The notes beneath the pieces are model-generated. The model did no database searches. It was not told where the DNA came from and worked only from the letters and a program-made list of their open reading frames with translations. Below are positions 1 to 64,000 of a stretch of 64,000 nucleotides of DNA, one piece after another. The stretch is from positions 2,666,001-2,730,000 of the forward strand of contig OZ361259.1 in assembly GCA_977018835.1 (NCBI GenBank), read 5' to 3'. This stretch comes from Minutocellus sp. GHC0000111. Lineage: Eukaryota. The position numbers and the translations under genes are program-made. Positions within the stretch are counted from its first letter, which is position 1, and every line of letters starts with the position of its first letter.

Positions 1-1425
1 AGCCACTCTCGTCGTCTTGAAGCTTCCACAAGTGGTCAATTCCCAGAGTCTGTAAAATATTTCCAGCTTCAAGTTGTTGAGTTCGTGTAGCAATCCAAAG
101 ACCAAGGCACGGATAGAGTGTCATCGCGATGAGAATCGACGCGTTGACTCTTCGATTGATCTCTTTATTTGTCGAGTCTTCACTAGGTATGGCGGTAATC
201 AAGGTTACGAATATCTGGAAAATGATGAAGCAAGGCAGAGCTATCATGCACCTTGTTGCGCTGCCTTCAGGGGATCGAAGTGCCTCGGGAATCAGGTATG
301 TGAAGAAAAATATCAGTCCCAGAAAAATGCTCTACCCAAATAGCACTTGAACTCGCTTGGGTATGACCAGAGCTCGCTTGAATCGATCCTGCTTTGACCA
401 GCTTGGAATTTGAACAGATACACGCTTTCCTGTGGCAGCCTCGACGTAGGACTGTTCAAGGTTGTTCTCCCAGATCAGTACGTCCAGCCGAGTGCTCATC
501 ATGTCTCGACCAGTCAATGATACTGTTCGTAAATTTGAATCGTCCATTGCTCGACGGCCCTCTTTTCTTCGTCTGGCTGCCATCGATAGCCGAATTCGAC
601 CCCCATCGAACGGAAGCGACCTGAACCAATAACTGACTCACTCCCATCGCTGCGATCGCTTCTTGGCGAACAACTGAGATTTGCCTCAATGTCGGCGTGT
701 GAACTGTCATCGAGGAAGAAGTTTGCACTATCCTTTCGTTTGAATCCAACTCTTTTCTTGCTACTTACGCTGGAATCCATACGAGTGGCACTCGGTGAAT
801 CAATAGAAGCCAAATTATCGGGCACAGAGTGTCGGGAAAGGTCGAGAGGGTCGCCCTTGTCTTGATAGGATGACGGTGGTCGATCCAAATGTTCATCGCA
901 AAAATAGTCGTCTTGACTACCGGACCTGCGGTGGCGGATGTCATTGGTCACTTGGCTCTGAAAATCCGCTCCTTCTTCTTCTGGCATGGAGCTCAAACTC
1001 AAAAGAGATGTATTGGAACCATCCATATCAGGCGATCGGGAAGACACCTTCTTTACAACTGCTTTCGGTCTCAGCCCCAATTCAATTTCGCCAGTGTTGC
1101 TCTGCGTCACGCTGGTCCTCGGTGATATCTGTTGTTCCTCTAACTCATTACTAGTAGCTTTTTCGTTATCGTGCTGGGGAACTGAAATCTTGAAGGGATT
1201 ATTTCTTTTCCCAGATCGCTCCATTATTTGTTCTCTCTTACTTTCGTCATTGGAGGAAGTATTGTTTGCTCTCGGTGTTGTGTTCCTCTGCCATTCATCG
1301 GCAATCCGCGAGAAAGGATCGTCAGCGAAAGTGTCATCGTCAATGGTCGAAACGGTGTTTTCGCTAAGATCGTCATTCGCGTGGTATGTGGAAGCCGCCG
1401 GACGACCACCAGCGTTGAGCATCAT
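1..1425 (-). pseudogene. Disrupted membrane-protein gene: long disordered Ser/Asp-rich N-terminus followed by transmembrane helices; runs off the window end
   Basis: ORF 514..1425 ends early. Protein-like sequence resumes in the 332..583 frame and continues past an in-frame TAG (332-334) into hydrophobic helices (SIFLGLIFFFTYLIPE..., CMIALPCFIIFQIFVTLITAI..., ILIAMTLYPCLGLWIA) as far as base 1. At least one frameshift and one stop. Confidence 0.5.
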
Positions 1426-1810
1426 GCTACTTTGAACCTTTCAAAGCGAGCGAATGTATGTACGTGATGAATCAGCTTGGCACGGAGGCTTCCAAGCCAA
1501 GCGCACTGAGATCAGCGCCGGATGGAATCAAGCAACTTCTTACAAGATATGGAGTCTTCCTGTTTCCTTGTCATGTGTTCCTGCCTTGTGACTGCCAGCG
1601 AAAGTTGCTTGGATGGAAGCATGAAGTCAGTTGCACATCTTGTGCCACTCGCGGTCAGCGAACGACGTACGGACATTTCGCTCGCGAGAGCAGCTCGCTC
1701 TGACTACTGACGATCGAGCGAAGCAGTTCGAAAGCAGATCAGACAAGGAACGTGCCAGTAACCTCATAATATAGCTTCATTTGCACATTATAGCACCCGC
1801 ATAGGAGCTA

Positions 1811-4003
1811 GTGGAGAGGAAACATCCCAAGGGTGACACAACTGAGACAACGCACATCTATCCAAATCACCGTCCGATGCGACCATCCGCCGCCCGCCAA
1901 CCCATCAACAGGAGGTGTCGTGACGGTCCTGCTAATACTCTTGGCCTGCCACTCCTATCGATTGTGCTTCTCAGCGGTAGTACCATGATCCGATCGGCCT
2001 TATCCTTCAGTGTATCATCAATTAGCAGGAGGTGCCTGTCATGCTCGACGGGAGTAGCTGCTTCTCGACGATCCACATGTGGTGCGGCTACAATTGCTCC
2101 ATCGATGTTGACATCGAGGATACAGGTGCAGCCACCACAGACCGCATCAGCGGCCAGCGGCCTCACATATAGCACTCGATTGTACTCCTCAACGTCGCCA
2201 GATGATATGTCCTCAACGGCCAGATCGCGTGCGCCATTTTCTGGTCCACGTGGTTCCTTTGACGATGCCATTCCAGAGGGTCCCGATGCTTCGACTTCAG
2301 CTGGAGACGGCGAGGATGCGGCCGCACCGCTTTGGTCATCCCTGGGCCTCATCACGGAATTGGTCGACACTTTGTCCAAGCCAACGTCTCAGCGCGGTAT
2401 GGGCTTTTCGGCTGGTCCAACGCCGGTCCAAAAGATGGCCATCCCAGCCATTTTGCAGGGATATGTCCCATACGATGCCGACGTGGAGGCAAGACGTAGG
2501 TCCAAGGAGAAGACGAGTACGTTTGGTGCCGACGCCGACAACTCCGTTGAGGGCAACGTGGCATTCGCAGCTGCAACTGGATCGGGAAAGACACTCGCGT
2601 ACCTCCTTCCCGTGGTGCAGATGCTCAAGTCGGACGAACTCCTCTCCCTCAGTTTGCCCCCCGAGCAGGCCGCTCGGTTGCGCACACCGAAGCGTCCTCG
2701 TGCCATCATCCTTGCACCGACTCGCGAGTTGAGTACACAGATCTTGACGGTCCTCAAGCAGATTAGTCATTCAGCCAAGGTCTCATCCGAATCGTTGGTG
2801 GGTGGAGAGGATTATGGCAAGCAGCGCAAGCGGTTGGAATCCCGTCCCGTCGATGTTGTCGTGGCGACTCCAGGACGGCTCGTCAAGCACCTGCAGGCTG
2901 GCAATGTGTTTTTGGGATCGGTCAGGCACGTAGTGATCGACGAGTTCGACACCATGCTCGAGCAGGGGTTTCAGTCAGATTTGGGAACAATCCTCCATCC
3001 GCTGCTGTACCAAAAGAAGGTCATTTACCCCAGCGAGGTTGACCGACTCCGTTTGGTCGAGGGGGCACCTCAAATTGTGCTGACGACGGCCACCATGACG
3101 AATGCCGTGAGACGATTGCTAGCCGACCCAACGGTGGAGCCCAAGAAGCAGTACCGCGCCGAGCCTGATCCTAACAAAGAAGTGAACATCGTCTTGCCCA
3201 AGGATATTCGTGTCCTGACTGCTCCTGGCCTGCACAAGGCCGTGCCGCGCCTTCGCCAGACCTTTGTTGATGTTGGAAATGCTGATAAGCTGTCGTTGCT
3301 GAATGATATTGTTGCCGGTAGTGGAGGTCAGGGTTCCGTCGTAACCAGGTCTGATGGTTCTCTTCCCGACGGCAGTGGACATGCCCTAACTTTAGTGTTT
3401 TGCAACACCGTTCCCAGTGCCAGAGCAGCTCAGCACTCTCTTGCCGAGGCGGGAGTTCCTAGTCTGTGTTATCACGGAGATTTGAGCAGTGCCGACCGGG
3501 CCGAAAATCTTCAAACGTTCCGAGATGCCGCGTCCTCCAACGACCCTGATGCTCCACGAGTTTTGGTTTGTACCGATATTGCCGCCCGTGGGCTGGACGT
3601 GCCGGAAGTTGACCACGTTTGCATGTTCGATTTCCCTCTCAACCCCATTGATTATCTGCACCGTGCCGGCCGAACAGCCAGAGCTACGGCTGTCAAGTCC
3701 ATGAGGGCTGGAAGTGGTCGAGTGACGGCACTAGTTGCCAAGAGAGATCGGGTATTGGCCGGGGCGATCGAGAGAGCTGTCCGCGAAGGAGAACCTCTCG
3801 ATCAACTCAGCTCAAGGAAGAGTGACTATCAGCAGGGCGGTCGCCTCGACCCAAGGATGAAGAGCGCTCCAAACAGGCCCAGAGGTGGTGGCGGCGGAGA
3901 TCGCGATCGAAGCTCTGGTCGAGGAGGTGGCGGACGCGGTGGTGGAAGAGGAGGCCGAGGTGGTCGGGGCAGAGGAGGTGGACGCCGAGGAAGGAGAAGA
4001 TAG
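1811..4003 (+). CDS. DEAD-box RNA helicase, probably organelle-targeted (RH39-like), with a C-terminal RGG tail
   Basis: Q motif PTPVQ, AATGSGKT, PTREL, TPGRL, DEFD, TAT, ARGLD, HRAGRTAR. Hydrophobic then Ser/Arg-rich presequence. The real start is probably an internal ATG (about 1877), since the ORF starts at GTG. Confidence 0.9.
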   Translation: MERKHPKGDTTETTHIYPNHRPMRPSAARQPINRRCRDGPANTLGLPLLSIVLLSGSTMIRSALSFSVSSISRRCLSCSTGVAASRRSTCGAATIAPSMLTSRIQVQPPQTASAASGLTYSTRLYSSTSPDDMSSTARSRAPFSGPRGSFDDAIPEGPDASTSAGDGEDAAAPLWSSLGLITELVDTLSKPTSQRGMGFSAGPTPVQKMAIPAILQGYVPYDADVEARRRSKEKTSTFGADADNSVEGNVAFAAATGSGKTLAYLLPVVQMLKSDELLSLSLPPEQAARLRTPKRPRAIILAPTRELSTQILTVLKQISHSAKVSSESLVGGEDYGKQRKRLESRPVDVVVATPGRLVKHLQAGNVFLGSVRHVVIDEFDTMLEQGFQSDLGTILHPLLYQKKVIYPSEVDRLRLVEGAPQIVLTTATMTNAVRRLLADPTVEPKKQYRAEPDPNKEVNIVLPKDIRVLTAPGLHKAVPRLRQTFVDVGNADKLSLLNDIVAGSGGQGSVVTRSDGSLPDGSGHALTLVFCNTVPSARAAQHSLAEAGVPSLCYHGDLSSADRAENLQTFRDAASSNDPDAPRVLVCTDIAARGLDVPEVDHVCMFDFPLNPIDYLHRAGRTARATAVKSMRAGSGRVTALVAKRDRVLAGAIERAVREGEPLDQLSSRKSDYQQGGRLDPRMKSAPNRPRGGGGGDRDRSSGRGGGGRGGGRGGRGGRGRGGGRRGRRR

Positions 4004-4193
4004 GCAAAATCTACACATTGGATAGCTAGAAAGATAACTTTGCACGAAAGGTGCTGAGCAAAGTATAGCGTGAATAATGTAAACTTATTGTTAACAACAA
4101 GAGAAAATGCAACATTGATCCGTGAATTATACATCAACATTTAAGTGGCGAGACTGGTATAGCTTGTTATCAGCATGCAGTACACACAGGATT

Positions 4194-6470
4194 TTATGAT
4201 CTCAGAGGAGAGTCGGGAGGAGTTACTCTGTCTAGTTTTCGCACATCATGGAGAGAGGCCTTCGAGGTTGATGGAGCTATCAGCGCTGCCTCTTCGTCGT
4301 CATAATCGCTACCACTATCGAGTTCGACGCGAAGGGTCTTGGCCTTGGATGCGGGGGTGCCATTGAAGGGTAGGATCATCCTTTGGACCTTGGTTCCTCT
4401 CAGAATTTTTCTCCAGAATCGGTAGAGAACTTTCATCGAAAGGATGAGGACAGAGTGGATGAAGAGAAGCATACAGCCCAAATTTTGGAAGAAGATAGGG
4501 AAGCTAATCTTGGGAGTAAAGACGATGCGATTCACATTCTTCATGGCCCGAGGTCCGGTCGGGCCGCCAGGCTCAGCGGGGGAAATATGCATGTCCCACT
4601 TGGGATTGACATACATCGTCTTTTTGAGGGCGAGGTTGAATCCGATATGCTCGCATTGCTGACCATCGTCGCCCCAATCATACTTGGCCCCTGAGGACTT
4701 GACAAGATCCATGGGATACATGGTAGCTCCGTTGAAGGCACTGGCAACAGGGTAAGGCTCGGAACCAGAGGATCTGTCATGGCCAAGAACCAACATGAGC
4801 TGCATCGGACTTACGGCATCGCATTGGTTGCGCCACCGGTCACCAGGGGGCATGAGCTCACAGAAGCGCTGATGAAGGTCGAGAATGCGCGAGTTCTTCG
4901 GCGATCGCAGGGCTCTGAAGGCAGAAAAATCGTATGGATTGACAAAGGTGCCAAGGGAGGCCGGCCACGCCTGTCGTCCCGAGCTGGCCACGGCGGCGTC
5001 GGGTTTTTTGCCCAGAGTGTGGAGGATACCCAGCGGACTGAGCGACACCTTGAGGTCCAAATCAACGACGATCATGTGGCTGTAATCGTCGTACTTGTCC
5101 CCCTCGACCATGTGATCGACTATTCGCTGGCGGAATTCGGCCATCCGGCCGATCGCGCTGCTCTTCCAGTAGTCGTCGGCCTCGGTGGCATCGTACCGAT
5201 GGCTCCCCCCAAAGACGCAGCCGGGTGCATCGTCGCACTCCATGACGTCGACGACGTACTTGCCCTTGTCGCCGTCAGCCCAGGATTGGAAGGCCTTGCG
5301 CGATCCGTCCTTGGAATCGTTCTCGAATACCACGACGGCCACCTTGTCGAAGAAGGGGAGGAGACCCTCGACGTTCCGTCGGAGGGGCTCGATGGCGGCG
5401 ATGGTGTCGCGGGACATGACGTTGATGATCATGCCGTGGTTGGATTGACGAGCGTATCGGACTCCCTTCAGGACAGCCTCGACATCCTCGGGGTTGCGGC
5501 TGGACAGAGCATCGGCGGAAAGGACTCTCCACGATGACTCCTTGAGGCACAGCGGGAGGGGATTATCAGCCATGGCACTGGCACTCGCACCGGCGTCAGC
5601 ATCAAGATACTCCTCCACGCACACGCCCTCAAGGGCCGCCTCGATTCCGGCGGGACGGTACACCCGGTACTTGCCCCACATGGCCGGGTTCCAAAGCCAG
5701 CTGGGCGAAATGATTTGCATCTGCGACTGCGTCGACGTGAGGATGGAGAAGAGGAGGGCAATGCCAACGACCAGCGTGCCCTCGGCCCTTAGTGGCCATC
5801 GAGAGTGGACCTTGCGGCAGCATTCTCTCATCCTGGGCGTAAATAGCTGCTCCAGGCGTGCCTGCGGTTGTTCCATGCATGTGGAACAATACCGACGCCT
5901 TTGGTGGTTTGGTGCCTGGTCACCTCCCTTCTCCGCGTCGGCGTTATTGGCGCTGTTCGCCGAGCGTTCCCGATGTGCCAGAATAAATCCAGCCGCACTG
6001 GTCAGCGTCACAATCGGCCAGATCGACAGATGGAGCAACGAATCCCACCCAATAACAATCTCGCTGAAGGCATTACCGAGCAGCTCATACGGGAGCGTGC
6101 CGGGCTGGCCGGGCGTGTAGAAACTTAACGGAATGGAGCAGATGACAGTAACGGCCACAGATACCGGCACAATCTGCGCAGTGAGAGTCTGGTACAGAGC
6201 CGGATGGGAAAGCTTCAGCCGAGTCAGCGGCATAAGACACGCCGAACGGAGAAGTCGAAGGGCTGACAGCGACGGGGATCGGATGTTCCCCGTCGTGTTG
6301 CCCTTGTTGGGCTGTCCACAGTCATGGTCGGGGATGGGGATGTGCGCGGCCGATGCCGACTGGGGCAATAACCGGCCGTTTTCGACCAGCGAGGCATCCT
6401 GGCGCTCCGAAGCTGCCCCGGCACCCATGGCGACAATACTGCTGCTACTGCTACTGGCTGCGCCGGTCAT
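4194..6470 (-). CDS. Membrane-anchored GT-A glycosyltransferase, CAP59/GT69 mannosyltransferase-like
   Basis: VVVFENDSKDGS, RMAEFRQR, DxD-type IVVDLDL, VASAFNGATMY, CEHIGFN. Several N-terminal TM segments and one C-terminal TM segment. Confidence 0.65.
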   Translation of the reverse strand: MTGAASSSSSSIVAMGAGAASERQDASLVENGRLLPQSASAAHIPIPDHDCGQPNKGNTTGNIRSPSLSALRLLRSACLMPLTRLKLSHPALYQTLTAQIVPVSVAVTVICSIPLSFYTPGQPGTLPYELLGNAFSEIVIGWDSLLHLSIWPIVTLTSAAGFILAHRERSANSANNADAEKGGDQAPNHQRRRYCSTCMEQPQARLEQLFTPRMRECCRKVHSRWPLRAEGTLVVGIALLFSILTSTQSQMQIISPSWLWNPAMWGKYRVYRPAGIEAALEGVCVEEYLDADAGASASAMADNPLPLCLKESSWRVLSADALSSRNPEDVEAVLKGVRYARQSNHGMIINVMSRDTIAAIEPLRRNVEGLLPFFDKVAVVVFENDSKDGSRKAFQSWADGDKGKYVVDVMECDDAPGCVFGGSHRYDATEADDYWKSSAIGRMAEFRQRIVDHMVEGDKYDDYSHMIVVDLDLKVSLSPLGILHTLGKKPDAAVASSGRQAWPASLGTFVNPYDFSAFRALRSPKNSRILDLHQRFCELMPPGDRWRNQCDAVSPMQLMLVLGHDRSSGSEPYPVASAFNGATMYPMDLVKSSGAKYDWGDDGQQCEHIGFNLALKKTMYVNPKWDMHISPAEPGGPTGPRAMKNVNRIVFTPKISFPIFFQNLGCMLLFIHSVLILSMKVLYRFWRKILRGTKVQRMILPFNGTPASKAKTLRVELDSGSDYDDEEAALIAPSTSKASLHDVRKLDRVTPPDSPLRS

Positions 6471-6975
6471 GGCTCTATTTGGATTTGAAGGGCGAGAGAT
6501 GGAAACGACCTCCCCGACCACAAACTCAGCAACGGGCCTTTTTATCCCTCCAACGCCCCGATGAAATTTCAGGGGGTTCGCCGCGAGATACTACAAGTAC
6601 GACTTGGAATTCCCAGGACTGTTCCACTCCAGTCAACAGGATAGAAGCGCTTTGACTTGCAATAAGTTAATTTGCTTTCAATCGGTACAGTCAAGAGCTG
6701 AAGTTCAAGGCAATGCTCGAACGTGGAACACACACAAAAATTTTGATGTGTCGTTTTTTTTGTCATGGGTGGCCGATCGGACGCGGCTGGAACACGCCGC
6801 CGCGGCCAACTACTGCACAACCAATACATGTACCAGTACTAGATCTACATGGATTGTAGACTAGATCTAGTACCTTAGCTAGCAAGGAATTCCTACGTAG
6901 ATCTACTAATACTTTGACACACATTTTATAGAATTCAATCAAGCATTCCCGCCTAGATCTAGATCTATTCCTCCT

Positions 6976-8373
6976 TCACCAGTTAGTTGTTTCCGGCTCG
7001 TTTTCTACAAATTCTTCGCCGCCGCCATGATTCTCACTCTTTCTTTCGATTCCCTCCTCTTCCCGCCAATCATCATTCGTCGCTGGTGGTTCGGCAGAAG
7101 AACGTCTAGATCTACTGCTGAGATCCGAAGCCTTCCTCTTCAGATACGAAATCCGGAAGGTCATGGAGAAGACTCCCCGTTCGCCCTGCCTCTGCTGCTG
7201 CACTTGTGGATTTGAATCTCCCGATGATCTGCGAGAAGATGGCCCGGGGTAGGCAGTGGAAGAATGACGCCCGGCCGCGTTGCCATCTTTCTTGAGTTCT
7301 TGCCATAGCATACGGAACCACGCCGGAAGGAAGAACTCGCCGGGATGGGCGCGACGGTATCGCATGAACGTCGGCCGGATGAAAACGATGAGATTTAAGA
7401 GTCCCTGGATCGGCACAAACAGGGCCGTTAGGAACAGGAGGGAAAATGGAAACTTTCCAGAGATGACAATGACAAGTTGGAATATTGTTGGAAAGAACCA
7501 CGTAACGAAGAAGGCGCCGACGTAGAAGAAGGCCTGCTTTTGGATGCGCTTGTAATTCGAAAGCTGTGCGCTGGAAGGTTGCCTCCTCAATCGCCCTGGT
7601 TTCCCGCCAGATCCATCTTTTTCATCGTCTCCATTGCCATTGTCGATGCTATTGCTGTTGCTGGTGACGGAAACTTTGTACTTGTCCATCGCTTTCTCTT
7701 GTGCCTTGACGGTATGATAGACCCAATACATGAGACCGGATACCAGCACAATGACGAACCAAAGAGGAGCGTAGTAGAAGGCCCATTGATACAGACTTCC
7801 ATTGTCGCCCCGAACGCACGTCGTAGTACCGTCGGGCGAGTTCCAACTCTCCTGACAGCCAAGAGGTGCTGCACTGATCCAACAATCCCATCCTACTTGG
7901 TTGAAGAGGGTCAGACCCAGCGATGCCAGCCCAGTACCCAGACCCCACGCAATTGCATGGCCATGGAAGAATGGTTCGATCTTGACAATATCCTCGTCCT
8001 TCCAACCCTTTACGATAACGAGAACATAATAAACACAAAGTGTCGCGTTGTACATGACCGTCGAGAGGGAGAACTGAGCGAAGAAGGCCTGTGCGCTGCA
8101 GGTCTGCTGGTTTCCCACTGCTGCATACACACCTGGCGTACCTTTCGGGATAGGCCAAGTAGTGAAGAACCAAGCGACAGAGGCAGAAAAATCACACATG
8201 CTCATGCCCAAGACCAGGCGGTGATATGTTCGTTTCTTGCTTCCACCCCCGTTGCTCCCGCTCCCACGCCGAAGGATTAAAATGCACGTGATTGCAGACC
8301 CAACGGCGGAGGCGAAGGCAGAAAATTTCGGCGCGATCGCCACGGCCTTTTGCTGGGCGAGAGTCGTTGCCAT
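6976..8373 (-). CDS. Seven-transmembrane GPCR-like receptor (cAMP-receptor/Git3-like, diatom type)
   Basis: Seven hydrophobic segments; TYHRLVLGMSMCD, CSAQAF, WDCWI, QAFFYVGAFFVTW, PIQGLLNLIVFIRP. Confidence 0.8.
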   Translation of the reverse strand: MATTLAQQKAVAIAPKFSAFASAVGSAITCILILRRGSGSNGGGSKKRTYHRLVLGMSMCDFSASVAWFFTTWPIPKGTPGVYAAVGNQQTCSAQAFFAQFSLSTVMYNATLCVYYVLVIVKGWKDEDIVKIEPFFHGHAIAWGLGTGLASLGLTLFNQVGWDCWISAAPLGCQESWNSPDGTTTCVRGDNGSLYQWAFYYAPLWFVIVLVSGLMYWVYHTVKAQEKAMDKYKVSVTSNSNSIDNGNGDDEKDGSGGKPGRLRRQPSSAQLSNYKRIQKQAFFYVGAFFVTWFFPTIFQLVIVISGKFPFSLLFLTALFVPIQGLLNLIVFIRPTFMRYRRAHPGEFFLPAWFRMLWQELKKDGNAAGRHSSTAYPGPSSRRSSGDSNPQVQQQRQGERGVFSMTFRISYLKRKASDLSSRSRRSSAEPPATNDDWREEEGIERKSENHGGGEEFVENEPETTNW

Positions 8374-9168
8374 GTTGTTGCTTCAAGTAAATGATATGTT
8401 GGTTCTCCGTTGCTGCGATCGATGGGCTAAAAGCGAGGTCTCTGCCTGCTCTGCTCAGCATCAGCTCTTTCTTGACATACGAGTAGCTCGCTCGAAAGTG
8501 GCAAGCACACAAAAAATACACAAAATGCCATTTTGAGCTCCCGATGGCGGAGGGTGCGTGACGTGTGCTCGCCCCTCCTCTACTCTTTTCTTCTCTTCTT
8601 TCCCCCTCTTCATTGACGAGAGCCCGCCATCGCCACCGACTTCGGCGTCTCGAATCTCGATACTACTCGACCGGTGCCATCAGCGAGAGGCTCAAAAAGA
8701 TACGGCAGTAAATCAATCCCAGTAGACAGAATGGCCGACGCTTTGTTCTCCTGAAATAATTTATTCAGAAGTTCCCCCCTCGTTGTTCGCCCTTTGATCC
8801 GCCGGATGTTTTGTGGGACCACCTCCGCTTCCCGCACGAACAAAAAAGCTCAAACTCCGATTGTCTTCCGGCACTTGTTGCGTTATTGCAACGCAGGGGC
8901 GGGGGTTCGCTCCCTCCCGACACTCAACCGCTTCCCAATCATCTGAGATCCATTTATTTCGGTATCTTTACGCGGCGTGCGGTGTGTGGCGTCTGCGTGC
9001 GGTGTGAGTGTCGGGATCTTGCCTCAAATCGGTCCATCAGATAAATCAATATCGTTTGGATTTCTGTGCTCCAAGTTGTGTCAAGCAGTTGGTTTATCTC
9101 TGTCAGCACTGAGAGGGCCAGTGTCAACAAATTTCTAGCGAGACAATATCAGGGTCGAAGAATCAACA

Positions 9169-12100
9169 ATGCGCACAACAACAAATTCCGACGAAGTTCC
9201 GGCGTCGGTAGGCGGCTTTCACGGCACTACCGATGATAGTCATAGTCAGCATCACAATTATCGGCAGAGCGGAACATCGCAGGCGCAGCAGCAGCAGAAC
9301 ACACCCTTGATGGGAATTGCCCACCGACACGACGAGGCGCTATCGCACAATCCAACGCCATCGGAAACGCTGATGGAAAGGCGGGATTATGGACACAAGG
9401 AGGATGACACGGAGCCGCTGATCACTGGCACTTTGGGTGCATCGCCGGCGCGGTCGGCTGTTGATGGCGACATCGGCGGCGCCGACGGAACCAGCAATAT
9501 GCCTCGAACGATCCTGTTCCCAGAATCATTGTACGGGGAAGCAACCGAACCAGCCCGACCGGCACCGCAGTCAGCTGCCACACCATCAACTCCACGAAAG
9601 GCGTATGGGACTGAAGAGGGGCTGATGCCGCCACCGCCGACCTCGTCACCATCCTCGACTCGATCTCCTTCTGGAAGCGCCAGAAGCGGTCAAAGGAAAC
9701 GAGTAAATAGCGATGGGAGTAACAATTCGACCCTTCTTGTGGAGATGTTGATGAGAAGTAGCCTTGCTCGGGCATTGCGACCACGAGTGGGAAGTTCCAG
9801 CGAATTCATGGATGAAAGGGTGTTGCATGTTGCGGAAAATACCGAGGTAGATGGCCACGAGGAGCCCAATAGTGATGGAATTGACAACGACGCATCTGAT
9901 AGCGATGGATGTGCCAAGAAGCATGCGAACTTGAGCCCTAGGTACGATTACAATGCAAGTTGGAACGTGGGAGGACATCATCATCGCGAGGCTGCTGATG
10001 CAACCGTGGCGACAAGTACTACATCGCATACTTCTGGCGTTTTGAGTGAAGCTGTTGCTGCATCGGCAGCGGTTGCGGCAGCTGTGAACAATTCGGATGT
10101 TCGTCCGATTACTCCATCGGATATGGTTCTGTCGGCATCAGCAGAGACATCTGACGGCAACTCTCGCTCAACCCCTCAATCTGCTTGTTCGGCAGGTCAT
10201 TTGTCTCGACAACGAAGACGGGCACGGCCAATGGCCGAGTCGCAGAGCTCGTTGCCGTCTTCTCCGATCCATCTCATTCCTCGCCGAAGAACTCGCTCGA
10301 CTCCCAATGCAGGGTCGGCCTACACATCACACTCACCAAACCAGTCTTCCAGCCATAGGCGACGGGAATACGCGCATCAAAAGTACCACACTGAAGGTTT
10401 GCGTGGTGCTGATTCTGTGGATGCGGTTGATGAGTTTGACGATGTTCGAAACATAAGCTCATCTGCACCAAACACCGATGGCGATGCTGGAGAAAATCCA
10501 TTTAATGATTTTGATGGAGCTCCTGTTGTTCCAAGGGTTGGCACGGGTCTAAATCGCGAAGACTCGGTGCGATCAGCTTCGACGTCGTCCAGCTCCTCGA
10601 TAACCCACAGACGAAGGTCGCGAGGGCCTGGCGGTCAAGTCGATCCATCTGGGACGACTATTTTTGGTGGACATTCAGCACCCTCGGTATCATCTTTCTC
10701 AGGCTCAGTATCTACTGTGACCGGTGTCTCCCTTCATCCTCCAGCTCAGGTGAGGACCTTTCATCATCACAACTCTGTTACTCGTGCGGGCGAAAATTCC
10801 CGTACAAATACAAGCGATGAAATCGTAGAAACAAATCCAGCCGCGAGATCTTTGCGGGCATCGCTTGATGCCGGAATGGCTGCCATAAGTCGCTGGGCTC
10901 GATCACATGCAGGTGTGGCAGGATCGGCCGCAGCTTCAGCGGCGCAAGCAGGAGGCCATGGGCCACCGAGGTCTTCACGAGCAGCAACCATGCAGCTTGG
11001 AGAAGAGGATCTCTTTGCACTAGCAAATGCTGGCGCCGACCCACGTCGCTCTATATCAGCTCTTGAAGAGGAACAACGACTCGGCGGAGTCGGCAATTAT
11101 GGGCTTGGTGGGCTAAGAGTATTCGCACCGATTGCGGAAGAAGAAGACGGAACAGGAGCCGGTGGTCGTAATCGCGCCTTTTCTGAACCTGACCGTGCGC
11201 GGGTACGTAATTTCTTCACCAGAAGGGCAGCGAACAACCGTGGGGGCAGTCCACCACAGCGCTCTAATCCAAGCAGACTATTTGGCACAACCTCTGGAAC
11301 TGCACAAATTGGAGGCGATGTCATCTCGCACTTGTCATCTTCGACAGACATTGCGAGCGGCGCGCGAACACTATCAACCGCTGCGATGTCGTCCTCCCTT
11401 TTCCACTCTAGCTCAATGCCACCCCAAGCAGCTGCTCGTGTAATGAATGCAAACGCGAATAGAAACATCGACGATCAGATTGATTTGATAGAACGAGGAA
11501 GTATCAACAACGATGATTCAATGGAAGACGTTATAGATAATTCGAGCAGAAGAGAAGCGAATGAAATTTCACGCGAAAATGCCATTGTCTCATCTAATGT
11601 TTCTGATAACCGGGGCGACAGTGATGGCGATGACGAGGATCTAGAACCACAGATTCCGACAACAAGAGCCGATCTTGATCGTCGAGCTCGAAGGCGGTGG
11701 GTCCGAATCAACCAACGCTTTCAGGTACTCATCACTTTTGTGGCACTTATTTTCAGCCTCATTTTATTTGCCGTGTTGGTTTGCTGGATTGTGATGACGA
11801 GTTCGTATGTCGTCTCCATCGACAAGCCTTGCGACGTGCCGCTGAAGAAATACTTTTGGCTGGCAACAATTCAGCTTGTATTCGATGTATTTCGGACGGA
11901 CATTATGCGGCACATCTTGAGGTGGGATCCAAACCAAGGGCAACGAATACCCAAGCGAGTGGTGATTTATAACATGGCCTATTTGATCTATGCGATTTGT
12001 GTTCTCAGGATTGGCGTGAAGAGTGTTTATTTCTCGCCCGAGAGTACTTGTCCAGATAGTGCACCGGAATTTTTCTCAGCCGCCGCCGCCTTCGTAACTC

Positions 12101-12837
12101 TGTCTTTGGCTGCCTGGTCGACCATCGTTGTTGGGTACCTATTTCCATTTTGCTTCGTTGCGATAATTTTGACTCGAAATGGATACTCTCCGTCAGCTGA
12201 TATCGAAGGTGGAGAAGAAGCGATCAATGCTGCCATTCCAGGAGTTTTCCCGAACTACCACGCCAATTCTGGTGCGCCACCGGGATGTATCGACCGACTT
12301 CAAGTCATCATGTTGCACGAATTCCCAGATGACTATCCCCGGGAATGTTGTATCTGCATGAGTGACTTTTCTGAAGGCGAAGTTATTGTGGTGACGAATT
12401 GCGAACACGTGTTCCACAAAAGATGCTGTCAGGAGTGGCTCCAGCAGGCGAGGACTTGTCCAGTTTGTAGAACTGATCTACCGTCAGCTCTGGGTATGAG
12501 TGAGCATGGAAGTGACGATGGATCATGGGATGGTGATCCATCACGACCCCGCCCAAATCGGCCACCATTGAACCGAGAAGAGTTTCACCAGGAGGTCGTG
12601 TCTCTTCTCCGACTCCTCCGGCAGCACGAAGAGCGCCTGAGAGATCGACTGGCACACCCAGAGGACGAAAGAGAGGACGAAATCGACGCCGATCAACGCA
12701 GCGAGGGAACAACGAGCGACAATATATCTCTACCGCGATCATCTTATGCGAATAGGTCTGGAGACTTAGAGGAGGGAAGAATGGAGCACGAAGAATCGGC
12801 AAGTTTACCAAGCTACCGATCTCGAAGATCTCAGTGA
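9169..12837 (+). CDS. Membrane-bound RING-H2 E3 ubiquitin ligase with a disordered N-terminus of about 850 aa
   Basis: About four TM helices followed by CCICMSDF...CEHVFHKRC...CPVCR (RING-H2). Confidence 0.88.
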   Translation: MRTTTNSDEVPASVGGFHGTTDDSHSQHHNYRQSGTSQAQQQQNTPLMGIAHRHDEALSHNPTPSETLMERRDYGHKEDDTEPLITGTLGASPARSAVDGDIGGADGTSNMPRTILFPESLYGEATEPARPAPQSAATPSTPRKAYGTEEGLMPPPPTSSPSSTRSPSGSARSGQRKRVNSDGSNNSTLLVEMLMRSSLARALRPRVGSSSEFMDERVLHVAENTEVDGHEEPNSDGIDNDASDSDGCAKKHANLSPRYDYNASWNVGGHHHREAADATVATSTTSHTSGVLSEAVAASAAVAAAVNNSDVRPITPSDMVLSASAETSDGNSRSTPQSACSAGHLSRQRRRARPMAESQSSLPSSPIHLIPRRRTRSTPNAGSAYTSHSPNQSSSHRRREYAHQKYHTEGLRGADSVDAVDEFDDVRNISSSAPNTDGDAGENPFNDFDGAPVVPRVGTGLNREDSVRSASTSSSSSITHRRRSRGPGGQVDPSGTTIFGGHSAPSVSSFSGSVSTVTGVSLHPPAQVRTFHHHNSVTRAGENSRTNTSDEIVETNPAARSLRASLDAGMAAISRWARSHAGVAGSAAASAAQAGGHGPPRSSRAATMQLGEEDLFALANAGADPRRSISALEEEQRLGGVGNYGLGGLRVFAPIAEEEDGTGAGGRNRAFSEPDRARVRNFFTRRAANNRGGSPPQRSNPSRLFGTTSGTAQIGGDVISHLSSSTDIASGARTLSTAAMSSSLFHSSSMPPQAAARVMNANANRNIDDQIDLIERGSINNDDSMEDVIDNSSRREANEISRENAIVSSNVSDNRGDSDGDDEDLEPQIPTTRADLDRRARRRWVRINQRFQVLITFVALIFSLILFAVLVCWIVMTSSYVVSIDKPCDVPLKKYFWLATIQLVFDVFRTDIMRHILRWDPNQGQRIPKRVVIYNMAYLIYAICVLRIGVKSVYFSPESTCPDSAPEFFSAAAAFVTLSLAAWSTIVVGYLFPFCFVAIILTRNGYSPSADIEGGEEAINAAIPGVFPNYHANSGAPPGCIDRLQVIMLHEFPDDYPRECCICMSDFSEGEVIVVTNCEHVFHKRCCQEWLQQARTCPVCRTDLPSALGMSEHGSDDGSWDGDPSRPRPNRPPLNREEFHQEVVSLLRLLRQHEERLRDRLAHPEDEREDEIDADQRSEGTTSDNISLPRSSYANRSGDLEEGRMEHEESASLPSYRSRRSQ

Positions 12838-13007
12838 TTTGGAAGTAAAACTGTACCAATACATGTATGTAACTGTAATTTAGTTCTAATAGATAAGCTC
12901 TATCTACCACGCCTCGTGCTCAGCTCTAGCTAGCTAGCTAGCTAGTAGGAAGAGTAGGTTTCTAACATAGAGCAATTCGCTCCACAAGACACAATTGCCG
13001 TACTTTG

Positions 13008-14031
13008 CTACGCAATTTTGATGAATAAATCCAGTTCCTCCAATAATTTTGTCTTTCCTTCTGCACCAAGTGTGCTGGCCTCAATCGCATTTTTCGTGAG
13101 CTGAATGATATCTGCCTTATCCAAGCACAAGTTTTTGCTCGCCTCAATGAAATTCTTGGTTATGTACCCGCCAAAGTACGCCGGATCATCTGAATTGACT
13201 GTTACCAGTACACCTCTATCAAGCATACGCTTCAAATTATGGTCTTTGATGGTGCCAAATACTTTCAGCTTGACATTGGAAATTGGGCAAACATTCAATG
13301 GGATTCTATCCTTGATCAGCCTCTCGACGAGTTCGTCATCCTCGTCACATCTCACACCATGGTCGATGCGGACCACACCGAGTTTGTCTAGTGCATCCCA
13401 CACATATGGCTTCGGCGGTCCTTCTTCGCCAGCATGCGCGACGGCAAAGAACCCCTCCTTCCTTGCCCGCTGAAAGAGCCCTTCGAATTTGACTGGTGGA
13501 TTCCCAACCTCGGCCGAGTCTAAACCGACGCCGACGATTTTGTCCTTGTGACGCAACGCCGCGTCCAATGCTTTCATTCCGTCCTCTTCTGATTTGTCTC
13601 TCAAAATGCACATAATGAGCTTCGAACTAATTCCGTATTTCTTCTCTCCGTCTACTAAGGCAGAATGAATTCCATCCATTGACAACATCATCGAACGGCA
13701 CGCCACGAGCAGTATGTGCCTGCGGGTCAAAGAAGAGCTCGACATGGCGTACATTCTCGTCGTGAGCGCGAGTCAGATAGGCCATTGTAAGGTCGAAGAA
13801 ATCTTGGGTTTGGCAAAGAACAGTGCATCCCATGTAATACAAGTCGAGGAAGGATTGCAAATTGGTGAATTTGTACGCATTGGCAACGGATGAAGCTGTT
13901 TTGTAGGGCAGCGGAACTCCATTCCTCTTGGCGAGCGAGAGGAGCATCGACGGCTCCAAAGTTCCCTCCAAGTGGAGATGGAGCTCCACTTTCGGAATAT
14001 TTCGAATGAAATTAGTGATATCTGCTTCCAT
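13008..14031 (-). CDS. Adenosine/adenine deaminase (ADA family), frameshifted as assembled
   Basis: PKVELHLHLEG, ELFFDPQAH, AHAGE, RIDHG, NSDDPAYFGG are spread over two ORFs. Removing one copy of the CCAT-CCAT duplication (13672-13679) joins them as ...VVNGIHSAL... Confidence 0.88.
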
Positions 14032-14233
14032 GATTTGATTTAATCGTTATCGATTGTACTGTTTGTGTTGTGGGATTACATGTAGCTTGACGTCTTCACG
14101 GAGAGTCGTCAGAATACTAATGGTACATGTAGCCACGACGGGTTCGCAGGCGTCACAGTAGGGTTCGCATCATATTTCTGATACGTCAGAGTATCGTAGA
14201 AGAAGACACCTGGAGAAGAGCAAGACTGAGCTG

Positions 14234-16637
14234 GTGCAGCAAAATGGCGGAAGCAAAAAATCCTGCCGCTCCGCTCCGGACCTCATTTCGTTCGTCTTGA
14301 CTCTCCAGCCCACAGCCGAATGCAGCCGCTTCTCGCCCGTGGTGTTATTGTCATGTCCGGAAGCAGCCGATACAGCAGGTTCAAACAAGCATCGCTCGCA
14401 AGTCTCGAGCGCCTCATCCTTCTCTGCTTCGTCGGCTTCGTCATCTCGCGGGTCGATTGCCATTGCCAAACAAAATCCCTTCGGAATTGTCATCCCATCC
14501 ATCCGCGGTGGCGCTAATCCCTTGCAAATGAGCACTACAGCCGACGCCTCTGTTGCCTCTGCCCTCTCGGCGTCCACCGCCAAGAAGGGCGATGCCAAAC
14601 TGGACGCATTGCGCTCCCTAATGGATCGGGAGGGAATCGACGCCGTCCTAATTCCGAGCGATGATCCGCATCTATCGGAGTACGTCCCGCAGGCCTTCAT
14701 GCGCCGTGGATATCTGACCAACTTCCACGGAAGTGCTGGCACTGCGCTGGTCACGCAGGGCGGAGCCTACCTCTGGACTGACTCGCGCTACTTTAACGAA
14801 GCCAACCTGTCCCTCGATGCCGACCATTGGCAACTGATGAAGCAGGGTCTTCCTAAGGTACCAACGATCACCAAATTTCTCACCGATTTGGCGGAAGAGA
14901 AGCGCAATTGCGGTTCGAACGTTCCCTTGAAGGTTGGTATCGACCCGTACGTCCACCCGGCTTCGTTTGCCAAGGATTTGACCGAGGCCTTTGATGGTGC
15001 CACCAAGGATCTTGGCGATGAAGCCGCATCGTTGGGAGAGATTGTGACTCTGCAGAGGAACCTTGTCGATGAAATCTGGGAGGATCGGCCCGCCGTCCCC
15101 ACCTCTCCCTTCCGAGTCCATCCTCTGGAATATGCTGGCAAGACCGTGGCCGACAAGGTTAATTCCATCCGACAGGAAATGGCTGAGAAGAAGGCGACCA
15201 TGTCGGTGTTCAGTGCTCTTGATGATGTGGCATATCTGCTGAATGTTCGCGCCACCGGTGACGTTGAGACTTGTCCGGTCGGTATTGGATACGTTACCAT
15301 TACGAACGACGAGGTGGCGGTGTACTGCGACCCTGCCAAGCTTGTGGCCGAGGAAGTCCAGACTCACCTCGAGGAGGCCGGTGTTGTTCACAAGTCGTAC
15401 GATGACGTCGTTCCTGCCATTGAGGAGCATGTTGCGGCATCCAAGTCCAACAGAGTGTGGATCGACAAGAGCCGTGCTAACTTTGCTCTTTGTCGTGTCA
15501 TCCCGGAATCCAAGCTGATTGACAATCAGAATGCCGTGACTCCAATGAAGGCTTGCAAGAATGCCGCCGAGATGGAGGGCATGCGACAGGCCCACATCGT
15601 CGATGGTGCCGCCATGGCGCATTTCATGGCGTGGTTGGAACGCACCATTGTTACCGAGGGCAAATCTGTAACGGAAGTGGAGATTGATGAAGTGCTGACT
15701 GGATTTCGTGCGAAACAGCCCGGATTTGTCGAGGTTAGTTTCCCCACTATTGCCGGTGTCGGACCAAATGGCGCCATCATTCACTACCGCGCGACGGAGG
15801 GGACCGATCTCCTCAAGAGTTTGGACATGACCAACCCCATCCTCATCGATTCCGGCGGACAGTATGCTTATGGCACCACCGATGTTACTCGGACCTGGCA
15901 TTTTGGCGAGGCGTCGGAGGAATTCATTGACAACTACACTCGCGTCCTCAAGGGCAATATTGGAGTCGATTCCATGATATTTCCGACGAATACTCCTGGC
16001 TTTGTTTTGGATGCGTTTGCCCGAAAGGCGTTGTGGGAGGCTGGAAGGGACTTTGGACACGGGGTTGGGCATGGAGTCGGTGGTGAGTCCCTCAACTTGA
16101 TTTCTCGTGCATATGCTTTGTTTTGTTTGTGCGGGAGTCAAAAATGTGGAAAAAATTGCAAATCTAAAATTTTTTCTTGTTTTCGAAATTGCCACTTCGC
16201 ACCCCATATTTATTGCAGCCGCTCTCAACGTACACGAGGGTCCTCACTCCATCAGCCCTCGGTGGGCCAACAAGGAGGTGATGAAGAAGGGTATGGTTGT
16301 ATCGAACGAGCCCGGATACTATGAGGATGGCAACTATGGTATTCGTATCGAAAATCTCTTGGAAGTTCGATATGTCGACCCAGCTGATGATGTTGGAGAG
16401 GACGAAGAGCCGCCCGAAAAGCCAGCCGGCCAAAAGACTTTCCTCAAATTTGCCAAGCTAACCATGATTCCTATCCAAAAGAATTTGATTGATACCAAAC
16501 TCATGACAGGTGCTGAGATGGATTGGCTGGACGCGTACCACGAGGAAGTGTTGGAGAAGGTTGCCCCCCTACTCGAGGAGGGAAGCGAGGCGATGGCCTG
16601 GCTCAAGAAATCCTGCGAAAAGATCGATCGATCGTAG
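14234..16637 (+). CDS. Xaa-Pro aminopeptidase P (M24B); intron 16083..16218; start codon uncertain
   Basis: DPHLSEY, WTDSRY, DSGGQY..GTTDVTRT, GHGVGHGVG|AALNVHEGP, SNEPGYY, GIRIEN. A GTGAGT...TGCAG intron restores the frame. First in-frame ATG is at 14528; the upstream Ser-rich stretch looks like a transit peptide. Confidence 0.92.
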
Positions 16638-16799
16638 GTAAAGAAACGATTATGCCAAGTTTACAGCATTCTTTTTACGTAGCTAGCGACTGTCCTCAGA
16701 AGCCACAAAACTGCAAACAAGCAGAGAAAATCCATTTTGTGTCTTTTAATCTAAAATTGATTCATAAAAATATTGGAAAACTGAGGCGTTATCGCTTTA

Positions 16800-17654
16800 T
16801 TATTTTCGATATGGGAAGAAGCATCTATCATCCAAGAACTCCTCCCCGTCGCTGTTGATTACAAAGAGTTCTTGTGCCGACACTTCTCCCTTCTTCTTCA
16901 AAGCATTCGGATCATTACCATCGATACGGATTTTTAACCTGTCTTCGAAGTCGACTGAGTGGCAATACAAGAACCACTGGAGACTATTATCGTCATCATA
17001 CACAAGTAAAAAGCCTTCCGTCTGCGTATCAGAAACTGCCATGCCATATCCAATTGCTTCAACACCAAAGTCGGTCGTTGCAATCCAAATTGGAGTCCAC
17101 CATGGTCTCGCACCCCATTCGTCCGCAACCTCTGGTGTATTTTCGAGCGCCAGCTTCTTCCACAAGCCTAGAACTCCGTACACGTTCATTCCAAACACAT
17201 AATCTCCTGAACACAAACCCTCATCGTACAATATATATTCTCCGCTATTCAATGTGACTGTTCCAGTGCAATTGCGAGGTGGATAGTGTATGACGTCCAC
17301 TGTTGGTTCAAAAGTTTTCGTGGGAGCAAATGTAGGAAATTGGGTCGGATTGTCAGTAGGCGAGCTCGATGGCTTCTTCGACGTTGTTGGTGCTACTGAT
17401 GTTGAAGGAGTCGATGACGGCATTGTCGACAACGAAGGCCGCTGGGATGGTGCTGCTGATGGAGCATCTGCCGACTGGACAGCCGCGCAGCTGGAAATTA
17501 AAAGTAGCGCCACCAGCCACGTGGGACGGGGTATCTCAAAATGGCGTTGCCGGTCCATAACTGAAAATAATTTGGGCATTGGCATTTGAGGCGACTTGAG
17601 AGTGAAGGCTGCTCTAGAGCTACGTAGCACTCTCGTCGACGCGCATCGGCTCAT
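16800..17654 (-). CDS. Secreted or surface protein: signal peptide, Pro/Ser/Thr stalk, C-terminal domain resembling a bulb-type lectin
   Basis: WLVALLLISSCAAVQS signal; PSxxPT repeats; LNSGEY...LCSGDYVFGM..GVLGLW and EGFLLVYDDDNSLQW. The lectin call is tentative. Confidence 0.5.
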   Translation of the reverse strand: MSRCASTRVLRSSRAAFTLKSPQMPMPKLFSVMDRQRHFEIPRPTWLVALLLISSCAAVQSADAPSAAPSQRPSLSTMPSSTPSTSVAPTTSKKPSSSPTDNPTQFPTFAPTKTFEPTVDVIHYPPRNCTGTVTLNSGEYILYDEGLCSGDYVFGMNVYGVLGLWKKLALENTPEVADEWGARPWWTPIWIATTDFGVEAIGYGMAVSDTQTEGFLLVYDDDNSLQWFLYCHSVDFEDRLKIRIDGNDPNALKKKGEVSAQELFVINSDGEEFLDDRCFFPYRK

Positions 17655-17873
17655 TCTCGACGCTCACTCAAATTCAACGGCAACGGCGCTGATCTGACAC
17701 ACAGGGTTGGGCTTCTCAAAAATTTTATCGTTGAAATTTCCGCCTGGCCGTCATCCGTACATGCGTGGTTTTTCTCGCTCTGGATTTCGATTTGGTTCTT
17801 CTCAATCGGACTCGCCTTGACCCTGCCCTGCTCTTCCCTACCGGTAATCAACCGTCGCAACAGCCCAGCCAAG

Positions 17874-19209
17874 ATGTTCTCCGTTGCCACCGCCACCCTT
17901 CGCCGCACGGCGACTCAGAGTCCCAATGCCTACTCGTTCGTCTGCCGGTCCATGTCGTCTCTTCCTGAGACGATGAAGGTGCGTTTATCAAGTCAAGTGC
18001 GCATGCGATGCAACTCATTATTCTCGGAACATACTCGGATGTCACTCTCCCACTCTGTAGTGGAGCTCATGAATTTGTTCATTATGAATGCACCTTTATC
18101 TGATTTTCATCCTCTACTCGTTGTTTCCTCGCCGTTGTCGCTGCTGATGAATGCAATGAACACTCTATGTGCTGGCTGGAACTTGCATCGGTTGTGCCTT
18201 TCGACAGGCCGCTGTCGTCCGTGAGGTTGGTGACGCCCATGCTCTCAAGGTGGAGACCGATTTCCCCACTCCTGCTCTGGAGGCTGGCAAGGTCATCGTG
18301 AAGAACGATTTCGCTGGTATCAACTTCATTGACACGTACCACCGCAAGGGACTGTACGCTCGCGATCTGCCCTTTGTTGGTGGACAGGAGGGTGGCGGAA
18401 CCGTCGCTGCTGTTTCGGATGAGGCTGCCGCCGAGGGAATCAAGGTTGGTGATCGCGTCGCCTATTCGGTCTTTGGTTCGTATGCCGAGTATACGTCGGT
18501 TCCTGCCGCCAAGCTTCTTCCCGTTCCTGAGGGCGTTGGACTTGATACCGCCACGGCTTGCGTTGTGCAGGGCCTCACCGCTCACTACCTGACCAGCTCG
18601 GCGCACGCCGATCTGATCAAGGAGGGAGACTGGTGCCTCATCCATGGCGTCGGTGGTGGAACGTGCCAGTGGGCCGCGCAGATGGCCAAGCTCCGTGGAC
18701 ACAAGGTGATTGGCACCTGCAGCAAGGGCAAGGAGGACATTGCCGCCAAGCTCGGCTGTGACGAGCTTCTTGTTCTCGATGAGGTTCCCGGAACCTCTTA
18801 TGAGGACTACGAATCGATGGACATTGTTTCCAAGGTTATGGAGATTACCGATGGAAAGGGATGCAAGTCCGTCATTGATGGCATCGGCAAGTCGACTGTG
18901 GACATCTCCATCGGTTGTTTGGCCCACCGTGGTATCTTCATCTCGTTCGGCAATGCCTCTGGCGCCGTCCCCGCCTTCCCCGTCCTTCGATTGATCGGAA
19001 AGTCCGCCTACGTTACCCGCCCTAAGCTTTTGGATTACATCACCACTCGAGAGGAATTGGTCACTCGTGCCGATGAGATCTTTGGCTGGCTCAAGGACGG
19101 AAAGCTCAATGTCAGCGTTGACACTACATTCCCTCTGGATCAAGCCGCCGAAGGCCATTTGTATTTGGAGGCTGGCAAGTCCAAGGGCAAGGTCCTCTAT
19201 TCCATCTAA
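17874..19209 (+). CDS. NADPH:quinone oxidoreductase (zeta-crystallin/MDR family) with a mitochondrial-type presequence; intron 17979..18207
   Basis: GINFIDTYHRKGLY, GQEGGG, GLTAHYL, HGVGGG, GNASG, GKSKGKV. Exon 1 (MFSVATATLRRTATQ...ETMK) splices in phase 0. Confidence 0.9.
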
Positions 19210-19604
19210 GCGTGCGTTGAACAGAATGATGATTCACGCGTATAGCTAACAACTAGAGAGCTTCCTTATTGCTTTCGCTGTGATTATCGATTTGCAGAGT
19301 GCAAATTGCGTTGACCCATGAACCCATGAGGTCCGATTGCATGTCTTTCCTTACCAAAATTACCAGTAGAGCAAAGAACTAAAGGAATTCCTATAAAGTC
19401 CAAAGAGTAGACGCTTGCATGAAATATAATGTACTACCAAGTATATATTCTCTATACGTGATTGTCAATCAATATGCATCTTATTGCTATCAAAACTATC
19501 TACTTGGGTGGGAGAGAAATTAGGTTTTCTTCCCACTTCACTATTGTTACAATTTTGTGCTGCACTTAGTTTCGAGCTTGGTTTGGTTCAGTTTCGGTCA
19601 TTGC

Positions 19605-20013
19605 TCATCTTCTGGAGCTGGCAACCTCCTTGGCCGGGGCGGTAGCCTGGGACGGCTTGCCATTGGCGAAGGGGTTACCACTACTCCCATGGCATGCCAT
19701 GTGCCACCTGCGCCTCTTCGAGGGAGATGGCGGGCTTGGTCTTGGCCAGAAGACTCTCGATGGAGATCTTGTCCAAACGGAGCTTGGACTCGAACGAGAG
19801 ACGGGCCTCGATGACGATGGAGTCACCTTCCGTATCCTTGCGGGCGGTGGAAGACGCCACCGCCGGTGAGGAGGACGACACCGACGTGCGCCGCGGAGGA
19901 GAAGTGACGAACGCGTGCGTGGTCGGCGATGGGACGCCGCCCTGCGCAACAAATGCCGATGCCGGCAGGAGCAGGGGGGTGCAGGCGATCAAAGTTCTCT
20001 TTAAGGCGGGCAT
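19605..20013 (-). CDS. Small plastid-targeted protein of unknown function; C-terminus ambiguous (stop at 19681, or frameshifted to 19605)
   Basis: MPALKRTLIACTPLLLPASA-FVA is a classic diatom signal peptide plus ASAF motif, followed by a Ser/Thr/Arg-rich transit peptide. Confidence 0.55.
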
Positions 20014-20462
20014 GGTTGTATTGAGGTTGGATCCTTCCAATTGCGTTGTGGAAGACATGCAGAGGCCGTCGTTCAACCAGACGATCCACCAGCGAAAAGT
20101 TCAAGTCGGAGAAGTTTTGTCGGCGTTGCACGGAATTGGATCACTGCAACTTCCGGGTTTCGGAGAATATTTGTATCGTCTGTCCGTTGACCGTACTTCA
20201 TGCTCTTCTTTTCGGTTTGACGTCGATTCAGCTGGCAACTTCAACAGTGACGATTTTGGACCTTTGCTGGGTGTCGCTTCTTCTTGGCGGTCGCGTCGGT
20301 GGTTGCCATCCATCAGTTCAAACTGCAGATCTGGTGGATGCGAGAGAATTCCTGAGAGAATAGTGTATTCTTCGGTTGGCTGGAAATATTCTCATTGGGG
20401 TTGAAATAGAGGCCGTGCACAAGGTTTTTTAGCCATATCTTTTCGCTTTGCATCAGAAAGCA

Positions 20463-21490
20463 ATGGAAGGTCAATCAGCGCAACCATCCCCGCCGGCGCC
20501 ATCCGTTGGCCCCAAGCACATCAGCAATGATGGGCGGCCAGCTGCCACCTCCGCCGCCAGAAATGATGATGTTGGTTTGGTAGTGGCGAGGGCCAAAAAG
20601 GCCGCCGCATCGTTGTGGATGATGATTCATGCCGAGGTAAGTGCTCTTGTGAGTATGATCTTTCTATTTTTCGGCACATATCTTTCTTCTCTTCCTACCT
20701 TTGCTACCGTTCGATTGATTCTTCGCACAAACGATTTTACCGCTTACTTCGATTCTCGCCACCATGAATTTTTGGTTCTAACTCGACCCTTACCTACCTC
20801 TTCGACCTACCCGCCACTCATCAGAACTGCACCAAAACAATTGAACAATGTCCTCATCGCGCTTCCTGCGGAGAAACAAAGAAGCTCCTGGCTCACGTAC
20901 GTTGCTGTGCCTCCAGCCCAGGATTTGGCTGTCCCGACGGCGTCCGAGGGTGCGACGATGCCAAGAAGCTGCTGGCCCACTACCGCCGATGCCGCGAGAT
21001 ACGGACCCGTCAGGAGGTGGGGAAACAGCTCGACCGACAGGGCGTCGTTCGGAAGGAGCACAACTGCCTGGTGTGCACGTTCCTCGCACGTCATGCTACC
21101 ACCATGCTGGACAAGGCTCTCGCCATCACTTCTGATAACGTCGCTCCTCGGGAAAACAACAGCATCAACAAGCATGGATGCCCCAAAACTTTGCCACGAG
21201 GAAGCAGCCTCTCCCGTGCGTCTCAATTGGCCAACACTCTTCACGAAGCGAGTAGGCAGCGATCGGGTAGCTGTCCCGAAAAGAACACCGCCAATTTATC
21301 ATCAACATCAGCAGTCGACAACAACTCCGTCAAGTCTACGCCGTCCTCACGGCAACGGAGTGCCTCGTGCAGTATTCTCCTGAGCAAATCATCGAGCCGT
21401 CTAACTTGTGGAGGTTGCGACACTATTGCAGAGGAAGAAGATAACGACGCCAGTGCCGACTCTCTACAGGGACTTGCAGAAGTGCGATAG
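20463..21490 (+). CDS. TAZ-type zinc-finger protein; intron 20637..20824
   Basis: Spliced translation: MIHAE|NCTKTIEQCPHRASCGETKKLLAHVRCC...CPDGVRGCDDAKKLLAHYRRC...CLVC. GTAAGT...TCAG intron in phase 0. Confidence 0.8.
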
Positions 21491-21621
21491 ATTGATCAGG
21501 CCAAGTCGTCATGATCATTTTGTGGTTGTCATTTGTACGCTAGCTAGCTAGAGCCAATATCGCGCTCACGAAATATGTACACTATTATAGACTGTCGTGT
21601 CCGACTTTTTGATTTACTTCT

Positions 21622-22680
21622 CTATGTATATGTGTATTCTGTGCGTGAGTTGAGTTCAAATATCGAGAGAGGGGAAGTGCTGGAGGTTATCATTTCAAGT
21701 TTCACAAAATTTCTATGGAACCCATCTTCATACGGCTTCCTCCTCAGCCTCGTTTCACTCAGGCTTTTTCTATCAGAATTTTGTATCGAAGGCTTGTATT
21801 CGTACTTCTCCAAGTCCAGAAATATTGTTCGTTTGAGGTACTTTGGTACATATTTGTAGCCCACAAATGGAATCAGAATGGAAGTGTTCTCCCGATATCT
21901 TGCGTATTCATCTGGACACGCGTCGTAATAACGCTTCAGATTCTTTCCGTTCGCATTCATTACACCCGTACCACCGGTATTTTGCAAAATATGCATGGTG
22001 AAGAGAGGTGACAAAATACTGAAGAACCATTGATAATTGAAGCTTTCACCACTGCAGCTTCCGTAAGCGAAAAGCCAGGCAGACCACCATTGCAGCATTT
22101 CTCCGAAGTAATTCGGGTGGCGGGACAACTTCCAGACGCCAACCTGACAGAAGGTGCCTTGTCTACCCTTCTTGACCCATCTTGCTTTCTGGACGTCAGC
22201 AAGGACCTCAAATACAACCCCACAGGCCCAAGCAGCAATCGATATGGTGTCCAGTGCGGAGAATTCCTTCGGTTCGCCAGCTACAGCGTTGACAAAGACA
22301 GCTGGCATCGAGATGGTAAACACCCACACGCCCTGCACAGTCCAATACAGAAGAAAGAGACCGAATTTGTTCTTGACGCCGTCAAATCGAGAATCTCCGC
22401 CCCTCTCGTGTGCACGCCATGCGAGGAAGATCAGCAACCATGCCCGGGAGCAGGAGAAGACAATGGTGTTGGCTACCTTGCGTCCATCGTTGGCCCATAG
22501 CAGATCATTGTCAAAGTCTTGGCCAGCATACGCAGAATACGCGCCCAGAACCAGAACATTAATTCCACCTAGAATAACATAAAAGACCTCAGTCTGGAGC
22601 TGATAGGCAGCAGCGAATCCAAGGAGCTGGATGCAGGCCGTTATGCCGGCGCAAATGCCGAGAATTGCCGACGATGACAT
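21622..22680 (-). CDS. DUF1295 / steroid 5-alpha-reductase-like membrane protein
   Basis: GGDSRFD, WTVQGVW, EVLADVQK, GVWKLSRHPNYFGE, YARYRENTSILIP. The ATG at 22680 precedes the first TM helix. Confidence 0.85.
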   Translation of the reverse strand: MSSSAILGICAGITACIQLLGFAAAYQLQTEVFYVILGGINVLVLGAYSAYAGQDFDNDLLWANDGRKVANTIVFSCSRAWLLIFLAWRAHERGGDSRFDGVKNKFGLFLLYWTVQGVWVFTISMPAVFVNAVAGEPKEFSALDTISIAAWACGVVFEVLADVQKARWVKKGRQGTFCQVGVWKLSRHPNYFGEMLQWWSAWLFAYGSCSGESFNYQWFFSILSPLFTMHILQNTGGTGVMNANGKNLKRYYDACPDEYARYRENTSILIPFVGYKYVPKYLKRTIFLDLEKYEYKPSIQNSDRKSLSETRLRRKPYEDGFHRNFVKLEMITSSTSPLSIFELNSRTEYTYT

Positions 22681-23050
22681 GGTGGCTTGGCCGTGTGCTG
22701 GCTGAATGTGAAGGACCCGTCGTAACCAAAGTACAGACAGAACGCTCAGAAGAAGCAAAACGCGATTTTGGAATGAGTTTGGATCACAGCTGGGAGAAGG
22801 CGAAGCCGCTATTCGTGCAACCAACACCCTTTGCTGGTCAGCAAAATGAGTCGGGATACAACCGCCGCTTCTCTCTTGTTCTTTGCTGCTGCTGCTGCTG
22901 CTGCTGCTTTGGTACATGCCGGTCGGCGTCATTTTCCTGTTCGAGACATGCTGTCGAGTGAGTCCCACCTGCGTCAGAACGCCGCGCCATGGCCTCCGCT
23001 CCGTGAGATGTGATGCCGGTAGCCTCAACGCAGTTACATCAACCAGCACC

Positions 23051-24258
23051 ATGCTGAACCAGCCGTGCATGCGGGCGAGGGCACTGGCCGTGGCCGTGTG
23101 CCTCTCGTTCCTGCAGCTACTGCCCGCCGTGGATGGCTACAGCCCACAGGCCCGTCGATTGAGGTCACGGTCGTGCCAAAAGCAACTTGCTCAGACCTGC
23201 AGAACAAGACGGAGGGTCATTCTTCAAATGGACGTGGAGCATGGACTCCATGAGCGACGGTTATTGCAGCGCGTTGGGTTTGATCATCGTATCAACACGT
23301 CTCGACGACGGGATGCCGTGACCAGTATGCCTTGGAAAGAATCGATAACGCCTCACCAGTACACACAACCGATCAGACGACAACGGAAACGACGGAGAAA
23401 TACAAATGCCAGTGATGAAAACGAGGCCTCCTCGACGTGTCTTTTGTACATGCCCTTTTGGAATCGGCAACTACAATTCGTGGAGGATAATTTGACCAAT
23501 CTACGACGGGTTCCCGTGGAGGAGGAGTTGTCCTATCGGGAGAATGGGGATGGCACAGCCCGCATCGTCAATTTCTGCTACGCCTCGGACGAATATCGCA
23601 AGATTCGCATGACCTACTACGATGCCGGAGACAAGACCCAGGTGTTCAATTCATTGTGGTACCCTGACCCGAAATATGATGCACCGGTCGTTGGGATTGA
23701 TCTGTTGGCGTTTAATCGCCGGTCTAGTGGCAGTGGCATAGATGGTGGAATTCAAGGCAAATATCTATCAGTAATCGATTATCAACCAATCCATGATGAG
23801 AGCAACAGCGGTACTAGTATGACGAAATTCTCGACTGCTCTTGGAAATATCAGGAACGATTACCCATCTTTACAAGGCAAATGTCTGCAAGGTTTTATGA
23901 CGAGAAACGGCATTTTTCGAACGGGATGCTCTTTGGGAGATGCGATACAGAAGACTTTGTCGAAGAAGAGTTGTTCCCAGCATTTGAGAGGTCCATGCAA
24001 TCACATCTGGATCTGTTACGATCAATGCCGTCAGATGATGACAACGCAAAATCCGTTCTGAATGGGCAGGCAGCTTACGACTCTTACAGCTCGGTGAGGG
24101 ATCCAGCTATGGCTTTGTTCACGAAAATGTTTGGGGAAGCGTGGGCCCAGCGATATGTTTTCGATTTTCTGTTTGATTTGGCTGATGGGAGTTCTGTGAA
24201 ACAAGAGGTAGATCTGATTGCAAGGACACGCAGCAACAAGAATCGTTCTGAGAGCTAA
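23051..24258 (+). CDS. pebA: Ferredoxin-dependent bilin reductase, 15,16-dihydrobiliverdin:ferredoxin oxidoreductase (PebA)-like, with a bipartite presequence; frameshifted at about 23880
   Basis: YRKIRMTYYDAG..QVFNSLWYP...PVVGIDLLAF, DYQP, GK/MSARFYD..HFS, QAAYDSYSSVRDPA..LF..FGEAWA..YV.DFLF. One A is missing from the AAA run at 23879-23881. Confidence 0.85.
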
Positions 24259-24390
24259 CCGATGGTGGCGGCGAAGAATAGCAAGGGGGGCTAGAATAGA
24301 CTTCAATATCCTGTACATATCATCAAAGATAGAGAAACTAGATTAATCAGGCAGGGCGTTATTGCGAGTAGGAAAACATAACATCGCTTT

Positions 24391-27300
24391 TTACGCTCCA
24401 TTCAATCTCGATTGCACATTAGAGCGAGCACTGGCCCGCTGCTTCATCCGTGCCATGTGCTTCTGCAGAGCAGCCTCGGACCGCTGCTGTGCCGTTGTGC
24501 CCGCAGTTGCGGAGCTAGCTCTGGTAACAGGACGAGATGCACTGCCGTTGGCAGTGCCATTGGACGTTGAACTTACGCCTGGTCGAGCTCCTCCGCTCTC
24601 ATATCGTTGCTTCATCTTGCTGAGAAGATAGGTCTCTCGGCCCTTGAATTTCTCCATCAGTGTATCTACCTTGCCAACCTTGTTGGGATCACGCTTCTCA
24701 AGTAGCTCTTCAACCTCGGAACGAATCTTGGCAATCTCATCGTCACTCTTCGGTGTTCCGCGCGGCTTGGTGCTGCGGGCAACGCGTTCACGTGGTGCGG
24801 ATGAGGACGAAGTTGCTCCAGAGGATGGGGTCGTTCGAGGATTAACAATCTGCGCCGTGCGGGCACGATGATTGGCAGCCGAAGCCTTCTCCTTGGCCGT
24901 TCGTAGCTGCTTCTGTAGATCAGAGATCTTGTCGTCCTTTTCAGTAACCTGGGAGGATAGCTTGTCAACTTGCCTTGCCATCCGTGCAGTGTCTTGTCTC
25001 ACCTTCTGCATCTCTTGCTGCAGATTCTCTAATTCGCCGGTCTTGCCCTCGCGAAGAGCCTTTTCCTTCTTCAGACGCTCGGTCACTTCGGCGTGGCTCT
25101 TCTTCAGTATCGCCATCGTTCTGGTGTCATCGTGGGATCGGGCCCTCGATTCGGCAGCACTCTTTAGGCGATCTTGCACTCGTTTGTTCTCTCTCTTGAG
25201 AGATGACATTTGCTGCTCCGATCGGGCCTTGGCCTGGGCTAGAAGCTTCAGCTCTGAACTCAGCTTGTTCACCGTCTCCTCGAGATTCTTTGAGGTGACA
25301 TTCTTCTTCGCAGTTCCAATATTGATTCGTCTCACACGGGTGGCAAATTGAAGCGCATATGTCGTCTCGTCGTAGGAATCGCTGCAGGGATTGACGTTGA
25401 CGACCATCATCGTTCTCGAATTTCCTCCAAGCGAGTCCTGCAAGAGGTACGTGAGTTTGGAATCTCTGTAGGGCACATGCTTGGCCTTTCTATCCAAGGC
25501 TTCCATGACGTTGCCAAGCGCAGCAAGACTCTTGTTGATATGGCCGGCTTCCTTCAATTGTTCACCGACAACCTCACTCTTTCGCACGCGCTCACTTCCT
25601 GCCAGATCGATGAGATAGAGATTGCCGGTTTGCATGGGCTGATCCTTCATACCGCACGTTACCTTCACATTCAGAATCATGTGAGACCGAGAACTGTGTT
25701 CGTTCATGTTCGTGCTTGCTGTGGCACGATTATCATTGCCGCGAGTAAGGACTGCCATGACATCTTCCAGGCAGGAGACATTCTCCTTGACCAGTCCTGG
25801 GACCTCGATCAATCCATCCTTTCCGCACCGAACGTCCAAATGCGACTTTCTTTCACTTGCGGCCACCGGAGGTGCCAAAAGATCATAAACCTCATCGTTG
25901 TAGATCTCAAGCATACCAACCTCGATATTGAAGACGAAAGGACTGTCATCCGCATTGCCATTTTCGGCTGGATCGCGATTCTCATCGGCTGCCGCCTGCT
26001 GGGATCGCATATGAAGCAGATTGAAGATCTTTTTGATGGTTCGGTGGGACACGCCGTGCTGATTGCCCTCCTTTATGCCATCCATTGTATACGTCTTACC
26101 AGATCCAGTTTGTCCGTAGGCAAAGATGCAGCTATTGAAACCGTCGACCACACTGAGGGCAAGTGGCTCAACGTCCTGGAACACTCCACGTTGCGAACTT
26201 TCGGGGCCCCACACCTTATCAAAGTCGTACGACTTCCCAAGACTTGGTTCGGGAATCGAAGCAACCAACTTCCGTCTCGCTGAGAGCCTCGACAGAGTTC
26301 TTTAGCCCTGATTGACGCTCCGATACCTTCATCGGTCGGACACGGCAGCAAACTTGGATATTTCCCTGAAGACCGAGAATCTTTTGGAGCAAGTCGGCGT
26401 TGTGCTCCTTTAGGGCAGAGGTCGTCTTGGAAATGGAGCGCAGCTCATCTGCCATTCGTTTAGGGTCACGACTTTCAATAATCTCCTCAACGTTGCTTTC
26501 TCCGCCTTCCACCTCTTCGTCCTCGTCTCTTAGGTGATGAGCCTGGGCAAGCACAATTGTCTTCTGACCGCCCTGAATAATCGGCGAGTCGCCGCCCACT
26601 CCTTGCGGCTGGCTCTGCAGCGACTTGACTTCTGCTTCAAGACTCTTGACCTTCACCTCGCCCATCTTCTTCTGATCGCCAAGGACAGTAACCTTCTTCG
26701 AAAGTGCAGCAATCTTTGTCCTCTTCCTATCGATATCCGATTCAAGCCGCACGACGGTAGTGGGAGAGCTGGATCGGGCTCGTGTTCTCGAGCTGTGTGG
26801 TGTCCTCTTTCTAGACCGAGCATGCGAGCGGTAAAAGACAGATCCGGAGACGTTATCGTCACCAGAGTCCTCGTCTTCATCGTCGTTTTCAGCGGAGAAC
26901 TTCGCCAGAGGATCCGAGGCTCCAAATGGAATGGGCGCAGGTCGGAATTTGGGTGCCTGAGCCTTCTTCTTCGCCGCGGTGGGTGAGGGCGATTTCATGA
27001 CCTTCCTGCTTGCCTCCAGCTGTGCCAGCTTCTCTCGGGTATCGGATAGCTGCGATTTGGCCACTCCCAGTTCCTCCTCAGCCTTCTTCAACTCCTTCGT
27101 CGTCTTTTCGATCTGCCGCTCCATATCAGCGCGGAGCATTCCAGCCTCATTCTCTCGGAGTTTCAGGTCCGACATGGCCTTGTCCAGCTCGGCCTGCAAC
27201 TCCGCCTCCCGGGCTCCATCAGATTTGCCCTGCCCTTCTTCCATCGCCGATGCAGCGGCCGTGGCAGCAGCGGCAGCCTTGGCAAGCGCAGCGGATTGAG

Positions 27301-29059
27301 ACTCCTTCAACTCATCAACCATCTTCTTTAGTCGATCATTGGCCTGGGTCAATCCCTCCAGCTGTAATGTTCGGAATAAGAGAAAATATATGTTCGTGAG
27401 CATATTATGCAAAGATTGGCCGTCGGTGCGTACGCCGTGTATATGAGCCTGCATCTACTCACCTCCTCCTTGAGTTCCTCTACCTCCCGGGCATGAGTAT
27501 CCATCAATTCCTTCCGAAGAGCCTCTTCCTTTGGTCCAGCAGATTCTTCGGCCAATTTTTCGGCTTCATCAAATGCGGCCTTGAGATCATCCATCTCCTC
27601 CAATACCTTGTCACGATCAGCCTTGGCATTCTCCAGTGCCTTGGTTAGGTTCTCAATTTCCTCCCGCAGACCCTCACTTTCTTCGTTGGCCTCCTGGACG
27701 GCAGCCTTGAGCGAATCGGTCTCGCTTTGTGTCGACTGAGCCTCCGAACGGGCAGCGTCGACCTCAGCCTCGAGCTTCTCCAGCTCCACCTTGTGATCGG
27801 CCTTGATCGCCGTCATCGAATCGATTGCAGCCTTGAGATCTTCTTCGGCCGCTTTCATCTCCTCCTGCACAAGGGCGAGTTCCTCGGTCGTCAATTCAAG
27901 CTCCTCCCTCTGCCGTTCTTCGGTGCTCTTGAGCTCCTGAATTTCGGTCTTGAGCGCTTCCCCACCTTCTCCAGCTTCGGCATCCCGATCAGCTGCCTCG
28001 GTCGCCTTGGCTTCCGCCTCGACCAACCGCTCTTCGGTATCGGCCAGCAGTGCGGCAGCATCTTCACTGGCCCTCTCGGTATCAGCCAGTTTGCCCTCCA
28101 ATTCCGACGCGCGCGTCTCGGCCTCGATGAGTTGCTCCGTGACATTTTCCAGCTCATCCTCCAGCTGCTGGATGTAGTCGTCACTCTCGGCGCCAGCAAG
28201 GTCACTGGCATCGGTCCCGCCCGACATGGAGGTAGGGCTGAGAGCATCGGGCCCAACACCGGTAATGTCGGATGCCACGAGGCCCAGGCTGGGAATCTCC
28301 TCGGTCTCCTCCGGAAGCGGTGGCGGCGGAGGCGGCGATTCGCCGCTCCGGGCCTCCTCGAGTTCGGCCTCGTACCGTTCCCGCTCCACCTCCAATTCCA
28401 GCCGGACCTCCTCCAGCTCCTCCTCCCGGAATGCCAGCTGCTCGGTGGCATCGTCATTCTCCTCCCGCAGCTTGGTCACGGTGCCCTCCAACTCGCGGGC
28501 CTTGGCCTCGGCCTCGTCCTGGGCGAGCTCGGCCGATCGGCGCATTTCCCGTTCCTTGGACAGCTCAGCCTTGGCATCCGACAGGGCCTTCTCGAGGGAG
28601 GACAATTGAGGCGTCATCTCCTCGATTTGGGCCGCCAATGTGGCGTTGGCCGCCGATGATTCGGCCAGCTTGTCCTCTGTGTTCGTGTTGATATGATGCA
28701 ATTATGAGTAAAAAAATGACAAGAATGAGGGACCATGAGATTTATCGCATTTGATGTGTTGGAGCGAGATACCCGTACCGGCAGCGCCAGGCACCTCAAT
28801 AAAAAATGTCTGCCTGTGAAATATCAAGGCAGTGCGAGGCATTGGCCGGATAGGTCGAGCCAAGTACAATTCCATGACTCAATGATGAGACGGCATTGGG
28901 ATACGACAAATGCATGCAACGGCTGCAATTGTACTCACGCATCTTGGCGAGCTCGGCATCGAGCTCATCTTCCAATTCGCGGCTGCTGGCGATGTACTCA
29001 TCGAAGGCCGTCTGGAGGGCCGCCAGCTCGGCTTCCCGGTCGGGATCATGCGGCGGCAT
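24391..29059 (-). CDS. Kinesin-14-like motor with a very long N-terminal coiled coil; introns 28677..28938 and 27362..27462; frameshift at about 26237
   Basis: Neck LQGNIQVCCRVRP, FAYGQTGSGKT, NEHSSRSH, DLAGSE, HINKSL, HVPYRDSKLT. Both GT-AG introns splice in frame. One extra G (TGGGAAG instead of TGGAAG). Confidence 0.88.
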
Positions 29060-29472
29060 GGCTGGGTCACACTATGAGCGTTTGTATCGTGGTTTTGGCT
29101 GTTTGGGCACGTGGAGAATGGCGGGGCGAGCAAAAGAGGCTGGATTACTCGGGCCGCCGAAGCTGGTAACGGCCGCCACACCTATCGCTCTGCGTAGCCG
29201 GTGATTGGTCCGCCGCGCAATGTGGCAAGTAGTTTGCTACCGGTTATAACGATCGATACCTTTCGCCGCTCCTACGTTTTGACTGAGAGAATGAGAGTTT
29301 GCATACTTTTGCATTTCGAGTTTGCAGTGAGATTTCGGTCCGTCCGTCGTCTAAACAAGGAATCTCCGGGTTCTATGCGAGACCTTTATTTATGTGGCAT
29401 GCACACAGTTCAGATCTACCGGTACCTAAAGGCTCAACACTACACGTATGGCACCGTGCAATATACAACAGA

Positions 29473-29526
29473 TTCTACTAGATAGAAATCTCCAGCATTT
29501 CTACTAGATCTAGAAATCTCCAGCAT
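29473..29526. repeat. Two-copy tandem repeat, TTCTACTAGAT(CT)AGAAATCTCCAGCAT
   Basis: Copies at 29473-29498 and 29499-29526, differing by a 2-nt insertion. Confidence 0.85.
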
Positions 29527-29547
29527 TCCTCTCCATTTTAAAAAATA

Positions 29548-32283
29548 TCACTGACCCCTTCCCATGGCTTTTCTCACTTCTTTCAATATCTTTTTGTAAT
29601 TCGGATCTTCAAGACCGAACCCAACGAACATAATATGACTCGTCAGCAAGTTTGCCTGAACAAGACCACCAAGGGCTTTTTTACGACCGTTCTCGTAGCT
29701 CCTGTAATCGTCTGAAGTTACAACGATTGACTCTGGCACGGTCACACAACCATGCATCTTCAAAAGCCACCTTTCGGCACCCCTCACGGGACGGTAGGGA
29801 ATGACCGATAGCGACTCGGCAGCTGCTGCCTCATCCCCAACTTCAGCAACACCCTTCTTTTCAGCAACATTTCGGCAAGCAAAGGACTTTTCGATTTGAC
29901 CATCATAGTTTTGCGTAACAATGGATTTCGACGGTAGTGAACCCAGTAGATACATAAGCAGAGAAGGGTACCCTGATCTCTCGATGAGAAATTTGGCGAT
30001 GCGCTCCTTGATGTCGGCTTTGACCCCATCTCGATCTTCACGACTTTTGCACAATACATCGAGCCAGTCAGCGACCAACAACGGATCTACCGATTTGCCC
30101 AGCATTCTCTGTTCTGGGAGACCAGAAGGAGTAAACTGATCCTCAATGGCCAGAAGTAATTGTCGCCAAGAAGGAAGCCCTGCTCCCATTGGGACGCCAG
30201 CACCAATGAAAAGTGATAATCTGCCCTTTGTGCTCAACTTTGCCAGTTCCAATGCTTGGGATTTCATTTCGCTTGTAAATAAGCGAAAGGAAGAGAGAGG
30301 CTCAGCTCTATCAAACTGATCTGGCTCAAAACTCTTGGTCGAAAGTTTATCAAACATGCTCCTGCGGACATTCTGAGCGTGAGAAAAGGTCGCCAGGTCC
30401 GCACAGACTATAACGCAATCTACGTCTTCTTCAGCAGAGACCAACTCTGACAGACACAGCATCATCGATTCGACTACTTGTCCTGTAATATCTCCGGCCT
30501 GACCAAATCCCGTTCCAACAACAGGAAGCGCCAGAAGATAACGCTCTCTATTTGCCCTTGGTCGAGGCTGCTCTCTGCGGAGCTCTTCCAGGCTAACCTG
30601 CACAAATTGCCGAACAGTTTCGAGCAAAGACTGAATGTGATCTTGCTCAGACGGCACGGCCTGCTTCGATCCATTCATAGACGATCGCTCGATCCCAACT
30701 TCTCCAGCGATGATAAAGGGTGCTCGAAATAAGCCTCCAAGGGCGGCCTCAAACTCATCTTTCCGCCAAAACTCTGACCACGGCCAATGCTTCGGCGAAC
30801 AAACGCGGTCGTAAACTTCATAGTGCTTCATCGGAATGGAAGAAAACAAGCCCCTGTTTCTCCCACTTCCGTTCAGCGAACCTCGATCGATATCACTATC
30901 ACTCCCAGCACTATTACTGCGAGATCTCGATCGCCGACGTCGACCACTTGATTTGCCCTGGCCACACCGCACGCTGTCATTGGTCCCTATGAGCTGTTTC
31001 ATCAGCTCAGCATTGCTATCGCGCAATGCCTCGTACCATCGACGCCATATAGTTCCGGCAACTGTACAAACGCCGTCCTTCTTCTTGGTAATACTGGCTG
31101 GACAGAGAAATGCATCGCATGATATGTCACATACACTGCCATTGGCCACAAAAACGTGACCCGGCGGGCGTTGCAATCGACGAAACACTTCGATTTCATG
31201 TGCAAATGGCACTGAGACATCGGTGCCTCCATCAGAATCGCACGCGAGCATACCAACCAAATCGTTTGTTGATAGTGCTGAGTCTTTGAGCAACCCTAAC
31301 CCGTTGATGGCATCAATAGCTGCATCGTTGGTGCTCTCAAGAAGAGCGAATCGTTGAAACAAATCATCATCCGATCGAATATCACAAATTAGCTGGCGCA
31401 GAGCTTCAACTTTTGGGTCAACGGGCAACCTCTGTTTGGCCTTCTCGTCATTGCATTCATCACGTGAGGGAGCGTCATTCGCTGCAGTCTCCCCTCTGTC
31501 TTTTTCATTCTCGGTTGATTCAAAAGAAGTGCTGGACATGGATCCGATCAGCCTCTCCTGGCCTCGTGATGATTCTCTCCGTCTGAGCCCTCTCATTTTG
31601 CGCACACGTCGCTCTGCTCGCTCATCCAGCGTGCCCAATCCCATCTCCCGCCGAAGCATATGCTCTAATCTTCGATAGGCAGAAGTCTCTCTGGCCGATT
31701 TGCTCAGACGCACAGTGTTTCTGCCAGTATTGTCGCCCTCATCTCCTCCTCTTTCATCGTCAATGTCATCCTGCTCATCCGAGCGAATGAGGTCCAAAAC
31801 TGCCCGTTTGAACTCGCGCTCCCCATCACTCAGGAACGAGTCGAATCTGGAATCCAACACATGCCGACTGGCGGCATCGTATGACGACGCGTGAAGGGCG
31901 CACAGGTCGATGAATATCTCCTGGAAGCGTGCTGCGCTCGGCAGATGAGGCGCTGTCGATATCGGAGCCAGATCATCGGCATCGGCAGCATTTGCTCGAG
32001 TCTTCTGTGGCGGATGGGCACATATAAAGTTCACAGAAAGCTCCGGGTTGTCGGTGCACTCGCACTGAGACGAAGAGGGCACCGTCCAGTGGTCTAACGA
32101 CAGCGCGGTGGCCATTCCATCTTGTAACCGTCGCCTCGGTGTTGGTGCATTATTGTGTCTCAGAGACTTTGGCGGCAACGCGGGCGACGTCTGTGTGCCA
32201 GCGCTAGCGCTGCTGCTACCACTTTTGGCAGGGAGGCGACGCTCCACACTTTTGGAAGGAGAACCTGGCACAGTCGGCAGCAT
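29548..32283 (-). CDS. Macro-like domain + SIR2 (SIR2_2-type) fusion protein, intronless
   Basis: Macro-like: GHVFVANGSVCDISCDAFLCP and LLALPVVGTGFGQAG. SIR2: LFIGAGVPMGAGLPSW, IVTQNYD, LLKMHG, IVVTSDDY, FVGFGLEDPN. Confidence 0.8.
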   Translation of the reverse strand: MLPTVPGSPSKSVERRLPAKSGSSSASAGTQTSPALPPKSLRHNNAPTPRRRLQDGMATALSLDHWTVPSSSQCECTDNPELSVNFICAHPPQKTRANAADADDLAPISTAPHLPSAARFQEIFIDLCALHASSYDAASRHVLDSRFDSFLSDGEREFKRAVLDLIRSDEQDDIDDERGGDEGDNTGRNTVRLSKSARETSAYRRLEHMLRREMGLGTLDERAERRVRKMRGLRRRESSRGQERLIGSMSSTSFESTENEKDRGETAANDAPSRDECNDEKAKQRLPVDPKVEALRQLICDIRSDDDLFQRFALLESTNDAAIDAINGLGLLKDSALSTNDLVGMLACDSDGGTDVSVPFAHEIEVFRRLQRPPGHVFVANGSVCDISCDAFLCPASITKKKDGVCTVAGTIWRRWYEALRDSNAELMKQLIGTNDSVRCGQGKSSGRRRRSRSRSNSAGSDSDIDRGSLNGSGRNRGLFSSIPMKHYEVYDRVCSPKHWPWSEFWRKDEFEAALGGLFRAPFIIAGEVGIERSSMNGSKQAVPSEQDHIQSLLETVRQFVQVSLEELRREQPRPRANRERYLLALPVVGTGFGQAGDITGQVVESMMLCLSELVSAEEDVDCVIVCADLATFSHAQNVRRSMFDKLSTKSFEPDQFDRAEPLSSFRLFTSEMKSQALELAKLSTKGRLSLFIGAGVPMGAGLPSWRQLLLAIEDQFTPSGLPEQRMLGKSVDPLLVADWLDVLCKSREDRDGVKADIKERIAKFLIERSGYPSLLMYLLGSLPSKSIVTQNYDGQIEKSFACRNVAEKKGVAEVGDEAAAAESLSVIPYRPVRGAERWLLKMHGCVTVPESIVVTSDDYRSYENGRKKALGGLVQANLLTSHIMFVGFGLEDPNYKKILKEVRKAMGRGQ

Positions 32284-32589
32284 CGTTCGGCCGAACGGGT
32301 CGCTTGGACTGCTGCTACTCTGCCTATGCTTCTCTAGCTAGCTAGCTAGCTACGTAGTAGGACTACCATGCCGCCGTGCCCGCCATCATCTTCCATCTAT
32401 CTGCTCACGCACGCTTGCTTTCGCCCATCCATTCGCCCGGCCTCACAAATAAGGTCATTGGTAAAGACGTCAAAATAAAAAAGGGGGGAGGGGGGCGGGG
32501 CAGAGCTCGGCAGCAGCATGGATGGTGTTAATTTACAAGCACTGTGCATATAGATACATGTATATTATATAATAAAGCTTAGTCAGCCA

Positions 32590-34954
32590 TCAGGATGAAG
32601 CCTCGCAAACTTTGTCCTTCATGTTGCATTTGTCGCTGCAACAGTCGCCGTTACCAGTGCAGGACTCTTCCGAAATCGCGCATGAAACACCGACAAAGTA
32701 GATGACATCGTTTTCCTTATAGACAAGGCTCAATGTTTGCCCGATGTCAATTTGAGGGGCGTCAATGCCAGAAGTAGAAGGAGGACCATTGGACCTTTGA
32801 AATCTTCTATCCTTGGCCAGCAGTGATCGTCCAAAGGCCTTGGCCTTGGCTTTCCCTACTGCAGATAGTTCTGGGCGATTCGAATTGTCGTTTTTGGCAT
32901 GTTCCGGCTGAAGGTGCCGATTGTTCTTGTCAGATGGTGTATAACCCCCACGAAGAGTGCTGGTTCTACGGCGGCAGGTGGGATGGTTGTTGTAAGTGTC
33001 GGCCTTGGAGTAATCGACTTGATAACCAGTATCGCTTATTGAAGCAACGGTAACAGTAGACAATGGCATGAAGATATTGCTACCCTCCACATATCCCGTC
33101 ATGAGCTCATGGTCCATAGCTTTGAGGGTCGTCGAACCATCCTCTTCCCAATGTTTCCCGAGAGTTCCAGCTGCCCCGTTGTCCTCGACGGGTGGGCACG
33201 AAGAACAACCCGTGAGTGCTTGCCATTCGCGACATGCATTGGCTCCTGTGAACTCGCTCTTTGTTGCATCGATGAGGCCCATCCTCTCCCAGAGCGACCC
33301 GACACCGATGACATGCCCCAGCTCGTGGAGGATTACACCTTCCCATTGTCCAGATGCCTGCAGGGCATCGACGTGCTCGGTGTCAAATTGCATGTAATCT
33401 GTTACGGGTAGGCCTGGAGTAGTGGATGTAGAAGGCCGGACATAACGCATCGTGGCAAAACCGAGAACACTCGCTTCGGCGATTGGCTTGTTCTTTGCAC
33501 AAACAAATAGATCATCGATGAGTTCAGGTGGGTTTGGGCAAACAAAGTCTGGGTTCGGATCGACAACGTTTTTGGATTCATATGCCGAGAGATCTCCCGT
33601 GACGACTTGCTCCCATCGCGCCCTCGCTTTCCCCAACGCCTTGGTCCAGCCTGGATCCGACCCAGATGGTACCTCTGCATCAATACAGGGAGTAAATCGC
33701 GATGAGTCGGTCTCTGGGCATAGAGGCAGCGTCTCTGTGTGCGAAGGAGAGCGAGGCAGTATTGTAACAATGAAGGGAGTGGTAGAAAAAAGGAAGAGGA
33801 GCGGGCTTCTCGAGTGTTAGCATATATTATACATGTATGCATGTGTACGCCAGAATAAAGTTTAAGATTCGGGTACAAGTGTGCCAATCTTTCGTGACAC
33901 ATGTAAATTACTTACCCTCGGACACATCATAGCCCAACAGCAGTCCGTCAGGATTGTAGGTGCCATAATAAGAGTCGACATTTCCTACTTCAGTCGGCGT
34001 TGCTAGACTGTTGCTGATAGACAACGAGTCGTCGCTGACAAGTTCAGTAAAGGCGACATCAGGACTCGTGTTCGTTCCAGGTCCACCGTATGCATCCACG
34101 CCAGATTCGCAATACAAGTGAATGGGACGTGTTTCGCTTGGACCAATATCGAGAGGAGTCGATAGGGTGATTTCGACAACAGACCCGCCATCGATAGTGG
34201 TATCGCTCAAGGTATTATGAACCTGAAACCAACCATTCGATGACGTGTGAAAGTCTTTCGCGGAGATTCCGACGGCTGACGGCCTGGTGTGGAGTCGACA
34301 TGCCCCTGTGAGCCCACCAGTTGGACGGAATCGAATTTTGTTTATCAAAACACGCTTAAAGTAGGATACAGAGGTGGCATCGAAAAAATATCCCTTGATA
34401 CCAGTGAAGGGCTGTAGTGTCGACTCAGGAGTAGTAAGATATGGGGATGAGAGGGCAGGTAGGGCGACCGGTGATCGAGTCGGTGACGATGTTGCGATAG
34501 GTGCCTTCGTCGGCGCAATTGTGACCACGGGTGCCGTGATGGGAGCGGATGTAGCGATGGGTGCTTTGCTGGGAACTGACGTCTCCGGCGGCGACGATGA
34601 TGCTACGATGCAAGTCACTGACGCCACAGCCTTACAACTGCCCCGCTGGTTCCCTGGTCCTGTATTAGGGGGACAGTCAATATTAGTACTGCAAATGTTG
34701 CCATGATGCGCAAGTTCCGTCTTCGAGTCGCACTGCTTGGGACAGTCGGCAGAGGTTTCGCAGATCGATGAGGAGTCATTAGAGCATGTTCCCGTTGTGG
34801 TGCTGGTTGTATCTGTTGGGGATGTGTTATCTGCTGGGGGTGTGTTCGTTGTTGGTTCGGGAGCCGGTGCCTGGAGAGTCTTCTTGCCCTTGCCTTCAAT
34901 TTTCGACCAAGACCCAGCGAGGAGGAGGGCAAAGAGAAGTTGCTTTGGCTTCAT
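32590..34954 (-). CDS. Secreted leishmanolysin-like (M8) zinc metalloprotease with Cys-rich and Pro/Thr-rich modules; intron 33735..33915
   Basis: Signal MKPKQLLFALLLAG; ILHELGHVIG (HExxH), GTLGKHWEE, HELMTGY, PLSTVTVASISDTGYQVDY. A GTAAGT...CACAG intron (phase 1) joins the two ORFs. Confidence 0.85.
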
Positions 34955-35437
34955 GATTATTCGTCTATTCCTTGCTTTGTCTGTGGATGAGTAGGCGAAA
35001 GATGGAGGTTTGACCGAGAGACTTCCAACCAAAGAGAATATGATGCTCGGACGGATCGTATCGAGCGGGCAAGATGAAGAGAATGAGGTGAATGTTTATG
35101 GCCTTGCGTACGTCGTGTTTATGGCATTCGGCTCGAGGTGGTATAATTTATCGAGCCTCTTCTCCAGTGTCAGTCAAAGAGTGGCATAAGTAAAGATGAG
35201 AAGGGCCAGGTGTCCAAAAGACATTTTCCCGCATGCCCCGATCCCGATACCCAGCCCCAGGCAACAAGCGGCCCCCGGAATACTGCGATCTCTCTATCTA
35301 GATCTACATGTTGTTAACAGCTATCGGTAAATTGATATCCTTACAGCCTGCTAAAAGGTCGGCCAAGCGATAACATCCATACGCTGAATATAAAAAATTA
35401 AGTACACCGTAAAACAAAAAATGCTCTCCCGTCCGCC

Positions 35438-38283
35438 TCAAGAACCACCTCCTCCGTCGTCGTCCTTCTTCTGTTGTTGCTGCTGTTGCTGCTGCTGTTC
35501 TGCGGCAGCTTCTGCAGATACCTTATCAACCAAGGACTTGATGTCCGTTTTACCCAACGCCTTCAAGTCTAATCCTTCCAGCTCGTTCGATAGTACCGAT
35601 AGATCTGTAATGTCCGACATGAGTGAAACCTTGGAATCATGAAAGCTACTTGAGCCTCTTCGACTGCTTCCGCCACCAGAATCTCTCCGGCCCGCAGGCG
35701 CCGCCAGTTTCCCTTGCTGCGCTTCCGTGTGGCCATGTCCCTCCTCAGCAATCATTTTCAGGAATGATTCCCCTGATAGAGTCATGTCTCCGTCGAGAGT
35801 AATGCCAGACATTTGCATCGACTCGGGAGCCTGAGCCCACGAGGCGTTCGACCCTGCTGGTGCTGGTGCTGGACCTTGTTGCTGCCATTCTCTTAATTGT
35901 AGCAGCTGTGGCTTTGATCCCTTGCGACGGATATTGGTAGCCTGGGCTGTAGCATCTGACTCTGACGAGAAATGAGACGTCTCTGATATCCTTCTTCTTC
36001 CATACACTGAGGGCTTAGTGCTATCCGCGTTGGAAGCAGCTGGTGCTGGTAACACGGGTGCGGAGGCGGATGCTGCAGCAGCTTGTGCCAGCGCCGCAGC
36101 CCCAACGGGAAGGGCGTCGATCGTACCCATGGTGCCTAGAGTACCCAACGTTCCAAGCGACATGAGAGATTCGTCCCCCATACTCAGGGTAGTGGCCGAC
36201 TTCATGTAGGTTGACCTATTGCCCGTATCATTGAGCGTTCCCACCATCTCCTCTCTAGCGGCCGCTGCTCCGATAGCTGCTGCACCGGAGGGAAAATTGA
36301 GAGGCACTCTACTCTCGCCGACGAGTTGTATGCTTTGGTCGTCGTCTGAATCCATTGTACGAGTTGTTCGCGAGGTGCGCATGGATTGGTCGTCAAAGAC
36401 ATCGCCCAATTGTGCGGCGGTGGGGACTGACATGGCATACTGTTCACGAGTAATGTCGGCTGTGGTCGCCTCCGCTGATGTAGAATCTTTGGCGGCGCCT
36501 TCCTTATTGGTCGCTTTATCGGGTGAGCTTAAGCCAGGCTGGGTGGGCTCGCCGCCCTCCACCTTGATGTTTTGGTCTGCTGGCGCTGCAGTGGCCGAAG
36601 CGGCCTTCTCGTTCGATTCTTCGCTTGCCTCCTCTTCCTTTTTGGTGGCTTTGCCGCCACTACTAGTAGCCTTCGGGGCATCATCATGCGACAAAGATGT
36701 CGCTTCCGCCACATCCTTCTTGTCGTCACTCTCGTCCTTCTTGTCCTTGCCATCATCCTGTCCCTCTTCCTTCTCGTTTGCTTCTTCCTCCTGCTGCTTC
36801 TTCTCCTCCAGCTCCTTGATGAACTTGATAACATCCGGCGTCCGCTCGCGGAGGCACTGGCTGGCCTTCTCCCTGGCCTTCTTGTCGCCAATGTCATTCC
36901 AAAGGCCGGAGCCGCCCAAGTTCATCAGGGCAGCAGCAGACGGGTTGCCCCCGGCCTGCATCATGAGGGCCGCCAGGGCCTGGAGCTGGTTGGCCCCGTC
37001 CGGACCTCCGGGAGCTCCGGGACCGCCGGGCTTGTCCTGCGCGAGGAACCGCCCCGGGGGGTCCTGCTCCCTCCACATCTGGACGATGTCGCGGGCCACC
37101 TGCGGCTTGTCGCGCTTGTCGGCCGTCAGGTACCGGCGCTTCTGCTCGGCCACCATCTTGCGGAAGCGGATGTTGCCCTCGTGGTTGTTGGCGCCGCCTC
37201 CGCGGCCGCACAGGACATCGTTGGGGCCGGGGACGGCAATGTTCATCAGCTGAACCTGCCCGGTTGGGTTGGTACCACCACCACCACCACCGATGCCCAT
37301 ACTGTCGATTCCTGGCATGGCAACTCCAGGCATACCAGGAGTCGCTCCTGGCATTCCTCCTGGCATACCCATTCCCGGCAGGCCCATGTTCATGCCCATG
37401 GCTCCGACACCGCCCATACTAGTACCGACCTGCTGCTGTTGCTGCTGCTGGGCCTGGAGCTGGGCCGCCATTGCCGCCGTCTGTTGCTGCTGCTGCAAAA
37501 TCAGAAGCTGCTGCTGCTGCATCTGGAGCATCTGGTGCTGCTGCAGTTGCTGCTGGACGACCTGCTGCTGCTGCGAGTCGAGGCCCGACAGGTCGACCTG
37601 CGGCTGCATGCCTCCCATGGCACCGACTCCGACGTTGCTCATGGCCGCGTTGGGCCACATCATGTTGTTGTTGTTGTTGCTGTTGCTGTTGTTGTTGGCA
37701 TTGCCATCTATTTGGTTCGGCATTTGCTGCTGCATCTGCTGCTGTGGCGACTGCATCTGCGGAGTTGTCCCCGCCGATGCCGACGCCAACGCCGACGAAG
37801 CCAGAGCCCCCCCGCTGCTGTGAGCGCTGCTGGTCGCCAGCGTCGGAGTGTGAAGGTCCTGCACCGGAAGGTTGCTACCACCCATCGCCGAGACGACTGC
37901 TGTTCCTGCGCCGCCTCCTGGTTGAGCTGCTGCTGCAACAGCTTCTGCTGCTCCTGCAGCTGGACTAGGAGGCGCTGCTGCTCCTCGAGGGGGAGGTGGG
38001 TCAGGTAGGAGGCCTGCGGAAGGTCGTTGCTCGACAGTAGATTTAGGCCGCCACCGCCGATGGCGTTGTTCATATCCGGCAGCTGATTCCCGTCGGCATA
38101 TCCTCCTCCCATGCCGGCGTTGATTTCTCCGTTGCCGCCGTTGGAAAAGTTGCTATTGTTGGGGTTCAGCGGGATGGGCTCGAATTGGCTCAGAAAGTCA
38201 TCCTCCTCCTGCTGCTGCTGCTGATCGTTGCCATCGCCACCACCGACGCCGCCGCCGTAATTGTTGTTCATCATGGCAGGCAT
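35438..38283 (-). CDS. DUF6824-domain protein with Gln/Asn/Met/Gly-rich low-complexity regions; frameshift near 37890
   Basis: PGPNDVLCGRGGGANNHEGNIRFR...DPPGRFL...WNDIGDKKAREKASQCLRE. Upstream ORF 37708..38283 supplies a Gln-rich N-terminus in another frame. Confidence 0.8.
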
Positions 38284-38822
38284 GTATGTGAATGCGACTT
38301 ATCCAATGTGATCCGATTGTGCGACGGAGAAAGGTGGAGCTATGTCTGTTCCGTCGAATCAATCGAATGGAGATTCGGCACAACAAGGGATGGCGCCGGG
38401 TAAGCAAAGATACGAGTATGCACACAACTTCTATTTGGTGCCGCGATGGTACAGTAAACAATCCGTCCTACTGCATCGATGTGAGAACGAGAGGCGACAG
38501 GCCGGGTTTGCCTCCGGCCGTTTGCCCCAGCGCAAGTGGCAAGTGTGCGTGGTATGGTGGCTTGGCAGTGCGTAGCGCAGCCCAGCTTGGGCGCGATACG
38601 AGACGGGACATGGCCAGAGGTTTCTGAAACATGACGCCAAGAAAGCATGTGGCTTAAATGTCGGCATAAATGTTCAACTTTGATCGAATCAAAAAGTAGG
38701 ATAATACCATTTTGTGAAACCCCTCTAAAATACCCAGATTAAAAAGCGCCGCTCGCTCGCGAGTGAATGATGATGATGCTGGAACCAGCGCCATCTCAGT
38801 ATTGCACTTTTTCTCTTGCACG

Positions 38823-39642
38823 ATGATATCGACCCTCTCAAAGACGATAGCTCTGCTCGGTGTTGGCATCGCTCTGCTCGTTCGGCACAACCCCTACTGA
38901 TTTGGGATATCCCAGCTTGGAACGGCGGAACGTATCGACGAGATCCTCGCACCTTATTCCCCACCCGCAGCAGCTCATCCCATCCTCGATTCCATCCTCG
39001 AACGGTATCGGGACGATGGCATCATCGGGGCCGACGACTACGACAAATACCGCAACCACTGCAGACGGGTTCTCGCCTTTGCTTCGTACTTTTACGAAGG
39101 AGGGATTGGGGCCGATGCTGCTGCTTCCAATCACGATGAGATGAAGGTGAAGAAGAAGGCACGGGATATGAACATTTATGGCATTCGCTGCAGCCTATCA
39201 CGACATTGCCCTTTGGACAGATGGGAAGCTCGACTATCTGGATCCCTCGGTGGCTGTGATGGAGAGAGACATCGAATCGGGGAGCATTGGTGATGTAATC
39301 TCTCTGTCTCCTACGGAGAAGGAAACTGCAGTTCAAATCATCTTGCAGCATCACAAGGTGACCGAGTGGTCGGCTAGATCCACAAAGATAGCCCCTGCAT
39401 CATCATCAGCAACTCCTGGCATTGAAGCCGACGCCCTTGTGGTGAATGCATTTCGAAAAGCCGACTGGGCCGATGCGACCGTGGGGTTGATACGCTGGGG
39501 TCTACCTGCCGATCTATTCGAGGCTGCATATACCAAAATCCCAGAGCAAGGCTTTCACAAGATGCTGTCGAATATGGGAGCGAGGCTGAGCCCTGATTCA
39601 TTAGTTGGGCAGCTCGACGTATTGAAAATTCTCAAGTGGTAG
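38823..39642 (+). pseudogene. Bacterial-like HD-domain (metal-dependent phosphohydrolase) protein with an N-terminal hydrophobic anchor; disrupted by TGA at 38898 and a +1 frameshift at about 39177
   Basis: Frame from ATG 38823 reads MISTLSKTIALLGVGIALLVRHNPY*FG...HPILDSILERYR...YDKYRNHCRRVLAF. It then continues in the 39178 frame as AAAYHDIALW...YLDPS...IILQHHK...FRKADWAD...GFH. Confidence 0.7.
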
Positions 39643-39739
39643 ATGCAGCTGCATCACTATAACATATTGTAATGTCTAGAGCTAGTAGAGAAGAAAGAGT
39701 GTACAATGTTTCGTCTAGGTATATACTATTCAAGAGTAT

Positions 39740-41545
39740 TTATCTTCCGGTACACCAACCCTCAGGAAGCAAAGGCAACAGCTCCTGAACGAGATCTGGC
39801 CGTTTCACGTCCAAGGGTTCCATGTCAAAGGGATCTCGGATTGCATCGTAAAGCAGAATGTGCCACGGTTCACCCTCGACGTATGGAGTGGCCGTCCTTG
39901 GAGCACCGGGACACTGCTCTGCCTTGCAGCATATGAGCTTGTAGGACGTCGTCGTTGGGTCCGAGGGCGAGGTTGGCATCTCCTTCACGACCATCCTCCA
40001 TGTGCCGTAGCCAGATGACACATGAGGCCGGCTTCTGCTGATACCGTGTCTAGTAGTTTCCTCCTCGGCCTCCGTTATACTTCCTCCTTCCTGCTGCCCG
40101 AGGATGGACCGCAAACTTGCCGTGGTCATCCCTGGCGCCAATTCGTCGACATTGGCAAAGTCCAAGAACGTTCCACCCAGATCCAAAGTGGTGACAGGTC
40201 CATCAAAGACGGCATCAGACCGTATTCCAGGCCCACTCACAAAGAGCGGGACCGACACCGATCCGTGCCAAGGCTTTCCCTTTCCGGTAGATCCGTGATC
40301 CGACAGATCATCGCCATGATCTCCGGCCACAACGATGATGGTGTTGTCCAGCTCCCCCATCTCCTTCACCTTGTTGACAATGTCCTGCATCAGTTGGTCA
40401 ATGTATTCAATCTCGGCGCCGTAGTTGCACCGTCCACCGACCTGCGGACCGACGTCGTCGACATCGTCTGGTCCCAGTTGCTGCTGAGGACACGTCACGG
40501 TCCAATGATCCGCGTCGTCCAAGTCGACCGGCGGAGGCCACGTTCGATCCATCACGCTCTTGGCCATCCTGGCCGTCGATATGATGGGATGGTGCGGTCC
40601 TGGAAAGTTCACCTGAAGGAACCAGGGTTGGCCATCGTTGCCATTGCTAGCATGGTCCTTGCGATCCAACAGATCGATCGCCACGTCCCTCACGAACTTG
40701 TCGGGGTAAACGTCCTCGTTGAACGACGACGAATCGCATCCCCCCTCCGGACCCAGCCCCTGCACACAGGCAATGTAGGCCTGACGGGCATTTATGTCCG
40801 TCCCGTTCCTCATCTGGGTGGTGGTTCCCTCCAGGAATAGCCGGTAGGGTTCATCCAAACGCTTGTCGTCCTTGTCGGTCCTGGAGTTGAGATTGCGCGT
40901 AATCTTCACCTTGCCGGCCGTGCGGATGGCGTCGCTAAATCCCAGGTCCATGGTGTCCTCGTATTCGATGGGGACGAAGGGGAATTTGCTGTCGCCCTGG
41001 TAGAGATCGTCCTTGCCGGCACTCATGACATGGTATCCCCCCTCGTCGCGCAGCAGCTTGTATATGGTGGTGGTGTCGGTCGGAAAGGTATTGACGTGGT
41101 TGGTAATCACGCCGACCTCGTCGATTTCCTTGCCAGAGGCCACGCAGGCACGGGACGGAGCGCAGAACGGCGACGGCACGTAGGCCTGGGTGAAGCGCGT
41201 GCCCCGTCGTCCCATCTCCGTTAGGAAGGGAACGCGGAGGGGGAGATGGCCGGTGGGTGTTTGCTCATGATGTCCGTCCCAGTCGAAGCGCCACTGGTCT
41301 AGAAGGAGAAAGAGGATGTTGGGACGGTTGTTGGAAGTACGAGTACTAGTAGGCGAGGAGCTGGACGACGAAGTCGAAAGCAAGCGGAAGGAAGAAGGAC
41401 CGCCGGTATTGCTCGGCGAGGAGGCGTCCGGCCCACCGAGCAGAAGGAAGAGGGCCGAGCCGGCCAGGCTGCAGATCGCCGCCGTCCGCTGCAGCCTCCT
41501 CTTTCGGCTGGTGCGATGTTGTTGTTGGGTATTATTGTTCGTCAT
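39740..41545 (-). CDS. Formylglycine-dependent (S1) sulfatase with an N-terminal signal anchor
   Basis: RPNILFLLLDQWR, PFCAPSRA (CxPxR), GKDD, FPGPHHP, GDHG, GKGKP..SVSVPL, LYDAIRDPF. Confidence 0.9.
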   Translation of the reverse strand: MTNNNTQQQHRTSRKRRLQRTAAICSLAGSALFLLLGGPDASSPSNTGGPSSFRLLSTSSSSSSPTSTRTSNNRPNILFLLLDQWRFDWDGHHEQTPTGHLPLRVPFLTEMGRRGTRFTQAYVPSPFCAPSRACVASGKEIDEVGVITNHVNTFPTDTTTIYKLLRDEGGYHVMSAGKDDLYQGDSKFPFVPIEYEDTMDLGFSDAIRTAGKVKITRNLNSRTDKDDKRLDEPYRLFLEGTTTQMRNGTDINARQAYIACVQGLGPEGGCDSSSFNEDVYPDKFVRDVAIDLLDRKDHASNGNDGQPWFLQVNFPGPHHPIISTARMAKSVMDRTWPPPVDLDDADHWTVTCPQQQLGPDDVDDVGPQVGGRCNYGAEIEYIDQLMQDIVNKVKEMGELDNTIIVVAGDHGDDLSDHGSTGKGKPWHGSVSVPLFVSGPGIRSDAVFDGPVTTLDLGGTFLDFANVDELAPGMTTASLRSILGQQEGGSITEAEEETTRHGISRSRPHVSSGYGTWRMVVKEMPTSPSDPTTTSYKLICCKAEQCPGAPRTATPYVEGEPWHILLYDAIRDPFDMEPLDVKRPDLVQELLPLLPEGWCTGR

Positions 41546-41792
41546 GGTTCTGCAGTCCCTTGCATGCAGATAGCAATAAGCTTATGGCAGCCGAGGAGGG
41601 GCCAGCGTTGGAGATCATGCTAAGCCCGGCTTATGTGCTGGAAAATGACCCCGATTTTTGGGACATCGCGAAATCGGAATGAGGGGTCTCCCCAAAACAT
41701 TTTCCAAAAAGTGAAACCGCTTCTGACTTTCGCCATAAAGCAAATTAAATCCAAACCCTGAACGAGCGAAGAGCGAAAGCCGAACTGCAACG

Positions 41793-44700
41793 ATGGCCCC
41801 ACCCCTCCAGGACGATCCGAACGGCACGGCGGACATCCATAGCGGCGCCAATGATACAGGCGTGGCAGTGAAGCAGCCGTCGGTCGCAGCGGCGTCGAAT
41901 CCGGCACGTCAAGCGTTGGATTCGCACCCATCAACCGACGGAGTTGCTGAGGATCTTTCCACCTCCTCCCCAGAGACGACGACAAACAACAACAACGGCG
42001 GCGTCAACGAGGACGGCAGCCCACGAACATCCAACCTAACGAATGTTATGGAGGCGTTCGATCTGACCTCGGGCGCATCGTCTCCTCGGCCATCGGCGGT
42101 GTCTACTAATACGTCAACCAACAACCCTGAACGAACCAAATCTTTCCGCACGACTGACGAGAATGGTGGTGGATCTATTATTACCACTCCTGACGAGGAT
42201 GGACGGGACGACGACATGTCGATATCTTCCGACTACATCCAACAAGACAACAATAGCAACAACAACCAGAATGCGGTCGAGACCAATCATTCTCTGGCTC
42301 TGGGAATTGCCGCGGCGTTCAATAACAACAAGGACAGCGGCGGCGTGACTGATAGTGGCAGTGGAACGATAGCTGCTACAAGTACCACAGCTACCACGGC
42401 AGCACCAACGAATAATCGATCGATGCTCGGAGCCCGCAAGTACTGCTGCCAGGAGGCTCTGATGAACGACGGACGGTGCAGCTGCAATGGTAGTGGTGGC
42501 AACATCGACAGACAAACTAGTACTGCCGGTGACGTCGACGCACCGGCAATTCAGCATGTAAGGGCCGGGGCCTCGGCTGACGTTTCGGCCACCAACCTTC
42601 TCTTCCCCGCGCCGACGGTCGGCGATGAATCATATGCTCCTTTTACTAGTACTGCAGCACCTGCAGCCGACACGTCAGGCGCCAACGATGCTGCCGATAA
42701 TAATGGTGGAGTGCCAAGTACCTGCGACAATGCGAACTGGCATGTTCTGGGACTTTGCTCTTGCGGACTGCAGCAACAGCCGCAGCCGCCGATGAAAAGG
42801 TCCGAGGCCAGGGCTGGAAACAATGATGGGGAAACAATGATGGGGAAACGGCTGCCACCTTGAATGTCTCTCTGTTACACTCTCCGGCAATTCCTTATTT
42901 CACGGCTGCTGCTGGTACTACCGCTGCAAGTGCTGCTGCTCCAAGTGCTACTTCCAACACCGGTAGTGCCGATGCTGGTGCCGGTGCTGGGCAGACCACG
43001 CGCACGTCATCTCTACTCGGAAGGCTCTTCCGCGGTGGTGGAGGTAGTCTATCGAATGCCGGCAGCAGTGGATCGACCAATGCTGCTCCTGCCCCAGCTG
43101 CCGCCGCCGCTGCTGCTGCTCCTGCCCCTTCGGCTTCGAATTCCAACGTTCATGTCATCCCTAATCCTCCTCCTGCACCTACTCAACAGCAGATGACGCA
43201 ACAGGCGTTGCAGCGATCGCAGATGATGCAGCGGGCGCAGCAGTATCGGCAAAGGCTTGCTGCTGGTGGCGCTCTTGGTGGTGGTACTAGCATGGGCGGC
43301 ATCGGTCAAATCATTCCGCGCAGGGCCCGAGGGTGGTTTGGTGGACGACATGGTGGTATTGGAGTTGACACTCTTTACTACCAAGCTCCAGACACCAAGT
43401 CGTTGCCTCCGGGACTTGGTCTCAACGATACCATCGATGCTGAGAATAGTATTTGTCGATCCATTTCACCACAAGAGATTGAATCGATTCTACTGACCGG
43501 CTGTGAGGAGACGTGCAAGATTTGCCTCGAGCCCATTGTCGATCCCAAAGATATTTGCAGTGACTTTTCTCCGCCGAACTCGCGCGTCGTTTGTCTTCGG
43601 AGATGCGCCCACCGCTTCCACCTTGCGTGTATCCGTCACTGAAATGTCCCGAGTGCCAAACAGCGCTCCTATCCGAGCGAGATATTGGCGACATGGTGTC
43701 AGGAAACAGTCCATCGGGTACCATGGATATTTCTTCTTGTTCATCCGTCGAAGGGCACAGTGATTGTGGCGGCAAAATGATATCTTACTCTATCCATGCT
43801 GGCGTGCAGAAGCAGTACCATCCTCACCCAGGCCAACACCACGGCGGTGCCTACCGGCAGGCCTACCTTCCCGACAACGAAGAGGGCCGCCAGCTGTTGA
43901 GCCGTCTCAAGTATGCCTTCCTTCACGGCCTCACCTTTCAGGTGGGCAAATCGCTCACCAATGGCGCAGACAACCAAGTGACGTGGGCGTCGATACATCA
44001 CAAGACGTCGCCGCGTGGTGGACCACACGGATTTCCTGATCCATCCTACTTGCAAAATTGCAATGGGGAACTCGACACCGCCGGTGTTCCTACCGCTCAA
44101 GTCTGTGCGGGATATCTCGCATCACGAAGGGCCCCAGACTTTATTCAGCGAGCGGTGCAGTCTGATCCTCTCGATCTCGGGGAAAGCCAAGTCGTTCTCT
44201 TTCACCTTATTCACGCTGAACACTGCTCCCACAATCCAACCCAGAACCATGGTGCGCAGTGTTCTATCGTCAATTGCTGTGCCGAGTTCAAAGAGTTGCG
44301 TCAGCATGTCGATGCCTGTGCGGACCCTGCCTGTACTTTCAATTACTGTCAAAAGGCAAAGAAAGTTCTCTCGCACTACCGGCTCGCTCAGTGCTCCGCT
44401 GGTTGTACCGAGTGTGGAACAGTTCGAGCCGCAGTCCAAGCCGCCACAACCCTCGGAGATGACATCGGGTCGCTCCCTGCATACAATTTAGACCAAGTCA
44501 TAAGGACGGCGTCCCACGCCAGAAGAAAATACGACGTTTCCTTCTTTTATCAAGAACCAGCATCGGATCTCTTTCTGTCGGAGTCCTTTCCTTATGATAC
44601 GCTGGTGAGACAAATCGGTCTAAACGCTCTTCTAACCTTTATACAAAGAACGGGCGTTGAGGGTTCTTCTGTGGTTCTCAATCCACATCTCACGAAAACC

Positions 44701-45459
44701 TGGTCAAAATACAAAGCCTTTGTCGAAGAGGGGGAGAAATGTGCCAGTATTGCGGACAAGCACTTTACGGTCAGGATCGTATTTCACGGCACCGCTTCTC
44801 GAAATATTGATTCAATTCTTGAGCATGGACTAGATCAACATCGTAGAGCTCGACAAGCATTTGGCCAGGGGGAATATTTTGCTTCTAATGCTGCCATGTC
44901 GTCAATTTACTGTCAAGGCGGGAATCGAATGCTCGTTTTTGCTATCATTTGTTGCGACACGGACGTCCGATCTCAGCAGAAGGACCAGGGTATCGTCGTG
45001 GTGAGTGAATCCAACCGCCAGCTACCCCTTGGCACCCTGACGTTTACGAATTTGATCATGGAAGGCCGCATGCAGGGCGATGCTTTCCAGTTCCAGCTCA
45101 ATAAATTGAAAGAAGAGCAGCAGAAGTTGGAGAAGATTGCAGGGGAGGCGAAGGAAAAGATCGTTCGTTTCATTCTTCGAGGTCAGTATGATGTTGCCTC
45201 TGAATATTACGAAAAGGCTCGCAACCGCAATGGTGGCGATCCTCCGTCGTCCTGGGCTGAGGAAGTCGCCTGCTACGTGAGAGATCACATTCGAGACTCA
45301 GAGATGGTGGAGATTTACTTTCCCCGCTTGCCTGCCAGGCCTACGCTCGCGGAGGATGTAGACATGCTCAATGTTGACAAGTGTGAAAATGAAGCCAGAG
45401 AAGCGAAACGAAAGGCCGATGAATATCTGAAGCAAAATAAGAAAAAGACAGCTGGGTAA
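41793..45459 (+). CDS. Deltex-like RING-H2 + DTC ubiquitin ligase fused to a TAZ-like Zn finger and a PARP-like ADP-ribosyltransferase domain; two frameshifts as assembled
   Basis: RING: CKIC...CAHRFHLAC / CPEC. DTC: GNSPSGTM, GVQKQYHPHPG, RQAYLPDNEEG, AFLHGLTFQVG, VTWASIHHKT..GG.HGFPDPSYL...EL. TAZ-like His/Cys cluster. ART: FHGT, FGQGEYFA, SSIY, IVVV...QLP. Confidence 0.82.
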
Positions 45460-45658
45460 AGGAGGAACTTGATTCCGATGCATGTTTCTTTGGCTGCCGT
45501 TTCCTTGGCTGCCGGAGGATTTGTGCATATTCCATGCATATCAATACACAAGATAAATAACTTAAGAAATAAGCTTACATTTTGATAGAAGCAGCACGAT
45601 CGTGAATGTTTTCTTCGTCTACACCTTTACCTCTAGCTACGTAGCAATCTATCCTTCT

Positions 45659-47197
45659 TCACCGTCCTGACGAGGTATGCATATCTGTTTCAGTCCATAA
45701 ATCTAACCGCTTGCTCAGATTGGCCTTGCCCTCCTCGCAAGCATTCTTCTTCCAGTATGTGGCAGCATCGTTCAATGTGCGCGTTATTAAGCATATCGCA
45801 AACGACTCCCGACGCTGTTGCATCTGATTGAGAGGCTTCTTCTCACCGGCAGGTTTATGCGGCGGTGGAGGAATCTTGTAGTCATATTTGGTCCCAACGT
45901 CCGGCTGTGGCTCGTACAACAATGACTTCTCGCATGTGAGAAAGTCCTTCGGCAATCGTCTCTTGCCAAAAAAGTGTTTGCCGATCATGTAGCGCTGGCA
46001 GTAATGCATGACGCCCGGGAGGGAGCGATCAGTGTTGCGAATGTCGAGACCAAACTGACAGGCGTCCTCAAGCGACAAATCGTCAATTAAATTCCACCCT
46101 TCCCTTTGATTGCCAGTATCACTCATCATCAGCGAGCGGACCATTTGATGTGGCAGCTCCAAATGTGCTGCGGCCATTGAGTAGGCATACATTTCCGCCA
46201 ACAGATGTGGATAAACCTTGTGAACCTTGGGCACATAATCCGTCCATTTCTTGACCAAGGTGTAGAAATCTCGTCCTGTTGCCAGGTACGGAGGTCCAGC
46301 TGGATAGTAATCGGCGGCCTCCTTCTGGGTGAGTTTTCTCGCCGGAGAATCTTCCTCGGAAACTTCAATGGCCTGTCGTTTCCAATCCGCCCCATAACCA
46401 TACTCTTGAGCAAATGGACGACCATGCGTCACCTTTCTATTGCCCATATCGGCCCTGAACAAATGGGCTGGATCTGAGAAATCATCCGTCAATGGCCGTA
46501 GAAGGATGTGATCCGGGTCCAGCAGAATGGCAATGGCATCCTCATTCAGAACCTTGCCTGTCGCCATATCAACTCCCATGCCCTCCCCATGTTCGATCCA
46601 ATGCTGCATTCCAAAGGGCTTGTTGAAGAAATCATATGACTTGCCCGTCTCCTCTCCGTTCTCATCCTTCACGTTGCTAAAGTGCGGCGTCAGGTGGAGT
46701 CGGAACCGAGAGCTCATGGGCTTCACATGCTTGTCGAACCATTCCTGCTCAGCCTTTGCCTCCTCGTCGGTACAACTGGACGCTATTCGAGTGACGTACC
46801 CTGGCTGCTTCACCATCATTGCCGAGTAGAACACCAGATAACTTTGCCATCTCTGATAATCGCCGCAATCGGTCGAAAAGGTGACCTGATACTTGGAATG
46901 GTCTACGTCAGCATCAGCATCAGCATCAGTCCCTGCTCCTGTGGGGCCCGTGGAGTCACCGGGAGTAGCCCCGGCATCCGCCGCCACTTCCAATGCCGGC
47001 ACATCTTGAGTGGACACGACCGCCTGTGCGCCAGCACCAGGAGCGGACGTATTCCTCGAAACGGCGACCAGAGCCGACACGGCAATTAGCGATGCCAGGC
47101 CCACCAGGGAGAGCACTATGGTCAGAGGGTGGCACCGGCAGGTCGACCCGTCGCCGGAGCGCTCCCCCCGTCGGCGCCGTCCTACCTTCTTCGCCAT
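45659..47197 (-). CDS. Peptidyl-serine alpha-galactosyltransferase / hydroxyproline O-arabinosyltransferase-like type II membrane glycosyltransferase
   Basis: Signal anchor; FSTDCGDYQRWQ, VTRIAS, NKPFGMQHW, LLDPDHILLRP, AGPPY, LLAEMYAYSMAAAHLELPH, HYCQRY. Confidence 0.8.
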   Translation of the reverse strand: MAKKVGRRRRGERSGDGSTCRCHPLTIVLSLVGLASLIAVSALVAVSRNTSAPGAGAQAVVSTQDVPALEVAADAGATPGDSTGPTGAGTDADADADVDHSKYQVTFSTDCGDYQRWQSYLVFYSAMMVKQPGYVTRIASSCTDEEAKAEQEWFDKHVKPMSSRFRLHLTPHFSNVKDENGEETGKSYDFFNKPFGMQHWIEHGEGMGVDMATGKVLNEDAIAILLDPDHILLRPLTDDFSDPAHLFRADMGNRKVTHGRPFAQEYGYGADWKRQAIEVSEEDSPARKLTQKEAADYYPAGPPYLATGRDFYTLVKKWTDYVPKVHKVYPHLLAEMYAYSMAAAHLELPHQMVRSLMMSDTGNQREGWNLIDDLSLEDACQFGLDIRNTDRSLPGVMHYCQRYMIGKHFFGKRRLPKDFLTCEKSLLYEPQPDVGTKYDYKIPPPPHKPAGEKKPLNQMQQRRESFAICLITRTLNDAATYWKKNACEEGKANLSKRLDLWTETDMHTSSGR

Positions 47198-47213
47198 GGT
47201 CAAGCAAGCAACG

Positions 47214-47241
47214 GTCAACAGTCAACAGTCAACAGTCAACA
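47214..47241. repeat. (GTCAACA)x4 tandem repeat just upstream of the glycosyltransferase start
   Basis: Read directly from the sequence. Confidence 0.9.
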
Positions 47242-47463
47242 AGTGCTCAAGCAAGGCGCCGTGTGCTGCAAATAATTGACGGCCGGCCAAAAATGTGAGG
47301 CACTAAAAAACGTTGAGGATTTTGTAAACACTAATCCCACCATGTCGGCATGTCGGCTGATCGGCAGGCCGCTGGCCGCTGGGCATGGGGACCAGTATGG
47401 AGCAAGGAGCGGCGGCCCGGCCCTACATGTACAAAGAGCAAGAGCAGGAGCACTGCAGCAGCA

Positions 47464-50400
47464 ATGGCGGAGAATAATGAGGGTTCAAGCACCGAAGAGC
47501 CAACCTCGGCGGCAACAGAGGCGGCGCCGACTGGCACCAAGCCAAGAGGTTCTGCCAAGGCGGTGCGAGTGTGGACGGGGTCGCCAACAGTGGGAGGGGA
47601 CGACGCTGACAACGTTGCCAGCCTACATCGTGCATCGTCTCTGCCCGTTGATTCGACGGTAGCGGCTGGCACTTCATCGTCATCCAGCCTTTTCTATCGC
47701 AATCGAGATATTACCAAGTCGAGCAGATCGATACGCCATGATCTAGAGAATCTGATGGAAGACGAGGAAGACAAAGAAGACGAACTTGAATCTGCCCATG
47801 TTGTAAGGTCAAGGTCGGCACCAACCTTTGAACTTGAGAATCCATCAATAAATGCATCAGCAGGGCCGCCCAGGGTTGGACACCAGCAACAGTCGCCAGT
47901 ACATGAAGCTCAACCTCTACTTGGTGGGTCTGTCACTTCGCATCCGAGATCGAGTTGGGAATCGCGGGATGAGGATCAGCGACTGGCCCGAATTGCTGCG
48001 GCATTTCTCAATGATTATGAGGCAGGACAGGCGCCAACTTTGCCGCCGGATTTGGTGAACATTACAGACCATCACCTTCATTTGCATGCGATCCGCTTTT
48101 CGAAAGTGTGGCGTGTCATTATGGTGTTCGCTACTGGATGTCTCTTCGTTGGTAGCTGCTTTGAAGGAAGCGATGAAGACGAGGCTTGGGAAACGTATGA
48201 CAGGGCATATCTAGCTGAGAGGATACGGCGAAAGCAGACGATTCTTTTATTTTGTACGGTCATACCTGTTCTGGTGTTCGCGCTTGACATATCGATGATG
48301 GCAGTTTTATTCTCCAGAAGAGGGCACACTGAAAGATTAGACACTTTGCTTGGGGCTGAATTGTTGCAGGATGGGAATGGCCAAGCACCCTCTCGGTCAA
48401 CTAAGAACGCAGAGAGGCCCAAGAAGGCGCGAACGTCGCGATCGTTTTGGTGGGCCATGCCAGTTTTACTCTTTCTCGCAGTGCTCTCGGTGGAAACATT
48501 GGTTGTGACACTATCTGGAGCTGTTCTGCAACGTCGTATCTGGTCCAGCCTTGCCAAGCCGATAGTTCTCTTCTATGTGAGCTCCAGAACTCGAAACGCT
48601 CTTGATGCTCTTAATCGAGTCATTCGCGTGGTTTTGAGAGTAATATTGATTGAATTATTTCTCATCTTCACATTTGGGTCGGTCGCAGTCCAGTTGTTCG
48701 GAGATGAATTCGAGTCCTTTGAGGGTCTCCCTGTTTCTTTTTTATCCATGTTTCAATTGTCGACCACCGTTGTAAATCCATCGCTCTGGATGCCAGTGGT
48801 TGCCCAGTATGGCCGTTCATCGTCCATCTTTTTCGTCATATTTCTCGTCACGAGGTAAGCAAAGAAATTGCGACGTCCTTTCGCTTCGAACCCATATTGT
48901 TTGAATTATTACTTTTCTAATTCGAATGTCTCTCGTTCTCTATTATTTTCTTCGTGCACAAAGCGTGTTCTACTTGCATTCGCTTGTGCTCTCTGTCGTC
49001 TTTCAAAGCTACATGGATGGCATGGCAGCAATTCGTGAGCATTCTGCGATAGACAGGGAAAAGAATTTGCAGCTAGCTTACGAAGCGTTGAGTGATCTCG
49101 ACACGGATGAGGAGTTCAGGTCCACGTCGGCGCCCACACACCGCATTCGTGGTGCCCTTGGCCTCCTGAGAGAGCACTACACCGTCACCAAGATGAATGT
49201 ACTGATGCAGACAATAGATCCATTCAATTCGGGTACGATTGATTACAATACTTTCCGCCTGAAAATTCCCAAGGCTCTCAATCTGTCTGTGCACTCAGTC
49301 CGGCCACGGAACTCGCTATCTCATGTTCTTGAGATACTTGCGATCGCGGTTGCATTGGTCAATTTGCTCTACGTTTTCCTGGCATCTTCATCTTATTCAT
49401 CATGGTGGTGGGATGCAACTGTCGTTCCGGTCGGCTTCTTTATCACACTATTGTGTTTGGTTGAATTAGTGACTCGGCTCATTGTTGTGAAAATCTTGCG
49501 TGCGGCAGATGTCGAGACTGGCAAGCCGAATTCCACTTTCGATGGACTTGCATTTGTGGCTGCCATGACCTCGATGGTTGGCCTGGCATTACATGGCACT
49601 ACAGAGTACAAGCGTGCTTTGGATTGTGTCTTCACGGGACGAGCAATTGACATGATCCGGTGTCTGAGATAAAATGAAGAGGCAAGAGGGATCGGTAAGT
49701 GTACCAAGCAAAGCATTGTTACCTATGGTACCTATGTACATCTATCCGCCAACATCTTTCTCTTCAAATTAAGGCATCCCATCCTTTCCCTGCGCCGTGT
49801 AGTGAAGAGAAGTTCGGAGGTTATCCCTGCCCTTTTGGGTCCCATCTTACTCATTATCAGCGCCATGCATATATTTACTTATCTGGGCATGGCCATATGG
49901 GGAGGCAAGGTCGTATGTGGAGCTAATCCTGATCTCACCCCATATTACGACCTGAATAATTTCAACACGTACTTATCAGGAGTCATCACTCTGTTTCAAG
50001 TACTCGTCGTCAACGATTGGCATGCAATCGCATTGGTGTTCATCCTTCCTGCTGGCCACACAGTTACAAATGTGCTTGTCTATCCATTCTTCATCGTCGC
50101 TAATCTCGCATTAACATCGGTACTATTGAATGTCATGATAGCTTTCTTCGTCAATGCGTTTGTCACGAAGGCCACCGACAAACGCATGCTAATCGGAGCT
50201 GATCAAGGTGGCGCCAGGAAATATACTTCTGGCCTTGATAATTCCATACTGTCAAAAGATACAGGTGCTGAAATCAGCTCGGAAGCAGACGCTACCACTG
50301 TCGACCAATCCATTACCACCATTACGATCAGTGAACGCCAAGGCTTTGATAACATACTCAAAACAATTGCCAGAGAAGGTAGCGAGGACGGCGAAGAGAG

Positions 50401-50773
50401 TGCTGCTAGAATAGGTTCTCAAATGTTACAAGCATTCGAAGAGCTTTCGTTGTCTGTTGACAATTCCAGTACAAAGTTCGGTTATCTCGTGTCTTGTCAT
50501 AAGTCGAAGCATCGATATGGTAACCAAAGACTGATGAATCACATTCAGTCCTTCATGGAAGCACGGACCTTGCACCAGATTATTGGCGAAATGTCGATGG
50601 AATTAGCCAATTTGGCAGAAAGTGGTGGTGCTACAAGCTACACTCTTGAACGCGTGTTTCGAGCCCCCGGCGAAAACAAGGCCCTCGAGATCCGAGCGTC
50701 ATTATTGGCTGGATCTACTGTGAGTCTCTTCGTTTCGAGATTAGCTGATGCTCCACCCGATGGAGTCAAATAG
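47464..50773 (+). CDS. Two-pore channel (TPC)-like cation channel; introns 48855..48963 and 49695..49802; in-frame TAA at 49670
   Basis: Pore I SFLSMFQLSTTVVNPSLW; EF-hand-like IDPFNSGTIDYNTF; pore II LNNFNTYLSGVITLFQVLVVNDW; S6 LLNVMIAFFV. Splicing keeps the frame through CLR*NEEARGIVKRS. Confidence 0.8.
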
Positions 50774-50942
50774 ATAGACTTAAAGTGACTGCTACGTAGC
50801 TTCGTGGCGTCTCTAGCAACGTAGCTACGGATAGTCATGGTATCCAAAATATGTTAAGGAATCTACAATAAAAATCCAGCGAATACACGCAAGAAATATC
50901 TCTTTTCGACCGCCCTCTCAGAGTAGCAACGTTCGCATTATT

Positions 50943-53900
50943 CTACCTTCCTCTTGCTCTCTCCCGGCTGAGCTCAAACAAAGTGGTGAGAATTTCGGAG
51001 ACCTGCTTTACGTCCGCGAGGACATCTTGTTGAACAGTATCAAGCTCGAATTTGGCATCGGCCATCTCTTTCCGGTCTTTCTTCAATGATTGCTTTAGCT
51101 CGTTGCGAAGACCCTTTAGCTCCGACTTGAGATTTACCACCTCTGCCCTGACGCCGGCAGCGATGTCTGCTCGGGAGACGACAGCTCGGCTTTGCGCGAA
51201 GATGAATTCTCTAATCTGAGGTGGCCACAACCATCCCGCTGTCACCAAGCCAAGTACAAGCCACAATGGGATTATGATGAAACCGGCAAGCAATCGAAGG
51301 GATGAATAAATGAAGAAATCAATGCTCAGAGGCGATACATCATTATCCTTGAAGAGATTTGGGTCGAAAAATGACATTATGGAAGCCCAACCACTCCGAA
51401 ACGGTGTCGGTGGGCCTTGCTTATTTTCATCCGTTGCTGTTGTTTGGTCTTCTCTGGTCCCTCCACGCCAGGTCCCGGCCGTTTCGCCATCGCCCGAAGG
51501 GCCGTGAACGGAAAGAGATGGTATCGGACGTGCCGATCCACAGGTTATGATTAGATTGACTGCGTTTACAATGGCGTCCATCTCAGCCACGAAATCCAAT
51601 CTATTTGACAAAAAGACCACAGCAGCTCGTTCGTTCTTGATGACACCATAACTATCCGTAACAATGGCAATCAGAACGTTTGCCAGTAAAATGACGACAA
51701 GAAATGCGTAGAGGACGTAAAGAATTTGGGCGACCAAGCTTTCCGAGTACCACCTCGTTGCGTCGCCGATTTCGCCAAGAATCCTGAGTAGGTTGTAAAT
51801 GGCGAGGATGGAAAGTTATGATACACAAACGTGAGAACTCAATTAGTCTGGAATGCCGAAGACCCACTTCACATAATACATTGATGCAGCACTCACATGG
51901 TATATGTTTTCAGAAGAGACCTTCCGAAAGTACAGTGGGGATTATCGTATTCCCAATGGTCCATCAGCTCGCCCGATGTCGAGTTCCTTGGACAAAGGGG
52001 TGTGAGAGCGAAGACATAATAAAAGCTCTGCGCAAAAGCGAACAGAATGACTCCCAAACTGACCATAAATGCAATCAGACGCCTCACGACAAATGTAACA
52101 CCGCCGACAAATACAGCAAAATCGACGAGGGTGCTCTTGAGATAGATAATGACGGCAACCCACAACACACCCTGAGTTGCAGCGACTCCACCCCGGAAAA
52201 ATTCGTCGGATATTCCCAAATTTGGAGCGGTCATGAGGACTCCATAGTAAAAGACGAGGAAGATGACCATCATGTCGGGCCAGTTGGAAACGTCGAACAG
52301 CCATTTCTTAAAGGTTCCCAGAGCCGTCATGGAAATCACCTGGGCCATTTCGCGCGCAAAAAAATACGCACCCCCGACAAATTGTAGATACAACGGTATT
52401 TCTGATGGGATGGCAACCCCATCGAAGCGGTGGTCAATATGCCACTTTGAATTGAGAGAAAATACCACGATCAGAAGCAGATGCATATAGCCATCCATCA
52501 AAAGGATGGAAGTGGGAAATCGTTGGACGATGCGATCATTCAACACTGTGTGAAGATGACGAGAGGACACGGCCTTGTCGCGTAGCCATTCCGGCAGGGA
52601 TTGAACCGCGCTTAAGAAGTCTGCCGTCGGAGTCGGTTTGGCTTCCAAGTAGTGATCCAAACAATCGGCGGCATTTTTCCGAGCGTCGGGTTTGTCATGT
52701 CCCAGCTTGGCGATCATGGCCAGGAGCGAAATGGGCAAATACCCGGACTCGTCGCTCATATTGATGACCTCTCGGGGACAATGTTCCAGGAGGTATTTGA
52801 CGACGCTCGGACTAGCACTTCGATGAGCATTCACCATGGCCAAGTGCAACGCCGTTCTTCCCTTACGCTCTCTAGCAGAAGTGGATTGTGGTTCTTGGTT
52901 GATCAGGACCTCGAGAACTGCCGTTGTAGTGCCATAGGCGCATGCTGTAGGGATGAAACGAAGACCCAGAATGATGTTAAAAGAATGTGGAGATAAACAC
53001 TCTGCTGCATCATCCATTTCTACCTGAGGATCGACCATATAGACAATACATGTATGTACAACCTCACAACTTACCGTAGTGCAACGGGATCATCCCATTC
53101 TCGTCGGGCAATCTCGCGGCGCCAGTATCTCCCAACAAGGCCACGATCTCTGCCATCTCATCTTCACCGTTGTCGTCGCTTTTGCTCTCATCCCCAAACA
53201 ATACCCGGTTGCTACCAATTATCCCACCTTTACTGGCAGCACCTCCTCTACCTCCCTTCCCCCCCTTGACCTGACTTCGAAAGAAGGCAAAATGAAGCGG
53301 GGTTCGAAGCCGCTTGTCCTGCGTCACCTTGCCACCTGGATATGCCCCGCAGAGCAGCTCCAGTACTTCCAACGAGGCACCATTGGCGACACTGTGATGG
53401 AGTGGGATCCAGCCATTGCTGTCCTGCCAGCTGGCCACCTCCTTCTCGCATGCGATGATCCCCTCCTCCACATCGACGGGTGGGTCGGGCAGCTTGCACA
53501 GCAGATGCAGCGCCGTGGTGCTGAACTGGCCCAGATGCGTCGCGGCCACACTCCGTTCCTCATCGGCCGGGTGGGCCGTCAGCCACTCTCGCAGCGCCTC
53601 CCACGTCTGCTCGAGCTGCGATTCCCTCACCGATCGCTGCTTGGGCGTCATCTCCGCCATGGGCGGATCGTCCGGCCCGGGCAAAGCCGATTCGCAGATG
53701 GCATACAATCGCGTCACGTCGCTGGCCCCCACATCGTCCGTCCGAATTGTGCTGGCGCCCAGCGTCGCGACGCCGTACGTTTGGTCGTCGTCGTTGTAGG
53801 CGTGATGCTCGTACGTTGCCTCGACGTCGGCGGCGGCCGCCAGGTCCTCGGCCTGGGAGATCCTCCGGACCGACGCCGCGCGGTGGCCGCCCAGTTGCCG

Positions 53901-54083
53901 AGAGCTGGGTGATCCGGTGCCGTTCGCAGGCCTATCTGCGCCGGCGCCATTTGCTGCTGCTTGACGACGGCTGCTCATCTGCTGCTGTCTACCAGCGGGA
54001 CCGCCGCGACCTCGACCGCCGACGCCGCCACCTCGGCCACGACCTCGGCCACCGCGACCACCAGAGCCGCGGGGGGAAGACAT
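50943..54083 (-). CDS. Ankyrin-repeat + 6TM TRP-like channel, paralogue A; introns 52945..53074 and 51784..51896
   Basis: Ankyrin-like TALHLLC, WIPLHH, RTPLHF, MIPLHY|ACAYG, GRTALHLA; TM region; pore KTYTM|ILGEIG; S6 VILLANVLIAIVTDSY; C-terminal coiled coil. Confidence 0.85.
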
Positions 54084-54346
54084 GGTTCGATCAACAGGAG
54101 TGAGGCCGAGGAGTTGAGTTGCTTCGAGTGGGGGGTTGCTTGCTTTGCTTGGGTTGGGATCTGACCCCGTTCATCTGTTCCCGCGGAAATATTTATGCCC
54201 TCTTAGTTGCGCGCCCGCGCTCTGCTCTGTGAAGATACGGAACCGAACCGACACATCATGTGTCATGGTTGGTTCTGCACCCAGTTAAGTGTTGACTCGA
54301 CTCCCTGAACCACAAGACGACTTTATCCAAGGCAATAATAACTGCA

Positions 54347-57300
54347 ATGCCAGCCAGTAACGGCGAAGGCGCCGGAGCCGGAGCACCGGCGGCGGCGGCC
54401 CCGAAGCGACATCGAGCTCGCCTACCGCCGGCCCGCAGCTCAGCCGGACGGGGTAATGGTAGCAGCGGCAATGGCAGCAGTGGCCGATCTCCGGCTGGAA
54501 GAGGACGTGGTACTGCTGGGGCTGGGGCTGGTCGAAGGCCCGCTGGCACCGGTGCCAATGGAGGTGGCGGTAGCCAGAGCCGGTCGACGGGCACAGGCAG
54601 CGCCAGCGGGAGCAGCTCTACGCTCGGTTCGGCGGCCCTCAGAGAGAGTTCGGTCGGCGGCACAAGCGGTACCAGTGCCGGCACAAACAGCAGCCCTAGG
54701 ACGCAGCAGACCAACAGATCTCCCAACAGACAGCAGTCGCAGACGAGACGTCCTGGTCCCGGCCGAGGCGGTGGTCGAGGCAACGGAGGAGGTGGAAGAT
54801 CGAGCGTCCGAGGAGGTGGTGGGGGCAGAGGAGGACGGTCGTCTCCCACTCGTGGTCCGTCGCGTCGTCCTGGTCCTCCTGGGAGTGGACCGTCAGTCCG
54901 AGGCAGTGGCAATCGCAGCATGCATGGCAGTAGAAGTAGTCACGGCCACAATGGCTCCGTTTCGGCCCTTCGCGACCCTATCGCTCTGTACCGATTGCTG
55001 GAATCTGGGTTGGACAAGGGCAAGGGCACTGCTGGCGGTAATGGAGGAGGAGGAGGGAATCAACAGCAAGGCGAGGCGGAACAGGAGGCCAAGCCCATGA
55101 CTCGATTGGAGGAGATCCGGAGGGCCGAACGACTGGACAAAATGTACGATGCCGTTCGAGAGTGGCTCCGTTCCAACAGCAGCAATCCGGCCAACATGCC
55201 GTCGTCGCCAACAGCTGCAGCACCACCTCCGCCCGCCGATCCAGCTCTCAAGCGTGCGGCAGCAACGCATTTGGGAATGTTTAGTATGACTCCCCTGCAT
55301 TTGCTGTGCAAACTCCCCAACCCACCCGTGGATATTGTCGCTGATCTCATCGAGACGGCTCCCGAAACTCTGCAGTGGGCCGAATCGTCGGGCTGGTTGC
55401 CAATACACCTTGCCGTGGCATCCGGTGCGAGTCTGGCTGTGCTGGAAATGCTCTGTGATGCCCATCCCGATGGCAAGATTGCACAGGATCGACGACTTCG
55501 AACACCGCTCCATTTTGGTAAGTCCGAGTTGGGGAGAGAATTTGGTGCACAAATAAATACAGTACTGCCCGCTCTACAGACGTTTCTTACCCGAAATTTA
55601 TTTTCCTCCCTGCTCTTGTATGTGTTCCATTTTCTATCTATTCTCTGTATCATTCCTCAGCCTTCTTTAGGGACGACGTCCGAGCATCAAAGGAAGGTAT
55701 GAACAAGGCTCTTCTTGGCAGTGACTTTGATGTTACTGAACGCGGGTACGATTCCGGCTGGGACGACCTCGACGTTGGGACTGGCGATGATGCCGACATT
55801 GTTGACCTACTGAGCGATTCCGGTGCGGCTTTGCAACACGACGAGAATGGGATGCTCCCGCTGCATTATGCAGCTGCCTACGGTACGAGCACAGGTGTGC
55901 TTGGTGCTCTCTTTGAAGCCTATCCCAACTCGATCCGGGCACGAGAGCGAAATGGACGAACCCCACTCCATTTGGCCATGGTGAATGCCCATCGACCAGC
56001 ATCTCCGGCGGTCATTCGATTTCTCCTTAGTATTCCTGATACCGATGTGGTCAATATGAAAGACAAGGAAGGAAACCTGCCACTTCATTTGTTGGCCAAT
56101 GTCGCCGCTCGAATTCGGTCGGATCAAAAAGAAGTATGTGCTAATGCTACCGAGTCTCTCAAGCTCTACCTGGCCGCTGGACCAAAGGCATCATCTGAAT
56201 TCCTGACCGCTGTGCAACGATTGCCGAGCTGGCTTCAAGATCATGCCGTTGTTTCGCCTCACGTGCAGAGCGTGCTGAACGTCAAAATCGCCAAGAGATT
56301 TCCCACGTCTATTCTCCTCCTTGATGGTTATGTCCTAATTATGCTGATCGTATGCTTTGAGATTGCGTCGAATTACACCATCGATGTGAGATTTCAGGAG
56401 GAGGGAGATCCTCCAGTGGAGCCATTCCGTGGTCCAGGTTTCGCTTACGCAGTCATTGCAGGGGGTGGATATTTCTTTGTGCGGGAAGTGATCCAAGCGT
56501 TTGCCTTATTGAACATTGGCAGCTTCAAGAGCTGGATTTTTAGTCCATCGAATTGGCTCGACCTTTTCATGATGGCCCTAGTCCTCACAATGGGAGCGGC
56601 AATGATCAACATTGAGATTATGTCACGAGAAATGTTCCGGAATTTGGCAGCTCTTGCCAAGGGCGTGTTATGGGTTTCCTTCATTCTCTACGGTAAGTGC
56701 ATGTTGCACCACGCACTTATCATCGCCTCGTTGTTTTATTCCTTGTTATTGTTGATGGCAAGCGCTCTCACATACATGACTACACGGCTAATCCAATCCA
56801 CCCTTTTTCGTATTTCATTGTTAATCTTCCATTCTCCTCTCTCAATCATTTCAATTCTTCATTTTCACAGTCAAGAGCACCCTCGTAGATTTCGCAGTCT
56901 TGGTCGGTGGTGTGCAATATGTTTTGCGACGCCTCGCTGCATTCTTAGTGGTCTTGAGTTGTATCTTGGTCGCTTTTGGATTCATGTTTTACTACGTCTT
57001 CCTCGCAACGCCGTTTTGCGTCAAAGACGAGGAGCAAGGCTTTGCCTTCCCGCATTGTACGATCAGCGATAGCTTACTCCGAGTTTACACCATGATGATG
57101 GGCGAAGTTGACGACACGGTCTACCAGACAACTGTATCGCAAGCGTTGTATATCCTCTACGCCTTCCTCGTTATCATTCTGCTATCGAATGTGCTTATTG
57201 CCATCGTTACAGATAGTTATGGAATCATCAAGAACGAACGTGCGGCAATGGTGTTTTGGAGCAATCGACTGAACTTCATCGCTGAGGTTGATGCAATTGC

Positions 57301-57996
57301 CACTGTCCGAAAGCAACTACTTGGCGAAGGATATCTCTGCCCCCGTCCCTGGTCAACAGATGTCGATGCCACCGGAGACGAGGTCGAAGGCAAGAGCAAA
57401 AGCAAGAAGGTATTCCGCGACCTGTGGAATACCCTGACCGGTCTCTTCAAGGAAAACCCATACGAATACATGGATGTTTCACCAGGTTCATTCGACTTTT
57501 GGTGCTATCTCCTCCTTCGGATCGTTGCCATTTTCATCATTCCTGTATGGCTTATCTTGGGCTTGGTAACGGCGGGATGGCTGTGGCCCCCACAGGTTAG
57601 AGAACTCTTGCTTTGCCAGACCAATGTTAGAATATCTAGAGCTGACATTGCAATCAAAGCAAAGAAAGAAATAAGCAAGCTTCGTCATGAATTGCGGAAT
57701 CTCAAAAGAGAAGTATTACACGAGAAGAAGGTAAGCGAAATGCCCGTTATGCACTGCCCTATAATTTCGTTTCATGTTATCCTGTCTCTCCATCTGAATT
57801 GCGAATCAACTACAAACTAATTGGGCGTGTCTATTGTTATTTGAAATGTGGTAACACCCAGTTTGAAAAGAGAGAAGTAATCAAAATGAAATCCGACGTC
57901 GAGGAGTTGCAGTCCTCCGTGCTCTCCGACTTGACACAAATCCGAGAGATTATGACAACACTCCTCGAGCTTGAAAGAGAGAAGGCTCAGAGGTAG
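54347..57996 (+). CDS. Ankyrin-repeat + 6TM TRP-like channel, paralogue B; introns 55518..55660, 56693..56870 and 57731..57861
   Basis: Same motifs as paralogue A (TPLHLLCKLP, QDRRLRTPLHF, MLPLHYAAAYG, KSTLVDFAV, YTMMMGEV, LSNVLIAIVTDSYG, VTAGWLWPPQ). All three GT-AG introns splice in frame. Confidence 0.85.
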
Positions 57997-58383
57997 TCCA
58001 TGCTGTGGTGGGTCGATGCTGTAGTCAGTACTACGTAGTAGCGGCACTATCATTTAAAAAGTTCGGGGTGTCTGTCATTTGGAAACAGGAAAGCCAAGGC
58101 CGGGGTGGGACTGGCAGACGACTTCACACGAAAATCTCCGTTGGATTCCGTTGCATCACCAAGAGCTTCTTGCACGTACTACGTGGCAAGTAGAAGTGAA
58201 TGCTTGGAGCCGCCAAACTCAAACACGTGAACCTACTCTATTCAAACCACTTTGGAGGGAATTAGACAGGTGAAAGTGATCGATTCGCCATGCGTCCAGA
58301 TAAAAATTCTGTTTTTATACCTCATTTCCTCATCCTCGGCAATCGAACCAATAAGCAATCCATCCACTTGATCGAATCAAGCC

Positions 58384-60588
58384 ATGCCATTCGGGAAGAC
58401 TGTCGATAAGTTCTTTTCAGCCTTCTTCCTCGCCTTTGCCCTCCTGACTGTCGTCACGAGTGCTGATGGAATCATCCAAAAAGACCCGATCAATATCAGT
58501 AAAAATGTTCGGGCAATCGGAGTGACATTTGAATCTGCAAAGGATGGCGACGCTGTCACCATCGACATTCCCAAGGGCACTGAACCGGGTGATGTCTTAG
58601 TCCTTTATGTAGGTGGAAGTGCCTCAGGGAAGAAGATGCCGAGCAGACCCGGAAAAAATTGGAACTTGATCCTTGAAGAGGGCAAGGAAGATCTAAACCT
58701 CAAGGCTTACTACAAGATTGCTGGGCCCAATGACTTCATCGATGAGCAGCAACAGATTTCAACTGCCGATAACATCTTCGACGTCTCCCTTCAGGAATTA
58801 GCCGATAGCTACAAGATATCGGGCGGCAAAAACACATTTGTATCGATTGTTAGCTTGCGTGGAGTCGACACTACCAATCCCGTCGTTGATTTTGGTTCCG
58901 AAGAAGATACAGAAAATGGTCGAGAGGGGGACGCTCGGGCTCCGAGTGTCCGCACGGAAAATGGCGTAGTTCTGTTTGCGGCGGCCTTCGACGACCCTCA
59001 CCAAGCCATCGTTACAACAAAGGGTTTTACGATGCTCCTTTCTACTGACTCTGGCACCGGTGACGGGCTTGCCATTGGTATTTCACCCACCGATGGTGAT
59101 CGAACCGGGTCCATTGACGCCACTGGCACGTCCTACGAGAGAGGTGGTGGAGATGACATTGCATCTGCGATATCTTTTCGAGCCAAGTCTACGCCTTCAC
59201 AGAGTGACGACGAGTTCGACACGAACACCTTGTTTGCGGTTCGACTCGCACCCCTGGTGGACGTTCGCTTCGACCCTATCATTAACCCTGGAACCTGTAG
59301 CTCGCATGTACACTCCGTGTTTGGAGCTGCCAGCTTCGGGAAAAACATCTCCAACGCCGACTTGGAGAGTTCAGTCGAAACATCGGCGAACGTCCTACCA
59401 AACAAGTCCTTGTACTGGGCTCCTGCAATGTACATCTTTGACCCCCACTCTGAGATGTTTTATCTCGTCCCAACATACGCGAGAGCCTACTATCGATTCA
59501 ACGATAGGTTTCTACAAGAGACAAAGCCATTTCCTCTCAATTTTAGAGTTGTGGTAGGCGATGCCAAGCGCACCTCCAAATTCAAGCCTGGTGAGGCACG
59601 CGACGATATTTCGTGGACCCAAAAGGGCTCTAGACGCGACGCGAATTCTCAAGACCATTCATCCTGGGACGAGTATGTCGAAGCATTTGGCTACCAAACG
59701 GACCCCGAGGAGTATCTCGAAATGAACATCAACTTTCCCGAGTGCATCGCCACCGATGAACTCGGGCGACCTTTTCTCGATTCGGAGGACCATCGGTCGC
59801 ACATGGCCTATGTCGACCGAAATGCACAACCTTGCCCTGCTTCTCATCCCTACCGAGTGCCCAAGATCAATCTGGAAGTTCGTTATGAATTGGATCGAAT
59901 GGTCGACAGCCTCGGTAAGGAAGTCGTGCAAAATCCTTCGAACTGGTTCCTATCGACTGGTGACCATTCAGGTGCCGGCGCTCATGCAGACTTCGTTTCT
60001 GGTTGGGACGCGCGTGTGTTGGAGGAAGCTATTCGCGATTGCCGAGGCGGTAATGCCGAGAGCGATTGTATTTTATCACAATTCTTTTCCAATTCGCGCG
60101 CTGAAGATAGAGCCAAACGAGTGAAATTGCTCAAGGAAGATGAATTCCCAGGGGAAACTGTCTCACCCATCAAACAACTTATTGTAGTACCGGATGGATC
60201 CTGCTTGACCTCCTTCTCAACTAGCACGCCATCGACCAGGCCATCAATCAAGCCATCGGCCATACCATCGACGAAGCCTTCGTCAAATACATTCGATGCT
60301 CTCAGTCCTACGATTGCACCTTCGCGTTCCACGAGACTATGCAATACCGCTAAAGAAGTGCGATGTCGATCCAAGTGCTTCGCCCGTCGCGAATGTGGCA
60401 GCAACCTCGCGAGCTCTTGCCATTCTGTCTGTCGTCATAAATGTTGCAATTATGAAGCACAGCAAGGTGAAACACGCCTGTGCAATACACCTGCCGAGAA
60501 GGAATGCCGATCGAAATGCTTTCACAACCAGAGCTGCAACACCGACGAGAGTTGTAAAACCCAGTGTCGCCAGCGGTGCTGCTCGTAA
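58384..60588 (+). CDS. Secreted DUF1996-domain protein with an extra N-terminal domain and two C-terminal Cys-rich repeats
   Basis: Signal peptide; RFDPIINPGTCSSHVHSVFG, NKSLYWAP, PFPLNFRVVVGD, INFPEC, HRSHMAY, CPASHPYRVP, HADFVSGWD. Confidence 0.85.
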   Translation: MPFGKTVDKFFSAFFLAFALLTVVTSADGIIQKDPINISKNVRAIGVTFESAKDGDAVTIDIPKGTEPGDVLVLYVGGSASGKKMPSRPGKNWNLILEEGKEDLNLKAYYKIAGPNDFIDEQQQISTADNIFDVSLQELADSYKISGGKNTFVSIVSLRGVDTTNPVVDFGSEEDTENGREGDARAPSVRTENGVVLFAAAFDDPHQAIVTTKGFTMLLSTDSGTGDGLAIGISPTDGDRTGSIDATGTSYERGGGDDIASAISFRAKSTPSQSDDEFDTNTLFAVRLAPLVDVRFDPIINPGTCSSHVHSVFGAASFGKNISNADLESSVETSANVLPNKSLYWAPAMYIFDPHSEMFYLVPTYARAYYRFNDRFLQETKPFPLNFRVVVGDAKRTSKFKPGEARDDISWTQKGSRRDANSQDHSSWDEYVEAFGYQTDPEEYLEMNINFPECIATDELGRPFLDSEDHRSHMAYVDRNAQPCPASHPYRVPKINLEVRYELDRMVDSLGKEVVQNPSNWFLSTGDHSGAGAHADFVSGWDARVLEEAIRDCRGGNAESDCILSQFFSNSRAEDRAKRVKLLKEDEFPGETVSPIKQLIVVPDGSCLTSFSTSTPSTRPSIKPSAIPSTKPSSNTFDALSPTIAPSRSTRLCNTAKEVRCRSKCFARRECGSNLASSCHSVCRHKCCNYEAQQGETRLCNTPAEKECRSKCFHNQSCNTDESCKTQCRQRCCS

Positions 60589-60720
60589 GGAATAAGTGAA
60601 GAAGAATTGCCCATGTGAGTCAGATATTCTAATATTAGATGGGTAATTTTACTAATGTTTATGGTACAAATGTAATGTAAGGTAGCATAGCAGTGTATAA
60701 AATTCTGGCAGGACCAAGAA

Positions 60721-62553
60721 TTATGCCGCCGGATTAACTTGGCCAGACTGCACCGCCTTTCTGACGCTCGGAGACGACCCAGCTGAAGGATTGGTGAGGT
60801 TTTCCTTGACCTGGACGAAGATACTGCCGGCGTTTCCACGAGTAATTCGAAGATTCTCGTCGAGGTACAGCACATCGACGTAGCTCGTGCCGTGACCACC
60901 AATGGGACGGTGGAGAGCGTAGGACATGGAACCATCGGCATCCATGCTATCGGGGACGTCGGCTCCCAATAGCATCTTGGCGGCAAGGAGCTTCGCGCTC
61001 TCCGACCACGATTTCTTCCAGGTCTCATCCCGCGCGAAGATTTCCTCCCATTCGGAGTCGAAGGGAGCATCGACCATGTCGCCAACGCTGAGACCGGTCT
61101 TGGTTGGGACATAGATGCCGTAGGATTTGGGCCTCACGTACTTTTGTACTCGTGCTTTCATCTTGTGTCGATACTCCTTGCTGAGCTTCTTCTGCCCATG
61201 CAGGTTGCACTGCTTGTTCTCTCGGCGACATTCGTGAAGGAGCAGAGGGCATTCGTTGTCGCACTCTTGGCACAAACTCTCTTTGATGGAGGAGAGCGAT
61301 GGTTCGGCTTGTTCTTCTTCGGTGGCACCGGACTTCTTGGCCTTTTTCTTCTTCTTCTTGGCGGCCTTTCGTCTGGACCTCTCAGCCTCCTCTTCACCGG
61401 TTTCTCTGACTGGCTGGATGGTGCCTCCAGTAAACCAGACGGTCAATCGATCCTTGTCATCGGGATCGGGAAGAAGGTATCCCTGAGTGATCATCTTGGC
61501 TCGGAGAGGCTTGGAAGGTGCGGGGTAGGAGTCTCGCCCCCCATGGCTACTTGCACTGCTGATTGAACTCGTTGTGGACAATCGCCGCCCAGATGCGACG
61601 ATACTGTCGTCGTCCTCGTTGGGTTCGATGGAGAATTCGACCTCGATGTCGTACGTACGAAGGATAGGTCCCTCGCCGCCTGTAATGTCGACCGTTCCAC
61701 TATTTCTCATGGTTTCACGGAGCTCATGAATTTCTTGTCGAAGACTCTTGGGCACAGAGTCAGGGAGTTCATCATCAGGACCGACAAAGGCTGTCGTGTT
61801 CAAGATGCGTTGGATGCTACATCGCAGATCGTTTGGTCGAAACATTCCAAACGACATGCGGCCCATTGTGTAGACGAAGTCTCCTCTTCGATTCTGACCA
61901 AGGCCATCCTTGAAATTTGGTTTACTGACAATACGCCATGTGCCCTCAAAATTCGAAGACAAGTCTTCCTCTGCTCCGGGCTGATCTCTCATTCCGCGAT
62001 AGAGAGATGCCAACGACTGGAGCGCAGCTAGGAAGCGGGGATTCGTCGTGTCGCCTTGGCTGCTCTGAAGGGCGTCGAGTGCTTCAGCCTTGGTCTGAAG
62101 AAGCAGCTGCTGGGCAGATTCCACCACCTCCTGCGTCAGCTTGGGAACTGGAGGCTCACTACTAACATCCTTTGCCGACGATCGTCGGATTGGGAGTAGG
62201 ACATCGTCTGCTATTTTCAGCGTTTTCCTTACACCATCGCCACCTTCCACACCAACCTTATTGCTGCTGTCCTTGCTGACGGCCATCTGCATGTCTCTCC
62301 AATAGTAATCGTGCTTCGCCTGGTTTCGACGTTGGAGCTTCCTGGCGGCGGACAATGGCACACCAAGGCGCTCACACTCGGCGATGAACTCGGCGCTGAG
62401 CTCTTCTTGTTGTTCTTGTTGCTTCTGATCTGTCTTGGAGGTGTCTTCTGGTTCTTCTTCCGGAGTTTCGTGATGAACTGGTGACGAATGCGAATCAAAT
62501 TGCGGCTCGGGGTTTTCGTGATGATGATGCGAGTGAAGAATGATGGTGGTCAT
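60721..62553 (-). CDS. Uncharacterised protein with PAP/fibrillin (lipocalin-fold)-like motifs
   Basis: FEGTWRIVS near the domain start and YVDVLYLDENLRITRGNAGSIFV at the end; 610-aa open frame. Confidence 0.55.
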   Translation of the reverse strand: MTTIILHSHHHHENPEPQFDSHSSPVHHETPEEEPEDTSKTDQKQQEQQEELSAEFIAECERLGVPLSAARKLQRRNQAKHDYYWRDMQMAVSKDSSNKVGVEGGDGVRKTLKIADDVLLPIRRSSAKDVSSEPPVPKLTQEVVESAQQLLLQTKAEALDALQSSQGDTTNPRFLAALQSLASLYRGMRDQPGAEEDLSSNFEGTWRIVSKPNFKDGLGQNRRGDFVYTMGRMSFGMFRPNDLRCSIQRILNTTAFVGPDDELPDSVPKSLRQEIHELRETMRNSGTVDITGGEGPILRTYDIEVEFSIEPNEDDDSIVASGRRLSTTSSISSASSHGGRDSYPAPSKPLRAKMITQGYLLPDPDDKDRLTVWFTGGTIQPVRETGEEEAERSRRKAAKKKKKKAKKSGATEEEQAEPSLSSIKESLCQECDNECPLLLHECRRENKQCNLHGQKKLSKEYRHKMKARVQKYVRPKSYGIYVPTKTGLSVGDMVDAPFDSEWEEIFARDETWKKSWSESAKLLAAKMLLGADVPDSMDADGSMSYALHRPIGGHGTSYVDVLYLDENLRITRGNAGSIFVQVKENLTNPSAGSSPSVRKAVQSGQVNPAA

Positions 62554-63192
62554 GTTCTGCGACGAAATGTCCGCGGAGACTACTTTGGAACGAACGTATC
62601 AGGATCAACTCAGTATCAGGGCCAGGTGAACACTACAAAAAGAAGCGAGGAATCAATGAGAGCGGGATATGCGTGGCTCGTGCCGCGGCAATAATGGCAA
62701 CTTTGGCTTTGGCCTTTGACGCCAACGACGCCAGTGACCTTCACGATCTGGTCGTGAAGTCAAGGACGGAAAGTCGCCGTGCAGGAAAGCGAAGCGTTGG
62801 TCGACAAATGATTTGGAAGATCTGACACAAACACACGTTCTCCTGACGCCTGCGACAATCCACGGATTTCGACGGTCTTGGGTCTTGGGTGTTGATGCAA
62901 TGATGATCTCGGGGCGACAGGCGAGCAGAGTGCGGCGCCAACGTCCAACATGCATTCTCCAACTGTTCGTGTGTCGAAGTCAGGAAGGCCTACATTCAGA
63001 TCTACGAGCTCGTAGCTTAGACGAAAGGCATTCCATGGGTTCATGCGATTAAAAAAAAATTCAAGATCAAATTGAAATTCCTAGCTAGATCTAGCAGAGA
63101 TAGACTCTCTCTCTCTCTCTCTATAGAGCTCTCTAGAGATCTCTCTAAGATCTACCGGCACGAACTCGCATACATGTAGATCTAGAGACAAT

Positions 63193-64000
63193 CTACCTCC
63201 TCCTCTTCATCAAGGTTTGGGCGACAACAGCGGCAACTCCAACGACGATAGCGGCAACGGCAGCCTTCTTCACTTGCTTGGCAATATCTGCCTTGGCAAG
63301 GCGCTCCTCAATTCGCTTTTCCACAAAGGCCTGGACAACAGCGGCATCATTGGGGCAGCTCGAGGATCGTGTCTTGAGCTTCCAAAGCTTCGCCAACTCC
63401 TTCGGCGGGGGAGGGAGAGGATCAACGGCTCGACGGCATGCATCGGGGAATTTGCCATCATGTGCCGTTGCCAAGGCAACGGTGTGCATATTCACCTCCT
63501 TCACCTGATGGATGGCCGAAACGCCGACGGCACTGTGCGGGCAGAGCATGTACTTGTACTCATCATTGTACTTCTTGATCACCTCGAGAGTCATTGCGGT
63601 ATCGGCACGGGCCGACGAAAAGTCCTTCTTGGCCTGGTCCAAAAGCTTACCACTGATGGTGAGCTTGCCCGTCGTCTCGAAATCCTTCATCCATTTTGCC
63701 AGTGTGGTGGAATCATCGCCAGCAAGGTGGAACAAGTATCGCTCAAAGTTACTGGAAACGCAGATATCCATCGACGGACTGATCGTCTTGTTGATATCGT
63801 ACCGGTGATACTCACCCTTGGTGAAGAATCGGTGGAGGATATCGTTCTCATTGGTCGCAACAATCAGCCTGCCAACGGGAAGGCCCATCTTCTTGGCGTA
63901 AAATCCGGCAAGGATGTCGCCGAAGTTGCCGGTGGGGACGGAAAAGTTGACCGCCTCCACGAGGGGGTGCTTGTCCGTAACGCGCAAGTAGGACCAGAAA
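63193..64000 (-). CDS. thrC: Threonine synthase, 3' part only (gene starts beyond the window)
   Basis: NFSVPTGNFGDILAGFYAKKMGLP, ATNENDILHRF, SPSMDICVSSNFER, CPHSAVG, LATAH.KF. Confidence 0.92.
   Translation of the reverse strand, partial: FWSYLRVTDKHPLVEAVNFSVPTGNFGDILAGFYAKKMGLPVGRLIVATNENDILHRFFTKGEYHRYDINKTISPSMDICVSSNFERYLFHLAGDDSTTLAKWMKDFETTGKLTISGKLLDQAKKDFSSARADTAMTLEVIKKYNDEYKYMLCPHSAVGVSAIHQVKEVNMHTVALATAHDGKFPDACRRAVDPLPPPPKELAKLWKLKTRSSSCPNDAAVVQAFVEKRIEERLAKADIAKQVKKAAVAAIVVGVAAVVAQTLMKRRR

What the first reader, a model, noticed from the sequence alone, without database searches (positions are those of the whole stretch)
29548..32283. Bacterial-style Macro + SIR2 fusion, a candidate ADP-ribose-sensing NADase effector in a eukaryotic alga
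Seen in sequence: an intronless 911-aa ORF with a Macro-like domain (GHVFVANGSVCDISCDAFLCP ... LALPVVGTGFGQAG) followed by a SIR2 domain with GAG..LPSW, TQNYD, KMHG and FVGFG.ED. There is no CxxC...CxxC zinc module after the HG motif. Established: Zn-less SIR2_2-type domains are the NAD+-degrading effectors of prokaryotic defence systems (ThsA, DSR, short Argonautes), and Macro domains bind ADP-ribose derivatives (type II Thoeris uses one as its sensor). Inference: a possibly horizontally acquired sensor-effector rather than a canonical sirtuin deacylase. Caveats: GAGVP replaces the usual GAGxS, and the protein ends soon after the FVGFG motif, so it may be truncated or degenerate.
Basis: partly seen in the sequence, partly recalled or inferred. 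Interest (0 to 1): 0.8.

Follow-up and report, generated by a model that had tools for sequence, protein, structure and literature searches.

The report
Circularly permuted Macro-SIR2 protein of diatoms
This algal gene encodes a relative of bacterial NAD-destroying defence enzymes fused to a macrodomain; it only looks cut short, because the end of the enzyme has been moved to the front of the protein, where it is predicted to complete the fold of what is likely a regulated NAD-cleaving enzyme (activity untested).

Summary
The 911-aa ORF (29548-32283, minus strand), its Macro fold and its zinc-less SIR2_2 domain are confirmed. A Macro+SIR2 fusion in eukaryotes is already described (SIRim clade C, 83 species), so that part is not new.

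What is new: the protein is not truncated but circularly permuted. Bacterial relatives run Macro-SIR2-tail; here the tail (last two SIR2 strands plus helices) sits at residues 57-216, ahead of the Macro domain. A bacteria-only tail profile scores 35 bits against at most 9.6 in 1000 shuffles. Of 221 homologues, 34 are permuted and 148 are not. The 22 permuted rows tested form one clade (95/89) nested among unpermuted ones; named members are three diatoms and Triparma. Whole-unit tandem duplicates exist, a plausible route.

Catalytic Asn and His are kept, but the Macro adenine Asp is Ser, and this subclade lost two phosphate-loop serines. Bacterial copies have no TIR or fixed partner. A regulated NADase is likely (about 0.5); immune role and ligand are untested. 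Transfer, if any, is ancient.

The parts
29548..32283 (-). Single ORF, 911 aa, order tail-Macro-SIR2 (circularly permuted SIRim/Macro protein)
32116..32283 (-). Residues 1-56, low-complexity leader, poorly conserved; several homologues are called from the Met at residue 57
31636..32115 (-). Residues 57-216, block T: homologue of the bacterial C-terminal block. Predicted strands at 58-61 and 84-86 (inferred to be SIR2 strands 6 and 7), long helix 114-140 and a helical tail
   Evidence: HMM E 2e-8, 35.3 bits vs at most 9.6 in 1000 shuffles; all 55 bacterial tails cover the sampled positions 60, 120-160, 200 and 210; model pLDDT 85-93 over the first 40 modelled residues
31162..31635 (-). Residues 217-374, linker joining the former C-terminus to the former N-terminus; partly disordered, partly a lineage-specific helical bundle; 38-252 aa among permuted proteins
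30352..31161 (-). Residues 375-644, Macro domain with insertions; diphosphate-loop motif at 586-594 kept; Ser383 in place of the usual adenine Asp (mapping inferred)
29551..30276 (-). Residues 670-911, SIR2_2/SIRim core (strands 1-5 and the following helix); Asn792 and His844 match the ThsA catalytic Asn and His; GAGVP and GFG replace GAGxS and GFS; no Zn module
29392..31249 (.). Segment skipped in a joint seen in two runs of unrecorded type (X10, X13): apparent deletion allele removing Macro, SIR2 and the stop codon
   Evidence: side 28 letters, under the tool's caution limit of 30; flanks unique in the window

Best explanation
The gene encodes a circularly permuted Macro+SIR2 (SIRim) protein whose N-terminal block is the tail of its bacterial relatives and is predicted to complete the enzyme's fold, making it likely a normally silent NAD-cleaving enzyme that would be switched by a ligand or modified protein held by the Macro domain. 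Shown: domain content, the permuted order, conserved catalytic Asn and His, and one clade for the permuted form. Inferred: the N-terminal strands dock as strands 6 and 7 of the SIR2 sheet; the long helix of the moved block couples Macro to SIR2; the permutation arose once, by tandem duplication of the whole unit and loss of the outer parts, before diatoms and bolidophytes split. Assumed by analogy with ThsA and FAM118B and untested: NADase activity, activation by oligomerisation, and a role in stress or antiviral signalling. Odds: permutation about 0.95; catalytically competent NADase about 0.6; Macro-ligand control about 0.4.
For: Permutation: a tail profile built from 30 bacterial-type proteins only hits residues 112-211 (E 2e-8; 35.3 bits vs at most 9.6 in 1000 shuffles), and bacterial tails align from residue 57 to about 216. 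34 of 221 proteins have the permuted order, 148 the bacterial order, 5 a full tandem duplicate, 34 other or partial. From the FVGF motif to the C-terminus there are 26 aa here and a median of 152 in 141 unpermuted proteins. The tail begins inside the SIR2 domain: in 3 of 28 proteins scanned the SIR2_2 match runs over its first strand. The model aligns to ThsA residues 3-217 only (Z 15.7, rmsd 2.7 A, 209 aligned), and ThsA's seven-stranded domain is 1-283 (PMC7272460 passages). AF2: pLDDT 84.1, pTM 0.89, two confident N-terminal strands. Block T with Macro+SIR2 as separate chains: weak support, 0.44 against best control 0.00; runs share at least 25% of contacts; partner pLDDT 33-40. The mark was reached by 51 of 78 solved and 2 of 108 mismatched pairs, but at 0.60 or under by only 5 of those 78 and by all 4 passing mismatches of 180; halves of one protein can pass by likeness to solved SIR2 structures. 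Tree: 22 of 22 permuted rows in one clade, 95/89, nested under several starred nodes of unpermuted rows. Catalysis: Asn and His kept in 33 of 34 permuted proteins, the miss being a fragment. Identity to P0005 is 216/242 in SIR2, 233/266 in Macro, 123/154 in block T and 90/155 in the linker. ADP-ribose link: an NrtR/SPFH/kinase-like gene cluster lies next to the bacterial gene in 7 of 80 loci, in three arrangements.
Against: No activity or ligand data. The inferred adenine-binding Asp is Ser in 33 of 34 permuted proteins, against Asp in 107 of 148 unpermuted. This protein and its four closest full-length relatives replace both phosphate-loop serines; Pro at the GAGxS site occurs in 0 of 148 unpermuted proteins. 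Bacterial copies show no conserved partner, no TIR neighbour and little defence context. I could not read model coordinates, so the strand docking was not seen directly. The known tandem duplicates are not sisters of the permuted clade, so they show that the route is open, not that it was taken. An apparent deletion allele exists.
Confidence: 0.55

Rival explanations
1. Same permuted fold, but in this subclade the enzyme is weak or dead and the protein acts as an NAD/ADP-ribose-binding scaffold, or is on its way out.
For: GAGVP and GFG in this protein and P0002-P0005 only; Macro Asp-to-Ser; apparent deletion allele at about a third of the depth in two runs; frequent SIRim losses reported.
Against: Asn and His intact; 89% identity in SIR2 against 58% in the linker versus P0005; neither serine is invariant in unpermuted proteins (14 and about 15 of 148 have Gly); RNA-library contigs cover much of the ORF.
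Confidence: 0.15
2. A self-contained writer/eraser: SIR2 transfers ADP-ribose to a protein or nucleic acid and the Macro domain removes or reads it, as in sirtuin-Macro pairs.
For: Stand-alone gene with no signal-making partner; sirtuin-Macro two-gene systems work this way (PMC9503650 passages).
Against: Closest solved relatives are NADases (ThsA, DSR2, KomC), not macrodomain-linked sirtuins; by inspection no glycine-rich catalytic loop follows the second Macro strand.
Confidence: 0.13
3. A housekeeping NAD/ADP-ribose turnover enzyme with no immune role.
For: Single gene among ordinary neighbours in the window and in most bacterial loci; NrtR cluster beside it in some loci; orthologues kept across diatoms.
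Against: The SIRim subfamily as a whole is enriched near defence genes; a few bacterial neighbours are conflict-system genes (REase-ARP, ARPP, RAMA, AlbA_2).
Confidence: 0.14
4. A truncated gene, a gene with a missed 3' exon, or a canonical sirtuin deacylase.
For: The ORF ends 26 aa after FVGF, and a GT lies just before the stop.
Against: The missing block is at the N-terminus; four close relatives end at the same site; one RNA contig crosses the stop unspliced, though by only about 20 letters; no Zn module and no PF02146 hit.
Confidence: 0.03

Closest known systems
Eukaryotic SIRim clade C (SIRim + Macro; Bonhomme et al., bioRxiv 10.1101/2024.09.18.613514)
   Same: Zinc-less SIR2_2 fused to a Macro domain in eukaryotes; ThsA-like SIR2; the paper names Chaetoceros diatoms among SIRim carriers; two of my permuted homologues come from its source database EukProt.
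   Different: The preprint's main text does not mention a permuted protein (its 4 'permut' hits concern alignment settings). No clade C protein is tested in the section read. Figures and Table S4 were not seen.
Bacterial Macro-SIR2-tail proteins ('SIR2 family protein' of Planctomycetota, Myxococcota, Actinomycetota, Vulcanimicrobiota)
   Same: All three blocks are homologous; profile-profile probability 100, E 1.4e-84 over Macro+SIR2.
   Different: Order Macro-SIR2-tail, about 500-570 aa; adenine Asp mostly kept; no function found in my searches (and others).
ThsA of type I Thoeris (also DSR2, KomC)
   Same: Best sequence and structure matches; catalytic Asn and His; no zinc module.
   Different: Sensor is Macro, not SLOG, and lies before SIR2; no TIR partner found; SIR2 strands 6-7 come from the other end of the chain.
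ThsA of type II Thoeris
   Same: Macro domain attached to an effector.
   Different: There the effector is a pair of membrane helices, and the Macro Asp binds the adenine of His-ADPR; here the effector is SIR2 and that position is inferred to be Ser.
FAM118B/SIRal
   Same: Eukaryotic SIR2_2 with weak, oligomer-dependent NADase activity; family profile hit E 9e-7.
   Different: Separate clade (A); no Macro domain; not permuted.

Membership tests
SIRim / SIR2_2 subfamily | SIR2_2 domain closer to antiphage sirtuins than to class I-IV sirtuins | tested here: met
   PF13289 E 1e-19, the only Pfam hit; family profile: ThsA E 6e-32, SIRT7 E 0.047
SIRim / SIR2_2 subfamily | No four-cysteine zinc module | tested here: met
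   No CxxC after residue 685
SIRim / SIR2_2 subfamily | Catalytic Asn and His (ThsA N112, H152) | tested here: met
   Asn792 and His844
SIRim / SIR2_2 subfamily | Seven-stranded central sheet | tested here: inconclusive
   C-terminal part matches ThsA 3-217 only; two further strands are predicted at the N-terminus; docking has weak support only
SIRim / SIR2_2 subfamily | NADase activity | not testable with these tools
   needs an assay
Eukaryotic SIRim clade C | SIRim fused to Macro in a eukaryote | tested here: met
   definition
Eukaryotic SIRim clade C | Falls in the published clade | not testable with these tools
   member list (Table S4) not visible; membership likely but inferred
Macrodomain | Macro fold | tested here: met
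   YmdB Z 13.8, rmsd 2.6 A, 159 of 173 aligned; macroH2A1.1 E 1.2e-5 by family profile
Macrodomain | Glycine-rich diphosphate-binding loop | tested here: met
   residues 586-594, conserved in alignments A1 and A2; role from PMC5413906 passages
Macrodomain | Adenine-binding Asp of the GDIT-type motif | tested here: not met
   Ser in 33 of 34 permuted, Asp in 107 of 148 unpermuted; position mapped by motif, not by superposition
Class I-IV sirtuin deacylase | Zinc-binding module and PF02146 match | tested here: not met
Thoeris type I ThsA | C-terminal SLOG/STALD sensor and adjacent TIR gene | tested here: not met
   no STALD hit; no TIR family among 122 of 139 immediate bacterial neighbours scanned; ThsB_TIR in 1 of 5 host genomes
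Macrodomain-linked sirtuin (SirTM) / Zn-Macro | Class M sirtuin with zinc-dependent macrodomain | tested here: inconclusive
   not among the best 60 PDB sequence hits or best 50 structure hits; SirTM treated as a separate subfamily in PMC12700824 passages; no direct comparison run

The most novel reading that the evidence does not exclude
Diatoms and bolidophytes carry a naturally circularly permuted antiphage-type sirtuin whose catalytic sheet is completed by a tethered N-terminal piece. That piece acts as a switch, in cis or swapped between subunits of an oligomer, coupling a retuned Macro domain (reading a non-standard ADP-ribose signal) to NAD depletion in antiviral cell death.
Probability: 0.15. 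Interest if true: 0.82.

Novelty: new variant of a known kind. Interest (0 to 1): 0.5.

Why it matters
A natural circular permutation through a sirtuin Rossmann fold did not turn up in my literature searches. It explains why these diatom proteins look truncated to domain scans and to readers, marks a single event shared by diatoms and Triparma, and gives a ready split point for testing how SIRim NADases are switched on. If the protein proves to be an ADP-ribose-gated NADase, it is a concrete handle on innate immunity in diatoms, which the SIRim preprint names as an open question. The bacterial Macro-SIR2 family, a stand-alone gene with no tested function that I could find, is an easy first test.

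Tried and rejected
No whole genome is held for the window, so copy number, paralogues and TIR genes in the host were not examined.

First AF2 model with 18 sequences: pLDDT 61.5, SIR2 part unreliable; its Foldseek run gave only weak Macro hits, none at E up to 0.001. Replaced by the 136-row model.

Pfam Macro finds none of 30 bacterial relatives and none of 28 further proteins. VIA and Foldseek gave only in-order alignments, so they could not show the N-terminal strands in the SIR2 sheet; the wide VIA search never ran.

Taxonomy of the unpermuted sister rows and tandem duplicates could not be had: no organism names, timed out, one search gave no named eukaryote, and one search gave bacterial clusters only. 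I therefore do not claim they are eukaryotic.

My first neighbour ORF calling picked shadow frames and was redone; it still missed the gene itself in 2 of 80 loci. The GAGxS tally for unpermuted proteins was contaminated by the Macro loop and is replaced; the His tally for unpermuted proteins (138 of 148) is noisier than (145 of 148).

GC3 of the ORF (0.49) is the lowest of six ORFs compared (others 0.52-0.69) but is not taken as a sign of recent transfer. A splice donor just before the stop was considered and not supported. The 12 single-base differences in other runs (4 synonymous, 8 not) are too few, and from mixed strains, to measure selection. Stretches of the ORF without RNA cover say nothing. 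Earlier scan findings: none. PMC7050489 passages gave nothing usable.

Full report
OBSERVATION. Pfam finds only SIR2_2 (787-909, E 1e-19, model positions 2-111 of 141). PADLOC and PDB sequence searches rank ThsA first. There is no CxxC in the SIR2 part. The window is eukaryotic: kinesin, RING, ion channel, PARP and DUF6824 genes, and a GT-AG intron of the next gene is spliced out in RNA contigs. That it is a diatom is inferred from the named homologues; the species was not sought. RNA-library contigs from two studies cover much of the ORF with no joint inside it. One crosses the stop unspliced, but by only about 20 letters, under the tool's 31-letter rule; run X3 repeats the same sample. Contigs show neither strand nor level.

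THE PROTEIN IS PERMUTED, NOT TRUNCATED. Homologue searches returned algal-type proteins of 660-950 aa and bacterial-type proteins of about 500-570 aa. The latter continue some 150 residues past the FVGF motif (median 152 in 141 proteins), whereas this protein ends 26 residues after it, as do its four closest relatives. I cut an alignment of 30 bacterial-type proteins into Macro (M), SIR2 core (S) and tail (T) profiles. The T profile hits this protein at residues 112-211 (E 2e-8), scoring 35.3 bits against a best of 9.6 in 1000 shuffles of residues 1-370. When 55 bacterial tails were aligned as separate rows they fell on residues 57 to about 216, motif for motif: first strand, conserved Trp, second strand, the long helix, and the terminal helices. 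Over all 221 proteins then held, the orders were M-S-T 148, T-M-S 34, full tandem M-S-T-M-S-T 5, and 34 partial or other. In GTDB loci, 76 of the 78 genes found were M-S-T and 2 partial.

THE CUT LIES INSIDE THE SIR2 FOLD. ThsA's SIR2 domain is residues 1-283 with a seven-stranded sheet (PMC7272460, passages). My AF2 model (residues 50-911, 136 rows, pLDDT 84.1, pTM 0.89) aligns to ThsA residues 3-217 only (Z 15.7, rmsd 2.7 A, 209 aligned) and to KomC up to residue 212-227 of 264-277. In 3 of 28 proteins scanned the Pfam SIR2_2 match runs on over the first strand of T. The model gives block T two confident strands (58-61, 84-86) and a long helix (114-140). I infer that they are strands 6 and 7 and the closing helix. 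I could not read coordinates, and the aligners gave only in-order matches, so the docking was not seen directly. Folding T and M+S as two chains gave weak support: 0.44 against best control 0.00, contacts agreeing by at least 25%, partner pLDDT 33-40, alignments not used. The mark was reached by 51 of 78 solved and 2 of 108 mismatched pairs, but at 0.60 or under by only 5 of the 78 and by all 4 passing mismatches of 180; halves of one protein may pass by likeness to solved structures. The Macro fold is firm: YmdB Z 13.8, rmsd 2.6 A, 159 aligned; macroH2A1.1 E 1.2e-5 by family profile.

HISTORY. On the collinear M+S part, the 22 permuted rows included (of 34; near-copies, a fragment and some further rows left out) form one clade: 95/89 in the careful 46-row tree, SH-aLRT 92 in the quick 73-row tree. 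A 278-row FastTree of S alone put only T-less fragments among them (support 0.83). The clade nests under several starred nodes of unpermuted rows, with the 10 named bacterial rows as outgroup, so the permuted order is derived. Named permuted members are Seminavis robusta, Amphora coffeaeformis, Cylindrotheca closterium and Triparma columacea, which suggests an origin before the diatom-bolidophyte split (inference). The unpermuted sister rows have no organism names, so neither a donor nor the time of any transfer is shown. Whole-unit tandem duplicates occur in at least three separate places of the trees. Keeping the middle T-M-S of such a duplicate would give the permuted order, but none is its sister.

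KNOWN CONTEXT. The SIRim preprint (10.1101/2024.09.18.613514; section 8 read whole, other passages; figures and supplements not seen) describes clade C: 83 eukaryotic species, typically SIRim fused to Macro, branching with ThsA-like proteins, and it names Chaetoceros diatoms as SIRim carriers. This protein very likely belongs there, so the fusion is known; Table S4 and Fig. 4c could settle membership and might already show the permuted order. Searches for a permuted sirtuin or a Macro-SIR2 family listed no paper on it by title. I did not read the single 'circular permutation' passages in the listed papers, and the journal version of the preprint (recalled) was not seen. Other papers were seen as passages only: PMC12700824, PMC9503650, PMC5413906, PMC7050489, 10.1101/2024.01.03.573942, 10.64898/2025.12.03.692087 (no Macro-SIR2 effector in the passages).

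FUNCTION: FOR. Asn792 and His844 match the residues needed for ThsA's NADase; they are kept in 33 of 34 permuted proteins. Against P0005, identity is 216/242 in S, 233/266 in M, 123/154 in T and 90/155 in the linker, so all three blocks are under constraint. In bacteria the gene sits beside a cluster of NrtR, SPFH and a kinase-like gene in 7 of 80 loci, in three arrangements whose proteins are 40-47% identical between groups. NrtR was found in 5 of those 7; the NAD-kinase-like label is recalled and has no Pfam hit. NrtR senses ADP-ribose. Single loci adjoin REase-ARP, ARPP, RAMA or AlbA_2 genes.

FUNCTION: AGAINST. The bacterial gene has no conserved partner (only 42 loci have 3 kb on both sides). 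No TIR family appeared among 122 of 139 immediate neighbours scanned. PADLOC hit 5 of 53 selected neighbours, one a plain kinase. ThsB_TIR was found in 1 of 5 host genomes. The position that by motif matches the adenine-binding Asp of macrodomains is Ser in 33 of 34 permuted proteins but Asp in 107 of 148 unpermuted. This protein and P0002-P0005 have Pro for the GAGxS serine (0 of 148 unpermuted) and Gly for the GFS serine (about 15 of 148); that these serines contact the NAD phosphates is recalled. Two runs show an apparent deletion allele removing M and S.

VERDICT. A real, apparently transcribed gene; a new structural variant (circular permutation through the catalytic domain) of a described eukaryotic SIRim-Macro group. 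Most likely a regulated NADase; ligand and biological role are open. Interest 0.5.

Noticed in passing
window 29392-31249: Runs X10 and X13 hold a joint 29391 to 31250 (1858 nt skipped; depth 36.9 vs 81.3 and 65 vs 125), with contig breaks at both ends: an apparent deletion allele removing Macro, SIR2 and the stop. Short side is 28 letters, under the tool's caution limit; flanks unique in the window.
   Followed up: partly
window 42827-45456 (+): RING-H2 piece followed by Deltex C-terminal, TAZ zinc finger and PARP catalytic domains, probably one spliced gene: an ADP-ribose/ubiquitin fusion about 11 kb from the finding. No link shown.
   Followed up: no
P0082, P0083, P0084, P0090, P0107, P0159: Tandem duplicates of the whole Macro-SIR2-tail unit; 5 of 6 second copies lack the catalytic His, suggesting active-plus-pseudoenzyme pairs. 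Organisms unknown.
   Followed up: partly
L019, L040, L042, L046, L065, L068, L078: NrtR, SPFH/Band 7 and kinase-like gene cluster directly beside the bacterial Macro-SIR2 gene in three arrangements; in L065 and L068 co-directional with gaps of 10-30 bases.
   Followed up: partly
window 32590-35095 (-): Upstream neighbour, probably one spliced gene, with an HELGH motif suggesting a zinc metalloprotease and a Cys/Pro/Thr-rich secreted-looking N-terminal part; no Pfam hit.
   Followed up: no
window 47335-57817: Cluster of ion-transport and ankyrin-repeat ORFs, resembling channel genes.
   Followed up: no
window 29460-29535: Short imperfect direct repeat of about 30 bases just past the stop codon, seen by eye.
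   Followed up: no
ESM Atlas, row 8: A separate bacterial cluster (85 members, 580 aa) carries SIR2_2 with a Pfam-detectable Macro domain (99% of members): a second Macro-SIR2 family not examined here.
   Followed up: no

Follow-up and report, generated by a model that had tools for sequence, protein, structure and literature searches.

The ubiquitylation of ADP-ribose is chemistry of recent date, and the pairing of transferases with the Deltex ligases that they supply in cells is still partly open, according to the accessible portion of PMC12687431. The same portion names PARP7, PARP10 and PARP14 as suppliers of ADP-ribose for Deltex ubiquitylation. PARP10 carries Ile at the third triad position and is described as an active mono-transferase in the available text of PMC2964712, and the excerpts on PARP9 give it no assigned catalytic activity, a degenerate triad and macrodomains (PMC12687431, PMC2964712). 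On the ligase side, the DTX2 residues R535, S567, W578, H582, H594 and E608 are reported, in the sections at hand, to have ADP-ribose-binding or catalytic roles (PMC7615817, PMC7442474), and ubiquitylation of ADP-ribose by DTX2 is described, in an excerpt, as depending little on the RING linchpin Arg. As to diatoms, the available part of one survey states that they appear to lack PARPs (PMC2964712), and that of another assigns at least two to T. oceanica (PMC4245714).

The window, a stretch of 64,000 nucleotides from Minutocellus sp. GHC0000111, contains on its plus strand an intronless gene (41793..45459) whose intact allele encodes 1224 aa and whose window allele is broken by two frameshifts. 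Three overlapping plus-strand frames cover it (41739..42863, 42827..43642 and 43564..45459). The last, stop-free over 631 aa, holds the Deltex C-terminal domain (DTC), a zf-TAZ finger and a PARP domain, which bears out an earlier note that had placed all three in one uninterrupted ORF. The frame 42827..43642 ends with six of the eight RING-H2 ligands, the last CxxC being in the next frame, and no Pfam family is found in 41739..42863. All three Pfam matches exceed the curated cut-offs (DTC E 3e-41, zf-TAZ E 7e-7, PARP E 4e-11). Among solved structures, the best sequence matches are DTX3L, DTX2 and DTX1 (E 3e-30 to 1e-20), followed with weak E-values by PARP16, tankyrases and CBP TAZ1. Together, Pfam and the structural comparison of the ART model locate the RING-H2, DTC, TAZ and PARP-fold domains at the positions first claimed for them.

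A 2513-base RNA contig running from the RING to the stop codon in a single frame was found in each of two studies. The RNA contigs have no joints; those of one run (X5) cover 41752-45563, and 41500-41640 is without RNA cover. The two long contigs both end at 45563, which weakly suggests that the transcript ends there. Transcription as separate genes, which the earlier note had raised against its own reading, is ruled out by these one-frame contigs and by the same fusion in relatives. Introns are likewise ruled out as the cause of the breaks, since no joints appear in the RNA contigs and one of the breaks consists of a deletion. At 45056, all eight compared runs read C and the window T (Ile for Thr), which is either a private variant or a base error. 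The gene lies head-to-head with a sulfatase gene (39740-41581, minus strand), the start codons being about 245 bases apart. Also nearby are genes for a DUF6824 protein (35438-38152, minus), an HPAT-family glycosyltransferase (45659-47221, minus) and an ion channel, the last in several frames (47335-50773, plus). The named homologues of the Deltex gene and the neighbouring DUF6824 gene, of a family linked to diatoms, likewise indicate a diatom.

Eight sequencing runs out of 22 listed were compared over the locus: four of the sequenced organism (organism A; X1-X4), which cover intergenic DNA, two RNA runs from different studies (X5, X6), a sponge metagenome whose DNA type was guessed (X12), and DNA of a relative about 95% alike (X14). 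Frameshift 1 is a 14-base tandem duplication (42816..42843, +) that leads to a stop at 42863; it is present in X1-X4 and in X12, where the call consists of only 8 bases at a contig end, and absent from X5, X6 and X14. Frameshift 2 is a 22-base deletion between RING ligands 6 and 7 (site 43633..43634, +), the 22 bases being present in the X5 and X6 contigs and in the database protein P0001. Both breaks occur in 5/5 DNA-type runs of near-identical sequence, the four of the sequenced organism (4/4) included, and in 0/2 RNA runs. Taking out the 14 bases and restoring the 22 yields a single frame of 1224 aa, and the homologues keep the RING residues missing at 43633, so the deletion is the derived state. 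The gene span of the earlier note thus stood after frame corrections near 42816 and 43633, with which the RNA-run contigs agree, although both breaks are real in the sequenced organism. Assembly error is ruled out, as both are found in 4/4 organism runs and in an independent metagenome. RNA-level repair is unlikely because restoring the 22 ancestral bases would require a DNA template, and because the X14 DNA is without the duplication.

Since both breaks are real in the sequenced organism, its allele encodes, from the first ATG, just a 356-aa low-complexity N-terminal piece. At the sequence level the window allele is a loss-of-function copy, a pseudogene, from which the ligase would not be made. 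It is probably present on both chromosomes of the sequenced organism, and the gene is therefore probably dispensable there. A homozygous null has a good probability in our estimation, with the proviso that contigs cannot prove absence. Were the organism instead heterozygous, RNA of the broken allele would be destroyed and the contigs, which drop variants, would hide an intact allele. This is consistent with 5/5 DNA-type runs giving the broken form only and 2/2 RNA runs the intact one, and with X12 carrying, beside both breaks, SNPs that belong to the intact haplotype of X5. However, known heterozygous sites split 2:2 (42755/42788) or 3:1 (41842) across the four runs of the organism, whereas both breaks are 4:0, which favours the homozygous null. 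There is also almost no variation over 43115-45563 among these runs, and the duplication is absent from the X14 DNA, so intact DNA exists; heterozygosity appears rather unlikely. A strain with the broken allele beside wild intact alleles would serve as a natural knock-out.

In the intact allele and in homologues the RING-H2 finger (C3H2C3; 43514..43656, +) is followed directly by the DTC (43702..44088, +; Pfam and alignment); frameshift 2 disrupts this RING in the window allele, splitting it. With the DTX2 numbering set by the spacing of K473, H582 and E608 in chain 6y22, the ADP-ribose pocket and the catalytic His-Glu pair are kept in the window DTC at 6/6 positions, the equivalents of R535, S567, W578, H582, H594 and E608 lying at 43855, 43951, 43984, 43996, 44026 and 44068 (+). 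The six positions are complete in seven of the nine DTC-bearing rows of alignment A3; they are kept in the metagenome locus L001 wherever an exon covers them, and lost in P0005. These data support an intact DTC catalytic site, and ligase activity is predicted. The full-length model also matches the RING-DTC of DTX2 and DTX1 (E 4e-11). In the diatom fusion the canonical RING linchpin Arg is Gln. Neither WWE (DTX1/2/4) nor KH/RRM (DTX3/3L) was detected by Pfam at E<=1 in the N-terminal frames, where only a RING piece and low-complexity sequence matched; the protein is therefore not an orthologue of a named human Deltex subfamily.

The compact PARP-fold ART domain (44590..45060, +) was recognised by Pfam, predicted structure and profile matches. 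Against its model (pLDDT 88), 17 PARP-family chains take ranks 1-17 of 48,161 chains, with PARP15 best (Z 13.7, rmsd 2.8, 144 aligned) and PARP10 at Z 13.5, so that an ART fold over 44660-45045 is upheld; Foldseek assigns the PARP catalytic fold at prob 1.0. Inactive folds reach nearly the same score (PARP13 Z 13.3, RCD1 13.0, TASOR 10.9). Profile matches are best to PARP10/12/14/15, and the domain is about 30 residues shorter than that of PARP10 (147 model residues vs 180). FHGT starts at 44782, with His at 44785; the Tyr of GEYFA is at 44875 and a second Tyr at 44908 (+), His and Tyr being placed by alignment with PARP10 and PARP12. Motif spacing and the end offsets of the structural ranges put Ile 44992 (+) in what we take to be the third triad place, on PARP residue numbers as we presume them. 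The triad H-Y-I, with Ile in place of Glu as had been read from the sequence, is of the mono-ART type (PARP7/10/12).

His, Gly and Tyr are invariant in 32/32 ART rows. In A3, the 12 ART-bearing rows that cover these sites all retain His and both Tyr, bar one Phe at the second Tyr, and every fused copy has Ile or Val at the third position of the triad. The catalytic Glu of the poly-ART triad H-Y-E is found in 0 of 120 motif-matched ART family members; another Glu, just ahead of the triad Tyr, is almost invariant (124/126). At a pocket position that we take to be nicotinamide-binding, Ser is replaced by Pro in 8/9 fused copies; the window lineage keeps Ser, which is also present in 105/126 other family members (126 matched of 144). 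The domain is predicted to mono-ADP-ribosylate, with the Pro in 8/9 fused copies and the compactness of the domain counting against activity. The ART family comprises 604 proteins at E<=0.001 and is also joined to E2, UBA, Macro, ankyrin and TAZ domains (among 30 chosen proteins, mostly the longer of 150 listed). Fusions of the compact ART to E2, macrodomain or UBA (P0093, P0111, P0122; P0101-P0103, P0117; P0204) form an algal parallel to fungal PARP-UBC.

PARP9, proposed in the earlier note as a model, does not fit: it lacks assigned catalysis and has a degenerate triad and macrodomains, and the window ART keeps its His. The Pfam scans gave no Macro match, and the PARP9 triad Q-Y-T/S is absent. 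PARP7/10/14 together with DTX2/DTX3L provide the closer model.

Upstream of the RING lies a low-complexity region of about 530 aa rich in Ala, Thr, Asn, Gly and Gln (41793..43390, +), which matches no Pfam family and whose modelled part has pLDDT <50. It contains two short Cys motifs of the form C-C/D-x-x-A-x(n)-C-S-C (42444..42488 and 42723..42767, +; motif reading), possibly a small zinc knuckle; the motif occurs twice in P0260 and once in P0005, with no family match. The TAZ zinc finger (44197..44415, +) has three His-Cys-Cys-Cys groups, with 12 zinc ligands read from the alignment and weak matches to CBP/p300 TAZ1. It scores 30 bits in Pfam against a cut-off of 25, and its four helices are modelled at pLDDT ~65-85; no TAZ chain is among the matches listed for the full-length model. 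The TAZ-like finger first noticed here is thus present, but it is no core part, being optional and mobile among relatives. A long helix and small helical tail (45058..45456, +) are conserved in every fused copy as well as in many stand-alone relatives and match no named family; an Atlas search gave no usable match, and the structural matches (Z<=8.2, helical bundles) were rejected as not meaningful. The full model of P0001 (pLDDT 66, pTM 0.42, from a 15-row alignment) matches the DTX2 RING-DTC and PARPs. Its confidence is low over the DTC pocket (368-398) and domain contacts are not fixed; with that pTM, the model is therefore mute on whether the two sites reach one substrate.

The RING, DTC and ART occur together in the database proteins P0001 (99%, intact), P0003 (a complete MMETSP transcript, 44% identity), P0004 (Thalassiosira profunda), P0005 and P0260 (1167 aa, 46%). 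Six of eight metagenome loci (L001-L005, L007), about three distinct genes and several with apparent introns, match from the RING to the tail. Profile, structure-model and homologue searches of the kind the earlier note had proposed hence confirm Deltex_C, zf-TAZ and PARP, and the same architecture in other diatoms and environmental RNA data. The order RING-DTC-ART-tail is shared by P0003, P0004, P0005, P0260 and the six loci at 34-46% identity. TAZ lies between DTC and ART in the window, P0003, P0260, L001, L003 and L004, precedes the RING in P0004, is absent in P0005 and L002, and has a second copy at the end of L001, L003 and L004; because its position and presence vary, the core is RING-DTC-ART-helical tail. 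Ankyrin repeats are an addition of L004; P0260 has in addition a RanBP-type finger, which scores just below the cut-off. Seven fused ARTs fall in one 14-row group (support 92) with fragments and P0022, in a 158-row FastTree of few columns without bootstrap. The halves can part: P0005 has lost the DTC Glu and keeps the ART, P0024 is a RING-DTC without ART, and P0022 has an ART and partial RING without DTC. P0024, very close to P0003/P0260, is possibly a truncated tandem duplicate, and P0024 and P0260 are both listed with a 22,644-base contig. The neighbours of L002-L007 differ from those of the window gene. Two short patterns gave 35 matches in viral contigs and 105 in prokaryote genomes with 0 relatives in either, a weak negative.

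Many other algal proteins have the DTC, or the whole RING-DTC unit, twice in tandem (P0006-P0018, P0020, P0021, P0023). RING-DTC is also joined to WGR together with WWE (P0041), to WWE (P0032, P0051) or to a macrodomain (P0082, P0091, P0097), which on domain content are putative further partners from the ADP-ribose system.

A second and commoner fusion type, here type B, has its ART before the RING. A YHYT...GL...G.G.Y motif stands there in 33 DTC proteins, and a profile built from these finds the ART in 49/95 DTC-bearing proteins, a share that is no census, the 95 having been retrieved by likeness to the window DTC. Examples are from Cylindrotheca closterium (P0034), Chaetoceros tenuissimus (P0036) and Skeletonema (P0054/P0070); P0019, P0026-P0029, P0034-P0038 and others also belong here. 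The type B ART has 22% identity to that of the window type (type A; hhalign probability 95%). Pfam matches PARP weakly in two of seven scanned and otherwise misses it; RING chains dominate among the 60 PDB matches listed for the type B profile, and one protein part has Atlas neighbours in PARP clusters at 0.94, a lead only. The third triad place is Glu in 18/33, and some of these H-Y-E domains may be poly-ARTs. In a quick DTC tree, type A DTCs lie outside a 93-row group (support 99) that holds all type B DTCs. Both types unite an ART with RING-DTC in a single diatom polypeptide, yet type B differs in its ART family (YHYT), the Glu, the side of the RING and the DTC group. Judging from the different ART, side and DTC group, the joining likely took place twice in diatoms.

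On balance, we cautiously favour the intact protein as a one-chain writer plus ligase making ubiquitin-ADP-ribose, both activities being predicted. Using NAD+, the H-Y-I ART would transfer a single ADP-ribose to a partner or to the protein's own disordered N-terminus. The DTC pocket would bind the adenine-side ribose, its His-Glu pair would activate the 3' hydroxyl, and the RING would bring E2~ubiquitin, to give an ester-linked ubiquitin-ADP-ribose mark. TAZ and other accessory fingers probably select targets. The self-contained enzyme of the earlier note, which ADP-ribosylates a target and then ubiquitylates it, accords with the architecture, triad and DTC site of the intact allele, whereas the window copy cannot make the ligase.

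Another transferase might supply the ADP-ribose. The ART would then be a pseudo-enzyme in the manner of PARP9, PARP13 or TASOR and would guide the ligase by binding to NAD+, ADP-ribose or a partner. The Ser-to-Pro change in 8/9 fused copies, the short domain and the high Z to inactive PARP13, RCD1 and TASOR agree with this, and many stand-alone ARTs (within the 604 relatives, taxa not given) could write instead. The retention of His and both Tyr in the A3 rows speaks against it, and PARP9, in the available text of PMC2964712, has lost the His, unlike the diatom fusion; we regard a pseudo-enzyme as unlikely. It is distinctly unlikely that both halves are active and uncoupled, with RING-DTC ubiquitylating lysines, free NAD+/ADP-ribose or nucleic acid ends, the ART modifying something else and the fusion just co-localising them. 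Deltex enzymes are reported, in the portions available, to act also on NAD+, free ADP-ribose and nucleic acids (PMC7615817, PMC10810221, PMC11460948), and the halves are lost singly in P0005, P0022 and P0024; but co-location accounts less well for two ART families having been fused with RING-DTC, each on a different side. Finally, the main substrate could be the protein itself, with auto-ADP-ribosylation and then self-ubiquitylation as a timer or NAD+ sensor of its half-life. PARP10 carries the mark on itself (PMC12687431, in excerpt), an auto-generated ADP-ribosyl degron on PARP7 is read by DTX2 according to the accessible part of bioRxiv 10.64898/2026.10.26.761924, and the N-terminus is long and disordered with Cys motifs. 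However, TAZ, ankyrin and RanBP-type finger were gained repeatedly, pointing to outside targets, and we hold self-modification as the main function very improbable.

Domain shuffling together with loss-of-function alleles suggests a conflict gene, and a stress, defence or meiotic role may be considered. Deltex family genes are described as up-regulated during sex in four diatoms in the text at hand of PMC12618581, and a search of its supplement files gave no Deltex match. We put forward as tentative the wider picture that diatoms twice, with two ART families, welded a writer onto a Deltex ligase, one chain then making the hybrid mark as an old or convergent algal signal, in a shuffling, often-lost family of conflict or meiotic surveillance.

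As the earlier note had surmised, no description of a PARP-Deltex fusion, of the window type or of type B, was found in the full-text literature searched, with most subscription papers, domain surveys among them, outside its reach; Pfam labels of P0003 and P0004 are already in public data. The fusion corrects the picture of diatoms with few or no PARPs given in the accessible parts of PMC2964712 and PMC4245714. A natural writer-ligase fusion offers independent genomic support for coupling, a one-protein test system and perhaps a means of producing the hybrid mark.

Compared with vertebrate MARUbylation by the PARP14/PARP9/DTX3L complex and by PARP7/PARP10 with DTX2, the diatom fusion shares the RING-DTC His-Glu pair and adenine pocket and the H-Y-I/L mono-ART, and the same two-step chemistry is predicted. 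In vertebrates these are separate genes, whereas the diatom has one chain without WWE, KH, RRM or macrodomain and with a TAZ finger and helical tail instead. To our knowledge, diatoms have no interferon system. Fungal PARP-UBC (clade 6A) and the Dictyostelium U-box-Macro-PARP likewise join a Glu-less PARP fold to a ubiquitin-transfer domain, but their partner is an E2 or a U-box, neither known from the available portions of these sources to act on ADP-ribose (PMC2964712, PMC4245714, bioRxiv 10.64898/2026.07.25.740670). The diatom ART scores best to clade 3 (PARP10/12/14/15), not PARP6/8/16, and it is joined to the only type of E3 for which ubiquitylation of ADP-ribose has been shown. If this reading is true, a mark known so far from separate, largely interferon-induced vertebrate proteins would also be made by one algal polypeptide.
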